DNA from: Guillardia theta CCMP2712
Lineage: Eukaryota; Protista; Cryptophyta
Assembly (NCBI RefSeq): GCF_000315625.1
Contig: NW_005434655.1
Location: 34,637-98,636, forward strand
Reading direction: 5' to 3'
Length of the DNA: 64,000 bases
Positions 1 through 64,000 of this stretch are shown here, piece after piece; the first letter of the stretch is position 1; every line of letters begins with the position of its first letter. The position numbers were made by a program, and so were the translations under genes. The notes beneath the pieces were generated by a model, which worked only from the letters and a program-made list of their open reading frames with translations, did not search any database and was not told the origin of the DNA.

Positions 1-1164
1 TCCTCCCTCCTCCCCTTCTCAGCTCACCTCGAGTTTGATGTGTTCGTGGTATATCGCTGTTTGGAAGTAAGTACCTCATCTCGCTACGAAAGGCAACACC
101 ATCGTGACCCTCCTCTGCCATCCCAGCCTACTCTGCCTCCCTTATCTCGCCCCCTCCCTCCGCTCCCTCCGCTCCCTCCGCTCCCTCCGCTCCCTCCGCT
201 CCCTCCACTCACCGTCCACGCGTCTTGTAGCGATGATACTCTTGTTTGAATGTCGGAAACAAAATGCAGGTGCCGGGAGATCTATTCCTCACCATCATTC
301 CTGTTCCTCCCTCCTCTGACCTTCTGACACTGCTATAACCCCCATGCTCCCATCCCTCCTCCCTCCCTCTACTTCTTCCCCCCTCGCCCTTCCTGTCCTC
401 CCTGCTTCCCCACCTTCATCAGCAGGTTCGCAGCATCCTCATCTTGCTGCTTGCGAACGGAGCAGATCAGGTCGAACTTGGCTTGAAACTTCTGCTCCTT
501 CATCCGAGACGCGTTCAGCTCCTCCGCCATCTTTTTCACTCGCATCTCCTTCTCCTCCACCGCACTCTTGAGGTCTGCAACCTGATCGTGCAGGGAACAG
601 CGATGAGCGAGACAAAGGATTTGGAAGGAGACAGGAAGACAGAGGCAGAGGCAGAGACAGAGACAGAGACAGAGACAGAGGCAGAGGCAGAGGCAGAGAC
701 AGTGAGACGGAAAGGAAGGAATGCAAGAAAAAGAACGTGATAAAACCAGATCTTTCAACAGATCGATCAAAACACGAGACAAAGAACGATTCCTCCTGGT
801 TGATGAAATTCCAATAGTAACAAGCAGACATTCTTCGAATACCATCTTCTCGTAATTCTCCATCTGATCTCTCAACTTGGATCGATCAGACTGAGCTGAC
901 TCCTCAATCCTAATCCTTTCTTCTCTCTGCACAGAACAGGGTCAACCGCCAATCACTGCTGAGCGTTCAAACCTCATGCTCCAACTGCTGCTTCAGTGAA
1001 TCAATCTCATGCTTCATCTTTTCTTCCTCTGGCATCTTCTCTTGCTCCGCTTCTGCTCCTCCTCCTCGCTCCTCTTCCCCACCAGCGGCCGTCACGGAAG
1101 CGTTGGTATCAGAATGCCTGACAGTGACCGATGCAGATCCTTCAGTCATGTTGCAGGAAGGAGG

Positions 1165-1204
<40 letters not shown>

Positions 1205-2014
1205 AAGGGCGTTGACGATGAGGAGGAGGAAGAAGACGAGGAATTTGCTAGAAAAGAAGAAGAGGAGGAGTTGTCCGCTGCATGGCAGCACAGCGAGGCA
1301 TCTGTTTCAGTCCCGTTCTTGGGTAGGGGAGCACGCAACGGTGCTGTCGGGGTCGCATGCGAGTCTGAGATGTTCACATCAGAAGAGTTGAGAGCATGAC
1401 GCGAAGGAATCATGTCCGACGAGTTCGAGTGTACCAGTGACTGATTCACAACTGTCGTCCTTGAAACGCCCTTGCCCTCAGTCTCCAGATTCATCGCGAC
1501 ACCATGGAGCCGGAAGCCCGGCCGGGTTGAGGAGACTGGGAAGAAGTCAGGAACGAGCATAGGAGAGAGACAGCAGAGCCTCACGAGGTTTCAGACGAAC
1601 TAGGAAAGGCTTCGCCCTCAGAGACGTTCGATGGAGAGTGGGAGAGAACTGAAGCCTTGCTATCTGCTCGTGTGTGATCCCCCCTCCACGCTGCGGACTC
1701 GCTGCCTCCTCCATCGCGTCCAATGCAGGTGATATCGGCAGTGAGGAGAGTGGGTCTTGGACAGCAGGAAGAGGAGGTGAGTGGAAAGAATACGAGGGGA
1801 GCTGTGAAGAACTGACTGAAGTTGTTGGAGGAGATGGAATAGAATCACTGTGTAGTTCCGTTTCAGGCGGCGGAGGAGGAAGGGGGAAAGAAGGGAGGGG
1901 AGGAGGGGGGGGGATGGAGGGAGGTGGCGGTGGCGGTGGGGGGGGAGGAGGAGGAGACTGTGAGCTTGCCAAAAGTGCGCATAGCAAGATCGCTATCGCA
2001 GCTCTCCTGACCAT
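1..2014 (-). CDS. Multi-exon secreted/surface protein with poly-Pro and poly-Ser tracts and a C-terminal coiled coil; 3' end runs off the window
   Basis: ATG at 2014 begins a signal-peptide-like MVRRAAIAILLCALLASSQ followed by poly-P. ORF pieces 1547-2158, 967-1584 and 369-932 can be joined by GT-AG introns (e.g. donor gtgagg at 1584) into an E/K-rich coiled coil. Confidence 0.6.
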
Positions 2015-2456
2015 CTTCAGCCCCCGACCATCGCGAACTCTGTAACGTCGTAGAACCGTCAGGTTGCAAAGGAATACTGCATGTAACGGTTTGGGGGCTC
2101 CGTCCGGTCCTCGGGGCCCGGTCCGAGGGTCCGGGGTCCCGCCGAATGGTGATGGCACTCAAACATCTAACACAATAGTAATCAAGTCCCCCTCGGATAT
2201 TAGCTACTCAAATGTTACAGGCAGCAAACCCATCATAATGACTGCCAATATATTTCTGGCGACGTGCACGTGGGTCATTTTGTAGTAAAGGGGGGGGCTG
2301 ACTCTTCCAGGTACGTAACGCATGTGGACCAGCTACGTACCAAGAGGAGACGTACCAAGATGCGAAAACGATCCATTTCGGTACTCAATCGTTAGTCAAA
2401 ATAGAGCTTTTGAACAAAATGTTTATACAGAACGGTATCGTCTAGTGATGACTTGT

Positions 2457-2469
2457 CGGAAGACTTCCG
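2457..2469. promoter_or_regulatory. Palindrome CGGAAGACTTCCG (CGG-N7-CCG), candidate Zn2Cys6 binding site
   Basis: Read directly. Inverted CGG half-sites about 650 bp upstream of the Zn2Cys6 gene, with a second copy at 2566. Confidence 0.4.
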
Positions 2470-2565
2470 GTAGCTGAATTACAGCAGTGACCACCTGCAA
2501 TATTTCAATATCCTTGTAACAATTTCAAAAGTACAGATTAATAATGAAATTCGATGTTTACTGAG

Positions 2566-2578
2566 CGGAATATTTCCG
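2566..2578. promoter_or_regulatory. Palindrome CGGAATATTTCCG (CGG-N7-CCG), candidate Zn2Cys6 binding site
   Basis: Read directly. Same CGGAA-N3-TTCCG architecture as the site at 2457. Confidence 0.4.
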
Positions 2579-3119
2579 TGGGTTTGATTGCGAGAGCTCA
2601 ATAGCTACGATCTTGTAGCCTTTGAAACGATGAGGTTTGAAAAGCTCCAACCTTGTAGCCTTTCAAGAATGTTTTTTTCTGAGACCAAGCAGCTGTATGA
2701 TCACGGCAAGTACCCCTTCAACTACACCAGTACCCACCCTCGATAAGAAGAATTGAATAACTACTACCCTTAGAATCAACTTCGAGGGGATGTACACCCC
2801 TCTAATCAACACATTCATTACCACACCCCTGTAGGTCTTGTTGCTTTAACCTCGATTTATTTCTTAAGCACCATAGTTCTCGATGACCACCCCCTTTTTT
2901 GACTACCCCACCTATCTCATTCTCATCTCAATCTCGTAGCCTCCCGTTCGCTTCTCTGCCCTCCCCGTTCTTGTCGTTTGATATAAGTTGGAGCTGTAAC
3001 CTCAAGTGACCACCGTGCTGCTCTCGTTTCCCTACGTCCTCTTCTTACAGCATCTTCCCTAGACCTTGCTCAGCAAACTAGCTTGCTCCACGCATAGCCC
3101 CTTACTCCGTTTTCTTTCC

Positions 3120-3998
3120 ATGTCTTTGCTTGTCGAGCCCCACTGGACCTCTGTCCAAGATCGCAGCGCAGGGGTGAAGCTTCCTCCCTTGAGGTCCTTG
3201 AGTGAACAGATTCCTTTCTTCTCGCCATCGGTGGCTCCTCAGTCTTTCCATCGTTCTCCCATACAGAGTGATCGGTTCTCCATGGCACATGTAACTCCTG
3301 TCGCAAGCTTACCAGAAAACTCATTGAACGTTCTCATGGGTGGATTCGGTTTCGAAGGGCAGCAAAACCAACAGATGCAGAATGTTGCCATGCAGAACAT
3401 CGTGAATCTCATTCAGCAGATCATCGTGCAGAAGAGTGGAGTGACTCAGCTCAAGCCTGTCAAGCCAAATCTCAACGTACTGGGAGCGCAGTATGCTGAA
3501 ATGGCTCACAAGACCTTCTCGCCGATCTCGCAGCCTTCTACTCAGGATGTCAAGCCATCACTGGGCAAGAGGTCGAAGCCCGAGGAAAAGCTCATTGAGG
3601 TCACGCCGGGTGGAGCAGAGCCCGCCAAGAGGAAACGTGTGTACACGAAAGCAGCTTGCGTGTCTTGCAGGTCTTCCCACCTTGCGTGCGATGATGGTCA
3701 GCCGTGCCGCAATTGCACCAAAAATGGCTCAAAGTGTGAGCGGGTTGAGCACACCAAGATTTACGTTCCTCCGACGCTGGATGAGGTACTGGGGACTCCC
3801 AGCGACGGCGAGTCCACAAAGTCGCCCTCGCCGGCTCCTTCAACTGATTCCAATGGAGCGCGGAAGTATGTCAAAGCTGCCTGCTCTTGTTGCAGGAAAT
3901 CACACCTGGCTTGCGACAATTATCGTCCCTGTAGGAACTGCGTTCGCCTTGAACTGACATGCGAAGAGATCAGAAGTCAACGCAGATCTAGAAGTTAA
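3120..3998 (+). CDS. Transcription factor with two tandem C-terminal Zn(II)2Cys6 binuclear clusters, intronless
   Basis: KAACVSCRSSHLACDDGQPCRNCTKNGSKC and KAACSCCRKSHLACDNYRPCRNCVRLELTC both fit CX2CX6CX5CX2CX6C. There is a basic NLS-like KRKR and a Q/N-rich N-terminal half. TATA-like TATAA at about 2982. Confidence 0.9.
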   Translation: MSLLVEPHWTSVQDRSAGVKLPPLRSLSEQIPFFSPSVAPQSFHRSPIQSDRFSMAHVTPVASLPENSLNVLMGGFGFEGQQNQQMQNVAMQNIVNLIQQIIVQKSGVTQLKPVKPNLNVLGAQYAEMAHKTFSPISQPSTQDVKPSLGKRSKPEEKLIEVTPGGAEPAKRKRVYTKAACVSCRSSHLACDDGQPCRNCTKNGSKCERVEHTKIYVPPTLDEVLGTPSDGESTKSPSPAPSTDSNGARKYVKAACSCCRKSHLACDNYRPCRNCVRLELTCEEIRSQRRSRS

Positions 3999-4353
3999 TT
4001 GTTAATTGTAGATACGTTGTTATTCATTTAAAAGATGTAATGAAAGTATTCTTTCTCGTATATTTTGACTCATTACTTCCACAAGGATTTTCATAGATCT
4101 TTAAATTCAACTGAAGTGTTGATTTCTCCCAATCAGCATACCTGAGGGCCTTGCGAGTCTGTGACCGTGAGTTTTGGACTGAGCGCACACTGTTATGATA
4201 AACTATCATCCAACTGGTGAGGATTCCTAAACTAACTTCCGAGTTTCATTACAGCCTGAGTAGCCCGCGATGATCCGGCGGCTGCTAGCCTTGAATGAGT
4301 TAAAGGTGAACCGAGTAGACTCAGTAGTGTGAGAAGCGAGAGTGTCCTCGTAC

Positions 4354-4381
4354 TGATTTTTAACTTAACTTTGAGTAAAAG
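4354..4381. repeat. 28-bp dispersed element TGATTTTTAACTTAACTTTGAGTAAAAG
   Basis: Exact copy at 40407-40434; variants at about 40510-40550 and inverted at 40309-40324. Confidence 0.85.
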
Positions 4382-4437
4382 ATTAGAGAAGTTTTCGTTG
4401 GCGCCAAAACTCAACTACGAGGTTGGCCATTGCTGCA

Positions 4438-5799
4438 ATGGCACCGCCGCAGTCCACCTCAAGGGAGCTGCCCACGGCGACCATGGTGAAGTTGCTAGAG
4501 GGGTTAGCACGGTCCTTCGAAGCTCGCTCCTTCTTGTTCCATGGTGAGAGGGAGGAGGTGGAAAATCGCATCCACAATTGCCTCGCACTGTTGATCACCA
4601 GCTTCTACAACCAGAGAACCGTCGTCTACCTCGGTTCCTCCATGCCGCTGGAGCAACGTTTGAATTATATGACTTGGTTTCGTTTCAGGGTGTGTTTGTT
4701 GTTGGTGATTCTCGATTATGATTACAAGCTTCTTTCTCTTCCCACTAAGCGTCCCTTGTCGCATGGAGAAATCAAATCTCCAGCAGATTTCTCCTCAGTC
4801 GAATTTCTGGAGTATTTTGGCTTCAACAAGGAGCAATTCCATCAACTATTAGCATCTCTCGAGGACGACAAAGGTCAGCGCATGATGGCCAACGGTTCTC
4901 CTTCTGTGCTTCACCTTGGCAAGACGGGCCACAAGTATCGGATTTCAGCAGACAAAGCAATGATGATATTCTTGCGCAGATCTGCCGTACCTTGCCGCTG
5001 GTCGGACTTACAAGAAATCATGGGTGGCTCAAGGACCGTTTTGTCTGACACATTCTCCGCTATGACAGACATGCTGTACAATAAGTATTCCCCTCTCGTA
5101 TGTGATATCAACTCCTGGAAAGGAGATCTTGCTCAATTTTCCAGCCATGTCCACTCGCTGGGCCTATCGCGCAAAGGGGTCGTGATGTTCTTGGATCAGC
5201 ACTACCAGCAGACGGATCTTCCAGCAGGACACAGCTGCGGCATCCTGGATCGCAGCGACTCGTCACAGCCATGGACGCCCTCAGGGCTGCACTACTTCGC
5301 TGGAGTTCTACCGAACGGGATCAGCCTCATTTGGGGACCGTGGAAGGGGCCGATGCAGGAGATGACGACGCTGCTGGACGCGCAAGTCTGTGCGAAACTC
5401 GAGCAGAGCGCGGAGGAGGCTGGAGTGGACTTCTGTGCGTGCTCACAGAGCTCGAACCTTCTCTCGGCTCGGCTGTATCCCATGAATGAAGCTTGTGCTA
5501 CCGAGATGGAAACGGAGAGTCAGAGACCTTTGGATTCTCTCATGTCACGATTCCGCCTATTGGCCAAAGATACCTTCGGGGAAGCGGTCAAGATCTGGAG
5601 CACCCTCAATCATCGTTGCAATATGCGTCTGGGCGCACAGAAGCTGGAAAGAGCTTTCGTTGTACAGCTCCTCATCTTCAATATCCGATCCATTTTCAGC
5701 AGAGACCAAATCACCGAAGAGCAGGAAAAGGCAGATTTGTTTCTCAGGATATCCTTGGAAGATTATCTGTCGAAAATCCGAGGCTGCCATGGTAATTGA
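4438..5799 (+). CDS. PIF/Harbinger-superfamily (DDE_Tnp_4/HARBI1-like) transposase-derived protein, catalytic residues degenerate, intronless
   Basis: Colinear family motifs: FGFNKEQF, IFLRRSAVPCRWSDL, VMFLD, GLHYFAGVLPNGI..WGP, MSRFR....DTFG, LLIFN and C-terminal SLEDYL. No TIRs seen. Confidence 0.75.
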   Translation: MAPPQSTSRELPTATMVKLLEGLARSFEARSFLFHGEREEVENRIHNCLALLITSFYNQRTVVYLGSSMPLEQRLNYMTWFRFRVCLLLVILDYDYKLLSLPTKRPLSHGEIKSPADFSSVEFLEYFGFNKEQFHQLLASLEDDKGQRMMANGSPSVLHLGKTGHKYRISADKAMMIFLRRSAVPCRWSDLQEIMGGSRTVLSDTFSAMTDMLYNKYSPLVCDINSWKGDLAQFSSHVHSLGLSRKGVVMFLDQHYQQTDLPAGHSCGILDRSDSSQPWTPSGLHYFAGVLPNGISLIWGPWKGPMQEMTTLLDAQVCAKLEQSAEEAGVDFCACSQSSNLLSARLYPMNEACATEMETESQRPLDSLMSRFRLLAKDTFGEAVKIWSTLNHRCNMRLGAQKLERAFVVQLLIFNIRSIFSRDQITEEQEKADLFLRISLEDYLSKIRGCHGN

Positions 5800-6188
5800 A
5801 TAGAATGACATGATTGCTCACAACGCGCTGCCTCGAGTCACTGAGTCCAACTCCATCACTGAGTCAGGCCCATGACAGTACGGTGATTGTCAGCCATCGT
5901 ACGGTAGCAGAACCTCAGTCGAGTGACTCACAGGCTGGCCGCAGCTCCGTGCCGCCGTCCGACCGTCGGACCGTCCGACGGGCCTGCCACTGGCCGGGCC
6001 CTGTGCATGCCCCGGGGCCGCCGGGGGTATCCCGGAGTCACTGCCTGATGACTCGGACTAGGTATGGTTCGAGACCCGGTGACCGTACCGTACGTGAGTG
6101 ACTCTGTGAGTCGGACCGTTTATTAGTCCCGGGCCGGGCCACCAAATTTCTCTTGTAACGGATCTGAAACGACCGAGCACTTTGCTCG

Positions 6189-6862
<674 letters not shown>

Positions 6863-6920
6863 ATGCGACAGGAAGGGAGCAGAGGAAGCAAAGTTAACGA
6901 TTTGTATGTATACGCCTACG

Positions 6921-9900
6921 CTACTGCCTTGCCGCCATGAGCTCCTGCTCGGCACTTTCTTTCCATCCTTGAACCATCCTCCGTGCCTCCTCGGCGGCCC
7001 TTCTCGCCATCTCCTGCTCATCCTCGCCTTGAGCCCCACGGTCATTCTCGTTCAAATCCTGCGCTGAGATGCCGTTTTCCTGCAACTCTCGGAGGACGTC
7101 CTCGATCTCATGCTCGACGCTCTTGTACATGTCGTCGAAGTACGTCATCGCCTCCTCCTTCGCTCTCACAAACTCCTGCAGCGAGCGCTCTACCTCGGCA
7201 TGGTCCACCTCCTTCACCTCCAGCATCCTTCTGATCTGATGATGGAAGTTGACCAAATGGTTCGCAGATTCCGCCATGGCAAGAAACTTCTGCTTCTCCT
7301 GCTCCTCCTGCTCCTCCACCATCATCACTTCCTCTTCCTCCTCGTCTTCTTCCTCCTCCTGGACGTTGAGAAAGTTGAACCTGTGTTTCTGCTCCTCACT
7401 TCGTTGCCATGGCTGTTCATATGCATCCTTCTCGTGCACATTTTCATCCACCCGCTGCCCTCTGATCCAGCGCTCGTGCTCAGCCCGCCTGCGCTCTCCC
7501 TGCCAGTCATCTGCAATCAGCTCCTCTTGCCTTGTACGTCCCTCGAGCCACTCCTCTACCCCATCCTCCTTGTGTTGGGCATGCGCACCATCACTGAAAC
7601 CCTTATCTCCTCCTTGCATCTCCTCCTCCTCCTCCTCTTCCTCCTCTGCGCGCCGAGGCTGCTGGGAGCTGGACGGCATCGTGCTTAAGGCGAGGGCGAT
7701 CTCCCGCTCTTGCGCTTCCACGTCAGCAAGCGCAGTGGAGGACAACACCAGCTCTGCCGACTTCTCCGCAACTTCAGCCTCCTGCACCACCCGCGCTGCC
7801 TCCTCCTTGGCTGCCTGGAGGGCATCAAGAGCAAGGAGGACGTCCTGGTCGGAGGTGTCTTCACTCTCGATGACTCGCCGGAGATGCTCCTCCATCTTCA
7901 TGTACTTCTCCGTCGCCTCCAACACTCTCATCCCCGCATCTCGCGCGAGCTGCTCGGCCGCAAGCTGCTCTTCCAAGACTGCGTTACCCACGTTGTAGAC
8001 ATGAAGCTTGACTGACGTGAGGACCATGTCTGCGTGCTCATCTAGCTCTCCCTCCTCCTTCACCTCTCCTCCTGCCTTCCTGCCATCCTCCCGCTCCTCC
8101 TGCTCCTCCCGCTCCTCCCGCTCCTCCCGCTCCTCCCGCTCCTCCCGCTCCTCCCGCTCCTTCTCCTCTGCACGTGCCTCCTGCCGCTCGTCGCCAGCAA
8201 GAGCCATGCGTTCCGCGTCCTCGTCGTCATCGCCAAGGAGCGAGGCTTCTTGAATGATGTCGTCAATGTGACTAGTTTCGAGGTCGAGGTAGGAGGTGGC
8301 GTTGTCGATCATTACTGAGAAGGCCTCGTATGTTGTCTTGTACTCTTCCATCATCCTCTTCAGCTCTTCCTCCTCCACGTCGCTCGCGCTCATCGCAGCC
8401 TTCAGCATCGCGTGCTGCTGCATCGCCATCATTCCCAGCGCCTCCATGCGCTCCATGGTCTGGTTGTCTTCCCAGTCGTAGGGGGTGCTGGCGGTGGGAG
8501 GGGCGAGGGCGGTGACGTCCTTCCTCGAGGTGCCCGCGCGTGCAGCCTTGAGGAGAGCGTCGGAGACTTGACGGATGAGAGAGCGAGGGGGAGGCGGAGG
8601 AGGGGGGGCAAGAGACCTCTGCGATTTTCTCCTCCTCCTTCGCTTTTCCCTGGCTCGCTGGCGGGACCCTCGGAACACCTTCTGCAGCTTGATCACCGCT
8701 GCCTCCAGCTGCTGGGCCTCCGCGTTGACCGCCAGCTTCTCGTGCAGGAGGGCGAGGGCAGCAGGAGAGACCTCGTTGCCCTCCAGCTCGATGATGCTCA
8801 GCTTGCACTCACGTCCCAACATGTCGCGCATGTGCATGACGCCCTTGTCGGAGATGTTGTTCCCAGCCACCGACAGCAGCGTCAGGCTTCTGTTCATCGC
8901 CCCCTTCATCCCCTGGCTGAACGCCAGCGCCACCTGCATGAAGCCTGAGTCTCCCAGCATGTTCCGGTCCAGCAGCAGCTCTCGCAGCCCGACGCTTCTC
9001 TCGAGCCCCTTGCGCAGGTAGGCAGCCCCGTCAGCTCCCAGCAGGTTGTGGCTCAGGTCCAGCCGGGTCAGGCGCGAGTTGTCCACCAGCGCCCTCGCCA
9101 GCACTCGCACGCCCGCCTGCCCGATGGCGTTGCCGCTCAGCTCCAAGCAGCTCAAGCGCGAGCTGGGGGAGGAGCCGAGGAGGTCGAGGAAGGCAGGCAT
9201 GCCCTGATTGCCGATGACGTTGCCGTTAAGACGAAGAGTCTCTATCCCCTCGTTCCCTTTCATCCCCTCCGCTAGCGCGGTCGAGCCTTCCGGTCCGATC
9301 CAGTTGTCGCAGAGGGAGAGGAGGGAGAGCGACTGGTTTCTGCTCAGCATCGCTCCTAACGCCGTTGCCCCGACGTCGCCGAGGTGGTTGCCGTCTAAGA
9401 CAAGTCTCGTGAGCTTGTTGACCACATGCTCCTGCTGTAGGTGCGAGAGATCCGACGAGGCGATGCTCGACGGCTTGCTGTCCAGGATCAGCTCAAACTC
9501 CCCGTCCTTGCCTATCCTGCACTCTTCCACCGTCTTGCTGTCCTCCCATACGACAGAGCAGGAGGACGATGCCTCATCAGCCCCGTGCTTGACCTCCATG
9601 ACTTGCCCTCTGCTTCCCTTCGCTCCTCCGCTCCTCCTCACCATCTGACCCTCCCGCGCGTGCACATGTGCGTTGACGAATCTCTTCAACTCCGCCACCT
9701 CCTCCTTGGAGGGGCTCCAGACCGACAGCAGCGCTATGGAGCTCTCAGAGCCGGGCGAGGAGGAGGAGGAGAATGTTGAGGTCGCCCCCGAGTAGTCCCA
9801 CATGACCTCCACTGCCTCCTCCTCCACCCTCGTGATCACTCCCGGTCCGCTCAACGTCTTGGCCAGCAGCTGCTCCAGCTCCTCGCCCTCCTCTCTCACT

Positions 9901-12900
9901 ATGACGGGCAGTCCCACCCTCGGCTCCACCTCCCGCCCGACCACCAACCTCGCGCCCTCACCGCTCGAGCTGCGGGAGCGAAAGACCTGGTGCAGGCCCA
10001 GCACGAGCACGAAGAGCCCGTAGTTGTCGAGCTGCCCCCCAGCTCCGCAGAAGAATCGAGTCCTCACTCGCACGTCCTCCTCCGTCAGGTCGATCCCGGT
10101 CTCCACCACCAGCTCGCACAGTCTTTCCAAGGGAACCGAGCCTCCGTTGACGCGCAGAGCTTCTCGGAACGCTTCCTCCATTACCCCCTGCGCGTCTCCG
10201 ACTTTGATGGCGCTCTTCATCAGCCGCCGCTGAGCCCGCAGGCTCAGCAACGTCTGAGCAGGAGCCTTCGACTCATCGAGCTCGTGAGTCCCCTCTCCCT
10301 CTTCCTCGAACCTGCTGAACGAGAAGCCCAGCACAAGCACAGCAGGCGTCGCTTCCTCCCCGTCCTTGGTCACTCTGACGGCACCGGGAAGGGACAAGGG
10401 CAACTCAGTCAGGCCGACCTCATACATCTCCCGTAGGAGCTCTAGCGGTAGCGAGGCGGCTGCGACAACAGCCTCCTCCTCCTTCATCTTTGCGGCATCG
10501 CGAACCACCAGGTCGATCTCTCCGCCATCCTCCTTGAGGGGGAAGCGGAAAGACTCGCCCCACCAGAAGTCGCTCGTCTCCGAGATCCGCCCAGTCTCTA
10601 GCTCCAGCTCCACACCCAGCAGACTCACGAACAGCTTCCTGGGCTGCAGAGAGAACAGGTTGATCGCCCGCCTGACCTCCAGCTGGAAGAAGCTTCCCCT
10701 GCCCTCGCAGTAGGAGAAGGAAAGCTCCACCTCGCTCCTCCTACCCTGCTGCTCGTTGGCGTCTGCTGTCGCCATCACGAGCTTCCCGTCCGCATCCTCC
10801 AGCTGGAACCAGTGAGAGACGCGCTTCTCCGAGAGCAGCTGGGCCAGGGAGATGGGAACTCTGACGACTCCCAGCAGGTCAGACTTGCTCAGCCAGTCCC
10901 AGTCGTACACCTCTACCACCAACGTCTGCTCCGACCAGACCCCGCGCGTCAGGTCCTCGAACTCGAAGCTTTCCCGCCACTCCGGGCTCAACGTCTTGCG
11001 CTTGACCTGCGTCTTTTTCTTCTGTCCGTTGAGGTCCAGAGTCACGAAGGGGTCGGAGGAGCCCGAGAGGTCGGCAGCTGGGAGGTTCCTGGCTCGAACG
11101 ACTTGTACCGTCAACTTGGAGGCCACAAAGTCCTCGGCCTCCCTCACGCCCTCGCGCTCGCCTCTCCTCCTCAGCTTCGATCGCGTGTAGTCAGCGAACG
11201 AGGGCCACTGGTCGACGGTGACCCCCACGCTGTTCTTGACCTTGAGGTAGAATCGCAGCAGGTCGAGGACGTGCTTGTCCTCCGACTGTTGCGCAAACTT
11301 GTACGCCGACATGCTCTTGCAGTTGGTCGCCATGGGGTCCGCGTCTCTGCCCAGCAGGTATCTCACCACGGCTCTTCGGCGATGCTTCGCCGCAACCATG
11401 AGGGGCGTGACTCCGTCGCGGCTGCTGAAGTCGACGGAGTGGCAGGAGCTGAGAAGCTGCTTCGCCACCTCTTCTTGCCCGTTGCGAATGGCCTCTAGGA
11501 TCGCGTTCTTTCCCGTCACGCTCTCCCTCAGTATCTCCTGCCCGCACATCTTGCAGCTCAGATGTACGTAGCCATGCACATCCTGCCCCTCCTGCCCCTC
11601 CTGCCCCTCCTGCCCCTCCTGCCCCTCCTGCTCTCCTCCTTCATCTCGCAGCGTGCACCAAGCCTGCACATCGGAGATGCCAGACAAGGGGAGGGAGGAG
11701 GAGGCAAGAAGAAAGCTTCGGTCCCGAGCGGCACAGACGACCTGCAAGGAGATGCAGCAGGGAAGCAGGTGGCGGATGCCCTCGCAGGAGACGATGAGGT
11801 TGGGGGACCCCTGCCGTTGCTCCTTCGTCACCTCGTACTCGCCCACCATGACTGACTTGACGAGCAGCCTCAGGAAGACGCGAGGCGCTTGACCCTGATC
11901 AGCGCTGACAGAACCTGCTTTCTCTCCCTCCCCTTCTCCTTTCCCTTGGTCTTCTCCTCCTTCGCTCTCTCCTTCGAGAAATGCTATCAGGTCAAACAAA
12001 CTTCTGTGCAGGAACATTCGCGTCACTTTCACTTGTAGCGTTGGCTCTGCGAGGGTCATCTCTCGGATCAGGTACTCAACCACCTTGATCTTGCCTGACC
12101 GCACGGCCATGTCAAGAACCGAACTGTCATGCTTGTCTTGCACCGACATGTGTGCTCCCTGCTCTCTGAGGAACCTCACTGACAGCAACTTCCCAGCCAT
12201 GGCAGCTCGGAGCAACGCTGTCCGCCTGTGCTCGTCTCTGTCTTCCATGCTGGCGCCAGACCGCAAGGCATACTTCATCACATCGAGAGCCTCGTGCTCC
12301 GCCGCGGTCATCAACAGAGTGTCGCCCTTGACCAGTATCGTCGCAGCAGACTCGCCGACATGCTGGAGGAAGGAGGTCACGACTGACACCTTGTCCTCTC
12401 TGATGGCTGACTGCAAGACATGGTGGCAGGGGCAGGGGAGGAGGAGCATCGCCGCATGTCGCAGAGACTCTCCTTCCATCTTGTTGCGGGACAGGTCGAG
12501 ACATCGCAACTCACCGCAAGTGCTCAAGGCGACACTCAAGGCCTCCAGCCCTGCCTCCCCGATGCTGTTGTCTTGGATGATCACCGCCGTTACTCGATCC
12601 GCGTGCGTCAACCCACCAGCGATGCAGCAGACGTCCTTGTCCTCCATCGAGTTCTCCCTCAGAGCCACGACCCTCACTCCCTGGACCAGCTCCCTCAGCT
12701 CTTCCGCGTTGACCTGCAAGCCGTTGGCAAGGAGGAAGGAGACGAGAGGGTCGGCCATCAGCTCCCGCAGACTTCCTTGAGCCGACTGCTTGTCGCAGAC
12801 GGAGACGCACATGGAGTCTTGCTCAGACAGCAGCTCTCTCGGCAGCACTGCCAACATCGGAGACTCGCGAAGCAGCAGAGTCCGCTGCCTCATCCCGTGC

Positions 12901-13544
12901 ATCGCCGACGGCTCGATGGAGGAGGAGGCTGACAGCTGCACGTGCATCTTTCTTCTGATCGAGTCAAGCTTCTCTCGCGGTATCGCCACTCGTCCCTCCC
13001 CGATCTCACTCATCACCATCAACGTCTTTGCCGACAAGGTCCACGGGGGAAGCAGCGCAGCCTTCCGTCCGTCCTCTCCCTGCCTGCTTCCGGGTCGCAC
13101 CCTCCTCCCATACCCCCAGAACTGAGCTTCTGCGCGCTCCTTGTGCTTCAGCGTCAGCTCGAACTTGCTCATCGCCTTTTGGTCCTTGAGTGTCATGTGC
13201 AGCGTCTGCGGCAGCTCCAGGCTCTCCGGGCTCCTCCATTCCTCCCCGCTGCTCCATCCCTGCCCGTTCTGTCGTCCTGCTCGACTGGCGCCAGCAGAGC
13301 GAGGAAGAAAGTTCAAGGCCAACCTACGGGGCCCTCCATCTGCTGTTGACACTGCTCGCCGTAGCGTCCCTCCGAGATCTCTTGGTTCATTCCACCCAAC
13401 GCGCTTCATGCTCTTCCTACTGCCGCCTGCTGATATCTTCATGATGCCTGACCTCTCCCCTCCTCCATCCTCGCGGGTCGGGGGATACATGTCCTCAAAC
13501 ATCGCAGAAAGGTCCCTCCCTCCCTCCTTGTCTCTACCTCGCAT
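6921..13544 (-). CDS. 2207-aa intronless multidomain protein: RNI-like LRRs, ankyrin repeats, about three C2 domains, MIB/HERC2-like modules, IQ motif and acidic coiled coil
   Basis: LRRs (LxxLxLxxNxIG). ANK (RTALLRAAMAG; GVTPLMVAAKH). C2 (VVRARNLPAADLSGSSDPFV...VEVYDWDWLSKSDLLG). IQ (IKLQKVFRG). Single open frame of 6.6 kb. Confidence 0.9.
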   Translation of the reverse strand: MRGRDKEGGRDLSAMFEDMYPPTREDGGGERSGIMKISAGGSRKSMKRVGWNEPRDLGGTLRRAVSTADGGPRRLALNFLPRSAGASRAGRQNGQGWSSGEEWRSPESLELPQTLHMTLKDQKAMSKFELTLKHKERAEAQFWGYGRRVRPGSRQGEDGRKAALLPPWTLSAKTLMVMSEIGEGRVAIPREKLDSIRRKMHVQLSASSSIEPSAMHGMRQRTLLLRESPMLAVLPRELLSEQDSMCVSVCDKQSAQGSLRELMADPLVSFLLANGLQVNAEELRELVQGVRVVALRENSMEDKDVCCIAGGLTHADRVTAVIIQDNSIGEAGLEALSVALSTCGELRCLDLSRNKMEGESLRHAAMLLLPCPCHHVLQSAIREDKVSVVTSFLQHVGESAATILVKGDTLLMTAAEHEALDVMKYALRSGASMEDRDEHRRTALLRAAMAGKLLSVRFLREQGAHMSVQDKHDSSVLDMAVRSGKIKVVEYLIREMTLAEPTLQVKVTRMFLHRSLFDLIAFLEGESEGGEDQGKGEGEGEKAGSVSADQGQAPRVFLRLLVKSVMVGEYEVTKEQRQGSPNLIVSCEGIRHLLPCCISLQVVCAARDRSFLLASSSLPLSGISDVQAWCTLRDEGGEQEGQEGQEGQEGQEGQDVHGYVHLSCKMCGQEILRESVTGKNAILEAIRNGQEEVAKQLLSSCHSVDFSSRDGVTPLMVAAKHRRRAVVRYLLGRDADPMATNCKSMSAYKFAQQSEDKHVLDLLRFYLKVKNSVGVTVDQWPSFADYTRSKLRRRGEREGVREAEDFVASKLTVQVVRARNLPAADLSGSSDPFVTLDLNGQKKKTQVKRKTLSPEWRESFEFEDLTRGVWSEQTLVVEVYDWDWLSKSDLLGVVRVPISLAQLLSEKRVSHWFQLEDADGKLVMATADANEQQGRRSEVELSFSYCEGRGSFFQLEVRRAINLFSLQPRKLFVSLLGVELELETGRISETSDFWWGESFRFPLKEDGGEIDLVVRDAAKMKEEEAVVAAASLPLELLREMYEVGLTELPLSLPGAVRVTKDGEEATPAVLVLGFSFSRFEEEGEGTHELDESKAPAQTLLSLRAQRRLMKSAIKVGDAQGVMEEAFREALRVNGGSVPLERLCELVVETGIDLTEEDVRVRTRFFCGAGGQLDNYGLFVLVLGLHQVFRSRSSSGEGARLVVGREVEPRVGLPVIVREEGEELEQLLAKTLSGPGVITRVEEEAVEVMWDYSGATSTFSSSSSPGSESSIALLSVWSPSKEEVAELKRFVNAHVHAREGQMVRRSGGAKGSRGQVMEVKHGADEASSSCSVVWEDSKTVEECRIGKDGEFELILDSKPSSIASSDLSHLQQEHVVNKLTRLVLDGNHLGDVGATALGAMLSRNQSLSLLSLCDNWIGPEGSTALAEGMKGNEGIETLRLNGNVIGNQGMPAFLDLLGSSPSSRLSCLELSGNAIGQAGVRVLARALVDNSRLTRLDLSHNLLGADGAAYLRKGLERSVGLRELLLDRNMLGDSGFMQVALAFSQGMKGAMNRSLTLLSVAGNNISDKGVMHMRDMLGRECKLSIIELEGNEVSPAALALLHEKLAVNAEAQQLEAAVIKLQKVFRGSRQRAREKRRRRRKSQRSLAPPPPPPPRSLIRQVSDALLKAARAGTSRKDVTALAPPTASTPYDWEDNQTMERMEALGMMAMQQHAMLKAAMSASDVEEEELKRMMEEYKTTYEAFSVMIDNATSYLDLETSHIDDIIQEASLLGDDDEDAERMALAGDERQEARAEEKEREEREEREEREEREEREEQEEREDGRKAGGEVKEEGELDEHADMVLTSVKLHVYNVGNAVLEEQLAAEQLARDAGMRVLEATEKYMKMEEHLRRVIESEDTSDQDVLLALDALQAAKEEAARVVQEAEVAEKSAELVLSSTALADVEAQEREIALALSTMPSSSQQPRRAEEEEEEEEEMQGGDKGFSDGAHAQHKEDGVEEWLEGRTRQEELIADDWQGERRRAEHERWIRGQRVDENVHEKDAYEQPWQRSEEQKHRFNFLNVQEEEEDEEEEEVMMVEEQEEQEKQKFLAMAESANHLVNFHHQIRRMLEVKEVDHAEVERSLQEFVRAKEEAMTYFDDMYKSVEHEIEDVLRELQENGISAQDLNENDRGAQGEDEQEMARRAAEEARRMVQGWKESAEQELMAARQ

Positions 13545-13897
13545 CTCAGGTCTTGAGTTCCTCTTGCTTCAATACCTTCTGCCTATCCCCTGACTCCCCT
13601 CTCTGCTGCCACTCCTCCTCCTCCTCCTCCTCCTCCTCCTCCTCCTCCTCCTCCTCCTCCTCGCTCGCCTCCCACTCTCCCACTCATGTTCCTGCCATGC
13701 CCAAAGTGGCTACCGTTGGTCCTCATACAGCACAATGGTGGGCTACTGGCTGAGGCGAGCTTGGACTACTGCATGAAACCCTCACTGATAGGACTGAGCC
13801 TTTACTCTGAGATGACGTGAGTGCTGGGAAACGTGAAATCTGTTGGCCATGACTGTGTTGAGTCGGTTCAGTCAGGATCGAGTGAGTTTACTGACAC

Positions 13898-15580
13898 TTA
13901 GCGCATCATGCCTTGCATACGTTGGATGGAAGCTTCTTCATCCATGTTGATGCGAATCAACGAGTCGCTGACTTGAAGGTCATAGAGAATGGGAGGAAGG
14001 CAGAACTGGATCATCCCGTACTCTCCGTTCACCATCCAAGAGGGAGATGCCTTGCTCAGCCTTTCAGAAGCTTCGTCATCTACCCCGATGGCGAGCGGGG
14101 CTTTGCAGGTGCGGAGAGCCGTGACTGAGCAGGGGAAGTAGCTAATGATGTCTTGAAAGAGCTCGTTGGTGTTCCACGTCCGATCTCCCAACAACTTGCG
14201 GTACATCAAGTCGCCCTGAAGGAGCGTCAGCGACGCCTCTCGATCGCGCCTGACGTACCTTGCAGATGACGAGATCGACATCTGCCAGGGAGTCGCGAAC
14301 ATTCAGGGGCATCTCCCACATGGGCTTGGGGGAAGCTAGGAAGAAATTGAGGTCTCCGTCGCCCTGTAGGCGTATCCTGCCATCCTGAATGTACTGCAGC
14401 AAGTCCGCGGCAACCTGCGACACGCCTTACACGCCTCACTCTCTCACACGCCCGCATGATTGCCGACCTGTTGCTGGTTAGCATTGGAGCTCAGCCTGAG
14501 CGTCTCTATCGTGGCATGAACGTCTGCCACCGTGGCGTCGGAGACGAAGAAGGGATAGGGCTTCAGCTGCAGTACGACAGTGGAAGAGGGCTTCGAGGAG
14601 ACCAGGTAGTGGGCAAGGGCCAAGTCAGACACGAGCTCCATTCCGGAGTTGTCGTTGAAGATGTGAATGACAGGCACTTGCTTGCGGTCCAGTATGAGGA
14701 ACGAGAGGCTCGAGTCGTCGACTATGAGCCTCGACTGCTCCACGTCGGAAATTCCCTTGGACGACATGTCTTGCACGGTGAACAGGCTGCTGTCCCCCTG
14801 ATTCCCCCACAGCGACATGTGCAGGAGCGACTTGAAGTCCTGGAACGACCACTTGCCCTTGGCCTGCATGCAAGTCTGCATCCTGACGTCTACCTGAGGC
14901 AGCGCCTGCTCCAGCGCCTCCTTCTTCTCCGCCGCGAACACGTCAAAGCCATATCCCTTGGTGCCCGGCTTGAAGTATCCCGTCGCTTCCAGCAGTCTGT
15001 GGTAGACGTATGTCTCGGAGACGTACCAGGGGAGCTCGTTCCTAGCAGGCGTCAGACCAGGCAGAGGAAGGAGGAGCAGACCAAGTGGCTCCGCGGGACA
15101 GGTACTTGCTGAGGTACTCGTTCCATTCCTCGAACCTCGGACAGTGAGTGAGAGGTGAGATCTGCTTGTTGCTTCGCATCTCGTCGGCTATCGCGCCTTG
15201 CATCCACCCGTCAGCATAGAGAACGAGGCAGGCAGGCATGGCAAGCATGGCAGGTTGGAAGGAGGGAGGGAGGACGTACTGATTGCTTCGAGGCACTCCT
15301 TAGGCAGAGAGTTCTCGTTGTATTTCACCGTTCTTCCGAGAATCTTGGTTGGAACTCGATCTGTCATCGTATCGCGTACGAACGGATCTGAAATATCCAG
15401 CGGGTACGGGAGCGAGATGTCTAAACTCCCTTCCGATCTGTCATCATTCACGAGACGGTCAGCGATGAGGATGGGTCATGGAGAGTTTTGAAAGTCATGG
15501 AAGCAGAACGAGAGGGGAAGGCAGAGAGCCTACCTTTCTACTGATCCTGCACATCCGGAGCCAGTCGGGAAGATAGACAT
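13898..15580 (-). CDS. DUF89/ARMT1-like damage-control metal-dependent phosphatase, multi-exon
   Basis: LWGNQGD, IFNDNSGMELVSDL, LKPYPFFVSDAT, spliced ICK|GDLMYRKLLGDR and LRTCKA. Exons are joined by short GT-AG introns; the start codon is approximate. Confidence 0.85.
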
Positions 15581-16384
15581 CGACCCCTGTCCTGCTCCAG
15601 CCCTCTCTTTCACTTGTCGCTCTGCATGGCAAGGTGACTGCTGGAAAGTTGCAAGACACGAGAATCTTGCTGCACAACCACCTCCCATCCCACCACCTAG
15701 AAACCAAGTCTCAAGTCTCTCACGTACTTCTGCATGGCAAGGAGGAGGAGCGGGGGCGCAACGATGAGATGTGGAAGGAGGAGGGACGGAGAACATGAGA
15801 GCTCGATGCTGGGAGGAACGCCATCGCCTCATCCGCCATCATCGCCCCCATCCCTACCATCGCCAACCATTTCCACATGTGAACCATCTTCTTCTTGACT
15901 ACCCTACCCCTGTGGATTTGCAGGAAATTTATAATAACCCACCCTTGGTAGAACTGAAATCTAGGCTAGGATACACCCCTTCAACACGAATAAACTACCA
16001 CCCCACCTACCCTTCATAACAAAATTCTGGCCCTCATCCCCTGACACTCATCTCCCACATACTACCTACTTGCCCTCATCCCCACACTTGCCCCTGCCCG
16101 CCTCAGTGGCTGCCCCTCATCCCTCCGCGTGCACCGGAAATAGAGCAATGTCCAGATAGCGAGCGCGGCGGCAGGCTGGAGGAGACAAGGGTGACGACGA
16201 TGTTGGAGAACGCCATGAAGAGCTGAGAGAGACAGAGAGAAGAAGAGGAAAGAGAGAGAAGGAAGGAAAAGAGGAGGAAGAGCATCAACAGCTAGCGCGC
16301 TCTGCCGATCGAATCGCTGTCCCTTCGTCGTATGGTTCTTGTAGGACTCTGAGGAGGCTAAGGACTCGAGCAGCTTGCTACAAG

Positions 16385-18282
16385 ATGGGAGCATTGCGCA
16401 TCGCGGCGACTCTGTTTCTGGGTGTTGCCCTTGTCATGGTCACTGTTCATCACTTGCAAAGTACCGATCGACGGGCTGAGCTGGGATGGCGATCGGAGGT
16501 ATGAGAAATGTGGCCATGTTGTATTTGTACTGAGGGGGAGCAGGTGACGCCGATGGAGGTTGACCGCCAGGTGGCTATGGTGCCTTCTCAGGACGTGACG
16601 TTTGTCGTGCGCAACGCTGATCCGAGGGTTGCCGAGAGCATCGGCGAACTTTTCGACCAAGGATATGTGAACGAAAGGGAGGCGCCGGAGTCTGTTTCAT
16701 ACGAGCTACCAGTCAGCTCGAACAGCGTAATCCTTCAAGAGCCTGTGACGCCGATCGCAGCAGAGCAAGAGACTCTCCTGCCTCCTGCCACTGCACCAGT
16801 GTCGGTACAGCAGCCCACCTTTGAAGTCTCCGGCGAGCTGGAGCCTGTTGGTTCTGTTGCTGTCCAAGATGGGGAGAGGAGGAGGAGTGCGGGGGGAGTG
16901 CAGCTAGGCGAGCATGCAGCCAAGGTGAAACTTGATGCTCTTGCGCGCATCATCGATCGGAGTGAGAAACTGTCGAAAAAGAACGAAGTGAAGGAGGAGG
17001 AGGAGGAGGAGGAGGAGAGCAGCGGAGGGCGGGAGAAAATGCAGCAGATGGTCGAAGAGAACAAGAAATCCCTTAAGGATCTCAGCATTGCCATGGAGCG
17101 GCAGAAGCTTGTCAATGCAGGAGACTACAAGCTCCTCTACCTGAAACTTCAGCGGGTTCGGGAGGCTCTTCACGCTCTTCAGCTGTCCTCCACTTCTGCG
17201 ACTTCGCAGCTGAAGCGGGAGCTGCTGCATGCTCAAGCTCTCATCTCGAGAGGAAAGTCGATGCTCGTTCAGCGTCAGCAGCGTCAGCAGCCAGCGCGAC
17301 AGCCTGCAGAGCCCCTGGCTGCTGACGTCACCCCCGAGTGCGCCAAGGCTCAAGTCTTCTGCTCTCCTCCTTCAGCCGCGCAGGAAGCCGCGAGGCGAGA
17401 GGGAGGCGGAGCGTGGAGGAGGCTGGGTGGCTTGAAAGCTGTCAGTGACGACGGGGGGGAGGAAGGATCGCGGGAGGAGAGGAGGGGGCAGGACCAAGAT
17501 CCTGAGACCCTGTTCTCGGGGTATCACCTAGCAGGAGGTAGGCATCCGGGTCAAGACCTGAACAAGGCAAGGGAGCAGTTCCTCCTTCACAGCATGAGGC
17601 CGTCGAGGAGGAGTCAAGACCCCCTGGCCCAGCGCAGGATCGCCATATCCCAGTCGCTGCTGCGAACAGCTGAGGGAGGAGCCGGGGAGTCGCAAGCAGA
17701 GAACGAGGGGCGACCGAGAAGGGGAGACGCTGGTTCCTTAGCACGGAACGTGGGAGGGTTAGGAGGAAGACGGGGAGAGGAGGGCAGGAGAGAGGGAGGA
17801 GGAGAAGCGGGGGGGGGAAGCAGAGGGCAGGAGAGCTGGAAGGTGGAGCGAGTCGGCAGGCAGTCGAGCAGCGAGAGGCTTTCAACGTGCAATGGCGGAG
17901 AAGAAAGAGGTGAGGAAGAGGACGAGGAGAAGAAAGACGAGCAAGGGGTCGCGGGAGCGATGAGGGAGAAGCGGGTTGGAAGGGGGACAACAAGCGAACT
18001 TGACCTGGAGGAGGAGGAGGAGGAGGAGGAGGAGGAGGAGGACGGAGTGAGCGAGTTGGTCTGACGAGCTGAGCAGGAGCCATACAAGTATGCCATGACA
18101 GGGCGAGTATTCGAGCACTTCATGCATAACCCGAACCCCCGCCAGCTCAGCACCAGCTGGGATCAGCAGCGCAAGGGCGCGCGGCAGCACGCGGAGGTGA
18201 GAAGTGGGGGAGGAAAGAGCAGAGCTGAGGGATTATGCAGACACCGCGCGGGTACCTGGGGTCAGGCCGGAGCTTCGGATGA
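16385..18282 (+). CDS. Hypothetical secreted or signal-anchored protein with a coiled coil, multi-exon
   Basis: MGALRIAATLFLGVALVMVTV hydrophobic N-terminus. Intron 16499-16543 joins in frame to ORF 16508-18064, with further exons near 18077 and at 18241-18282. Confidence 0.55.
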
Positions 18283-18466
18283 GAAGAGGAGGAGGAGGAG
18301 GAGTCCACTAAGGTTAAGAGGAGGAGGAGGAGGAGGAAGAGTGCACTAAGGTTAAGAGGAGAAGGAGGAGGAGGAGGAGGAGGAAGACGGGTTCACGTTA
18401 TGTGAGATGTTATAATGTAATGTGTCAAGATGAGTGTACCACTCCTCATCATCATCTTTTCCTCCT

Positions 18467-19075
18467 CTACATCTTCTGCTTCTCCGAAGATCCTGATCCC
18501 GGTCGACTTCCTCCCCTCGTCCCTGAGTTCGGCCTGCTGCCTCGCCGGAAGGAGGAGGAGGAGGTTGGGCGAGACTCTGACGGAGGGTTCGGTACCAGCA
18601 GCTCCCTCACTCTTCCTCCTCCGTCAGGCACTGAAGCATGTGACCTGAGACTGTCCTCCCTGCTCTCCTCCTCCCCCTCTGCCTCCTCCATCGCAGATAG
18701 GAGGAGCTCTCGGACCTGCTGCCTGCCTGCCATCCCTCGTGCTCGAGCTTGAATCTTCACCGCTGCTGCTGCTCTCCGCGCGTCCTCCTCCTCCTCTGCG
18801 TTGGAGCGGTGTGACGTCTCCTCCTCTCCTCCCCCCTCCTTCCCGTCCACTCCTTTTCCCTCCTCCTGCTGATCAGACAGAACTGATATGCTGGCGAGCA
18901 AACGACTTCCCTCCTCCTCCCCGACGCTCCTCCCTCCTCCCTCCTTCTCCTCCTCCATGTCCCCGTCAACGCTGAGCAGGAAGGTCGAGTCATAGTTGGC
19001 GCTGCCGTCGCCCTCGTTGGAGTCTGGACTGATGGCTCCGTCCCCCCGGTCAAGGAACTGAGCATCCTCCTCATC

Positions 19076-19111
<36 letters not shown>

Positions 19112-21160
19112 GTGGTCCTCCTCTTCCACAGGCTGCTTCTCTTCGTCCTGGGGACGAGAATTCGCAGCATCCTGCAGAACAACTTCCTCTACTCCATCCT
19201 CCAACTGTTCGCGCTCGTTCCTCAGTTGCTCCTCCTGGGCAGCTCGTGTCCTCTGCTGCTGCTGAACTGTGGGAGGGGGATCGGCAGGCCGGCTCGAGTC
19301 CTTGCGGAGGAAGGAGGAGGAAGAGACGCTGGACAGCTCGGAAAGGGGAGCATCCTCGTCGTCCAGCCCCAACGTCGCCATGCTCTGACGTGATGAAGCT
19401 CGAGAGCTCTGAAGGTCATGGAGGAAGCGACTGATCGCGCTCCTCCTCGCTTCTGGGAGCCTATCGGAGATTGCGGCGAGGGCCTGCTCAGAGTTAGAGG
19501 AGGAAGAGAGGTGGGAATGGGGATGAGCAGGAGGAGGAAGAGGAGGAGGAGCAAGATGAGCAGGAGGAGCAAGACAAGCAGGAGGAGGAGGAGGAGGAGG
19601 AGCAGCAGCAGCAGCAGCCGCAGCCGCAGCACTGGCAGGAGCTGCAGGAAGAGGAGGAGCAGGAGGAAGAAGAGGAACCTTGCTATGCTGACGAGCTTTC
19701 TCCATCATGCTCTGGAGGGCCTCGAGCTTCTCTTGTTGTGTCATTTTCTCACCTCTGAGCGCCGTCAGCTTGTCAACTCGCATGTCCATCAGCTGGGCCA
19801 TGAGCTGGTTGGTCATGCCCTGCAGCACCTCCTTCTCTGCTCGCAGCCGCGGGATCTGACAAGAACAGATGAGAAGAGAAGAAGAGGGAGGGAGAGAGGA
19901 GGGAGAGTGGTAGGAGAAAGAAGAAGGAAAGACGAGGAGAGGAGGAGGCGAGAATGAGGAGAGGAGCAGAGGAGCAGAGAAGCAGAGGAGGATAGAAGAG
20001 GGGGAGGAGATTCTAGCGTGTGAGGATGTGGGGCAGCAGGAAGACAAGCTGAGAATCACCTGCTCCTCCGCGTCCTCTTGTCTTCTCCTTCCCAGCATGA
20101 TCTCTCTCTTGAGGTTCTCAACAACTTCCTCCTTCTCCCTCAGCCTCTCCTCCAGCTCCAACATCGACGCCCGCAACCTTGTCAGTTCCTTCTCCTTCTC
20201 CTTCATCCTCTGCCGCAGCTCTGCCCGCTCCTCCTCCCCGTCTTCCTTCTCTTCCAAACTTGCGATCCTCTTCTTCGCCTCGTTTAGCTTCCCCGTCAGG
20301 CTCTCTGTCGTCGACTTGTGCGAGTCGCTCGCCGCCTGCAGCTCCTGCACCTGCAGCTTCGCCTCCTCCACCTGCAGCTTGAGCTTCATCTCTCGCTCTC
20401 TCAGCTCCATCTCCCTGCCCGCCATCGTCAGTCCAACCTCCTCGTCCTCGTCCTCGTCCTCGTCGTGCTCCATATCCTTCTCCTCCTCCGCTCTCGCTCT
20501 CCCTCCTTCCCCCTTCCCCTCTCCTCCTCCTCCTCCTACCGCTTGTGCGCGGTCTCTCTCTCCGCATACATCTGATCCTTGAGCTCGTTCAACTGCTTTC
20601 CGCTCCTCGCCGCGTCCTCCTGCGCCTTTTTCACCTCCTCATAGAGCGTCTCCTGCTCCTTCCGGGCCAGCTCCTGTGCCTTGAATCTTGCCCGTGACGC
20701 CTCCGCCACTGACTCTGTGAGGGTAGTGATCTCCTGTTGCATCCTCTTCCCGTCCTCCTGACTTCTCCTTGCAGCCTCCGCCTTCTCCTCCCTCACCCCT
20801 TCCAGCTGCTTTCTCAGGGTTGAGATCTCCTCCTGCAACGCCGACATCGCCTCCTCCTGCAGCATACAAGGTTATCCACATGCTTCCCTCCTCTTCCTCA
20901 GCTTCGCTCCCCCCTTCTGCTCCTCCCTTCCCTCTGCAGTCGTCTATCTTCTCCTGTCGACATCTTCGTCGTCCTCCCTCCCCTCCTCCCTCCCCTCCTC
21001 CCTCAGCTCATTCTCACTTTGGCTAGGAGGCTGGCCTGCTGAGCATTGCTCATCGCTTCCATCTTTGACTTGTTTGCATCCTCCAGCTGCTTTTCCGCCT
21101 GCATGAAAGTCAGAGGAGGATTGAGCTGGAAGAGGATGGGGAGGGGGAGGGGGGGGGGGA

Positions 21161-21200
<40 letters not shown>

Positions 21201-23220
21201 AAGTTTTAAGCAGGCGACAAAGGGGCCGACCAGCTCAAGTCGCTTCTGGTAGCTCTTCACCTCCAGCTTGCTCCTCTGCAGCTCAACGTTAGTTGGGGTC
21301 CGACCTTGACAGCGAGGGCAACAACCTCCACCTCCGCCCCCAGCAGACGGCCAGCTGCCAGCTCCTCCTCTAGAGCCCTGCTCCTCTCCAACAGCCTCTC
21401 CCTCTCCAGCTGATGCCGCGACTCCTCCATCTTCACCCTCACGCGCTCGTTCTCGAGCTCGCTCTCGAGGCTCATCAGCTGCCGCTCTAAGTTTGACTTG
21501 CCCACCCTCAGCGCGCTCATCTCTTGACTCTTCTTCTCCCCCTCCTCCTCCATCATCCGGTAGGAAGCCTCCGCCTCCTTTCTCTGCTTCTCCTCCGCCG
21601 CCGCCTTCTCCTTCGCTTCCTTCAGCCTCTGCTCAGCTCGTTAGAGGCGCAGGTGGGGAGCAGCTGGAAATTACGGCGAGGGAGCCCGAGAGCTCCGAGC
21701 GGGAGGAGGATAGAGAGTCTTCGAGCTCGTGGATCTGCTTTCTCAGGACTTCCATCTCCACGTTGAAACTGCCAAGTCAAAATGGTCAGCCCTCCTGCTA
21801 CCCACTGCCATCTCCTGCCCCTGCCCCCGCCCCTGCCTCTTCTCCTGCCCCTGGCCCTGGCCCTGCCTCTGCTCTCTCACCTTCTTTCCAGGTGGTCTTT
21901 GTCAACTCTGCATTGCGCGTATTTCGTCTCCACGTCTTGAAGTTTCTGCGTCAGGATGATGACGTCATCCGCTGCTTGCGCCATCGTTGCCTTGAGGTAA
22001 TGTCAGTCACCAGGAGAGAAAGAGGAGGAGGGAGGAAAGTAGACGCAAGGACCTGAGTAGGAACAAGAGGGAGGATAAGGGGACGGGGGCAAGGGAGGGG
22101 GACGAGGAACAGAAGTAGGTGCAGGAGAAGGAAGGGAAGAGGAGGAGGCACTGGGGTACCTGCATCTGCTCTCTAGCTTCCTTGAGGTTTCGCTGCAGCG
22201 CCCCCGAGTCTTTCTTTACCTCCTTGTGCTTGCGAAGAATCACCTGCCTATCGCTCATCACCTGCGGAGAGAAGGACAAGTCAGCCAGCAAGCAGAGATG
22301 GCAGGAATATGAGCTGACGAGGTCAGAGAGAGAGGGAGGGAGGGAGGAGGGAGGGAGGGAGGGAGGGAGGGAGGGAGGGAGGGAGGGAGGGAGGGAGGGA
22401 GAGGGCAAGGAAGGAAGGGGGACACAAGTAGGTAGCAGGAGGGGTACCTGCTTCTCCAGCCGGGCAAGCTTTCCCTCGAGATTCTTGTGCTCTGCCGCGA
22501 ACTCCCTGCTTCCTTCCTTCTTCTTCAGCACCTGGCACTGGAACCGAACGTCCCTGAACCCTTGCAGGATGGGATCTTTCAGGTTCTCGTACTCAGACTC
22601 CTCCCATGCTCGCCCGTCTGCTCGCGACAGGTTCGAAATTTCCTCCCGCACGTCCAACGGCTCCCCGACGTCGCTCGACCGATCGGAATGCATGTCCCGA
22701 GGAGACGAGCTCCGCGGCCTCCGGTTCTCGTGCCTGTTCTCCTCGTCGCTAGCCCGATGCTCCTCCCTCCTCCCGAAGTCTCCTCGGTGTGTCTGCAGGC
22801 CGTACGGGTTGGCCCTCAGGTTGTCTCGTTGGGGGTCGGCGCGCTGGTCTGGGGTGGGGAGGCGAGGGAGGCGGATGGATTCTGGTTCAGAGAAGGTAGG
22901 GATGAAGATGCTGGTGCCCGAGACCTTCTCTCTGTTGGGGTCAGCAGCAGCATGCAGCTGCCGTTGCTTGATGGCAGTTGACTTGGATTTCTTGCTCCCC
23001 TTGGCAGATTCGTTGCCAAAGATGAGCTGGAGGAGGAGGTCAGGAGAAGCAGCAAGTGAGCGGTGGCGGGGACTCACCATGGTGAAGGCGCCTTGATAGG
23101 AATCAAGATGTTGTGCCCTTGGTTGGCGGCGATGCTGTCCGACTTTTCGTGATGTTTTCTTGCTGAGACCTGAGGAGTTTGGTTCATCAGCTCGTGAAGG
23201 TATAAATTGGGTTATTCCCT
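18467..23220 (-). CDS. Large coiled-coil protein with a C-terminal IQ calmodulin-binding motif, multi-exon
   Basis: E/K/R/Q heptad exons in ORFs 22007-23080, 21257-21556, 20536-20865 and 18467-20473, separated by pyrimidine-rich repeat introns. AAVKIQARARGMAGR is an IQ motif. The 5' end is uncertain. Confidence 0.65.
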
Positions 23221-24985
23221 ATCTACCTCCCGCATGGCATGATGCACATGTTCTGCCTCGTGGCTTCATTATGCAGATATTCACTCTTTTCGCCTGCTGC
23301 ATGCACTTGCTCGTCTAGAACTCTCTTCCCCTCGCAACTCATTCAACAAAACTTCATCTAGTTACTTCTCTTGCCACCCGACTGAAGTCGTTGTCTTCCT
23401 CTGGCATCAATGCGCATCGCACTTCCTCTGTCTCCTCTCTCACGTCTCTCTCCCTCGTCTCTCTCCCTCCTCCTCTCCCTCCTCCTCTCCCTCCTGTTCC
23501 GGGTTGCCGCAGTAGCCTGCATTGTGTGGACTGTTGACGGCCAGTTGTGGAATACGGGGTAGGGGTAGACTACCCCACCCACATTTTAATACCTGTCTGT
23601 CATATATCCAGACGGGGTAGTCTCGGGTTGAAGTCTAACGGATTTTAGAAATAGTCATCATAGGGTACGGTAGTAGGGGTTCAAGGGCGTCAGTACCCGT
23701 GCTTGTTCCTTCTATTTTTGGGGGTGGGTATTCTGTCCGTTAATGCGTTGACTCGAGTGCTCTAGTGCGGTGCCACGGTGCACGCCGTGACCGTACGGCG
23801 GCAGTGGCCGGGCCCGGCGCCGGGAGCCTCTCGGACCGAGATGCTGTGTACAACAACTTATTATTCCGGCGGGTCACAGTGAACCGTCCGATCAGTGTAC
23901 GGCAATACCCCCCGTGCCAGTCAGTAACAAAACTCTCCCGGGGTCCTTCAGTAAACCCGGCAACCGTTGAATTGCCAAGATCGGACGACGCGGCTGTGCA
24001 GTGCCGCTACGGCCCCGCGTCACAGTGCCACAGTGCCCCGGCCGGGCGGGCCCCGGCCCCGGCCCGGCCCGCCGGCCTGGGGCGGGGATGAGGGTCTGGG
24101 TGGACTTTCGGAGAAGGCGTACGTCAGTTTTGGAAGATGGCGGCGGGGCTCATGCCGGCGGCGATGAGGTGAAGGAGGAGGAGGAGGAGAGCCGGCAGCC
24201 TGCGAGGGGAGAAGCTCTTTTACTGTAAAAGATAGGACGAGGATCGTTGGTGGGAAGGAGCAGGCAAGAGAAGGCCCTTCATCGAGCACCAGGATGCACA
24301 GGATTTCGTGGAGACAGTGGTGTAGGAGTTGGAGCAAGGTGGATGAATGGAAGCAGGTGGATAGGAAGATGTTGATGAAAGGACGTATCAGGATCAGAGG
24401 ATGAGATGGAGACAGTGGCGTTGGAAGGGGGGTGGGGGTGCGTGAAGTGTTGTGAGGAGCTCAGGCAGTGGGTCAGACGGTCCTCGCCAATTTCTTCAGT
24501 GACCAGAGCGAGGGGCCAAGGGGAAAGAAGCGAAGAGATGAGAGGGAGCATGAGAAGAAGAGTTGGGAAGAATGGAAGATGAAGGTGGGAGGATCCATTT
24601 GATAATGCAGAGAATGAGTGAAAGAAGATGCATGCAATGAATATCACGTGAAGCTCGTGCATCGATGGAGGGAGCGCAGAGAGGGAGAGAGGAGAGAACT
24701 TGGGGTGTGGGAGCAAGAAGAGAGAGGTCACATCTGAGCAAAAGTCTGAGTTTTCATTCTTGAACGAGGATGTCATCGGATTGACAGACATGAGGTTCAA
24801 AGAACATTTGAATGCGTGCAGCAGAGGACCATTGAGATTGTGAGAGTTGTCGTGCAGTTTGGACTTTGAGCGTACAGATGGTGTGATATGGCTGGTTGAT
24901 GATACAGGAAGAGGGTTGTGGAATTGATCTAACAACGTCTTGCCGGATTGCAGGGAGCGGTGGAGAGAGATAGCTGGTTGGCCGC

Positions 24986-26490
24986 ATGCCTTGCACGACC
25001 TTTTTTTGCGGTAGGTGTGCAGTCTGTGAAAGTTACTTGCAGATCTTGTCTTTCATGATCAAGTGAAGTGGCTCGTCATTATGTCCATCTGCTTCTTCGC
25101 CTTCAACAGAGCCGTAAGATGTCGAAGATGAGTTGAGGCGGCCGCTCTTACACAAAGGATTCTGCTTCAGTGCGCTGGGTTCCTTCACTTCTTGGGCTTC
25201 AAGGAGAAGAGGAACCGAAACTATCTCGGGTCATGCATGGTTTCAGTCGTGTAAGTCTGTTGTTTCCTTCTTTCTTCGTATCTCTTGCTTCTCGCTCGTT
25301 CCGTCCCCTCTGAAGTCCCTCACCATCTTTTTCCATCAAAATCCTGTCATGGCATCGTTGGAATGGGGCATTGCAGGCACTGCTCATTGGTGAGCTGCTC
25401 TCTACTGATTGTTTCATGGAACTCATTGGCGTCCTTTCCTCGCGTCCTCTATTGCCTCAGGTCTCCTTCATCACCTACGAAGAGCTCTCAAGCAGAGATT
25501 GGTCCTTCTATGGAACCCACGGAGCAAGGTGAAACAGAGCTCAAGACCTTGTCTGGGTGACGTGGCTGACTCCTCTCCCTCAGATTCGACCTCTCCGCTC
25601 CCAACACGCCCACCGGCACTGCCTGCCTTCTCTTCTGCAGCGCCTTCATGGTGAGATGCGTGGGGGATGTGAATCCTTTGACGCGCCTGCGGCAGATCGC
25701 AGACCAGCTGTTTATGCTGATATGGTGCCCTGAGGAGACTCTCTTCCTCCTACACCATGTCGCCACTCTGCTTTACATGGGCTCCTGCCTCTACCTCCAG
25801 GCCGGAGACCTCTCCGTTGCTCTGTTGGATCTTGGAGTGCCGAGCATGCCGAGGGATCTAACGGCGCTGCTGCAGCTGCATCTTCCTTGGCGAGATTACC
25901 AACCCCATCAACAACTTCTACGCTATCACAGACTGCCTGGTGTCTCAAGCTTCCTGCTCCCTCCTGCCTCCCTGACTCCTGCGACAGAACAACGAGAAAG
26001 TGGGGAAGCTACTGGAGGGTTTGCACTACATCGCTACCTGGAGGTATGCTCCCCTTGTTTCGTGTCCTCTTCTCATCACTACTTCTTCAGCTTGTTTTTA
26101 GCATTGAGTCTCGTTCGTCTGGTCTATTCTCCCTACGTGAGTTGCTCTTCGGAGCTTCTGGAGTCCTCATCCTTCCCCCTCATCCTCACCTGTGGCCACG
26201 AGCAGGCAGTGTGCTGGGTACTCTTCAAGGCTTATATGCTGGAGGCGCAAGGATCTCCCATCCCACTCATCTTCCGCATGGTTGGCTCTTGAGATCAAGC
26301 TTCACCTTGTTGACTCACTTTGCTATCAGCTCTGGGTTTCGCTCCCCGTCGCAGTTGTGATTGCAAGTTACCTCTTTGTGTAAGTCTTGCCACCGTCGGA
26401 GAGCCGCTGGCTGACCTTAGGAGCAGGAAAGGACTGTTGGCCGACATCCAGTCTGGCAAGACGACAACATTTGCAAAGAGCAAGAAGTGA
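24986..26490 (+). CDS. TLC (TRAM/LAG1/CLN8) domain membrane protein, multi-exon
   Basis: FLLHHVATL, CIFLGEITNP (after splicing), FFSLFLALSLVRL and hydrophobic helices. A further 5' exon near 24088-24168 is possible. Confidence 0.7.
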
Positions 26491-27016
26491 AAGTGAAGCG
26501 TGAATATGACTTCAACCATCTGAACTATTGAATTTGATCATTGAAATCCTCCGGCCCAGCGGCCGCATAACTTATTAACCGTTTCCAAGTTGCACTGTAC
26601 TGAACATGGTTAAGTGGGTTCGGGCCAGCCGCGGCGCGGGTCCGCGGGCGGCGGCGTCCGATCGCGGCCCCGGTGAGTCCGCCGGATCACACGGCCCGGT
26701 ACGGTACCCGCCGCAGTGGGCGGTGCCGATGACGGTGCTCAGCTCCGACTCGAGTCCCCCGGACTGGGAGTCAGCGCTTAGCGAGGCTCAGCGGCCCCGC
26801 GCCGGCGGCTAAGCTCACACACCGTGGCACTGAAAACTCAATTAGGTCACTCAGATCCTTCCGAATCGCTCGTACCATATCGAAACTGTATGGCCGTAAG
26901 GTACAATATTCCTCGAGTGGCGCACTAGTCTCAGAAGGGATACCCCTTATGACAGCTATGCCTCGAGCGGATCTAGAGTGCAGGGGGATATAAGGGGGGA
27001 GTGAAACGGCGTTGCC

Positions 27017-28697
27017 ATGCGCGTCCTCCTCCCGCTCCTTCTCGTGGCCCATGCAGCAGCCTTTGCTCCCTCCCCCGCCCTCCTGTCCTCCTCCCTTGCC
27101 TCCAGGTCTGGCGCCCTCTCTGCTTCCCGCGTCGCTGCTCGCGAGCCCAAGAGGTACGTACATGCTTCAGCGCCCGATTGCTCTTTCGCTGGTATGACCC
27201 TCAGGATCGAACAGGTTGTCTCTGCGCATGGGCGAGCCCCTCAAGTCCATTGAGCTGAAGCATCCCAGTGGAAGCTCTGCGACCGTCTATCCCTTCGGCG
27301 CCACCGTGACCAGCTACAAGGCTCCTCACGAGGTTCTCTTCGTCAGGTCAGCACCCGATGGCACCTCTCCTCCTTCCTTGACGTTCTTCTTCTCCTCTAG
27401 GCCTGACGCCAAGTTTGACGGCTCGAAGCCCATCTCCGGAGGAATCCCCCACTGCTTTCCCCAGTTTGGCCCGGGTAAGATTCAGCAGCACGGGTTTGCA
27501 AGGAACCTTGTGTGGAACGTGAAGGATGTCAGCGCCGACGAGGTGCGTTCTTGCTGCATGTCTTGCAAGGCATGCTGATGGTTGTGAGAGCAGCCTGACA
27601 TGCCTTCGGTCACTCTCGAGCTCACCGAGACCGAGGAGACCATGGCGATGTGGCCGAACAAGTTCAAGGTGATCTCGCCCTGCAATCATTTTCAACTCTC
27701 CCTGACTCTTCTGTCTTTCAAGTGCACCTACGTGGTCGGGTTGGATGAGGAGAAGCTCAACTGCGAGCTTCGTGTTACCAACACTGACTCGAAGCCCTGG
27801 GACTTCCAGGTGGAGATATGCGAATAAGAAGTCTGTGTTGACGTCTTAATCTTTGCAGGCTGCACTTCACACCTACTTTGCTGTGTCCAACATCGACAAG
27901 TGCGAGGTCATTCCAAGACATTGAACAAACTCAAGTTCGCCCATCCAACTATCGCAGGTTCGTGGAGCGTTCAAGGGATCCGAGCATTTGAACAGAATGG
28001 ACAAGCCGCCTTCCAAGACCAAGGTTTCCTGGGAGACCTCAGTTGAACGGACTTGACTTGTCCGGTTCAGGAGAGCCGTGAGGCGATCCGATTCGACAAG
28101 GAGGTCGACAGCTGCTACGAGGTGCGAATGTCACACTCATCAACCTTGCTCCTCTCGCTCGTGACTCTCCTTGTTCCTGCGTCTCTCCTTCCCACCCTCA
28201 TCTCTCGTTCCTCCCTTCACTTCTCTTCCTCTGACGACTTTCCTTCTCTCCAGGGCGTCTCAGGGCAGGTTGTGCTCTTCGACGAAGTGAAGCCAGAGCA
28301 GTCCGTCACCATCCGCAACCTCGCGGTGACCCAACTATCCCCTTCCCTTCCCCTTCCCCCTCCCCGGGAGCCCATCACACCCGCTGTCTGTCTGAGCCAG
28401 TCTCTTACTGAGAACCTTTCAAGGGATGGGAGGATACTGTCCTCTGGAACCCCTACGGTAATGAGGTAAAGAGGCCCGGGCTTCGCTTTTCCGGCCGCTG
28501 ATCAGCGACGATTCTCCAGGGAATGGGCTACAAGAACTTTGCTTGCGTTGAGAGCGTGAAGGCGGCAAAGCCCGCGGTGTTGGGTGAGTCACTGAGATTG
28601 AGTTGGATCATGATGGTAAGGCGCTGAATCTTGTCGGTCAGCTGCGGGCGAAACCTGGATCTCCCGAGTCTCCATCATCCCTGGAGCCGCCAAGTGA
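27017..28697 (+). CDS. Plastid-targeted aldose 1-epimerase family (glucose-6-phosphate 1-epimerase-like), about 12 exons
   Basis: Bipartite presequence MRVLLPLLLVAHAAA|FAP. Motifs GATVTSYK, AKFDGSKPISGGIPHCFPQFG, QHGFARN, ALHTYF, WEDTVLWNP and FACVES. All introns read as GT-AG. Confidence 0.9.
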
Positions 28698-30187
28698 CTT
28701 GAAGGCTAGCCGGGGCTCTGACCCTGTCCGGCACTGAGTACTCAGCGGCCAGCCCGCGGCTAACCGGCCGCGTGACTTAGTAAACTGAACTTGACTTCTG
28801 AACTTCAAGCGGCAAAACTTGAAAAATCCCCGGCACCAATGAATGGCCCGGTACCTTCCACCGGGCACGGAGCCGCTGGCCCGACCGTAGGCTCAGTAGC
28901 GGCTCTGTCGCCCTTCCTACACTGGCCAGTGTGACTGGCAGCGGGAATACGATATGGTTACTCCCGTTCAACCCGGCGGACGTTGAACGGAGCCTCAGCG
29001 AGTGATTGCCACCGCCGGTGACCGGGTCCTGAGGGTTGGTTCTCACTGAGTCACTGCACTGCCGCCAGGCCAGCCTAGCGAGTCTTCTCGCCGCCGCCGG
29101 GCCGTCACGTGTCATGGCCTGTGCCCGGCTGACGGACCTACGGTTTGAGTAAAGGAAGTACGGTACTGATTCAAGTTGGTCCGAGTCCCGGCGGCCCGCC
29201 GCCACAGCGGCGGCCGGGCCGGCCACCATGACCGTCGGGATCATATTTGACCCCCCGTTACAACGGTAACTTGAAAAAAAAAGAGTCAACCCTCCTAATA
29301 ATTGGCCTGGCACGGTTCCGAGCAACAGGTGCAGGGGTGGGGGGTCCGACATTGGATAATTAGGGTGTAAGTAGGGGTACTATGAGATGGATTTGAGGGG
29401 GTAGTGGTACCTTAGTGGGTCGAAGGGTGGGGTTCAATCGGTAGCTGATCTTCCGACTTGCTCCTGTTCATCGGAGAAGTTCATGATTTATTTATAGAGC
29501 CCTCCAAAAGTTCAGGTATGATTTGCAGTCGCTGTGCCAGTCGGCTGATCGGCCCTGGAGAAGTTCAGTCATTTAGTTCATGGTGGCTTTGGAAGGACAG
29601 AAATGACCGGTCGCACGAATGTAGCCGAAGCGAGGAGGCGAGGAGATCAGCGAGGAGGAGGAGGAGGAGGAGGAGGAGAGAGAGAAGAGTAGAGGCAGGG
29701 AAGGAGCTCGAGGTAGGAGGGAGCAGGAGTGAGACGGAGAGCTTTGGGAAGAGAAGGATCGAATCGAACAAGATGAGGCTGGTGGTGGAGTCGGGAGGGA
29801 TGTGAAGGTGGGAGAGGAGGAGATGATTGAAAACGATGACTGTTGAGATGGAATGCTGGAATAATTGCAGTGAGGAGAAGGATCAAGGCATATGATTTTG
29901 ATGTACGGGGAGTGGCGTATGCGGGGCAAAGAGGAGGTGAAGTTTGACAGGACGTAAGAAAGGTTAGTGAGAGGATTGTCTGTCTCTCTCTGTGTGTGGA
30001 AAGGGGATAGGAACAAGGGATCAGTCGAAGAGGAGGTCAGGGAGCGATTGAGCGAGGAAGCTGGAGAGGACGAACCGATCAGAGGAGTTGTATCCGGAGG
30101 CACTCGACTGATTGGTTTTGACTATCACAGGATGAGAGAGACTTCTTAGAGGCAGGTCGAAGAAGCCGGAAGCTAGTTCATCTAAGG

Positions 30188-32408
30188 ATGAATCTTGGCC
30201 TCAAGAGAAAGTCCAGCATTCTTGCTACTTTGTTCGCAAATGAATTGCAGGGTGAATCGCAAGCAGTCCTCCTCAGCAAGGAAATCTTTCGACTGAACAT
30301 CGACAGTGTTGACTTGTGGGCGCCATGCTCGGCCAGTCTGTTGCCGCGTTCTATCTCGTTGCTGGACAAGGAGAGCATGAATCAAGTGCATGTCCCCCTG
30401 GACATCATCTGCGGCATTGAACAAGTCGGAGGGAGGGCGGAAACCAAAAACTTGACCCTGATCAGGATCCAAGAGTCGGAGGTCCACACCAAGTATGTTA
30501 CCTACTGGATCTTGGTGCTTTCAACGAAGATGGAGTCAGCGTTCAACGGGAGGAGCGTGCACTTGAGGTTCGAGGAGGAGGACGAGGCGACACGATGGAA
30601 TCAGGAGATCACAAAGTTGATCAAGCATCGCCTAGCCAGCGAGCACATCGCAAGGGAAGGCAGGCTAAGGATATTCAGGGACCTGAGTCGAAGGGCATAC
30701 TACAGCCGACCCTTCCAGTCGGTCTTTGCGCTACTGATCGGCATGAACTTCTTGATCAACATGATAGAGGCTGAAATTCGGCCGGCGGACAACTCTGCCC
30801 AGAAGTTCACTTTCGACCGTTTCGACATGTTCTTCACCTCCCTCTTCGCCTTCGAGTTTGTTTGGAACTTCTCGTCCAATGTGTCAAAAAAATTCTTCGA
30901 GGACGGTTGGAACTGGTTTGACTTCTTTGTTGTCGTCATGTCAATATCTTCATTCATCGTCTCGGGAGTCCCGATCCTCACTGTCTTTCGGCTGCTTCGA
31001 GTATTCAAGGCTCTGCGGCTCTTCCGGCAGTTCAAATCCCTCAGAATCATCTTCAACTCTCTCCTCGCAAGTGTCTTCCCCATCATCAACTCAGTCTTCA
31101 TCCTACTCGTCGTTACCGCCATCTTCGCCATCCTCGCTGTCCAGGTGCTGCTCTCGACCTCTGTCGTCTCCGCATTTGACAAGCTCCTTTCCAGCTGTAC
31201 GGCTACCGCTCGGATCAGTTTTCAAACTTCCAGCAGGCAATCTTCTCGCTCTACCAGGTGGCAACTGGCGACGCTTGGGCGTCGGGAATCGCTCGTCCTC
31301 TCTTCTACAAGCTTGACTCGAAGCCTGATCCCTCGGTATCTCCGCAGTTTGACAACTTAGACTTGTCAAACTTTCATGCTGCGCCAAGCTGTAACGACTG
31401 ACGTACGGCTGGTAGGTCATGCCGTTCTTCACCGCCTACTCCATCCTCTCGTCGCGGATCCTCATCAACGTCGTTGTGGCCGTCCTGCTCGACAACTTCA
31501 TCAGATGCGTCAAGGTCGAGGAGTGGAAGGAGCTGCAAGCGGAGCTGGAGAAGGAGCGGCAAGGGATCGAGGTGTCTTCGAGGGTGCTGGACCCTCTCAT
31601 GAAGTACCTGTCCAAGCACGACACGGAAGAGCACTTCCAGGCGCAGGTGCAGAAAGTTTTCAGCATCGTCAACTTCAAGCTCAAGGAGAGCGTCAACTTC
31701 GACGACGTGCACAAGGGGCTGAAGGCGCTGGGGCTGAAGCCGATGATCGAGCTGAGAAAAGATGACTTTGACTACATCACAGCTGAAGGGAGATACTGTA
31801 ACGAGCTGGGGGAGATCTCAGCTGAGAACTTCTCGAAGATGATCAGCAGGCAGTACAAGATGTTCTGCGCGAGGAAGCTCTGCGATCTTCAGAAAATCAC
31901 CGACGGGGCGGACATGGTTGTCCATCTGGCAACCAAGATGGTGCTGGTGATGGAGGACCCTGACTGGAAAAGCGACGATCTCTTCAGATGGAAGTCGAAG
32001 GGGAGAAAGAAGGAGGAGGAGGAGGAGGAGGAGGAGGAGGAGGAATCAGTTTCAAATCGTCACTACCCTGAGAGTCTCCATGATCTGCCCAAGAGCGTCC
32101 TGATCGAGAATCTTGAGAGGATCAAGCAAGAGAGGAACGAGTACAAGTTCCAGCTGGACTGCATGGAGAGGAGGATGAAGCTGCAAGGCCCTCCTCTATC
32201 CCTGGCCGACAAGTTTGAGATGCTGGCTCCTCGACAGGACGCGTCGCCTCCCCACGTCAACCGCTTCGTTCCATCCATCTTCCCTAGTGGGCTGCTACCC
32301 TTGGACGGCTCCTCCTGGAGGCGCCAAGGAGGAGCTGCTGGGGGCGAGGAGGGTCAGGCAAGAAAAGTGAGGGGGCACTGGGGTGCTGATAGTCTATTTG
32401 TCGCATAA
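30188..32408 (+). CDS. Single-domain (6TM) voltage-gated Na+/Ca2+-type cation channel with a PH-like N-terminus and degenerate EF-hand C-terminus
   Basis: S2 FTSLFAFEF; S3 GWNWFDFFVV; S4 FRLLRVFKALRLFRQFKSLR. Pore exon 31195-31335 reads FSNFQQAIFSLYQVATGDAWASGIARP; S6 INVVVAVLLDNF. Introns at 31145-31194 and 31336-31415. Confidence 0.88.
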
Positions 32409-32452
32409 AGCCGTGCCAAGCAACCGCTGCTCCCTGAATCCTCCTCCTCCTC

Positions 32453-32552
32453 NNNNNNNNNNNNNNNNNNNNNNNNNNNNNNNNNNNNNNNNNNNNNNNN
32501 NNNNNNNNNNNNNNNNNNNNNNNNNNNNNNNNNNNNNNNNNNNNNNNNNNNN
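32453..32552. other. Assembly gap (100 N)
   Basis: Run of N flanked by CTC and poly-C repeats. Confidence 1.
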
Positions 32553-32619
32553 TTGACCCCCCCCCCCCCCCCCCCCTCATCTAACCTGCTCCTCCTCCTG
32601 CTCTTCCTGCTCTCTTCTC

Positions 32620-32840
32620 TTGCTCCTCCTCTTTCTTTATCCTGCTCCTGCTGCTCCTGCTCCTGCTCCTTTTTATCCTGCTCCTCTTTATCCTGCTGCT
32701 CCTGCTCCTGCTCCTGCTCCTCTTTATCCTGCTCCTCTTTATCCTGCTCCTCTTTATCCTGCTCCTGCTGCTCCTGCTGCTCCTGCTCCTCTTTATCCTG
32801 CTCCTCCTGCTCCTGCTCCTGCCCCTGCCCCTGCCCCTGC
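32620..32840. repeat. Compound (CTCCTG)n / CCTGCTCCTCTTTAT microsatellite
   Basis: Read directly. Confidence 0.9.
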
Positions 32841-33885
32841 TCTCTCCTCTTGCTCCTGCTTCTCCTTTTCTCCTTGCTTCCACATCAACATTTTTTGCTG
32901 AGTTTCGTACCTACTCTTCAAGCTCTTCCAACTTTCAGTTCTCACTCCTTCTCGTTGCTCCTCTCCTCCTTCCCTCCCTTCTCCCCTCTTCCCCCACCCT
33001 CGTACACAGAAGCAATTTCTCCAAGATCGATCTACCCCTCATGTTTTATAAATTGTGCGGGAGGAGAGGAGAGGAGAGGAGAGGAGGAGGACATAGAGGA
33101 CGGGAAGGAAGAGGAGAGAAGTACAGAGGAGGAGAGGATCGAAGAAGAGCGAGAGCAAGATCAGTGTAGGATCTTAGAACATCACAGTCTTTTGACATCG
33201 TTTTTGTTTCAAACGTCAACTGCCATCTCCCAAGTCCTCCATCCATAGCGTACAGATCCTGAACAGGAGTCTCGTGCTGGAGCCACAGCTGCCAGGTTGC
33301 AGGCAGAGAGCGGGAGGAGGAGGAGGAGGAAGAGGAAGAGGAGGAGCTGATTTCTTAGATTCGTGGGGCAGGAGGAGAGGAGAAGACGGGCAGGGCAACT
33401 GGCTTCACTGTAAAGAAAGACATGAGCAGAAGACAGGTTTCGATCGGTTTTCTGACGATAACACGTTCTAATGTGTGCAATGATCAGAGAGGAAAATTAG
33501 GAGGAGGAGAAGGAGGAGGAGGAGAAGGAGGAGGAAGGCAGAGGAGGGGAAGGGGGAGAATATAAGGATGGTCGAGTGAGAACAATAGAGGAGCAACGAA
33601 GAACACGTTGTTGAATAGGGTGCAGGCGATGAAAAGAAGGAAAGCAATACATGGTGATGAGGAGAGGAAAAGAGAGGAAGAGCGGAAGGAGACGATAACA
33701 GAACAGAAGTACAAAGGAGGCGATCAGAAGTTGAGGGAGAGAGGTAAGGAAGGAAACAGAGCATAAGCAGAGGAGGCGGAGGGAGGGAGGGAGGGAGGGA
33801 GGGAGGGAGGGAGGGAGGGAGGGAGGGAGGGAGGGAGGGAGGGAGGGAGGGAGGGAGGGACGGGGTGTGGAGGACGTGGACCGAA

Positions 33886-33985
33886 NNNNNNNNNNNNNNN
33901 NNNNNNNNNNNNNNNNNNNNNNNNNNNNNNNNNNNNNNNNNNNNNNNNNNNNNNNNNNNNNNNNNNNNNNNNNNNNNNNNNNNNN
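33886..33985. other. Assembly gap (100 N) between (GGGA)n and (CCTCT)n arrays
   Basis: Run of N. Confidence 1.
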
Positions 33986-34422
33986 CCTCTCCTCTCCTCT
34001 CCTCTCCTCTCCTCTCCTCTCCTCTCCTCTCCTCTCCTCTCCTCTCCTTCCTCCTCTCCTCCTCCTCTCCTCTCCTCTCCTCTCCTCTCCTCTCCTCTCC
34101 TCTCCTCTCCTCTCCATCACTCTCGCCCTCCCAGCCTTCCTTTTGTATCCCCGTCCTCCATAATCTTGTTCGCCTCAGCCTCTGCCTGATGAGTTTGACT
34201 AATAATGTTCAACTCACTCAAGTGATCGGACTGTCCGATCGGCGCACGAGTGACTGAGCCTGTCTGAGTCCAGCCAGCCCCCGGGCCCGGATCATCGGAT
34301 CCCGGCGCCGGCGATCATCGGATGATGATGCCGCCGGGCGGACGCTCATCATCGAGTCATCGGCGAGCCGCATGATCTCACAGAGTCACGGGGACCCTAA
34401 TGTCGGCCACGGGCAGGAGATG

Positions 34423-36326
34423 TTACTCCATCATCTTGCTTCCTACTCTTGATCCTCAGTACGTCCGATCTCTTAGCCCCGACGTGCTCTCGAGAAGAGC
34501 CTTCACCTTGTCCAGCTTCAGCATCTTGCTGATCGCTGCCCGGCTCTTCCCGTACAACTTAGGCCGCGACCGGCCCTGTCTCACTCCCGGGGCGAGGGGC
34601 GATGGAGAGGCTGAGGGATCACCGGGGAAGAGAAGGTGTGGGGAGGTCTGGGAGGAGAGGAAGGAGCAGACGAGGCAGTCGGGAACATCGCAGGGGCAGG
34701 GAGGAGAGAGCGTAGCGTGTATATGCAAGCTAACAGGAGCTTCTCTGTAACTCAAATAATGACAAGCTCCTTTTTACATCTTGCGGGGGGGTACTACCTC
34801 ACCGAGTGCCTCTGAGTTCAAGTGGCGCACTACTAGGACAGTTACTGGTTACTACCTGAAACCTTGTCATCATAGCATCACAAACTTGAGATATCAGGAG
34901 AGTCACAATGATTCAGACTGTTAGCGAACGCATTTGTGCAACGGGCTGGAGAGATCGGACACCCGGCTACTTCAACAAACTTGACTCATCCTCATATAAC
35001 GCTGTACGGAAACCAGACAGTAGCATACTTCGGATCGGAGGATGTTTTACTCACCTTGCCACGCGGCGATCAGTGAGTGAACTTTCAAAATTGGAAAATC
35101 GAAGAATGCTTGTGACAAGTAGAGCGGCGGGATCTGAATACCTTTCTCGATGCAGAAAGTTTTCATGCTTTCGAGTTTTTGTTTCCACACGAGAGTTTGC
35201 ATTCTTTCCGCGGCTAAATCCGTCTCGGCCCACATTTTCTTTTTTCCTCATGTTCCAAATCTCTCTCAGCTTCAATCACTCTGAGTCTCTGATATTCCAA
35301 ATCTCTCTCAGCCATTCTCAGTCTTTCGCTCCATTCCTGTTGACCGCGACCCTCAGCCTGCGGTCCAGCTGTAGTCCAGAATCATACCTAGCACGTTTCC
35401 GGGACCCTCCTCCATGTCCCTTCCCCATGGAGGGTGAAGGCGGTTCAGGAGAAGATCACAGCGACCAGGTTTCCGACCCATCATCTTCACCTGAAGAGGA
35501 ACTGGAGGCAGAGCAATACCGAGCCATCAGGCTCATGTCTTCATCACATTGGCAAAGGCTGCTACGAAATCAAACGAAGCACGAGCCCTACTGTCAACCG
35601 TCTTCATGGCACATCGAGACCGAATCTTGTTTCTCTGCATCTTTCTCGGCTATCATGCCATTTGCTTCTGGTCGTATTCGTCTTCAAGGCACCTGCAAAC
35701 AATGGGTCTTGATCCGTGGCATCACGATAAATGTTTTCTTTGTCTCTGCAGTTTCCAAACAGCTTGCGTGTTGGAGTGCCCATCATCGCAGTGACAGTCA
35801 TCACACGACGTTTGAAGCCATCCTGGTCGGGTTGACCTTTGAAGCTCATACGACCGGGCACATTCGCCTGTGCATTTGAAGGCACCTCACAGCTTTCGGA
35901 ACGTTCAGTCTGTCCTGGCGAAATTTTGCCAGGCTTTCTGAGAGCTGAGGTAGTTGCGATGGATCAAGTAGCTCGCCAGCTATGGGATCCTCCGATGCTA
36001 CGCGCTTGAAGCATTTCTACCTTCTTACTCGCTATAGATCTCATTGCTCCTCCCCCCTTTCCCTTACTGAGATACTCCTCCTCCTCCTCCTGCTAGCTCC
36101 TCCTCCTCCTGCTAGCTCCTCCTCCTCCTGCTAGCTCCTCCTCCTCCTGCTAGCTCCTCCTTCTCTGACTCTTTCATGATACCTCCCGGAGTCCTTTCCT
36201 TCCAGTAAGTCTTTGGTAGCTCCTCCCTCTCTCGTTAGCTCCTACCCGGCTCTCGGTGACTCTCCGGAGTCTGATAGCTCCTCTCAAAAACTCTTGGGCC
36301 TTCCGCTCTCTCGCATATGCCATCAT
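34423..36326 (-). CDS. Hypothetical multi-exon protein with a short coiled coil
   Basis: Protein-like exons (SEDPIAGELLDPSQLPQLSESL; ANVPGRMSFKG; EWSERLRMAERDLE; MWAETDLAAERMQ; KSRAAISKMLKLDK) bounded by GT/AG. No recognisable family; both ends are approximate. Confidence 0.4.
36078..36153. repeat. 19-bp tandem repeat (CTCCTCCTCCTCCTGCTAG) x4, probably intronic
   Basis: Read directly. Confidence 0.9.
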
Positions 36327-36838
36327 GATGGCTGACGCGTCAGTTGGTCGCGATAGCGTGCCTGGGAGGCCCTGAGAGGTGGCAAAGGTCTACCAGTGCC
36401 TCATACCAATGTGGCAGATGCTCAATGACAAGCGAGGAAAGGATAGGGACAGGTGACTGGCTGGAAAAGTGACCGGTGAAATGAGAAGAGACTCGAACAC
36501 GAGGAATAAGAAGAAGAGAGGAGAGATAAGGGGAGTGAGGCGAGGCGAGTCGAGAAGATGACAAGTACGGAGTGAACCGCAGAATGTTCTAGGAGGGCAG
36601 AGCAGACAGAGCAGGCAGGAAGTTAGACTGAGGCAGCGGCTGCTCCCGAGTTGTCAACGTGACTGCCAGGGAGAGAGATGTGGTATAGGAATCAACTCAG
36701 GAAGCTATGGGAGAAGGTTACAGGCGTGAGAGGGGCACGAATAAATTGCAAGTATCAGTGTACTGTTGACCATCACTGTAAACAGTACATAATAACACAA
36801 GCACTAGTACATGATGTCATCAGTGGACATCTCATACG

Positions 36839-39777
36839 TTAAGCCGAGCCGACCGCCATAGAAAACTGTTCAGGAGCCACTCCCATCTGAAACTCAGGCT
36901 GAGGGAGGAGCTGGACCGCCGGCGCACCCGAGGGAGCCTGCTGGGAGGGTTGCCGGGAAGAAAACTGGGACGGGTACTGGCCCGAGTACGGCGAGTAATG
37001 GGGAGAAACCGCCTGGGGTGAGGAAATAGGCTTTGCGGGGCCATGGAACTCCATGACATGATTGTAGTCCATCATTTCACGGTGAGGCTTGTCGGCGGGG
37101 ACGTGCTTGCCTCTGTACGGGGCAGGGGCATCCTCATCATGGACCTCCACCTGAGACTCCACCTGCAGGTCGAGCTGAGAGATGACAAAGGGGTACATGA
37201 TGAGACAGGCGAAGAAGTCCTCGAAGGCTGACCCGTAGACCTTGTAAGCAAGCCTTGCTTGCAACCTCGTTGCGGTCAGATGAGCGGCGAAGAAAATGTA
37301 CATGGTCCATCCCACGTAGGCAGCGTTGGTGGTGCCGACCTCTCCGATCATGCAACCGATCCATGTGATGAAGAGCATGCCTGTGATAGCCGTGTGCACG
37401 ATCGCCACGTTGTTGTAGAACTTGTGGTGGACCTTGTGGATGGTGATGAAGGGAGCGAAGATAGAGATCACGAGAGATCTGATCCGCCTCTGCAGCCCTG
37501 GCTCGAGCTCAGATGGGATGCCTGCTGGTTGGAAGCCATCAGCCCAGTCGAAGAGCCCGACGATGAAGCGAGTCGACGAGTGAATGTCCTCTTCCATCAT
37601 GTCGTACTTGCACGCTCTCAGCAACGCCGTGCACATGAGGCAGATGGCGATGGTGAGCGGGAGACCAGAGCAGATGGAGACGGCCCTCAGCGCTGTGAGA
37701 GCATCCGATCCTCCCGCATAGAGGATGGCAGTAGCGCACGCTCCCTCTGTGATGGCCCAGTAGACGCGCTGAAGGACCGGAGGATGCGCCATACCTCCTG
37801 CAGAGAGGATGTCGTCGACGTAAGAGCCTGAATCAGACGAGGTCACGAAGTAGAGGACAACGCCGATGACGGAGATGAGCTTGAGATACGTTGCGATGCC
37901 TTTGCCATACGGCTCCATAACATCGAAAAAGACATCGTCGGGGTTTCTGCAGGGAAGCGCATAGTATCCAACCTCAGCGAGCTTCCTGGCGGCAACAGAC
38001 TGAGGCTGACCATCGCCTGCAAGCATGTCAAACGTTTACCAACCTGTCCAGAAACAAGACTTACTGTAGCCCATCGCCGTGCAGTTGACCATCCCCGTCT
38101 TCCATATCTGCTCATAATTCGTAGTCTTTGGATCCAAAAGAGAAAGCTCGGCCACCCTCTCCATCTTGATACCGAGAGATCCCATGACGACTAAGAAGAA
38201 GAAGCTGTAAAAGATAGGGGCTGCAATCGCTCCCATGAAGATCTGACGCAAGGTCCTGCCTCGCGAGATGGTCGCAACGAACATGCCGACAAAGGGGGCC
38301 CATGAGATCCACCAGCCCCAGTAGAAGATGGTCCACCATCCGATCCAATTGGAGCTTTGTGACCCAAACGCAGTGTCGGGTTCCGTCAGAGGGCGTCCGA
38401 TGGCTTTGGTCACGGTATCGTAGAGCTTGTTGGAGCCTGAGTCCCAGAGCTTGTTATCTCCGTTGTTTCTGAACTCAAAGTTGAGCTGAGGCCATGTATC
38501 GCACTCGAACCCGACTTGAATCACGTAAGTGATGTAGTGACCCAGAGACTGCACGTAGGAGTTCAACAAGAACCAGGTGTCGTCGGTCAACAGGAGCATC
38601 ACGAGCAACATGTTGCCCAGACCGAAGGCAACCAGGGAGAGAGCCTTGATTCCGTGGTTGAGCCCCGTGACGACCGAGACTGTCGCAATCAGGGTGATGA
38701 TCCAGATGGCTCCAACTATTGAAAGCATCAATGCACCAGCAAATGTTCTTGTCGGCATGTCAAACTTACCTTGCCAAACCCTGGCAGTGTGCGAGCCATC
38801 GTTGGTGGGAATGTCGCTGACGCAATCAATCCCTCCACCGCAGTCTATTCTCCGAAGGCCGTGGACCATCGTCATGACACCAAACCCAAGGGAGGTGCAG
38901 ACACCAAAGGTGGTACAGGCCATGGCGACAGAGTCAATGATGTCGCCAACAAAGCCATCGATCACATGCCCAACGAGGGGGAAGAAAGCTTGACGCACTG
39001 CAACAAACAACTTGTCAGGATAACATGAAAGCGCTACAAGTGCGACAGGTTCTCACATGTCAACGGCCTATCCCATCGGAAGGCGACAAAGCCGAGGACC
39101 ATCGCAACGATGATGTAGCAAGCCCACGCGTGGATGCCCCAATGGTAGAGGGTGATGAAGATCGCCTGCTGGGCTCGCTGGTCGTCGTTCAACCACCCGG
39201 GCTTGTACAAGACGTTGTAGTAAGAAGCTCTGTAATAAGTAAGAGGCTCTCGCACGCCATAGAAGTAGAAGCCAACGGCTATGCCACTGCAAAAGAGCAT
39301 GACGAACCAAGAGAAGTCGCTGAACGCGGGCTTCTCATCATCCTTCCCGAGCTTGATGTTTCCGTACTTGGAGAAGGCGATGTACACCACGAAGACGCAC
39401 CAAATATCTTGTGTGAAGATGTAAAACCACGTGAAGTTCTGCGTGATCCAAGGTTGCCACGTGTTGTTGAACTCAAGGAGAGCAACGTTGATTCCCTGTG
39501 CGTTGTCTTGAGCCGTCAAGACTACGATGATGAACACCCACAGGATCACTGACGCTAACAGGGAAACGACCCAGTTGAATCTCAGCAGTGGGAAGTCTCC
39601 AACATTGATGGCCACCCATCGGCTGGGCCTCACGTACTGGAGCAGGTTCTCCTCCAGGTTGAAGTCTACGATGGGCTGAGTGTGCTTCTCGCGGGGGTTC
39701 AGGGGGATGACGGGGAGCTTCCCGCCCATCGCAGCGAGCGATTCCGGCTTCTGGATGTCCTCGAGATCGGTAGCCAT
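36839..39777 (-). CDS. BCCT-family (betaine/carnitine/choline) transporter with a C-terminal extension, 4 exons
   Basis: YGNIKLG, FSDFSWFVMLFCSGIAVG..YGVREP, YHWGIHAWACY, FGVCTSLG, WTIFYWGWWISWAPFVGMFVATISRGRT and YFVTSSDSGS. Introns near 39000-39056, 38717-38768 and 38017-38063. Confidence 0.93.
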
Positions 39778-40308
39778 GGTCTCCTGTCACCTCGAGCTTG
39801 GCAGGGATGAAGGAGCAGCGAGCAAGTCCAGCTTGCGGCGACGCTCACTGTTATTATCCTTCCGCCCCACCCCTCTAAACAAGCTTGTATCTTTGCTTCC
39901 CAATCAGTACTACGGTACTTGACCAGTGGTATCGTGACCTCTACCCCTCCTTTTGACGAGGCTCAGACCCTACCTTTCGGGGGGAAGCTAACCTCCCGCT
40001 TCACCACCCCCTCTTCATCCTTGGATCTCGACAATGAACGTGCCTTCTCCCCCATTTGAATTGCAGCCACACGATCCCTGCACCGCTCGGTGTAAATGTC
40101 AGATGAAACGTTGGGGTTTGGCACTCGCATACTCGAAAGGGATCGATTTCGAGACAGTACTTCTGTTTGACCACTTAGACTACCTCAAGTCCAGTTTGAC
40201 CACACTTTGACCAACGATGGTCAACCATCTGGCGGAAACAAGCCTAGAAGGTCAAACTTCCGAAGTTGCCCGTCACTTTCAGCACGGTTGGGCCCTCACG
40301 GTCTTTAC

Positions 40309-40550
40309 TACTCAAAGTTAAGTTCAAGTTACGGCTGGTGGCAACTTACCGGAAAAAAAAAAACTGGGCATGAGGTTGGGAAGTTTTTGTTGTGAGTTTT
40401 CAGTAGTGATTTTTAACTTAACTTTGAGTAAAAGGACAATCATCAGCCTGAACCTGGAAAGTTCTCGCCGTGACCGTTTGGCCGGCCCTGAGGCTGTGCG
40501 ACCACCGATTGTCCTCGAACTGCTTTTTTAACTTAACTTTTGAGTAAAAA
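40309..40550. repeat. Cluster of three AACTTAACTTT(T)GAGTA elements (one inverted, two direct) in the divergent BCCT/kanadaptin intergenic region
   Basis: 40309-40324 TACTCAAAGTTAAGTT; 40407-40434; about 40510-40550. Confidence 0.8.
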
Positions 40551-41120
40551 AACCGTGGCACGGTACGGTGAATAAACTTGAAAGTTCCCGGCGGCCGCCG
40601 AGTCAGCCGGGCTCGGACAGCCTGTGAGTCCCGGAGTTCCGGACCGCCGTCGGTCTGAACTCAGGCTCGGAGGGCCCGGCGCGCCCGGCGCGTGACGGAG
40701 CACCGTGGCACAAGTTTGTTACTGTTACTCGGACTTGTACTGTGTCAAAGTAATGCCAGATATCATACGACCTTAATTACCGTACAGCAGTAAGACAGTT
40801 TTTGCTCAAGACCGAGTTTAATCTGGCATTGCACTGCGGCACAAAGTTCGCCGGACCGTAGGCTCAGTGCCACCGCACGGTCACCGGGTGAGGAGCATAT
40901 GAGAGATAGACCGTTCTGTATGCTAGGATGCCAGAAACCCGGCAAGCATCCAGACATGAGAGGACCAGGCTTAGCAAGACGGCTAGGAAGGCCTCCTCTT
41001 CGGAGTCGCCGGGCCGCCGTCCCGGCGGCGGCCCGCGGCGCCGGGCGCGGCGCGTGACTGAGGCGTCACATGATACTAATAAGTGAAATACCAAAGCCCA
41101 CATCCCCCAACTTACCCAGG

Positions 41121-42354
41121 ATGGAAATGGCAGGAGAGAGCGGAGACGGAGGGGAAGAAGGAGCGGGAGGGGAGAGAGGAGGGCAGGAGCCCATCACAAC
41201 CCAGACCGTGGATCACGATGATGGCTTCAAGAAGCCCTCCCTCCCTACAGCTCACTTTGCCATGCCGCCACCTCCCTCCCATCCGAAGGGTGAAGCGTCC
41301 TCGGAGTCAGCAGCAGGACAGGCACCAGGAGGTTCAGGGGGCTATGAGAAGCCGCCATGGGCGGGAGTCCCACCAGCAGACAAGTTTCCTTACTTCCTCG
41401 AGGTCCTGAAGAACGGAACCATTGTTGAGAAGATCGACTTGCAGAACAAAGACGCGTTCCTGGTCGGCAGGAACGCAGACGTGTGCGATGTTGTGCTGGA
41501 CCACCCTTCCATCTCTCGACAGCATGCTGTGATCCAGCTCAAGGAAGATGGAGAAGCGTTCATATACGACATGAGCACTCACGGGACGAGGATCAACAAG
41601 AAGCAGCTGAAGACGCAGGTGTATGCCAAGATCGGGGTAGGAGACGTGATGCAGTTCGGACAAGTGAGTTTGTGTGTGCGATGCAGAGGATCTTTTTGCA
41701 GTCAGCTGACATGAGAGCTAGTCAAGTAGGCACTTGATCTTCAATGGGCCTGAGCATCTCATCAAGGTTTTGCAGTGAAGAGTCGATAGCGCTCTGACTC
41801 TGCTGCAGTCGGTGGAAGGCGGGTGGGGATACAAGAAGCGTCCGCAGGAACAAGCACCTTCACAGCCTCCTCCTCCTAGGAAACCAGTGGCAAAGTTGCT
41901 TCCTAAGTTGACTGAAGATGGTGGACCGCACGCGCTGTTCAAGCGGCAGGATGAAGGAGCATCTTGGTACGTTAGCAGCACAGAGTTGAGATGACATTGA
42001 GTTTCTGCCAGGGGGTTTGGGGATGATGCGGAGGAGGAGGAGGAGGAGGAGACGTCAGATGTCATCGAAGAAGCGCGACAGCTGAAGGAGAGTGGTCAGC
42101 TCACAGAGAAACAAGAGCAAGTGCTTGAGAAACTTGAGAAGAAACTCCTGAAGATCAGCAACATTCGTGACGAAATCAAGAAGATCAAAAAGAAAGAAGA
42201 TGGTGGCGATGAGCTGACAGCGGGACAGGTTGAAACAGCAGATAGATGCGTATGATGATGATGATGAACAAGAACAAGAAGAAGAAGAAAATGATGATGA
42301 AGAAGAAGATGAAGATGATGATGAAGAAGATGAAGATGAAGATGATGATAATTA

Positions 42355-42386
<32 letters not shown>

Positions 42387-44422
42387 ACGATGATGATATT
42401 GTCCAACAGGTGAATGCGATTCAAAGAGGAGAAGAAAGAATCAAGAAGATAGAAGAAGACATGGTGCCGATGGAAGAAAACCTCTCAGGTCTTTCGAATT
42501 TGCAGAGCTGAACAGTCTTGACTGAGAAGTCTGAAATTTTCTTCAGAGCTTTTGAGGCAACTCAAAGGAATTTCAAATCCCTCCAAGACGAAGTCGTCTC
42601 GCCATGCCAAGCACTCGAGCGACGAAGAAGACTTGGACTCGGACGACGATGAGTTCTACGACAGTGAGAGGAGGAAGAGGGGATGGGATGGGATGGGAGG
42701 GGAGGAGAGGGGGCTGCTGATGTCAACTGGTAGGAACGAAGTTGAAGAAAAAATCCTTGTCGAACAAGGAGCAACCTCAGAACATCAAGGTTTTTCTGAT
42801 CTCTCCTCTCCCCACTCACTCACTCCCTTCCTCTAGACCTTGCAGGAGAGGAAAGTCGTCGTCGAAAAGGAGTTGAAGGAGTTGAAGGCAAGGATCTCAA
42901 ACTCCCCCTCCTCCCCCTTTACCCTAAACCTCGCCCCTCCTCCATCTTCCTCCCTCCCTCCCTCCCTCCCTCCCTCCCTCCCTCCCTCCCTCCCTCCCTC
43001 TCCCTCTCCCTCTCTCGCTCTCTCCGTCATGTTTTTACCTCCTTTCCCTCACGCTGTTCGTTTCTCTCGTGGTGTAGGAGGAGATGAGCCGCGCGGAGAA
43101 AGCAGAAGGCGACGGGGCCGGGGAGGAAGAAGACAGTTTGGACTCCTACCTGCATGTGCTCACTGGAGCCTGTAGAGACTTGCCGGGCAATGACGATCAT
43201 TCGCAGGACATGAACAAGAAGCAGAAGGCGGCAGAGCGGGCGAGCAAGGTCAGGAAGATCAAGGAGCTGGAGGCAGAGACGGTCAAGATAGACAAGCTTG
43301 TCAAGATCTTGACTCCGGCCATCTCGATCTCCGCTCCCCTCAAGGCAGCAGCTTCGGTACTCCTTTCTGCTGTTCGACCTGCTGCTACTTCTGCTGCTGT
43401 TCCTCCTCTCTTCCTCCTCCTCCTCCTCCTCCTCCTCCCGTCCCCTGCCTTCGCCTCCCCTGCCTCCTCTCTCCCTCTTTCCTGCTGAAACTTTCTTGAA
43501 GGCATTCAAGTTCAAATCTTCCACCGTCACTGCTCCTCGCCCTCCCTCGGCTGCTGTCCCCGCGCTCTCGGTTGATTCCAGCGCGAAGAAGGTCGAGGAA
43601 GAGAAGAAGAGCCCAGCAAAGGCTCCAGCAGAGGCCAAGGAGGAGAAAATACCTCCTCCTCCTCCTCCTCCTTCTCATGTCAAGACTGCTGAAGCCCCGC
43701 CCCCTCACGCCCCGCCCTCCTCCGGGGAGGAGGCCGCGGCGATGCCTACGGAGAACGGCAGTGGTGGGAAGAGAAAGGAGGCTGAGCAGCCTCAAGCTCA
43801 AGACCCTCCTGCCAAGAAACTTCGCCCGCAGCAGCAAGCCGAGGAGCCGACCAAGAACCCCGAGGTTCTCCTTCAACCGCCCTGCTCTCTTCTGCTGACC
43901 CTTACCCTTCTCCAGGTCCCAAGCTTCGTAGACTTCCAGCGCGGAGGACTGTACGTTTCCACTTCCTTTCCCCTTCCTCCTCTTTCTTCATCTTCCCCTT
44001 CCTGGTCTCCCTCCCCTCCCCTTTCCTCTCCTCCCTTCTCCTGCCTCCTTTCCATTCTCACTTCCCGCTTCCATCCACATAATTCTCCTTCTCCCCCCTC
44101 CCCTTCTTCCTGTCCGTACTTGAATGTCGCGCAATGACGGGGTGGGCGCAGGTACCGAGCCAAGACGAAGGAGGGAGACAAGAAGGAGACTCAGGCGGTA
44201 GTAGTCGCGCTCGACCGTCTCCTCTCTAGCTCAAGACTGTCTGTAGGTGGAGATGGCTGAGCCGCCCAAGTCGAGCATGCCGGAGTACGTGGAGGAGGAA
44301 GACGCCTCGTGGGTCCCTCCTATGGGACAGACTGGTCCTGCATGCTCCTGCTCTTGCGCTCGCCGTGACGAGACCATACAGGCGACGGGCGCACTTCCTT
44401 GAACGAGAAGTTCGGATACTGA
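41121..44422 (+). CDS. SLC4A1AP: Kanadaptin-like FHA-domain protein, multi-exon
   Basis: YEKPPW...LEVLKNG...GRNADVCDVVLDHPSISRQHAVIQ...STHGT (FHA), DSDDDEFYD, EDSLDSY, and the characteristic C-terminus WVPPMGQT|GDGRTSLNEKFGY-stop. Confidence 0.88.
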
Positions 44423-44891
44423 GATGCAGACGAGGTCGCGAGGCGCTGGAGGAGTGGCTAGGGTAGAGGACAAAGGGGAAGAGAGTAAGAGAGCATGAGG
44501 AGGAGGAGGAGGAGGAGGAGGAGGAGGAGGAGGAGGAGGAAGAGGAGGAGGAGTGAACAAACGGGTCAGGTATAAGCATTCACTAGGTTCACATCACTCA
44601 CTAACTTAATAAAGCTTTCACCTGCAGCATTGCCATCAGCATTCGAAGAAGCGACATCTATCAGATGGGCGGGAGGGAGGAGAGGGAGAGGAAGGAGCAT
44701 TGAGCGGCTGTGTGCGCATGTAAACTAACAAGAGGCTCATAGACTGGAGCCCCTTGCACTCTCTACGCGATGATATCGCATGTTTGTCTTCGAGAGACGC
44801 GCACGGGTGGTCACGTCCCTCGCTTTTGACATGCTTTCCCAGCTCCTCCCCTCACGTTTCTCAGCTCGCTGCCTCGATGTTTCTCACCTCA

Positions 44892-47238
<2,347 letters not shown>

Positions 47239-47608
47239 GCCGCACGTGCCTCGGATCCTCCAGGCTGCCCTCCAATACCGGTAAAATACCCTCTCTACCA
47301 CAGTTATAAGATTTGGTCATCATAAAATATTTTAGAAATTATTCTGTACCGATTTATATTTCTTTGCACCCTCTTGCATTTCAAAAACAATATAGAAACT
47401 TCCCTGTTGTACATCTCAAAAATTGACTATTTTCATCATACCACCAAGTTTTGCAATTGTACCAATTTATACAATTTAAATATTTTTATGACATTGATTC
47501 TGGAACAAGCGGGCTGTATGAGGGCAGGTATGAGGGTACATGCCAAAGTGCTGTATGAGGGCTGAAAGAAACGACCCCGACCGAAACCAGTGAGCCCGGT
47601 GCTGCGCA

Positions 47609-50600
47609 ATGGCGATGGCGACTTGGAAGGCTACTTCAGGTCGCTAGAGGGCGCGCCATGCTGTCTCGAGACTCCTGATGCTTGACTTGCCCACAGCAGG
47701 AAGAGAGATGATCGTTCTCCTGCTCCTCATGGGGTGATTCCTCACCCCCCCTCCTTGCCACTGCTCACTGCTATGGATTATGTTTGCAGGTTGCAGACGG
47801 CCCGGGCGTTAGAGCTGGCGTCCTCGACCTCTCTAGCGGCAGCTCAGAGTCCGTCATTGACCATGTTTGTTGTCATGGCTGACTTGCTCTCTTCAGCGAT
47901 GTCGGCGATACAGTCCGGACTTCATAAGTACGCTATCGGTCCTTGCCTTGTTGTTTGATCCAATCTAGGGCATTCTCGGTGCTGCCATCCATACCCGCAC
48001 CATGGGTAAAGAGCGATCTCTCATCTCCTGATCGCCATGGTTTTCGTGCTTCAACATGATCGTGACGATGCAGATGGTGGTGGCCATGGTCGTCGAGTTT
48101 GCCTCGGACATCCAGTGGTACAAACGAATGACTTCCCTTCTGTGGCAGACTATACTCGGTGAACCTCGCGCTGGAAGAGTGTGCAGGAGGAGGCTGAGGG
48201 ATGGTGTCTCCAATGGCAGGACGCGGGAAAGAAGCTCGATGCAGCCTCTGCGACGAGGTAGTCAACCACATCCTTGACTTCGGCGATACCAAGGTCAATC
48301 GCGTGGGATGAGGAGGATGATATGTTGCTGAAACGTACCGGGTGGCAGGAGGCACTGGAGGACAACGGTAGAGGAGTTGGACGTGCTGTGAACAAGGTTG
48401 ATCCAGTTGTCCTCAGGATTCTGCGAGGACCTGTGTCCTTTCAAGTTCCGCAGATGTGTGGACATGTGTGAGAAGGTTAAGATTGTTTGGATGCCCCCCC
48501 CCCCCCCCCCCCTATCTCAGTCGTCATACTGTACAGCTGATCAAGTCCATCACAACGAGCTCCAAGTTTCCCTGTGAGGTGAGAGAGCGCGCATCAGATG
48601 AGAGACGTTCAGAGGTGTTAGCCAACACGTGCAGGCTATCGGAGCGTGCCCCGAGCTCGACGAGTTTGGGGAGGAGATCCAGTGCAAATATCAGGAATGA
48701 TGCTTCCTCCCATGCTCCTGCTGCTCGCTGACGGCATCATCGCAGATGGGATCAGGTTGCACACCATCGCACATGTGCAAGCTCAAAGCTCGATGTGCGG
48801 CCTTCCTTTACTCCTTCCATGCTGTCTGAACGCTGCTCCTGAACAGTACCGATGCCGAGGTGCGAGCTCAAGGACGGGTACAAGCAGGCGATCCGAGACT
48901 CTCTCTGCCTCTCGCACAACTGATGCTCCTCCAGTGGAAGAAGTACAAGATGGTTCTGTTCGAGAACGTGGGTGCCCTGGCAGAGGCTGTCAAGAAATTG
49001 CCCAAGGCAGGACGATCGTCATTGAATCGCTAGGCCAAGAGACCTGACGCCTTGTTTGTGACATTCAGTGCGGAGAGGAAGGAGCTTCTGAAGTCTTCTG
49101 CGTGAACGAAGCAACTGGTTTCAGCCTGATCTGCGAATATCTCGGATACTTCCTGGTGAGGTGAGCTGCTGCTGGGGACTGTGTTAACCCTGTCGAGCCA
49201 AGGTGTTTGTCGTTGGATCCTTCAACTCCATTCGTGCCATCGAGACCAAGGGCGGAGACGACGACAGACAATGGTGGGTGAGAGACGTGCTGCTTGTCGA
49301 GTCATCGCCTGTGTCGCCAGGCTGACGTTCTGGGTGATCTACTTCATCTTCTCAATGGTGGAGAGATTCTCTTCGGTTCTTCTGTCCCGCCTGCCCGTCT
49401 ACTATGAAGTGAAGGTGACGGGAGGCTGGAGGCGAGAGCGTGCTGTAAGAGTCTTCCTCAGCTTCTGCTCGTCATCTGGCTGTTTCCTCCCTTCTACGGG
49501 GCAAGATGGTGTTACGTGACAATCCATCGGTGGGGAGAGGAGCAGAGCGTAGGTGATTGACTTGGTCTGCCAGCACGTTCTCCACCCTTCGCAATCATTG
49601 GCTGATAAGATATGCGTTATCCTCTATGCTCGTTCGCTTCTATGGCATGTCGAAGGTTCGTGAGGGAGAAGTGGGGAGGAAGAGGAGACGATGTAGGAGG
49701 GGAGGAGGGGAGGAGGAGGAGGAGGAGGAGGAGGAGGAGGAGGAGGAGGCAGTCAAAGGAGAAATTGGGGTTGAGATTACCAAAGTGATGATCGCGAGTT
49801 GTGCAGGAAGAAGTTGTCATCTGGTTGGGACAGCAAAAATCGGTTGAATGATTTGAATCTCTTTGACACGTTCGGGGGTGACGTTGTTGCAGGAAACGGC
49901 CATCGAGTATGTTCTTCGTAGCAGGCAGGTGTTGGAGCTAGGAGAGATCGAGCGAGAACTGCTCTAATCCTAGAGAGCAGGAGGTCAAGGATCAGCTGCT
50001 AGTTCAGTCCTTTGTTGAGAACGCTCTTGACAAGGCAAGCAAGGACGACAGGTGGGGCTAAGCTGGATCCAACGAGCTTGACGTTGGCGCAAGGTTTGAT
50101 TCAAGGGTCCTGTCAGAGTTTGAAGGCTTGAAGAACGCATACCCGTCGTATTGGGCAAGTCAGTCTGCCGACGAAGATAACTTGTTGATTCTCCTTCTCC
50201 CCAGGGTTTTTCCTTTGCTCAGGTCTTGAGCACGGCCTCGTCCTCCAAGGTGAAGCGCGGGAGGTGCTGGAAGGAACTGACCTGCTGGTAGTTTGAAGCA
50301 GTCGTTGCCCCTGAAGTCTCGGCCTTGCTGCCGTCTCCTCCCCACTATGACATTCGTGCAGATCGCAGCAACAATCGAAGCTCGGCAGCCCGTGAAGAGC
50401 AGCCAGGACAAGGAGGCGGCGGAAAAGTACCTGGAGGACCTGAAGAGAGGTGGCGAGAGTGACGGGGAAGCTTCGAGTGAGGCGATGCCTGGCAGTGATC
50501 AGAGTGGAGAGAAGCATCGGCGAGGCCCTCGACCTCGCGCATGAGACGGTCAGGTCAAGACGTCAGCATGAGGAGCTCTGACTTGCCTCCACAGGTCATC

Positions 50601-51527
50601 TCTAGAGCCAAGAAGATGATGGAGTCGAAGATCCAAGAGCTCTCCCTGCTCCCAGATTCTCCGTGCACTGAGGAGGTCAGGACTTGGCTGGCTGGAGCAA
50701 GTTGAAACTCAAACCTTCTGCAAGTTTGTCTTGTCGCAACTCGAGAAGGAGCCTGACTTCAATCGATACCTCGTCCTCCAGCGACGATGGAGAGGTCTTC
50801 CTCCTGCTCCTTCTCCTGCTCCTTCTCCTGCTCCTTCTCCTTCTCCTTCTCCTGCTCCTTCTCCTGCTCCTCCTCTCACATCTCCTCACTCAGCCTGGTG
50901 CATCAAGCAGCTTACTTTCTGGTAGATCTTGAAGTTCGCTTCCTGGAGGTGGAGCTGCTGGATGTAAATAATCCCCCCCCCCCTTCTCTCCTCTCCTTCT
51001 CCTGTTCACCATCTCTCTCAGGGTAAAAACTTCCCTCGGATGGATTCCACCGCCTTTGGAGGATACGCTGATCCATATGTCAAGGTACGTCTCCCTCCTC
51101 CCTGCCTCTCCATCCCAACCACACCTCTCCTCCGCCCTCCTCCCTTTCTGTTTCCTTCTCGTCCGTCGCCGCTCCCCATCGTGGTCCTCCCAGCAAAACT
51201 TCACTGTGTTCTCCCCTCCTCTGTCAAGTTTCGTGGGCATTCCTCTGAACTGCCTTCCTGCGTCTTTCAGCTCACCCTGAGGAACGAATATCCTCTGGAC
51301 GAGGGAGGAGTAGGGAGGAGTGGGCTGCTGAAGGTGAGCGTTCCCCGAGCTGTCCTGCTCTTCCAGCTGAAGGAATTGGGGGGAGGCGTTGAAGAATCAG
51401 TTCCCACAAGACGAGGAGGAACGACAGCAGCTGCTCCGTGACTCATGGTAAATGATTTTCAACTCCCTGATTACTACTCCTCATCGCCTGACGACTTCAA
51501 TCCCCCCTCAATGCTCCTTCTCTTGCT

Positions 51528-51593
<66 letters not shown>

Positions 51594-52549
51594 CCTGCGC
51601 CTTTCCTCCCCCCCCCCCCCCCTTTCGGCCCTCCGCAATTGCCTCTCCTCCTTCCACAGCTGGACATCAAGACCCGTGGAGTCAGCGACGTGCTGGAAGG
51701 CGAGAGGCGAGTCTTGGCTGACCATGAAGCTTGTGACCTGACGGGACGGCTCAGACCCAGTCTGGAATCAGAGGATGGAGATTACCCTGGTCTCGGGCTC
51801 GGTACCTGCCCTTGCTGCCCATGTCGGAAGAGGTGAAAGTGGACCTGGCAGGTGGACTACGAGGGGATCTGGTGCAACGTCGCTGCTCCCTTCCACGTCC
51901 TTTGCGTGGAGGTAGGGGGGCATCCAGACTGTTGTAGCGATCTCAGCAGTTGTCCAGGTGTGGGATCGGGACTTTCCGAGGTTCCTCAATGGCGAGAGGA
52001 TCGCATCCTTGGAGGTCCTGCGCGCGTCCTCCCGTCCGCACCTCCTACTTCCCCCTTCCTCTCAACGTTTTCCTCCCTCCTCCCTCCTCCCTCCTCCCCC
52101 CTCCTCCCTCCTCCCTCCTCCCTCCTCCCTCCTCCCTCCTCCCTCCTCCCTCCTCCCTCCTCCCTCCTCCCTCCTCCCTCCTCCTTCATCTTCTGCTTCT
52201 TGCGTGACCTGTCCACTGTCGGCCTCAGATCCCGCTGGCGAGACTGATGGATGGGCGTTCGCACATGCACTGCATTTCCTTTCCATGGTAGCCGATCCTC
52301 GTCCTACTCGTCCTCGTCCCGGCATCCTTCTCCTCCTCCTTCTCCTCCTCCTTCTCCTCCTCCTCCTCCCGGAGTCGTTCCTCTCCTTCTCCATGACTGA
52401 CTGTCACCTCAAGGCCAGAGAGCGCTCGGCATCACAGCGAGGTACCTGAGGCCCTCGTTCCTCTCTGAACTCCGAAGCAGCTGAGAGTCTTTGAGCAGAG
52501 CAATGACGACAAGGGCACCATCTCCATCAAACTCCAATGGATCAGCTAA
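47609..52549 (+). CDS. Intron-dense membrane protein with a TB2/DP1/HVA22 (REEP/Yop1) domain and a C-terminal C2 domain
   Basis: Spliced exons 49203-49516 read SFNSIRAIETKGGDDDRQW|LTFWVIYFIFSMVERFSSVLLSRLPVYYEVK|LLLVIWLFPPFYGARWCY. C2-like exons: GKNFPRMDSTAFGGYADPYVK, VE|VWDRD, KGTISIKLQWIS-stop. The 5' end and single-gene status are uncertain. Confidence 0.65.
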
Positions 52550-52863
52550 GAGCTGACGAGAGCATCTGATCGGGTAGCCGGGCCGCAATGACTCCCCGGA
52601 GGCTCAGTTGGCAGGGCCGGGGTGATCACTCAGTAGCTCCGAGTATCACTCGGATGATGATGATCAGCCGACTATCATGGCAAGTGACTAGTAGATGTAC
52701 GGTCTTTGATCGAATCAATGAAACTTGAATGGGCGTCATATGATAGTATCGGGCACCCAACTTGAAGCGCGTGCCCGTGGCCACAGTGATCCGATATGAC
52801 AACTTGACTCGCTGATTTCCAACCTGAGATAGTCTCAGGACTATCTCATGGGCCGCCGCCCCG

Positions 52864-52993
52864 GCCCTGACTCTTTTTATTGACTGAAAAAGAAGGGGCA
52901 AACCGGAGTAAACAAAGGAGGCGGAGGATAAACCCTACAAACCCGCCTCAATAAAATACTAGGAAACGAAGGAGGCAGCGAATGCCCTGACTC
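52864..52993 (-). mobile_element. About 110-bp retroposed insertion (SINE or 5'-truncated LINE 3' end) with a 10-bp target-site duplication
   Basis: GCCCTGACTC at 52864-52873 and 52984-52993. The minus strand ends ...CAGTCAATAAAAA. Internal GAGGCGG/CCGCCTC stem; composition differs from the flanks. Confidence 0.6.
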
Positions 52994-53851
52994 AGTAGTA
53001 CGGTCCGTCAGCGGGACCGGACCGCACTGGAGCTGGCCTGGTACGTAGAAACGTTATTGACAGTTACAAGGGGTTTTGCCTGTTTTTTTATTAAATCATT
53101 TTTAAAAAGTATTTAGTTTTAAGTTCTCTCTCTGGTAATACGATGTGTACAATGTTCAGAAAATCAACTCTAAAAACAAAATCTTAAAATACAATTAGTA
53201 TGATGACATGCCAACCCAGAGGTCTTAGCATTTTGTATGAAAATAGGTATCAAATCTATGGTCACCTAGGACTTCAGCATGTATCAGAAGTGTACTAGGA
53301 AAAATATCAGCTGATAGAGATTTTTCGTACGAGGTCATAGGAAATTGATAGATACCGTAGAGGTCGCGGTGAAATGCAAAGACGATGTTGGGATGGGGTA
53401 GGATAACAATATTGTCATGTTGAGGAGAGAGGGAGAGCGACGAGAGGTGTTGTGATGCTAGAAGAGGCACCTTGGAGACTGTAATGTAAGACTTGGTTCC
53501 TGGAGCGTTGATGAGAGGTGTTGCCCGATCACAGATGGTCCGATGATGATTTGGTAGGATATGTTGGGTGGAGAAAGTATGTCACGTGGAATGCGATTCT
53601 GGATGTGCTGAGTTCTCAACAATGGAAGAGATAGTTTGAAATCATGTTATGAGCAAGAGGCGATTTTGTGCCAGAGATAGTAGTGAGGAAAATGAATACC
53701 GAAAAGGCTGTTTGTCTGAATCTAGATAACACGTTTACCTGTAATGGGGATGCTCCATGGGAAAACGAATTGAGTTTTTCTTCAGGTTAATGTTCATGCA
53801 GAAAGAACAGCGCGAAACACGAACGGTGTATGCTCTGATACAATAGGTCAA

Positions 53852-54862
53852 ATGGATTCATCTAGTTTGTTGTCTGCGCTCAGCTCAAGCTGTAAAAGGG
53901 TTAGAGCGGCCTGTGCGATTGCTCCGGATCAGGGCGAGCATGTTGAAGACGAGGGCTCCTGCGGGCTGCTGGACATTCAAGAAGATCTCATAGTGGTCAT
54001 CATGCGACACGCCGATGCGAGGGCGTACGGACGGCTCAGTGCATCATGCAAGGAGCTGCAACGCAGATGCGAGCTTCACCAGGCTGTGCTGTTCCGGCAC
54101 TACCTCATGTCGAGCTTCGACGTTCTCTTCGGAGAGACGGAGGTCTGCTGGGACTCTGGGTACGCGCTGGTAAAGATCGCGATCCCCTCCCTCACCCTCG
54201 TCATGGAGATCCGAGGGAAGTCATGTGCCGTGAGCTGCGACGGGTACAGGAAGGAGCTCACGGCGACGCAACGGCCGTGGGACGGGGACACGGGCTCGAT
54301 ACAAGAGATGATGTTTGGCTTCGTGGGCAAGAAGTCGTGCAGTTACAAGCAAGCATTCAGGGAGTGCGTGAGCATGCGCACTAGCTCGAGCTTCACCGAG
54401 CTGAAGAACGATCTAGACTCCTTCTCCTCGCAGACCCGCGCGCTCATCAGGACGATCCATGGCCTGCGCGGTCAGTCGCGGGAGATCTCCGTCTCTCTCC
54501 AGAAGTGCGAGGCCCGTAAGAAGAGGAGCGAGCAGCTCGAGCTCCTGGAGCGGGCTCGCCAAAGGTCTGGCGGGCAGGAGTGGGAACCGAGCGCAGTGAG
54601 GTGGGCTCAGAGGGCCCGAGCGGAGGGTGCGGGCCCGGAGGCCAGTGCTCTTGGCTCGTCTGAGTCACGGAGGGTCTGCGAGAGCCCGGCGGAGACAGCG
54701 AGCTACATGAAGCACCTCCGAGGGAGGTTGGCAGAGGTGAGGAAGAAACTCAAGGAGCGGCTGCAGGACGTGAGTAAGGTCCAACAAGAGATGGCGTCTC
54801 GCAGGCTGGGCCTCAAAGACTGTGAACGGAAGCTCAAGATCCTTCAGGACGTCGCTGCCTGA
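53852..54862 (+). CDS. F-box-like protein with a C-terminal coiled coil, intronless
   Basis: LLDIQEDLIVVIMRHADARAYGRLSASCKELQ resembles an F-box; heptad-rich C-terminus. Confidence 0.6.
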   Translation: MDSSSLLSALSSSCKRVRAACAIAPDQGEHVEDEGSCGLLDIQEDLIVVIMRHADARAYGRLSASCKELQRRCELHQAVLFRHYLMSSFDVLFGETEVCWDSGYALVKIAIPSLTLVMEIRGKSCAVSCDGYRKELTATQRPWDGDTGSIQEMMFGFVGKKSCSYKQAFRECVSMRTSSSFTELKNDLDSFSSQTRALIRTIHGLRGQSREISVSLQKCEARKKRSEQLELLERARQRSGGQEWEPSAVRWAQRARAEGAGPEASALGSSESRRVCESPAETASYMKHLRGRLAEVRKKLKERLQDVSKVQQEMASRRLGLKDCERKLKILQDVAA

Positions 54863-55256
54863 TCCCCCTCCTCTCCGTCCTGCCCAGTTGTAATCTTTTA
54901 GCATCGCGATGGGCGTCGAAACGTCCTCCCGACATATTGCTTATGTCGATAGCTGCCGTGCTCCTTGGTTGCTTCGCTTCGTTGCCTTGGACAGGGCTCG
55001 CGCATGATGAGGACCTCGACACTAACCCCTTACTCAGCTCATTTCTTGTTATTGTTTGCAGTACAAACTTTCCCCTGATCAGAAATTGGCCTCAACAACT
55101 TTCCTCGTGCTCTTCACCTGCCAGGCGGCAGTTGCCCGGCGGCCAGTGAGCTTGATGCTCCTGGTGGATCAGCCATGTCGCTGCTATGACGGTCGGATCT
55201 CTGCCATTGCCGCCCCCCGGCGCTGCTGCCCCCGCTGCTGCCTGTCACAGTGCGGT

Positions 55257-57168
55257 ATGAGTCGAGGAATTTATTCCATGGCTACCAGTAGTGACAGGGA
55301 CCGGGGTGGTATGAGTACATTGTGAGGGTGGGGTGGTAAGACCGGTCAGTTGGGGGAACAATGCTGCGGAGGGAGGAGCGGCGGATGCTGGATAGCCTCA
55401 GCAAGAGGTGGAACATGGAGGAGGAGAAGTTCCTGATCAAGAGACAAGCTCCTCCTCCTCTCCCTCTCACTCGATCTGAGAGTCTGCAGAGGTCCTCTGG
55501 TCCGATCCTGAGACTGAGGAGGCAGCAGGATGCGGGGGATGCTGGGAGTGGAGGACAAGGGAAGATTCAACGACCCTCGGTGCTGAATGAGTACATGGCA
55601 TTCGCAAAGAACAGGATGGAGAGGCTCAAGGCCTCTGCTCCTGTCCGTCCCTTCCCCTCCTTGCTCGCCGAACAGAGCGCGATCGAGTTCATGCAGACGT
55701 CACAGTGGCAAGAATCACGGAAGAACCCTTACGCGGATGTGGAGGATGCGATCAAGAGGAAGAAGTCGCGATGGAGGACGAGGAGGATCGTGAACATGGA
55801 GCTGAAGAAAAGTTTACCGACCTGCCCTACATCGACCAGGATGACGCTCACATCGTGACAAGGAAAGCTCGACGGCTGCGACTGGCCATGAGCGAGTTCG
55901 GGATGTTGAAGAAGGCGATGATGATACAAGAGGGGATGGAGAGCGCAGAGAACCTGGCAGGTGGGAAGAACAAGAACGACAGGATGAAGAACATGTCAGA
56001 GATGCTCTACAACGCACACGCGGCATGGAAGAAGCTGCAGATGAAGGTGACGAGGGCTGCTGGCACGGCAGAGGAGGGCGAGGAGGCGGTGAAGCCCAGC
56101 GCAAGGAGGGGCCACACGCTGACGCTGGTCAACTCAGCGTACGCGCTGCTGATCGGAGGGTCATCGGGGAGAGGCAGCAAGTACTGCAACGCCATGATGA
56201 AACTGAACCTGGTGGACTTGTGCTGGGAGAAGGTCGATTGCTTCGGCACGAAGCCACCGGCTCGCTCCTACCACACAGCCCTGCTGTCGGACCAGGTGAA
56301 GGTCATTGTGTTCGGGGGGACAGGGAAGCAGGGCAACCTCAACGACTGCTACGAGCTCAACGTGTTGGAGATGCGTTGGAGCATCCTCTTCCAGAGCGGC
56401 GACGTCCGTCCCTCGCCAAGGCACGGCCACACCATGACACAGACGTCGCAGGAAGAGGTGGCGATCCTCTTCGGTGGAGCAGGAGCAGGCTTCTTCAACG
56501 ACCTCTTCCTCTTCGACTGCAGGACGGGACGGTGGTCGCTGCCTCCTCAGCATGGCGCCCCCCCGGCCCCCCGCGCCTTCCACTCGACCTGCGCGCTGGA
56601 CCGCAACAACCGCATGTTCATCTTCGGAGGGCAGAACGGCTCCGCCAACTTCAACGACATGTACGATTTCGACATGGAGACGATGACTTGGACTTTCGTG
56701 CAGACGACCGGCATCCTCCCCTCCCCCCGGTGGGGCCACAGCGCGGTGGTGCAGGGGATGGATACGATGATCGTGTTCGGAGGGGCAGGTGATCAGTTCT
56801 TCAACGACGTCTTCCTTTACAACCTCTTTGGATCCTCCTGGAAGTTCGCCCATGGCCCAGGTGAGGCCCCTGCTGGGAGGTGGGGCCATTCTTGCATCAT
56901 GCACGGGGAGTCTGCGGCCCTGTACATCTTCGGAGGGTGCAGCAAGCACGCGGCCTCTGAAGATGACACCTTCCAGTTCAACCTGCTGATGATGCAGGTG
57001 GACGAGACGGCCAGGCAGCGAACTTCGTCCAGGAAGGTGCTCGATGGGCTGCAGTCTCCGGATACAGAGCACTCCTCGGCGTCAGCTCAAGTCCAGCTGC
57101 ATGCAGACTGGACAAAGATGCACGCGGACAACGAGAGGAGATGGTCGGCAAGATCGAGAGTTCCTTAG
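55257..57168 (+). CDS. Kelch-repeat beta-propeller protein (six repeats) with an N-terminal extension; frame discontinuity near 55766
   Basis: PSARRGHT..LIGG, PPARSYHT..VFGG, PSPRHGHT..LFGG, PAPRAFHS..IFGG, PSPRWGHS..VFGG and PAGRWGHS..IFGG. Both ends are approximate. Confidence 0.85.
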
Positions 57169-57331
57169 AAGAATAATGGGGCGGGGAGGAAAAGCAGGGA
57201 GAGGGAGTGGGGGGAGAGGGCGGAGGATAGAGAATCATGGATCCAGAGCGTCTCTTAGAGACGATGGTCCATTGTAGAATACAAGATGCGACATGAAGTC
57301 GTTGACCGCAACTTCCACCTGCTCCCGAATG

Positions 57332-60300
57332 TCAGCTGGAGGGAAAAAGAGGAACGAGTCGTGAATCCCACGTGCTATCGTCCTCGCTGACACTCCCTCT
57401 CATGTCTACAAGCTCCAATCGCTCCAGCGACTTGGCGGCTTGCAGAATATCAAAGGCTCCGACGCACCCGAACTTGTTGTCTGGAGGACGAGGTGAGAGG
57501 AGATAACGCGTGAAGGGAGCGATAGGATTATGGAATGTTAAGATGGGTGAAGCAAGCAAACATGAGCAAGTGATGATGAGAGTAGAAGGGAATAAAACAG
57601 CACTGTCATTACCTGTGAGAATCAGTTCCTCGAGAAACGAGAACCTCTGGATGATTTCTGCGACCACTTTAGCGCACCTCTTGTCGATACAAGTATTGCT
57701 CAAGTTGAGCTCCTTCAAAGAGTATCCAACAGCCGTGCAAGAAGATGAGGGAGAGGTTGATGACGACGACGAGCATCTTCCTGTGTCTACATCGGAGTGT
57801 TGAACACACAATCGCTCTTCTTCTTCGAGGCTCTTGAGCAGCATCGCGTATCCTGCCGCTCCCAGCTGGATCCCATTGAGATGAAGTGTGAGTAGAGGAC
57901 AACTTTGTGGCCTCAGGAGAGCAACAGCGAGACCAGGAAGAAACCTGAAGAGGACGAGCTAAGAAATGAGGAAAACATACGAGGGTGCACGGAGCGATTC
58001 ACTCACAAACATGACTTTGACGTCGGAAGAGCATCTCCTGTTATTCTGAGGTGCCTCACACGCATTTCCTGGCTGAGCATACGACCGACCTTGTCAAAGT
58101 CCCCTGCTCGTTCACTGAAGTCTCAACCACTTGGCCGCCGTTCACAACGACTAAAGTTTCTCACCTGCCTCACAGTGGATATCCAAATCTTCATACACCC
58201 CTCGAGCTGCTCCAGATTGATCTCCACCCACAGAACCTCCTGACGATCTTGCACATCTCAATCCCAACAACGCGATGTCATCCAGATTCCACCCATGCAG
58301 CGATAAAGAGGACAGGTTCCCATCGCAACAGAGAGGATGAAAGTGGCTGAGCGGGAAAGTTTCAAGTGGCTCAGACGTGCTATTATAGTCGCTATCACTT
58401 CTCTGATGTGAGACGTTCAGCCTTTGAAGTGCTGTTGCGATGATTGTGACAGGTTGTGAACAATGATCGCTCTTCTTCAGAAAGCAACTCGACAGAGTCT
58501 CGAAGCAATCTCGATCGAGGAGGTAATTGGAAGAAAGATCTAAAGCCTGAAAGACAAAGATGCTCAAAAGATATCAATGTACGAAAAGTTTTGTCGTCAC
58601 CGTAAGTGAAGCTGTAATTTCCGACAACAATAATCGAATCATAGACATTTCGTAGCAACCCAAATTGTTATCTGAAAGAGTCAACGACTTGATTCCGTAG
58701 AGCTTCGCGGAAAAAAGAGACGCCGTGATAAACACGATACCATCAGCAATCTGATTGTCTGACAAATCCAATTCTTCCAGCAATGACAACCTGCATGCAC
58801 TTTCAGAATGTCATGATGGAAAAGATTGTTTTGTTTTTTATTGTCTCCATCCCCTCCTCTGCTCTGCTGTGATCTGCTTCTTGCTCTCGCTCACCTCGAA
58901 ATGCCTTTGGAAAGTGCCTCTGCTCCGGCAACTCCGAGCCGCAAACTTACAATGCTCAGTTTGCGGAGATGCTTCAACGATGGCATCGAAAGAATCTCTG
59001 AGATAGACAGACCAGGATCTTCACAGTCGCTGCTGATATGAGGAGGGAGTTGAGATGAGAGAGAGAGAGATGTAATATCTGTAGTTCTTTCGAAGAGAGC
59101 AAGAAAGGTTTCGTGCCCGTTCGCATCCAGGTGACATGTCTGTAGGTCCACCGCCTCCACCTCCCCTACTCGCATATTCCAGCGGGTTGCAAGCAACATG
59201 TCAAGGATAGCAGCTTCTGCTAGTTCAGCATGCTTCAAGGTGACTGTCGGGGTCCCTGGTGGAAGAGAAAAAGGGATACCGTTCACTTCCTGTTGGGCTT
59301 GTGAGCTTTTGATCAGCAGGAAAAGGTCTTGACCTTCAAGTTATGGCAACCGGAGAGATGCTCTAGTATCAGGCTGCCGGTCTCGTAGCGCAATCTTTGG
59401 CAATAACGTCAATCTGTATGGAGCAAAAGGAGAGTGGGAGGAAGAAAGAAGTAGGACGGGGCGAGAACAAAGAAATAGTTTGAAAACTATACGCACATGG
59501 GTAAGAAGAAAATGAACAAGACGGCAAGTAGGAAACATGCATGTAGGAAACATTGACTTAACTTTGAACTTATACGAGAAGAAGAGGAAGGGAGAGAGTA
59601 AGGGGAAGCGGGAAAGGAAGGAAGGAAGGAGGCCAAGTGGAGAAGAAGAAAGGGGAAGGGGGAGGATGGACCTGTTGAGACGAAGATCCAAGATCTCGAG
59701 CAAGGGAAGCAACTTCAGTGAACAGTTCTCAGCTCTTCCATCTTTCCTTCCAACAGGGCAAAACCTCGAGTGCAGGCAAAAGAGAAATCGCTCCCGCATC
59801 TCCACACTTGTTTCCTAGAGATCTCTCATTTTCAATTCAATTCCTCCCCCCCTTCTCCCCATCTTCCCCATCGTGCATGTCCTACTCACCTCTCAACATC
59901 AGCTGGGTCAGAGCCAAAGGTTGCACTTTGGATGCATCCATGATCGCCTGTGCAAAGTCGGACATGCTGGCACTTCCCAGTCTGTTGTCGGACAGGTCGA
60001 GGACTTGCAAGTTAGACACACTTCTTTGGCGATGCAGGGCATGAGGAAGCGGGCCAGGCTCAGCGCAGCTTTTTCGCACGAGCCAGCGTCGGAGGAGGAG
60101 GCAGAAATTCTCAAAATCCTGACGGCTCATGATTGCAGCATTCCTGGAGAGGTAAATCTCTCTCAGCTCATGGCTGTGGTCCAAAAACTGCAATCGAGCA
60201 CTGAGATCAAACGAAAAGCATGCACGGTGAACTCACAGTGAGGAGGAGGCTGGTATCCCACGAGGTTCCTTCCCTGTACTCCACACCCTTTCTCTCAAGC

Positions 60301-60781
60301 ATGTCGACGTATCGCGACTCCTCTGCTCCTTTGTTCCCTCTACGCCTCGACAATCCCATCTCGCTGGGGTACCCTCTAGGGAGCTCGTTCTTGCGATAGG
60401 TGCTCATACCGTTCAGTCTTGCTACCCTGATCTTGTCCAGGTGTCCAGCAAGTTGCACGAGCAGGAGCGCAATGCTGCACTGGGACAGAGCATGAGCTGT
60501 GCACACAAAGGCAGAGGAGGAGAGGAGGGGAGGGCTGAGGGGAGGGGTTGGACATGCTTACAGGTTCTTTGACTCCAACGTTCAACGTCCTCCCATCCTG
60601 ATCGAAAAGTTTGGCGAGGAGTCTGCTGTTGCTTGTTGGCTGGGACCCGAACTTGCTGTCCAGCACCCACACAAACTTGGGGATGTCGATCCGAATCTCT
60701 TTCACGTGCTGCAACACTCGGTGAAACCTGCCAAGCAGGAAGGAGTGATCTGACCAGCACGATAGAGGATTTCTTAGTCAT
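57332..60781 (-). CDS. RNI-like leucine-rich-repeat protein, multi-exon
   Basis: LREIYLSRN, LQVLDLSDNRLG, LEILDLRLN, LEELDLSDNQI, LTLSDNNLG, LDLSSNYL and LKELNLSNT spread over successive exons. Both ends are approximate. Confidence 0.75.
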
Positions 60782-61572
60782 AGATCACCTCCTGCATACA
60801 CACATTCCCATCATGACTCTTTCTGGGGCGTTGCTGAAGATCGCTATGATCCCCTGTAAGGAAAAAAGAACGTTTCATGTCCCAAGTACTCACCCTAGTT
60901 CCTTACCACCCCATCTTCCTCTCCTCCTCTCCTCCTCTCCTCCTCTCCTCCTCTCCTCCTCTCCTTCCTCTCCCTCCAGACTTCTCTGCATGTGCCTCCC
61001 TCTCAACATGACAACAGCCTCTCCTTCCCGCCATCGCCTCTCGTCACCTCGTCAAGAACCACCAAGAGCCCCGCCATGTCTTCCACAAACTTGCGACCGA
61101 ACTCAGGTCATCCAAAAACTTCGCCGGGTCCCGGTCCGAACTTGGAACTGGCGGCCCTGGGCACTGGCAAGCGGCCGGGCCCGGCTCATCGGACCCAGAA
61201 CTTCGGTTGTCGCCGATGAACGTCTAAAGCCTAGGGAAAATTCTCTATGTTACGGTTTCCCGATCAACTTTAAACAACTTCACGCCCATGTCGGAGATAA
61301 TGTAGCATCCCCGCCGACTCCGGGCAGGCGAAACTGCAGTGCGGCGAGCGGCGCCGTGACCGTCCGATCCGACAGTATTCACTGGAATGATCTTTTATTC
61401 AGTACTTGCTATTTACATTCATCAAGCTAGGAATTACAGCGACTCATTCTGAATGAAATCTCAACAAACCTTGTGCACCATTGGCAACATCGTGCCGCAC
61501 ACTGCGACTGAGACCACACAGACCTCACTCACTGTGACACTTACGCGACCAGGCTGCCGGGAGGTAGCAAAA

Positions 61573-62571
61573 TTAAGCCTTGCCGGCCTCGATCTTGCTG
61601 CTCTGCTGTGCTGCCTGCGCGTGCTCCAGCACGTACGGATTCGTCTCGTCTACCTTCAGCCCTGACAGCGTGTGGTTCACGTCCCGATGGCATGCCTCGT
61701 CCGCTCGCACCGCCAGCATCAAGTCTCTCATGGTCGCCTCCGGCTTGAGGTGCCAGTAGTCGATGGCGATCTGAGGGGCGGCCTGCGTCTTCCAGTGTCC
61801 CAGGCGCCCGTCGTCGATCGCGTTGATGATGTCCGTGTAGGTCTTCACCGCCTCCTCCTCGAGGTACCCCACGAACCGATGGCAGAACCGCGGGCTCACC
61901 AGGTAGCACAGGAAGAAGACGTTCATGAACACTCCCTGCGTCCCTACGACCGCTGCGCGGAAGAGAGGCCCCGGCCTGCGGAGCTTGACAAACGTCAGCA
62001 AGTGCATGCGCTCGTTCTCCGCCTCCTCCAGCAGCGTGTGGATCCACCCGTGATCACGGTCCATGATGCGCAGGGAGCGCAGGTGACGAAGCATGCCCGC
62101 CGTCATGCCGGGCACTCCCGCGACGGTCTCGAGGAAGCAGATGCGGTTGATGACCTTGCCCTCCGTGAGGTTGCCGAAGCGATACCCAGAGAAAGTGTCG
62201 AAAGACCACCGCGCTGCCTTCACCGCAGCAAGCGCCACACGGTCGACCATGTCCTCGGGTTTCTTGTGGGTCTTCTTGATGCTGTTGACCTCCTCCTCGG
62301 TCCAGACGGAGTGCTGCATGGGGTTGGCCCAGACCTCCTTGTCGGACACGGCCACCTTGGAGACGCCGAGGGGATGGACGTTGGTAGAGGTCTTGAAGTG
62401 GACCATGTCATGGACGATGGTGGGGTCTTCCCTGGGGGGACCTCCACGGGCGGAGGCGAGGAGGCGCTTGAAGGCGAGGGTGTTGATAGCGGAGGCAGAG
62501 GAGGAGGAGGCGACAAGAGAGCGGATGGGGAGGGCGGAGAGCCTCGTCGCAGAACGAAGGAGGGGGAGCAT
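61573..62571 (-). CDS. AOX: Mitochondrial alternative oxidase (copy 1), intronless
   Basis: LETVAGVPGM, GWIHTLLEEAENERMHL, HRFVGYLEEEAVKTY and RADEACHRDVNH di-iron motifs; R/S/L/A-rich transit peptide. Confidence 0.97.
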   Translation of the reverse strand: MLPLLRSATRLSALPIRSLVASSSSASAINTLAFKRLLASARGGPPREDPTIVHDMVHFKTSTNVHPLGVSKVAVSDKEVWANPMQHSVWTEEEVNSIKKTHKKPEDMVDRVALAAVKAARWSFDTFSGYRFGNLTEGKVINRICFLETVAGVPGMTAGMLRHLRSLRIMDRDHGWIHTLLEEAENERMHLLTFVKLRRPGPLFRAAVVGTQGVFMNVFFLCYLVSPRFCHRFVGYLEEEAVKTYTDIINAIDDGRLGHWKTQAAPQIAIDYWHLKPEATMRDLMLAVRADEACHRDVNHTLSGLKVDETNPYVLEHAQAAQQSSKIEAGKA

Positions 62572-62604
62572 GTTCTATCAGTGAGACAAACGTTGTCGGA
62601 GGGG

Positions 62605-62613
62605 TTATAAATA
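62605..62613 (-). promoter_or_regulatory. TATA-like box (TATTTATAA) upstream of AOX copy 1
   Basis: 34-42 nt upstream of the ATG, in otherwise G/C-skewed DNA. Confidence 0.45.
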
Positions 62614-63819
62614 CACCGACTTCCCGACCCCCACCCATCCAATTTTCCAGTCCCACTACATGTACCCTTTGCTCCATACTTTATCAATTTCACTACCCTA
62701 TTTTGATAACCCCTACCCCCTTTATTCCATCATTCACATTGGAATGAGTCAGGGCACTGATACCCACCTCATTGACCCCCACCCTTTAAATACATAGGGA
62801 ACCCTACCCTTCATTACACCACCCCCAATGGGAAAGCCAAACAGGCACTTTCCATGTCCAACTCGGAGACCCCCACAAAAGCTTACCCACCCCCATCGAT
62901 ACATACCCCCGAAAACTAAAATCTAGCATTTGAATTTCCGTCACAATTTGGAATAATGACTGGTCCTATAACAAATTTGATGACCCCCACCCACTTCGGA
63001 GAACCCTACCCCTGAACAAGGATTCTTTGACTCATACAGCATCCCTGTCAGTGACCTGCTATGATCGACTGCACGAGCACTACCCTACCCACTACCCCTC
63101 CTATGTCTCTGACCCTACCCTAATGTTTTCGCAGGATTTCCTACCACCAGGTCGGGTTCTCGTCCCCGAAGTCCCAAACACTGAGAAATCTCAGGGTGGT
63201 AACCCCTACCCATTCGAAACAGCAGAAAGGTACCGGTGATAGTAACGTGATTGTCACTGACCAGATACGTTTCGCGTCCGTTCCTTGCGTCCTGAGGGCA
63301 AGGGGGTATACCCCTACCTACCTTTTTACTTCAAATACTTGGGTAGCAAATCCAGGATGGGTGGAGGTCAGCAAGGCAAGGGTGTGTAGCTGTCAGCCCG
63401 ATTACGGTGGGGTCATTTGTCCTACCCACCATGGGAATCGAGGAAAGTTGTTTGATATTTGAGGGGTCTAAGGATACACCGGTGGTATTGATCACCCCTA
63501 CAATAAAACTTGGATAAGTATTTATGCACCACGGGTGTTATTTCCCTTGGACGGGAGGGTTTCACATCACCGGTACTTTGAGGGGGTAGAGCAGGGGTAC
63601 TTCATGACCGGCTTTATCCCAAAAAAAAATCCCAAGCTCTCTTGGCTGAGATACCCTAATCTCGGTCAGCATACTACAAAGTACCCGGTACTAGCCTGAG
63701 GATATGGCAGAGAAATACACCGGTGCAAAAAGGACCCACCCATGATGCTCCTAGTCCCCCCGCCCCCCTGTCGGAGCAAGTAAAAGTTGCGAGAAAGAAA
63801 ACCAACGCTTCACTCGACC

Positions 63820-64000
63820 ATGCTCCCCCTCCTTCGTTCTGCGACGAGGCTCTCCGCCCTCCCCATCCGCTCTCTTGTCGCCTCCTCCTCCTCTGCCTCC
63901 GCTATCAACACCCTCGCCTTCAAGCGCCTCCTCGCCTCCGCCCGTGGAGGTCCCCCCAGGGAAGACCCCACCATCGTCCATGACATGGTCCACTTCAAGA
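63820..64000 (+). CDS. AOX: Alternative oxidase copy 2, 5' part (runs off the window)
   Basis: 181/181 nt identical to the reverse complement of 62391-62571. Confidence 0.9.
   Translation, partial: MLPLLRSATRLSALPIRSLVASSSSASAINTLAFKRLLASARGGPPREDPTIVHDMVHFK

Follow-up and report, generated by a model that had tools for sequence, protein, structure and literature searches.

The closest described systems are plant and animal genes derived from PIF/Harbinger transposons. In Arabidopsis, ALP1 (with ALP2) and HDP1 (with HDP2) are non-catalytic subunits of chromatin complexes, each partnered by a protein that goes back to the transposon's second ORF (PMC4671723, PMC7282668, PMC5339849). In vertebrates, HARBI1 interacts with NAIF1, the product of an unlinked gene that likewise stems from the second ORF (summarised in PMC4671723 and PMC9710019), and in insects the PIF-like/MADF gene pairs DPLG7-DPM7, APLG1-APM1 and LPLG2-LPM2 are adjacent, one of them with a gap of 97 bp and a dicistronic annotation (PMC9710019).

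We suggest that the cryptophyte Guillardia theta carries a further gene of this kind, here termed ORF-B, which is probably a domesticated, non-catalytic PIF/Harbinger transposase recruited in an ancestor shared by Guillardia and Hanusia (Geminigeraceae), a reading in which we place considerable confidence. ORF-B resembles ALP1 and HDP1 as a PIF/Harbinger-derived host gene whose DDE residues are substituted, which is present in single copy without inverted repeats, and which has kept its N-terminal HTH. In contrast to them, it stems from an independent event, being nested among cryptophyte transposases, and is known from Guillardia and Hanusia only; HARBI1/NAIF1 is likewise a case of a domesticated Harbinger transposase, but of independent origin. 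The insect pairs are similar in another respect, in that a domesticated PIF transposase adjoins a gene for a DNA-binding protein. There, however, both genes come from one transposon insertion, whereas the neighbour of ORF-B, termed ORF-A, is a host Zn2Cys6 gene from a family far older than the insertion. Full-text literature searches returned no paper on Harbinger domestication in Guillardia.

The locus and its Zn2Cys6 gene

The window, a stretch of 64,000 nucleotides from the G. theta CCMP2712 assembly, contains ORF-A at 3120-3998 on the forward strand (ATG at 3120, TAA at 3996-3998; 292 aa), followed on the same strand by ORF-B at 4438-5799 (ATG at 4438, TGA at 5797-5799; 453 aa). The spacer between them (3999-4437, +) is 439 bp long and AT-richer, with a GC content of 0.41. 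The initial annotation described two intact, adjacent and co-oriented ORFs in an intron-rich neighbourhood; the ORFs are as described, but the neighbourhood is not uniformly intron-rich, as the next gene (6921-13544, reverse strand) is a single unbroken ORF of 2207 aa. The public gene models of both ORFs are truncated and are corrected here: P0004 spans just the final 238 aa of ORF-A, and P0020 only residues 250-453 of ORF-B (the C-terminal 204 aa). By reading alone, the spacer appears to contain GTGAG donor-like and polypyrimidine-CAG acceptor-like sites, and reading it for spliced-leader acceptors yields candidate sites only. ORF-A and ORF-B were also considered as exons of one gene; this was rejected, since in Hanusia these are two distinct proteins, each beginning at the corresponding Met.

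ORF-A encodes two Zn2Cys6 binuclear clusters, in agreement with its first description. Two stretches of the protein match Pfam Zn_clus (E 1.1e-11; 45 bits, with the cut-off at 21), and direct reading places cluster 1 at C180-C206 (3657-3737, +) and cluster 2 at C255-C281 (3882-3962, +), both spaced CX2CX6CX5CX2CX6C and thus fitting the class pattern CX2CX6CX5-12CX2CX6-8C. All 12 cluster cysteines are invariant across seven aligned homologues. The Hanusia phi orthologue (P0005, 294 aa) is 72-73% identical at full coverage, an ENA protein is 93% identical, and homologues from Baffinella and from metagenomes reach 34-57% identity. ORF-A is a conserved cryptophyte gene of transcription-factor type. 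The family to which it belongs, with at least 143 Zn_clus matches, is old, large and of host type, and predates ORF-B. The protein also has basic clusters, KRSK and the NLS-like KRKR (residues 170-173). A pattern scan for NLS found none in ORF-B and was uninformative past the KRKR of ORF-A.

Descent, predicted fold and catalytic residues of ORF-B

The relationship of ORF-B to DDE_Tnp_4, proposed in the initial annotation, is borne out indirectly. ORF-B itself has no match in Pfam even at E<=10, its sequence has one stray match in the PDB (E 0.73), and a PDB profile search with 56 sequences gave none. The 454-aa Harbinger transposases of the same genome (C13, C16), however, match ORF-B at 37-38% identity over 425 aa (E 1e-81), and the tie to DDE_Tnp_4 runs solely through these paralogues, which score 64.8-67.6 bits on PF13359, above the cut-off. 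A profile search collected 254 relatives at E<=1e-3. Live Harbingers are present in G. theta as near-identical copies (C13:53602-56814, C16 and C206); they match ORF-B at 37-43% protein identity over the full length and have the same architecture of hairpin, HTH and core but, unlike ORF-B, they keep DG, HD, GDxxY and (V/I)E, are accompanied by a convergent second ORF and occur as near-identical copies. The second ORF of these local elements has a Sap1-like predicted fold and no Pfam Myb domain, in which it differs from systems of the ALP2/HDP2 type. The 3213-bp segment common to C13 and C16 may be an incomplete element, because no inverted repeats were found at its ends.

The only other species found to carry an ORF-B orthologue is Hanusia phi, whose protein P0001 aligns over 95% of the length at 52% identity. 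In the tree the two form a clade (SH-aLRT 100) on a long common stem (0.88) followed by ordinary terminal branches, and this clade is nested, with a support of 98, within Guillardia and Rhodomonas transposases. The placement indicates that ORF-B descends from a cryptophyte clade of Harbinger transposases, and given the single other carrier species its recruitment would appear to be young or narrowly distributed.

Catalytic motifs were compared against about 50 full-length relatives, which retain DG, HD, GDxxY and (V/I)E and hence an intact DDE triad. Residue by residue, ORF-B has suffered the losses first read from its translation: DG has become DQ (with D253 kept), HD has become QE (E308; 5359-5361, +), GDxxY has become SQSSN (Q337), (V/I)E has become AK (K377), and the YxGxxxxHG block is missing. 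The triad positions are thus occupied by D253 on beta1 (5194-5196, +), Q337 just past beta4 (5446-5448, +) and K377 on the long helix (5566-5568, +), with two of the three residues gone. All three are gone from Hanusia P0001, with different replacements (E, G and Q at the triad; ER, DG, VG and LQ at the four motif positions). HARBI1, unlike ORF-B, keeps its catalytic motifs. ALP1 shows DGA where DDE is expected, and a single triad mutation drastically cuts Ping transposition (PMC4671723). We infer from the substitutions that ORF-B no longer cuts DNA.

The AF2 model of ORF-B (pLDDT 84, pTM 0.76) is consistent with this descent. It comprises a long N-terminal helical hairpin (residues 13-103; 4474-4746, +; from the AF2 secondary structure), an HTH/linker region (residues 111-245; 4768-5172, +) and an RNase H-like former catalytic core (residues 246-431; 5173-5730, +). 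Trivial matches to helical hairpins prevailed when the whole model was searched with VIA, and the N-terminal hairpin, which is present in active transposases too, gave generic matches of that kind only. Every large-domain match, by contrast, is a DDE enzyme: VIA aligned Tn5 transposase over 232-235 residues with a moderate Z of 9.2, ISCth4 with 8.6 and retroviral integrase cores with 7.1-7.9, while Foldseek against the PDB returned no more than weak matches to DDE enzymes (best E 0.014). ORF-B is therefore predicted to have an RNase H/DDE-like fold, as had been supposed. Conservation within this architecture differs between lineages. In the dead lineage, comparing the window with Hanusia, the HTH/linker region is the best-kept part, at 62% identity against 44% for the core; in the active lineage the order is reversed, with 54% for the HTH/linker region and 68% for the core. 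Within the ORF-B lineage the strongest conservation has thus shifted away from the catalytic core and towards the HTH region in the N-terminal half.

Domestication or decay

ORF-B is a single-copy gene in the 87-Mb assembly, the next best match in its own genome being 38% identical, and it has no DNA-level similarity to the active element. No inverted repeat was found whose arms fall on either side, in 2000-4437 and in 5800-7000, so that no TIR flanks ORF-B, nor was a second-ORF remnant found beside it. Its 453 codons run without stops or frameshifts, as the initial annotation stated, and this exceeds chance, because a neutral simulation (300 runs, substitutions only) closes the frame well before the divergence actually seen: the frame was open in 2.7% of runs at 85% amino acid identity and in 0 of 300 at 73%, whereas ORF-B is still open at 52% identity to its orthologue and 37% to the active copies.

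Could ORF-B nevertheless be no more than a Harbinger copy in decay, or a non-autonomous one, whose frame has stayed open by luck, and could the Hanusia protein be a further copy from that dead element family? The genome does host live Harbinger families, as witnessed by the 99.9% identity of the 3213-bp segment in C13 and C16 and by 16 DDE_Tnp_4 matches. Yet the single copy, the missing inverted repeats and a frame that neutrality would not be expected to leave open at 37-52% identity all run against such decay, as do the long common stem followed by ordinary terminal branches and an HTH region better conserved than the core. A true Harbinger remnant in the same window (34993-35993), although 56-59% identical to a live copy, is broken, full of stops and frame breaks. 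We consider this explanation very improbable and largely refuted already. It is more improbable still that ORF-B remains a nuclease that uses alternative acidic residues. One triad Asp is retained, Glu and Asp stand at or beside former motif positions, and D253, E308 and D378 could in principle supply carboxylates; none of the three is conserved in Hanusia, however, which has E, G and G/Q there, the Asp past beta4 is now Gln and the helix Glu is now Lys, and in Ping one triad mutation suffices for a drastic reduction in transposition (PMC4671723).

The independent domestication of a dead transposase, as first proposed for this locus, is thus upheld by copy number, the absence of TIRs, an equally dead Hanusia orthologue, the nested position in a cryptophyte clade and a DDE-like predicted fold. 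We posit that a Harbinger transposase gene was captured by the host in that shared ancestor of the two genera. Its product has kept the overall predicted fold, from the helical hairpin through the HTH region to the RNase H-like core, but has probably lost the ability to cut. As a non-catalytic adaptor, ORF-B may use its N-terminal half to bind DNA and/or a sequence-specific DNA-binding partner, and by analogy with ALP1, HDP1 and HARBI1 it may act in transcriptional or chromatin regulation.

Candidate partners of ORF-B

Two genes present themselves as possible partners. The adjacent ORF-A might form with ORF-B a two-gene unit, possibly co-transcribed, in which ORF-A provides sequence-specific DNA binding and nuclear import in place of the second protein of the transposon. 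The two genes point the same way across a gap of 439 bp, both have Hanusia orthologues, and a simple pattern scan finds basic clusters (KRSK, KRKR) in ORF-A and none in ORF-B. The source headers of the two Hanusia orthologues carry one and the same parent number, 763932 (as ORFs.5 and.8), and their EukProt serial numbers lie three apart (P058610 and P058613, EP00960); the common number hints at one assembled sequence, at conserved linkage and perhaps at one transcript, although the meaning of the number is our inference, and from these headers ORF-A is probably still linked to the ORF-B orthologue in Hanusia. By a rough count, the genome has about 17 Harbinger-like loci, of which 2 have a Zn_clus gene no more than 3 kb away, where some 0.1-0.2 would be expected, and adjacent and dicistronic domesticated pairs do exist in insects (PMC9710019). 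Against such a unit, linkage in a sister genus may be plain synteny, and the host family of ORF-A, old and large with its at least 143 Zn_clus matches, predates ORF-B. No Harbinger-like neighbour was found at 12 metagenome loci with more distant ORF-A homologues, although these homologues may be paralogues in remote cryptophytes and the downstream flank is shorter than 1.7 kb at about half of the loci. Widespread operons are without evidence in cryptophytes (PMC5619915), and the canonical candidate, derived from a second ORF, sits elsewhere in the genome. On balance we regard the unit as unlikely.

That other candidate, GUITHDRAFT_140748 (C48:401408-402514, 368 aa), is a solo gene derived from a Harbinger second ORF and unlinked to ORF-B. 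As the partner of ORF-B it would make this a classical co-domestication parallel to HARBI1/NAIF1, ALP1/ALP2 and HDP1/HDP2, and the Harbinger domestications on record do pair the transposase with the second-ORF protein (PMC9710019, PMC7282668, PMC5339849). Its N-terminal domain of about 110 aa is common with the second ORFs of live Guillardia Harbingers (37-38% identity), no transposase lies within 7 kb, an ENA protein is 89% identical, and its orthologue in Hanusia, P0172 (346 aa aligned at 65% identity), gives it the same phyletic pattern as ORF-B, albeit one based on a single other species. The conserved domain is modelled confidently (pLDDT >90, residues 30-140), and the Sap1 DNA-binding domain aligns with it over all 104 residues at Z 7.8 (the unrelated row that comes next scores 5.7), a match that is nonetheless only moderate; no Pfam domain is present. 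The gene may stem from an element family or insertion other than that of ORF-B, and two further solo frames resembling second ORFs (C14 and C78) have no detected Hanusia orthologue. We therefore hold this pairing as tentative, though somewhat less doubtful than that with ORF-A, and GUITHDRAFT_140748 as the more conventional partner candidate of the two.

A dead Harbinger transposase might even have exchanged its transposon partner for the host Zn2Cys6 factor encoded 439 bp upstream, or supplemented it with that factor, the two then forming a linked regulatory module that Guillardia and Hanusia have both kept and that may be transcribed as one. We deem this doubtful; if true, ORF-B would be the first domesticated Harbinger nuclease whose DNA-binding partner is not of transposon origin. 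Independently of the partner, the probable domestication of ORF-B would extend to the cryptophyte algae, a separate lineage of eukaryotes, the recruitment of Harbinger transposases as non-catalytic chromatin or transcription factors, which has occurred repeatedly in plants, vertebrates and insects. G. theta would also be a useful system in which to study such recruitment: live relatives of the ancestral element are still present in the same genome, the candidate co-domesticated second-ORF gene has a non-Myb, Sap1-like predicted fold, and the possibly conserved linkage to a Zn2Cys6 gene offers a testable case of a dead nuclease gaining DNA-targeting partners.

Layout of the locus and descent of ORF-B

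The window (G000:C19:34637-98636; G000 is the 87-Mb, 669-contig G. theta assembly, C-numbers its contigs and L-numbers extracts of these) carries, as the initial annotation had it, two adjacent, co-oriented frames. ORF-A, the double-Zn2Cys6 gene, runs on the forward strand from an ATG at 3120 to a TAA at 3998 (292 aa), and ORF-B, the transposase-like gene, from an ATG at 4438 to a TGA at 5799 (+; 453 aa), with an AT-richer spacer of 439 bp (GC 0.41) between them. The public models, P0004 for ORF-A (238 aa) and P0020 for ORF-B (204 aa, residues 250-453), look truncated, as alignments with the Hanusia phi orthologues begin further upstream, at the Met codons of 3120 and 4438; for ORF-A the start at 3120 is to be preferred, since the 72 N-terminal residues absent from P0004 are kept in Hanusia. 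Immediately downstream, at 6921-13544 on the reverse strand, lies one unbroken ORF of 2207 aa in which stretches of ankyrin-like, C2-like and leucine-rich-repeat-like appearance, along with low-complexity acidic tracts, can be made out by eye. ORF-A and ORF-B are indeed intronless, but given this long frame, intronless genes are not unusual in the neighbourhood, which had been described as intron-rich.

ORF-B has no Pfam match even at E<=10 and no PDB sequence match, and its Harbinger-type assignment was therefore tested by another route. In a six-frame search of its own genome ORF-B was found once at 100% identity, and the next-best matches were 454-aa open frames on C16 and C13 (37-38% identity, residues 21-445, E 1e-81), which score 67.6 bits on PF13359 DDE_Tnp_4 (64.8 bits as proteins) against a cut-off of 24.8 bits. 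An exhaustive profile search gathered 254 relatives at E<=1e-3. No DNA-level similarity links ORF-B to the C13 and C16 elements. Judged by these protein matches, ORF-B is a diverged relative of live Guillardia Harbinger transposases, and the claim of Harbinger-type descent is borne out through its paralogues.

C13 and C16 share a 3213-bp segment, 99.9% identical (G000:C13:53602-56814, L024:3602-6814; G000:C16:254932-258144, L023:2932-6144), on which an intact DDE_Tnp_4 transposase frame converges with a second ORF of 359 aa; its ends, when inspected, lacked inverted repeats. A separate Harbinger family on C206 has the identical two-ORF layout. Because of this segment and this family, the genome can be said to contain live Harbinger elements, the C13/C16 segment having evidently been active recently. 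C127 carries an internally deleted copy of it, and the C16 region seems to have an allelic duplicate in C276. The window also holds a decayed remnant at 34993-35993, made up of second-ORF pieces at 35113-35993(-), which share 56-59% identity with the second ORF of C206 and are broken by stops and frame shifts, and a 22-aa scrap of a transposase C terminus at 34993-35058(+).

Loss of catalytic residues and retention of the ORF-B frame

When about 50 full-length relatives, drawn from the 254, were aligned, the DG on beta1, the YxGxxxxHG block, HD, GDxxY and (V/I)E proved to be kept in almost all of them, and the list of lost motifs in the initial annotation was correct. ORF-B has DQ for DG (D253 kept), QE for HD (E308), SQSSN for GDxxY (Q337) and AK for (V/I)E (K377); its Hanusia orthologue, P0001, has ER, DG, VGRTH and LQ, and the YxGxxxxHG block is absent from both. 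An AF2 model of ORF-B (pLDDT 84, pTM 0.76) has a long hairpin of helices (residues 13-103), followed by an HTH/linker region and then by an alpha/beta core, in which D253 lies on the first strand, Q337 right after the fourth strand and K377 on a long helix; from RNase H topology we infer that these residues sit at the canonical DDE triad positions. In a structure search, all matches spanning the C-terminal two-thirds of the model were DDE enzymes: Tn5 transposase (Z 9.0-9.2 over 232-235 residues), ISCth4 (Z 8.4-8.6) and retroviral integrase cores (Z 7.1-7.9). By E-value the Foldseek matches were weak; the top one, Mos1, reached 0.014. The predicted structure thus supports transposase descent, with sequence as the main evidence.

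P0001 (486 aa, no Pfam domain) is 52% identical to ORF-B over 95% coverage in a word search, which also returned a Rhodomonas salina transposase fragment carrying PF13359. Apart from P0001 and P0020, two short fragments at 50% and 48% identity top the exhaustive search, and no other near-full-length relative in it exceeds 42%. In a quick tree search the two proteins form one clade (SH-aLRT 100; stem 0.88 substitutions per site) inside Guillardia and Rhodomonas transposases (support 98), with terminal branches (0.35 and 0.51) resembling those of their neighbours, a pattern that indicates a phase of accelerated change before Guillardia and Hanusia separated, then ordinary constraint. ORF-B is single-copy in the genome, and neither flanking inverted repeats nor a second-ORF remnant beside it was found. 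In substitution-only neutral simulations 2.7% of runs still had an open frame at 85% identity, but none of 300 did at 73% or 53%; as an internal control, the Harbinger remnant in the same window, at 56-59% identity, is already broken. Between the live transposases of C13 and Rhodomonas the core is 68% identical and the HTH region 54%, whereas between ORF-B and P0001 the core is 44% identical and the HTH region 62%: the strongest constraint has shifted from core to HTH region. Taken together, the orthologue, the tree, the single-copy, non-element status, the open frame and the constraint shift support the proposed domestication, with ORF-B a recruited non-catalytic protein that keeps a putative N-terminal binding function.

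Candidate partners of ORF-B

The initial annotation had suggested ORF-A as a possible partner of ORF-B. Its double cluster is real: two Pfam Zn_clus stretches (E 1.1e-11), both spaced CX2CX6CX5CX2CX6C and almost invariant among homologues. ORF-A has a full-length Hanusia orthologue (P0005, 294 aa, 72-73% identity), a 93% identical ENA protein, and homologues in Baffinella frigidus and metagenomes (34-57% identity), and is a genuine host gene, older than ORF-B. The Zn2Cys6 family is strongly expanded in G. theta, with at least 143 Zn_clus domain matches (a lower bound, 150 of 265 candidates having been scored), many of them in tandem or inverted gene pairs and arrays; C73:286329-303734 is an array of eight near-identical two-cluster genes at ~2.4-kb spacing.

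Proximity and shared orientation favour ORF-A as partner, as does the presence of a Hanusia orthologue for each gene. The source headers of these orthologues, '763932-Hanusia_phi.AAC.5' and '763932-Hanusia_phi.AAC.8' (EukProt serials P058610 and P058613), are most simply read as ORFs 5 and 8 on a single assembled sequence, in which case the linkage would be conserved; a third Hanusia protein carries another source number, 323741, and in EukProt the original header is kept behind the database's own identifier, with serial numbers following the order of the proteins in the file. Spliced-leader trans-splicing operates in both G. theta and H. phi, with no evidence of widespread operons in either (PMC5619915), and the spacer holds candidate donor-like and acceptor-like sites. 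However, no Harbinger-like sequence is present at any of 12 metagenome loci that carry an ORF-A homologue (39-58% identity; downstream flank of at least 1.7 kb at 6 of them), and the presence of a DNA-binding neighbour is subject to selection bias, having been the reason why the locus was flagged. By a rough count, a Zn_clus gene is found no more than 3 kb away at 2 of ~17 Harbinger-like loci (that of ORF-B and C74:297-301 kb) against 0.1-0.2 expected, an excess that is suggestive only. The C74 site (G000:C74:296700-301200; L037:2700-7160) consists of a DDE_Tnp_4 fragment, L037:5590-6036(-), and a 255-aa ORF, flanked by inverted, outward-facing Zn2Cys6 genes at L037:2998-3579(-) and 6623-7159(+), both of which belong to an inverted duplication. 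On balance we consider it unlikely that ORF-A partners ORF-B.

In described domesticated Harbinger transposases the partner has always come from the element's second ORF (PMC9710019, PMC7282668, PMC5339849). With the C206 second ORF as query, several matches were found in the G. theta genome, three of which, on C14, C48 and C78, are open frames without a nearby transposase. That on C48, GUITHDRAFT_140748 (G000:C48:401408-402514, +; L063:3408-4514; 368 aa), is free of any transposase to a distance of 7 kb. Its phyletic pattern matches that of ORF-B: it has a Hanusia orthologue (P0172, 65% identity over 346 aa), and a protein in ENA is 89% identical to it. In Guillardia Harbinger elements and relatives the second ORFs (L024:5743-6822(-), L026:3251-4504(+), L062, L063, L066) carry no Pfam domain, Myb/SANT/MADF included. 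In its predicted structure (pLDDT above 90), their conserved N-terminal domain resembles the DNA-binding domain of S. pombe Sap1 (all 104 residues aligned, Z 7.8, rmsd 3.9; Foldseek probability 0.94, E 0.16); the next unrelated row stands at Z 5.7 and a plant telomeric Myb domain at Z 5.5. We tentatively favour GUITHDRAFT_140748, second-ORF-derived, conserved in Hanusia like ORF-B and possibly co-domesticated with it, as the likelier partner, somewhat doubtful as it is in its own right; the two candidates are not mutually exclusive.

Relation to known domesticated transposases

In its mode of action ORF-B may be likened to ALP1 and HDP1. ALP1 carries DGA where DDE is expected, and a single triad mutation drastically lowers Ping transposition (PMC4671723). 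ORF-B nevertheless represents an independent event, within a cryptophyte transposon clade. No publication on the domestication of Harbinger elements in Guillardia turned up in our full-text literature search. Harbinger domestication itself is already known, and to it ORF-B would add an independent cryptophyte case.
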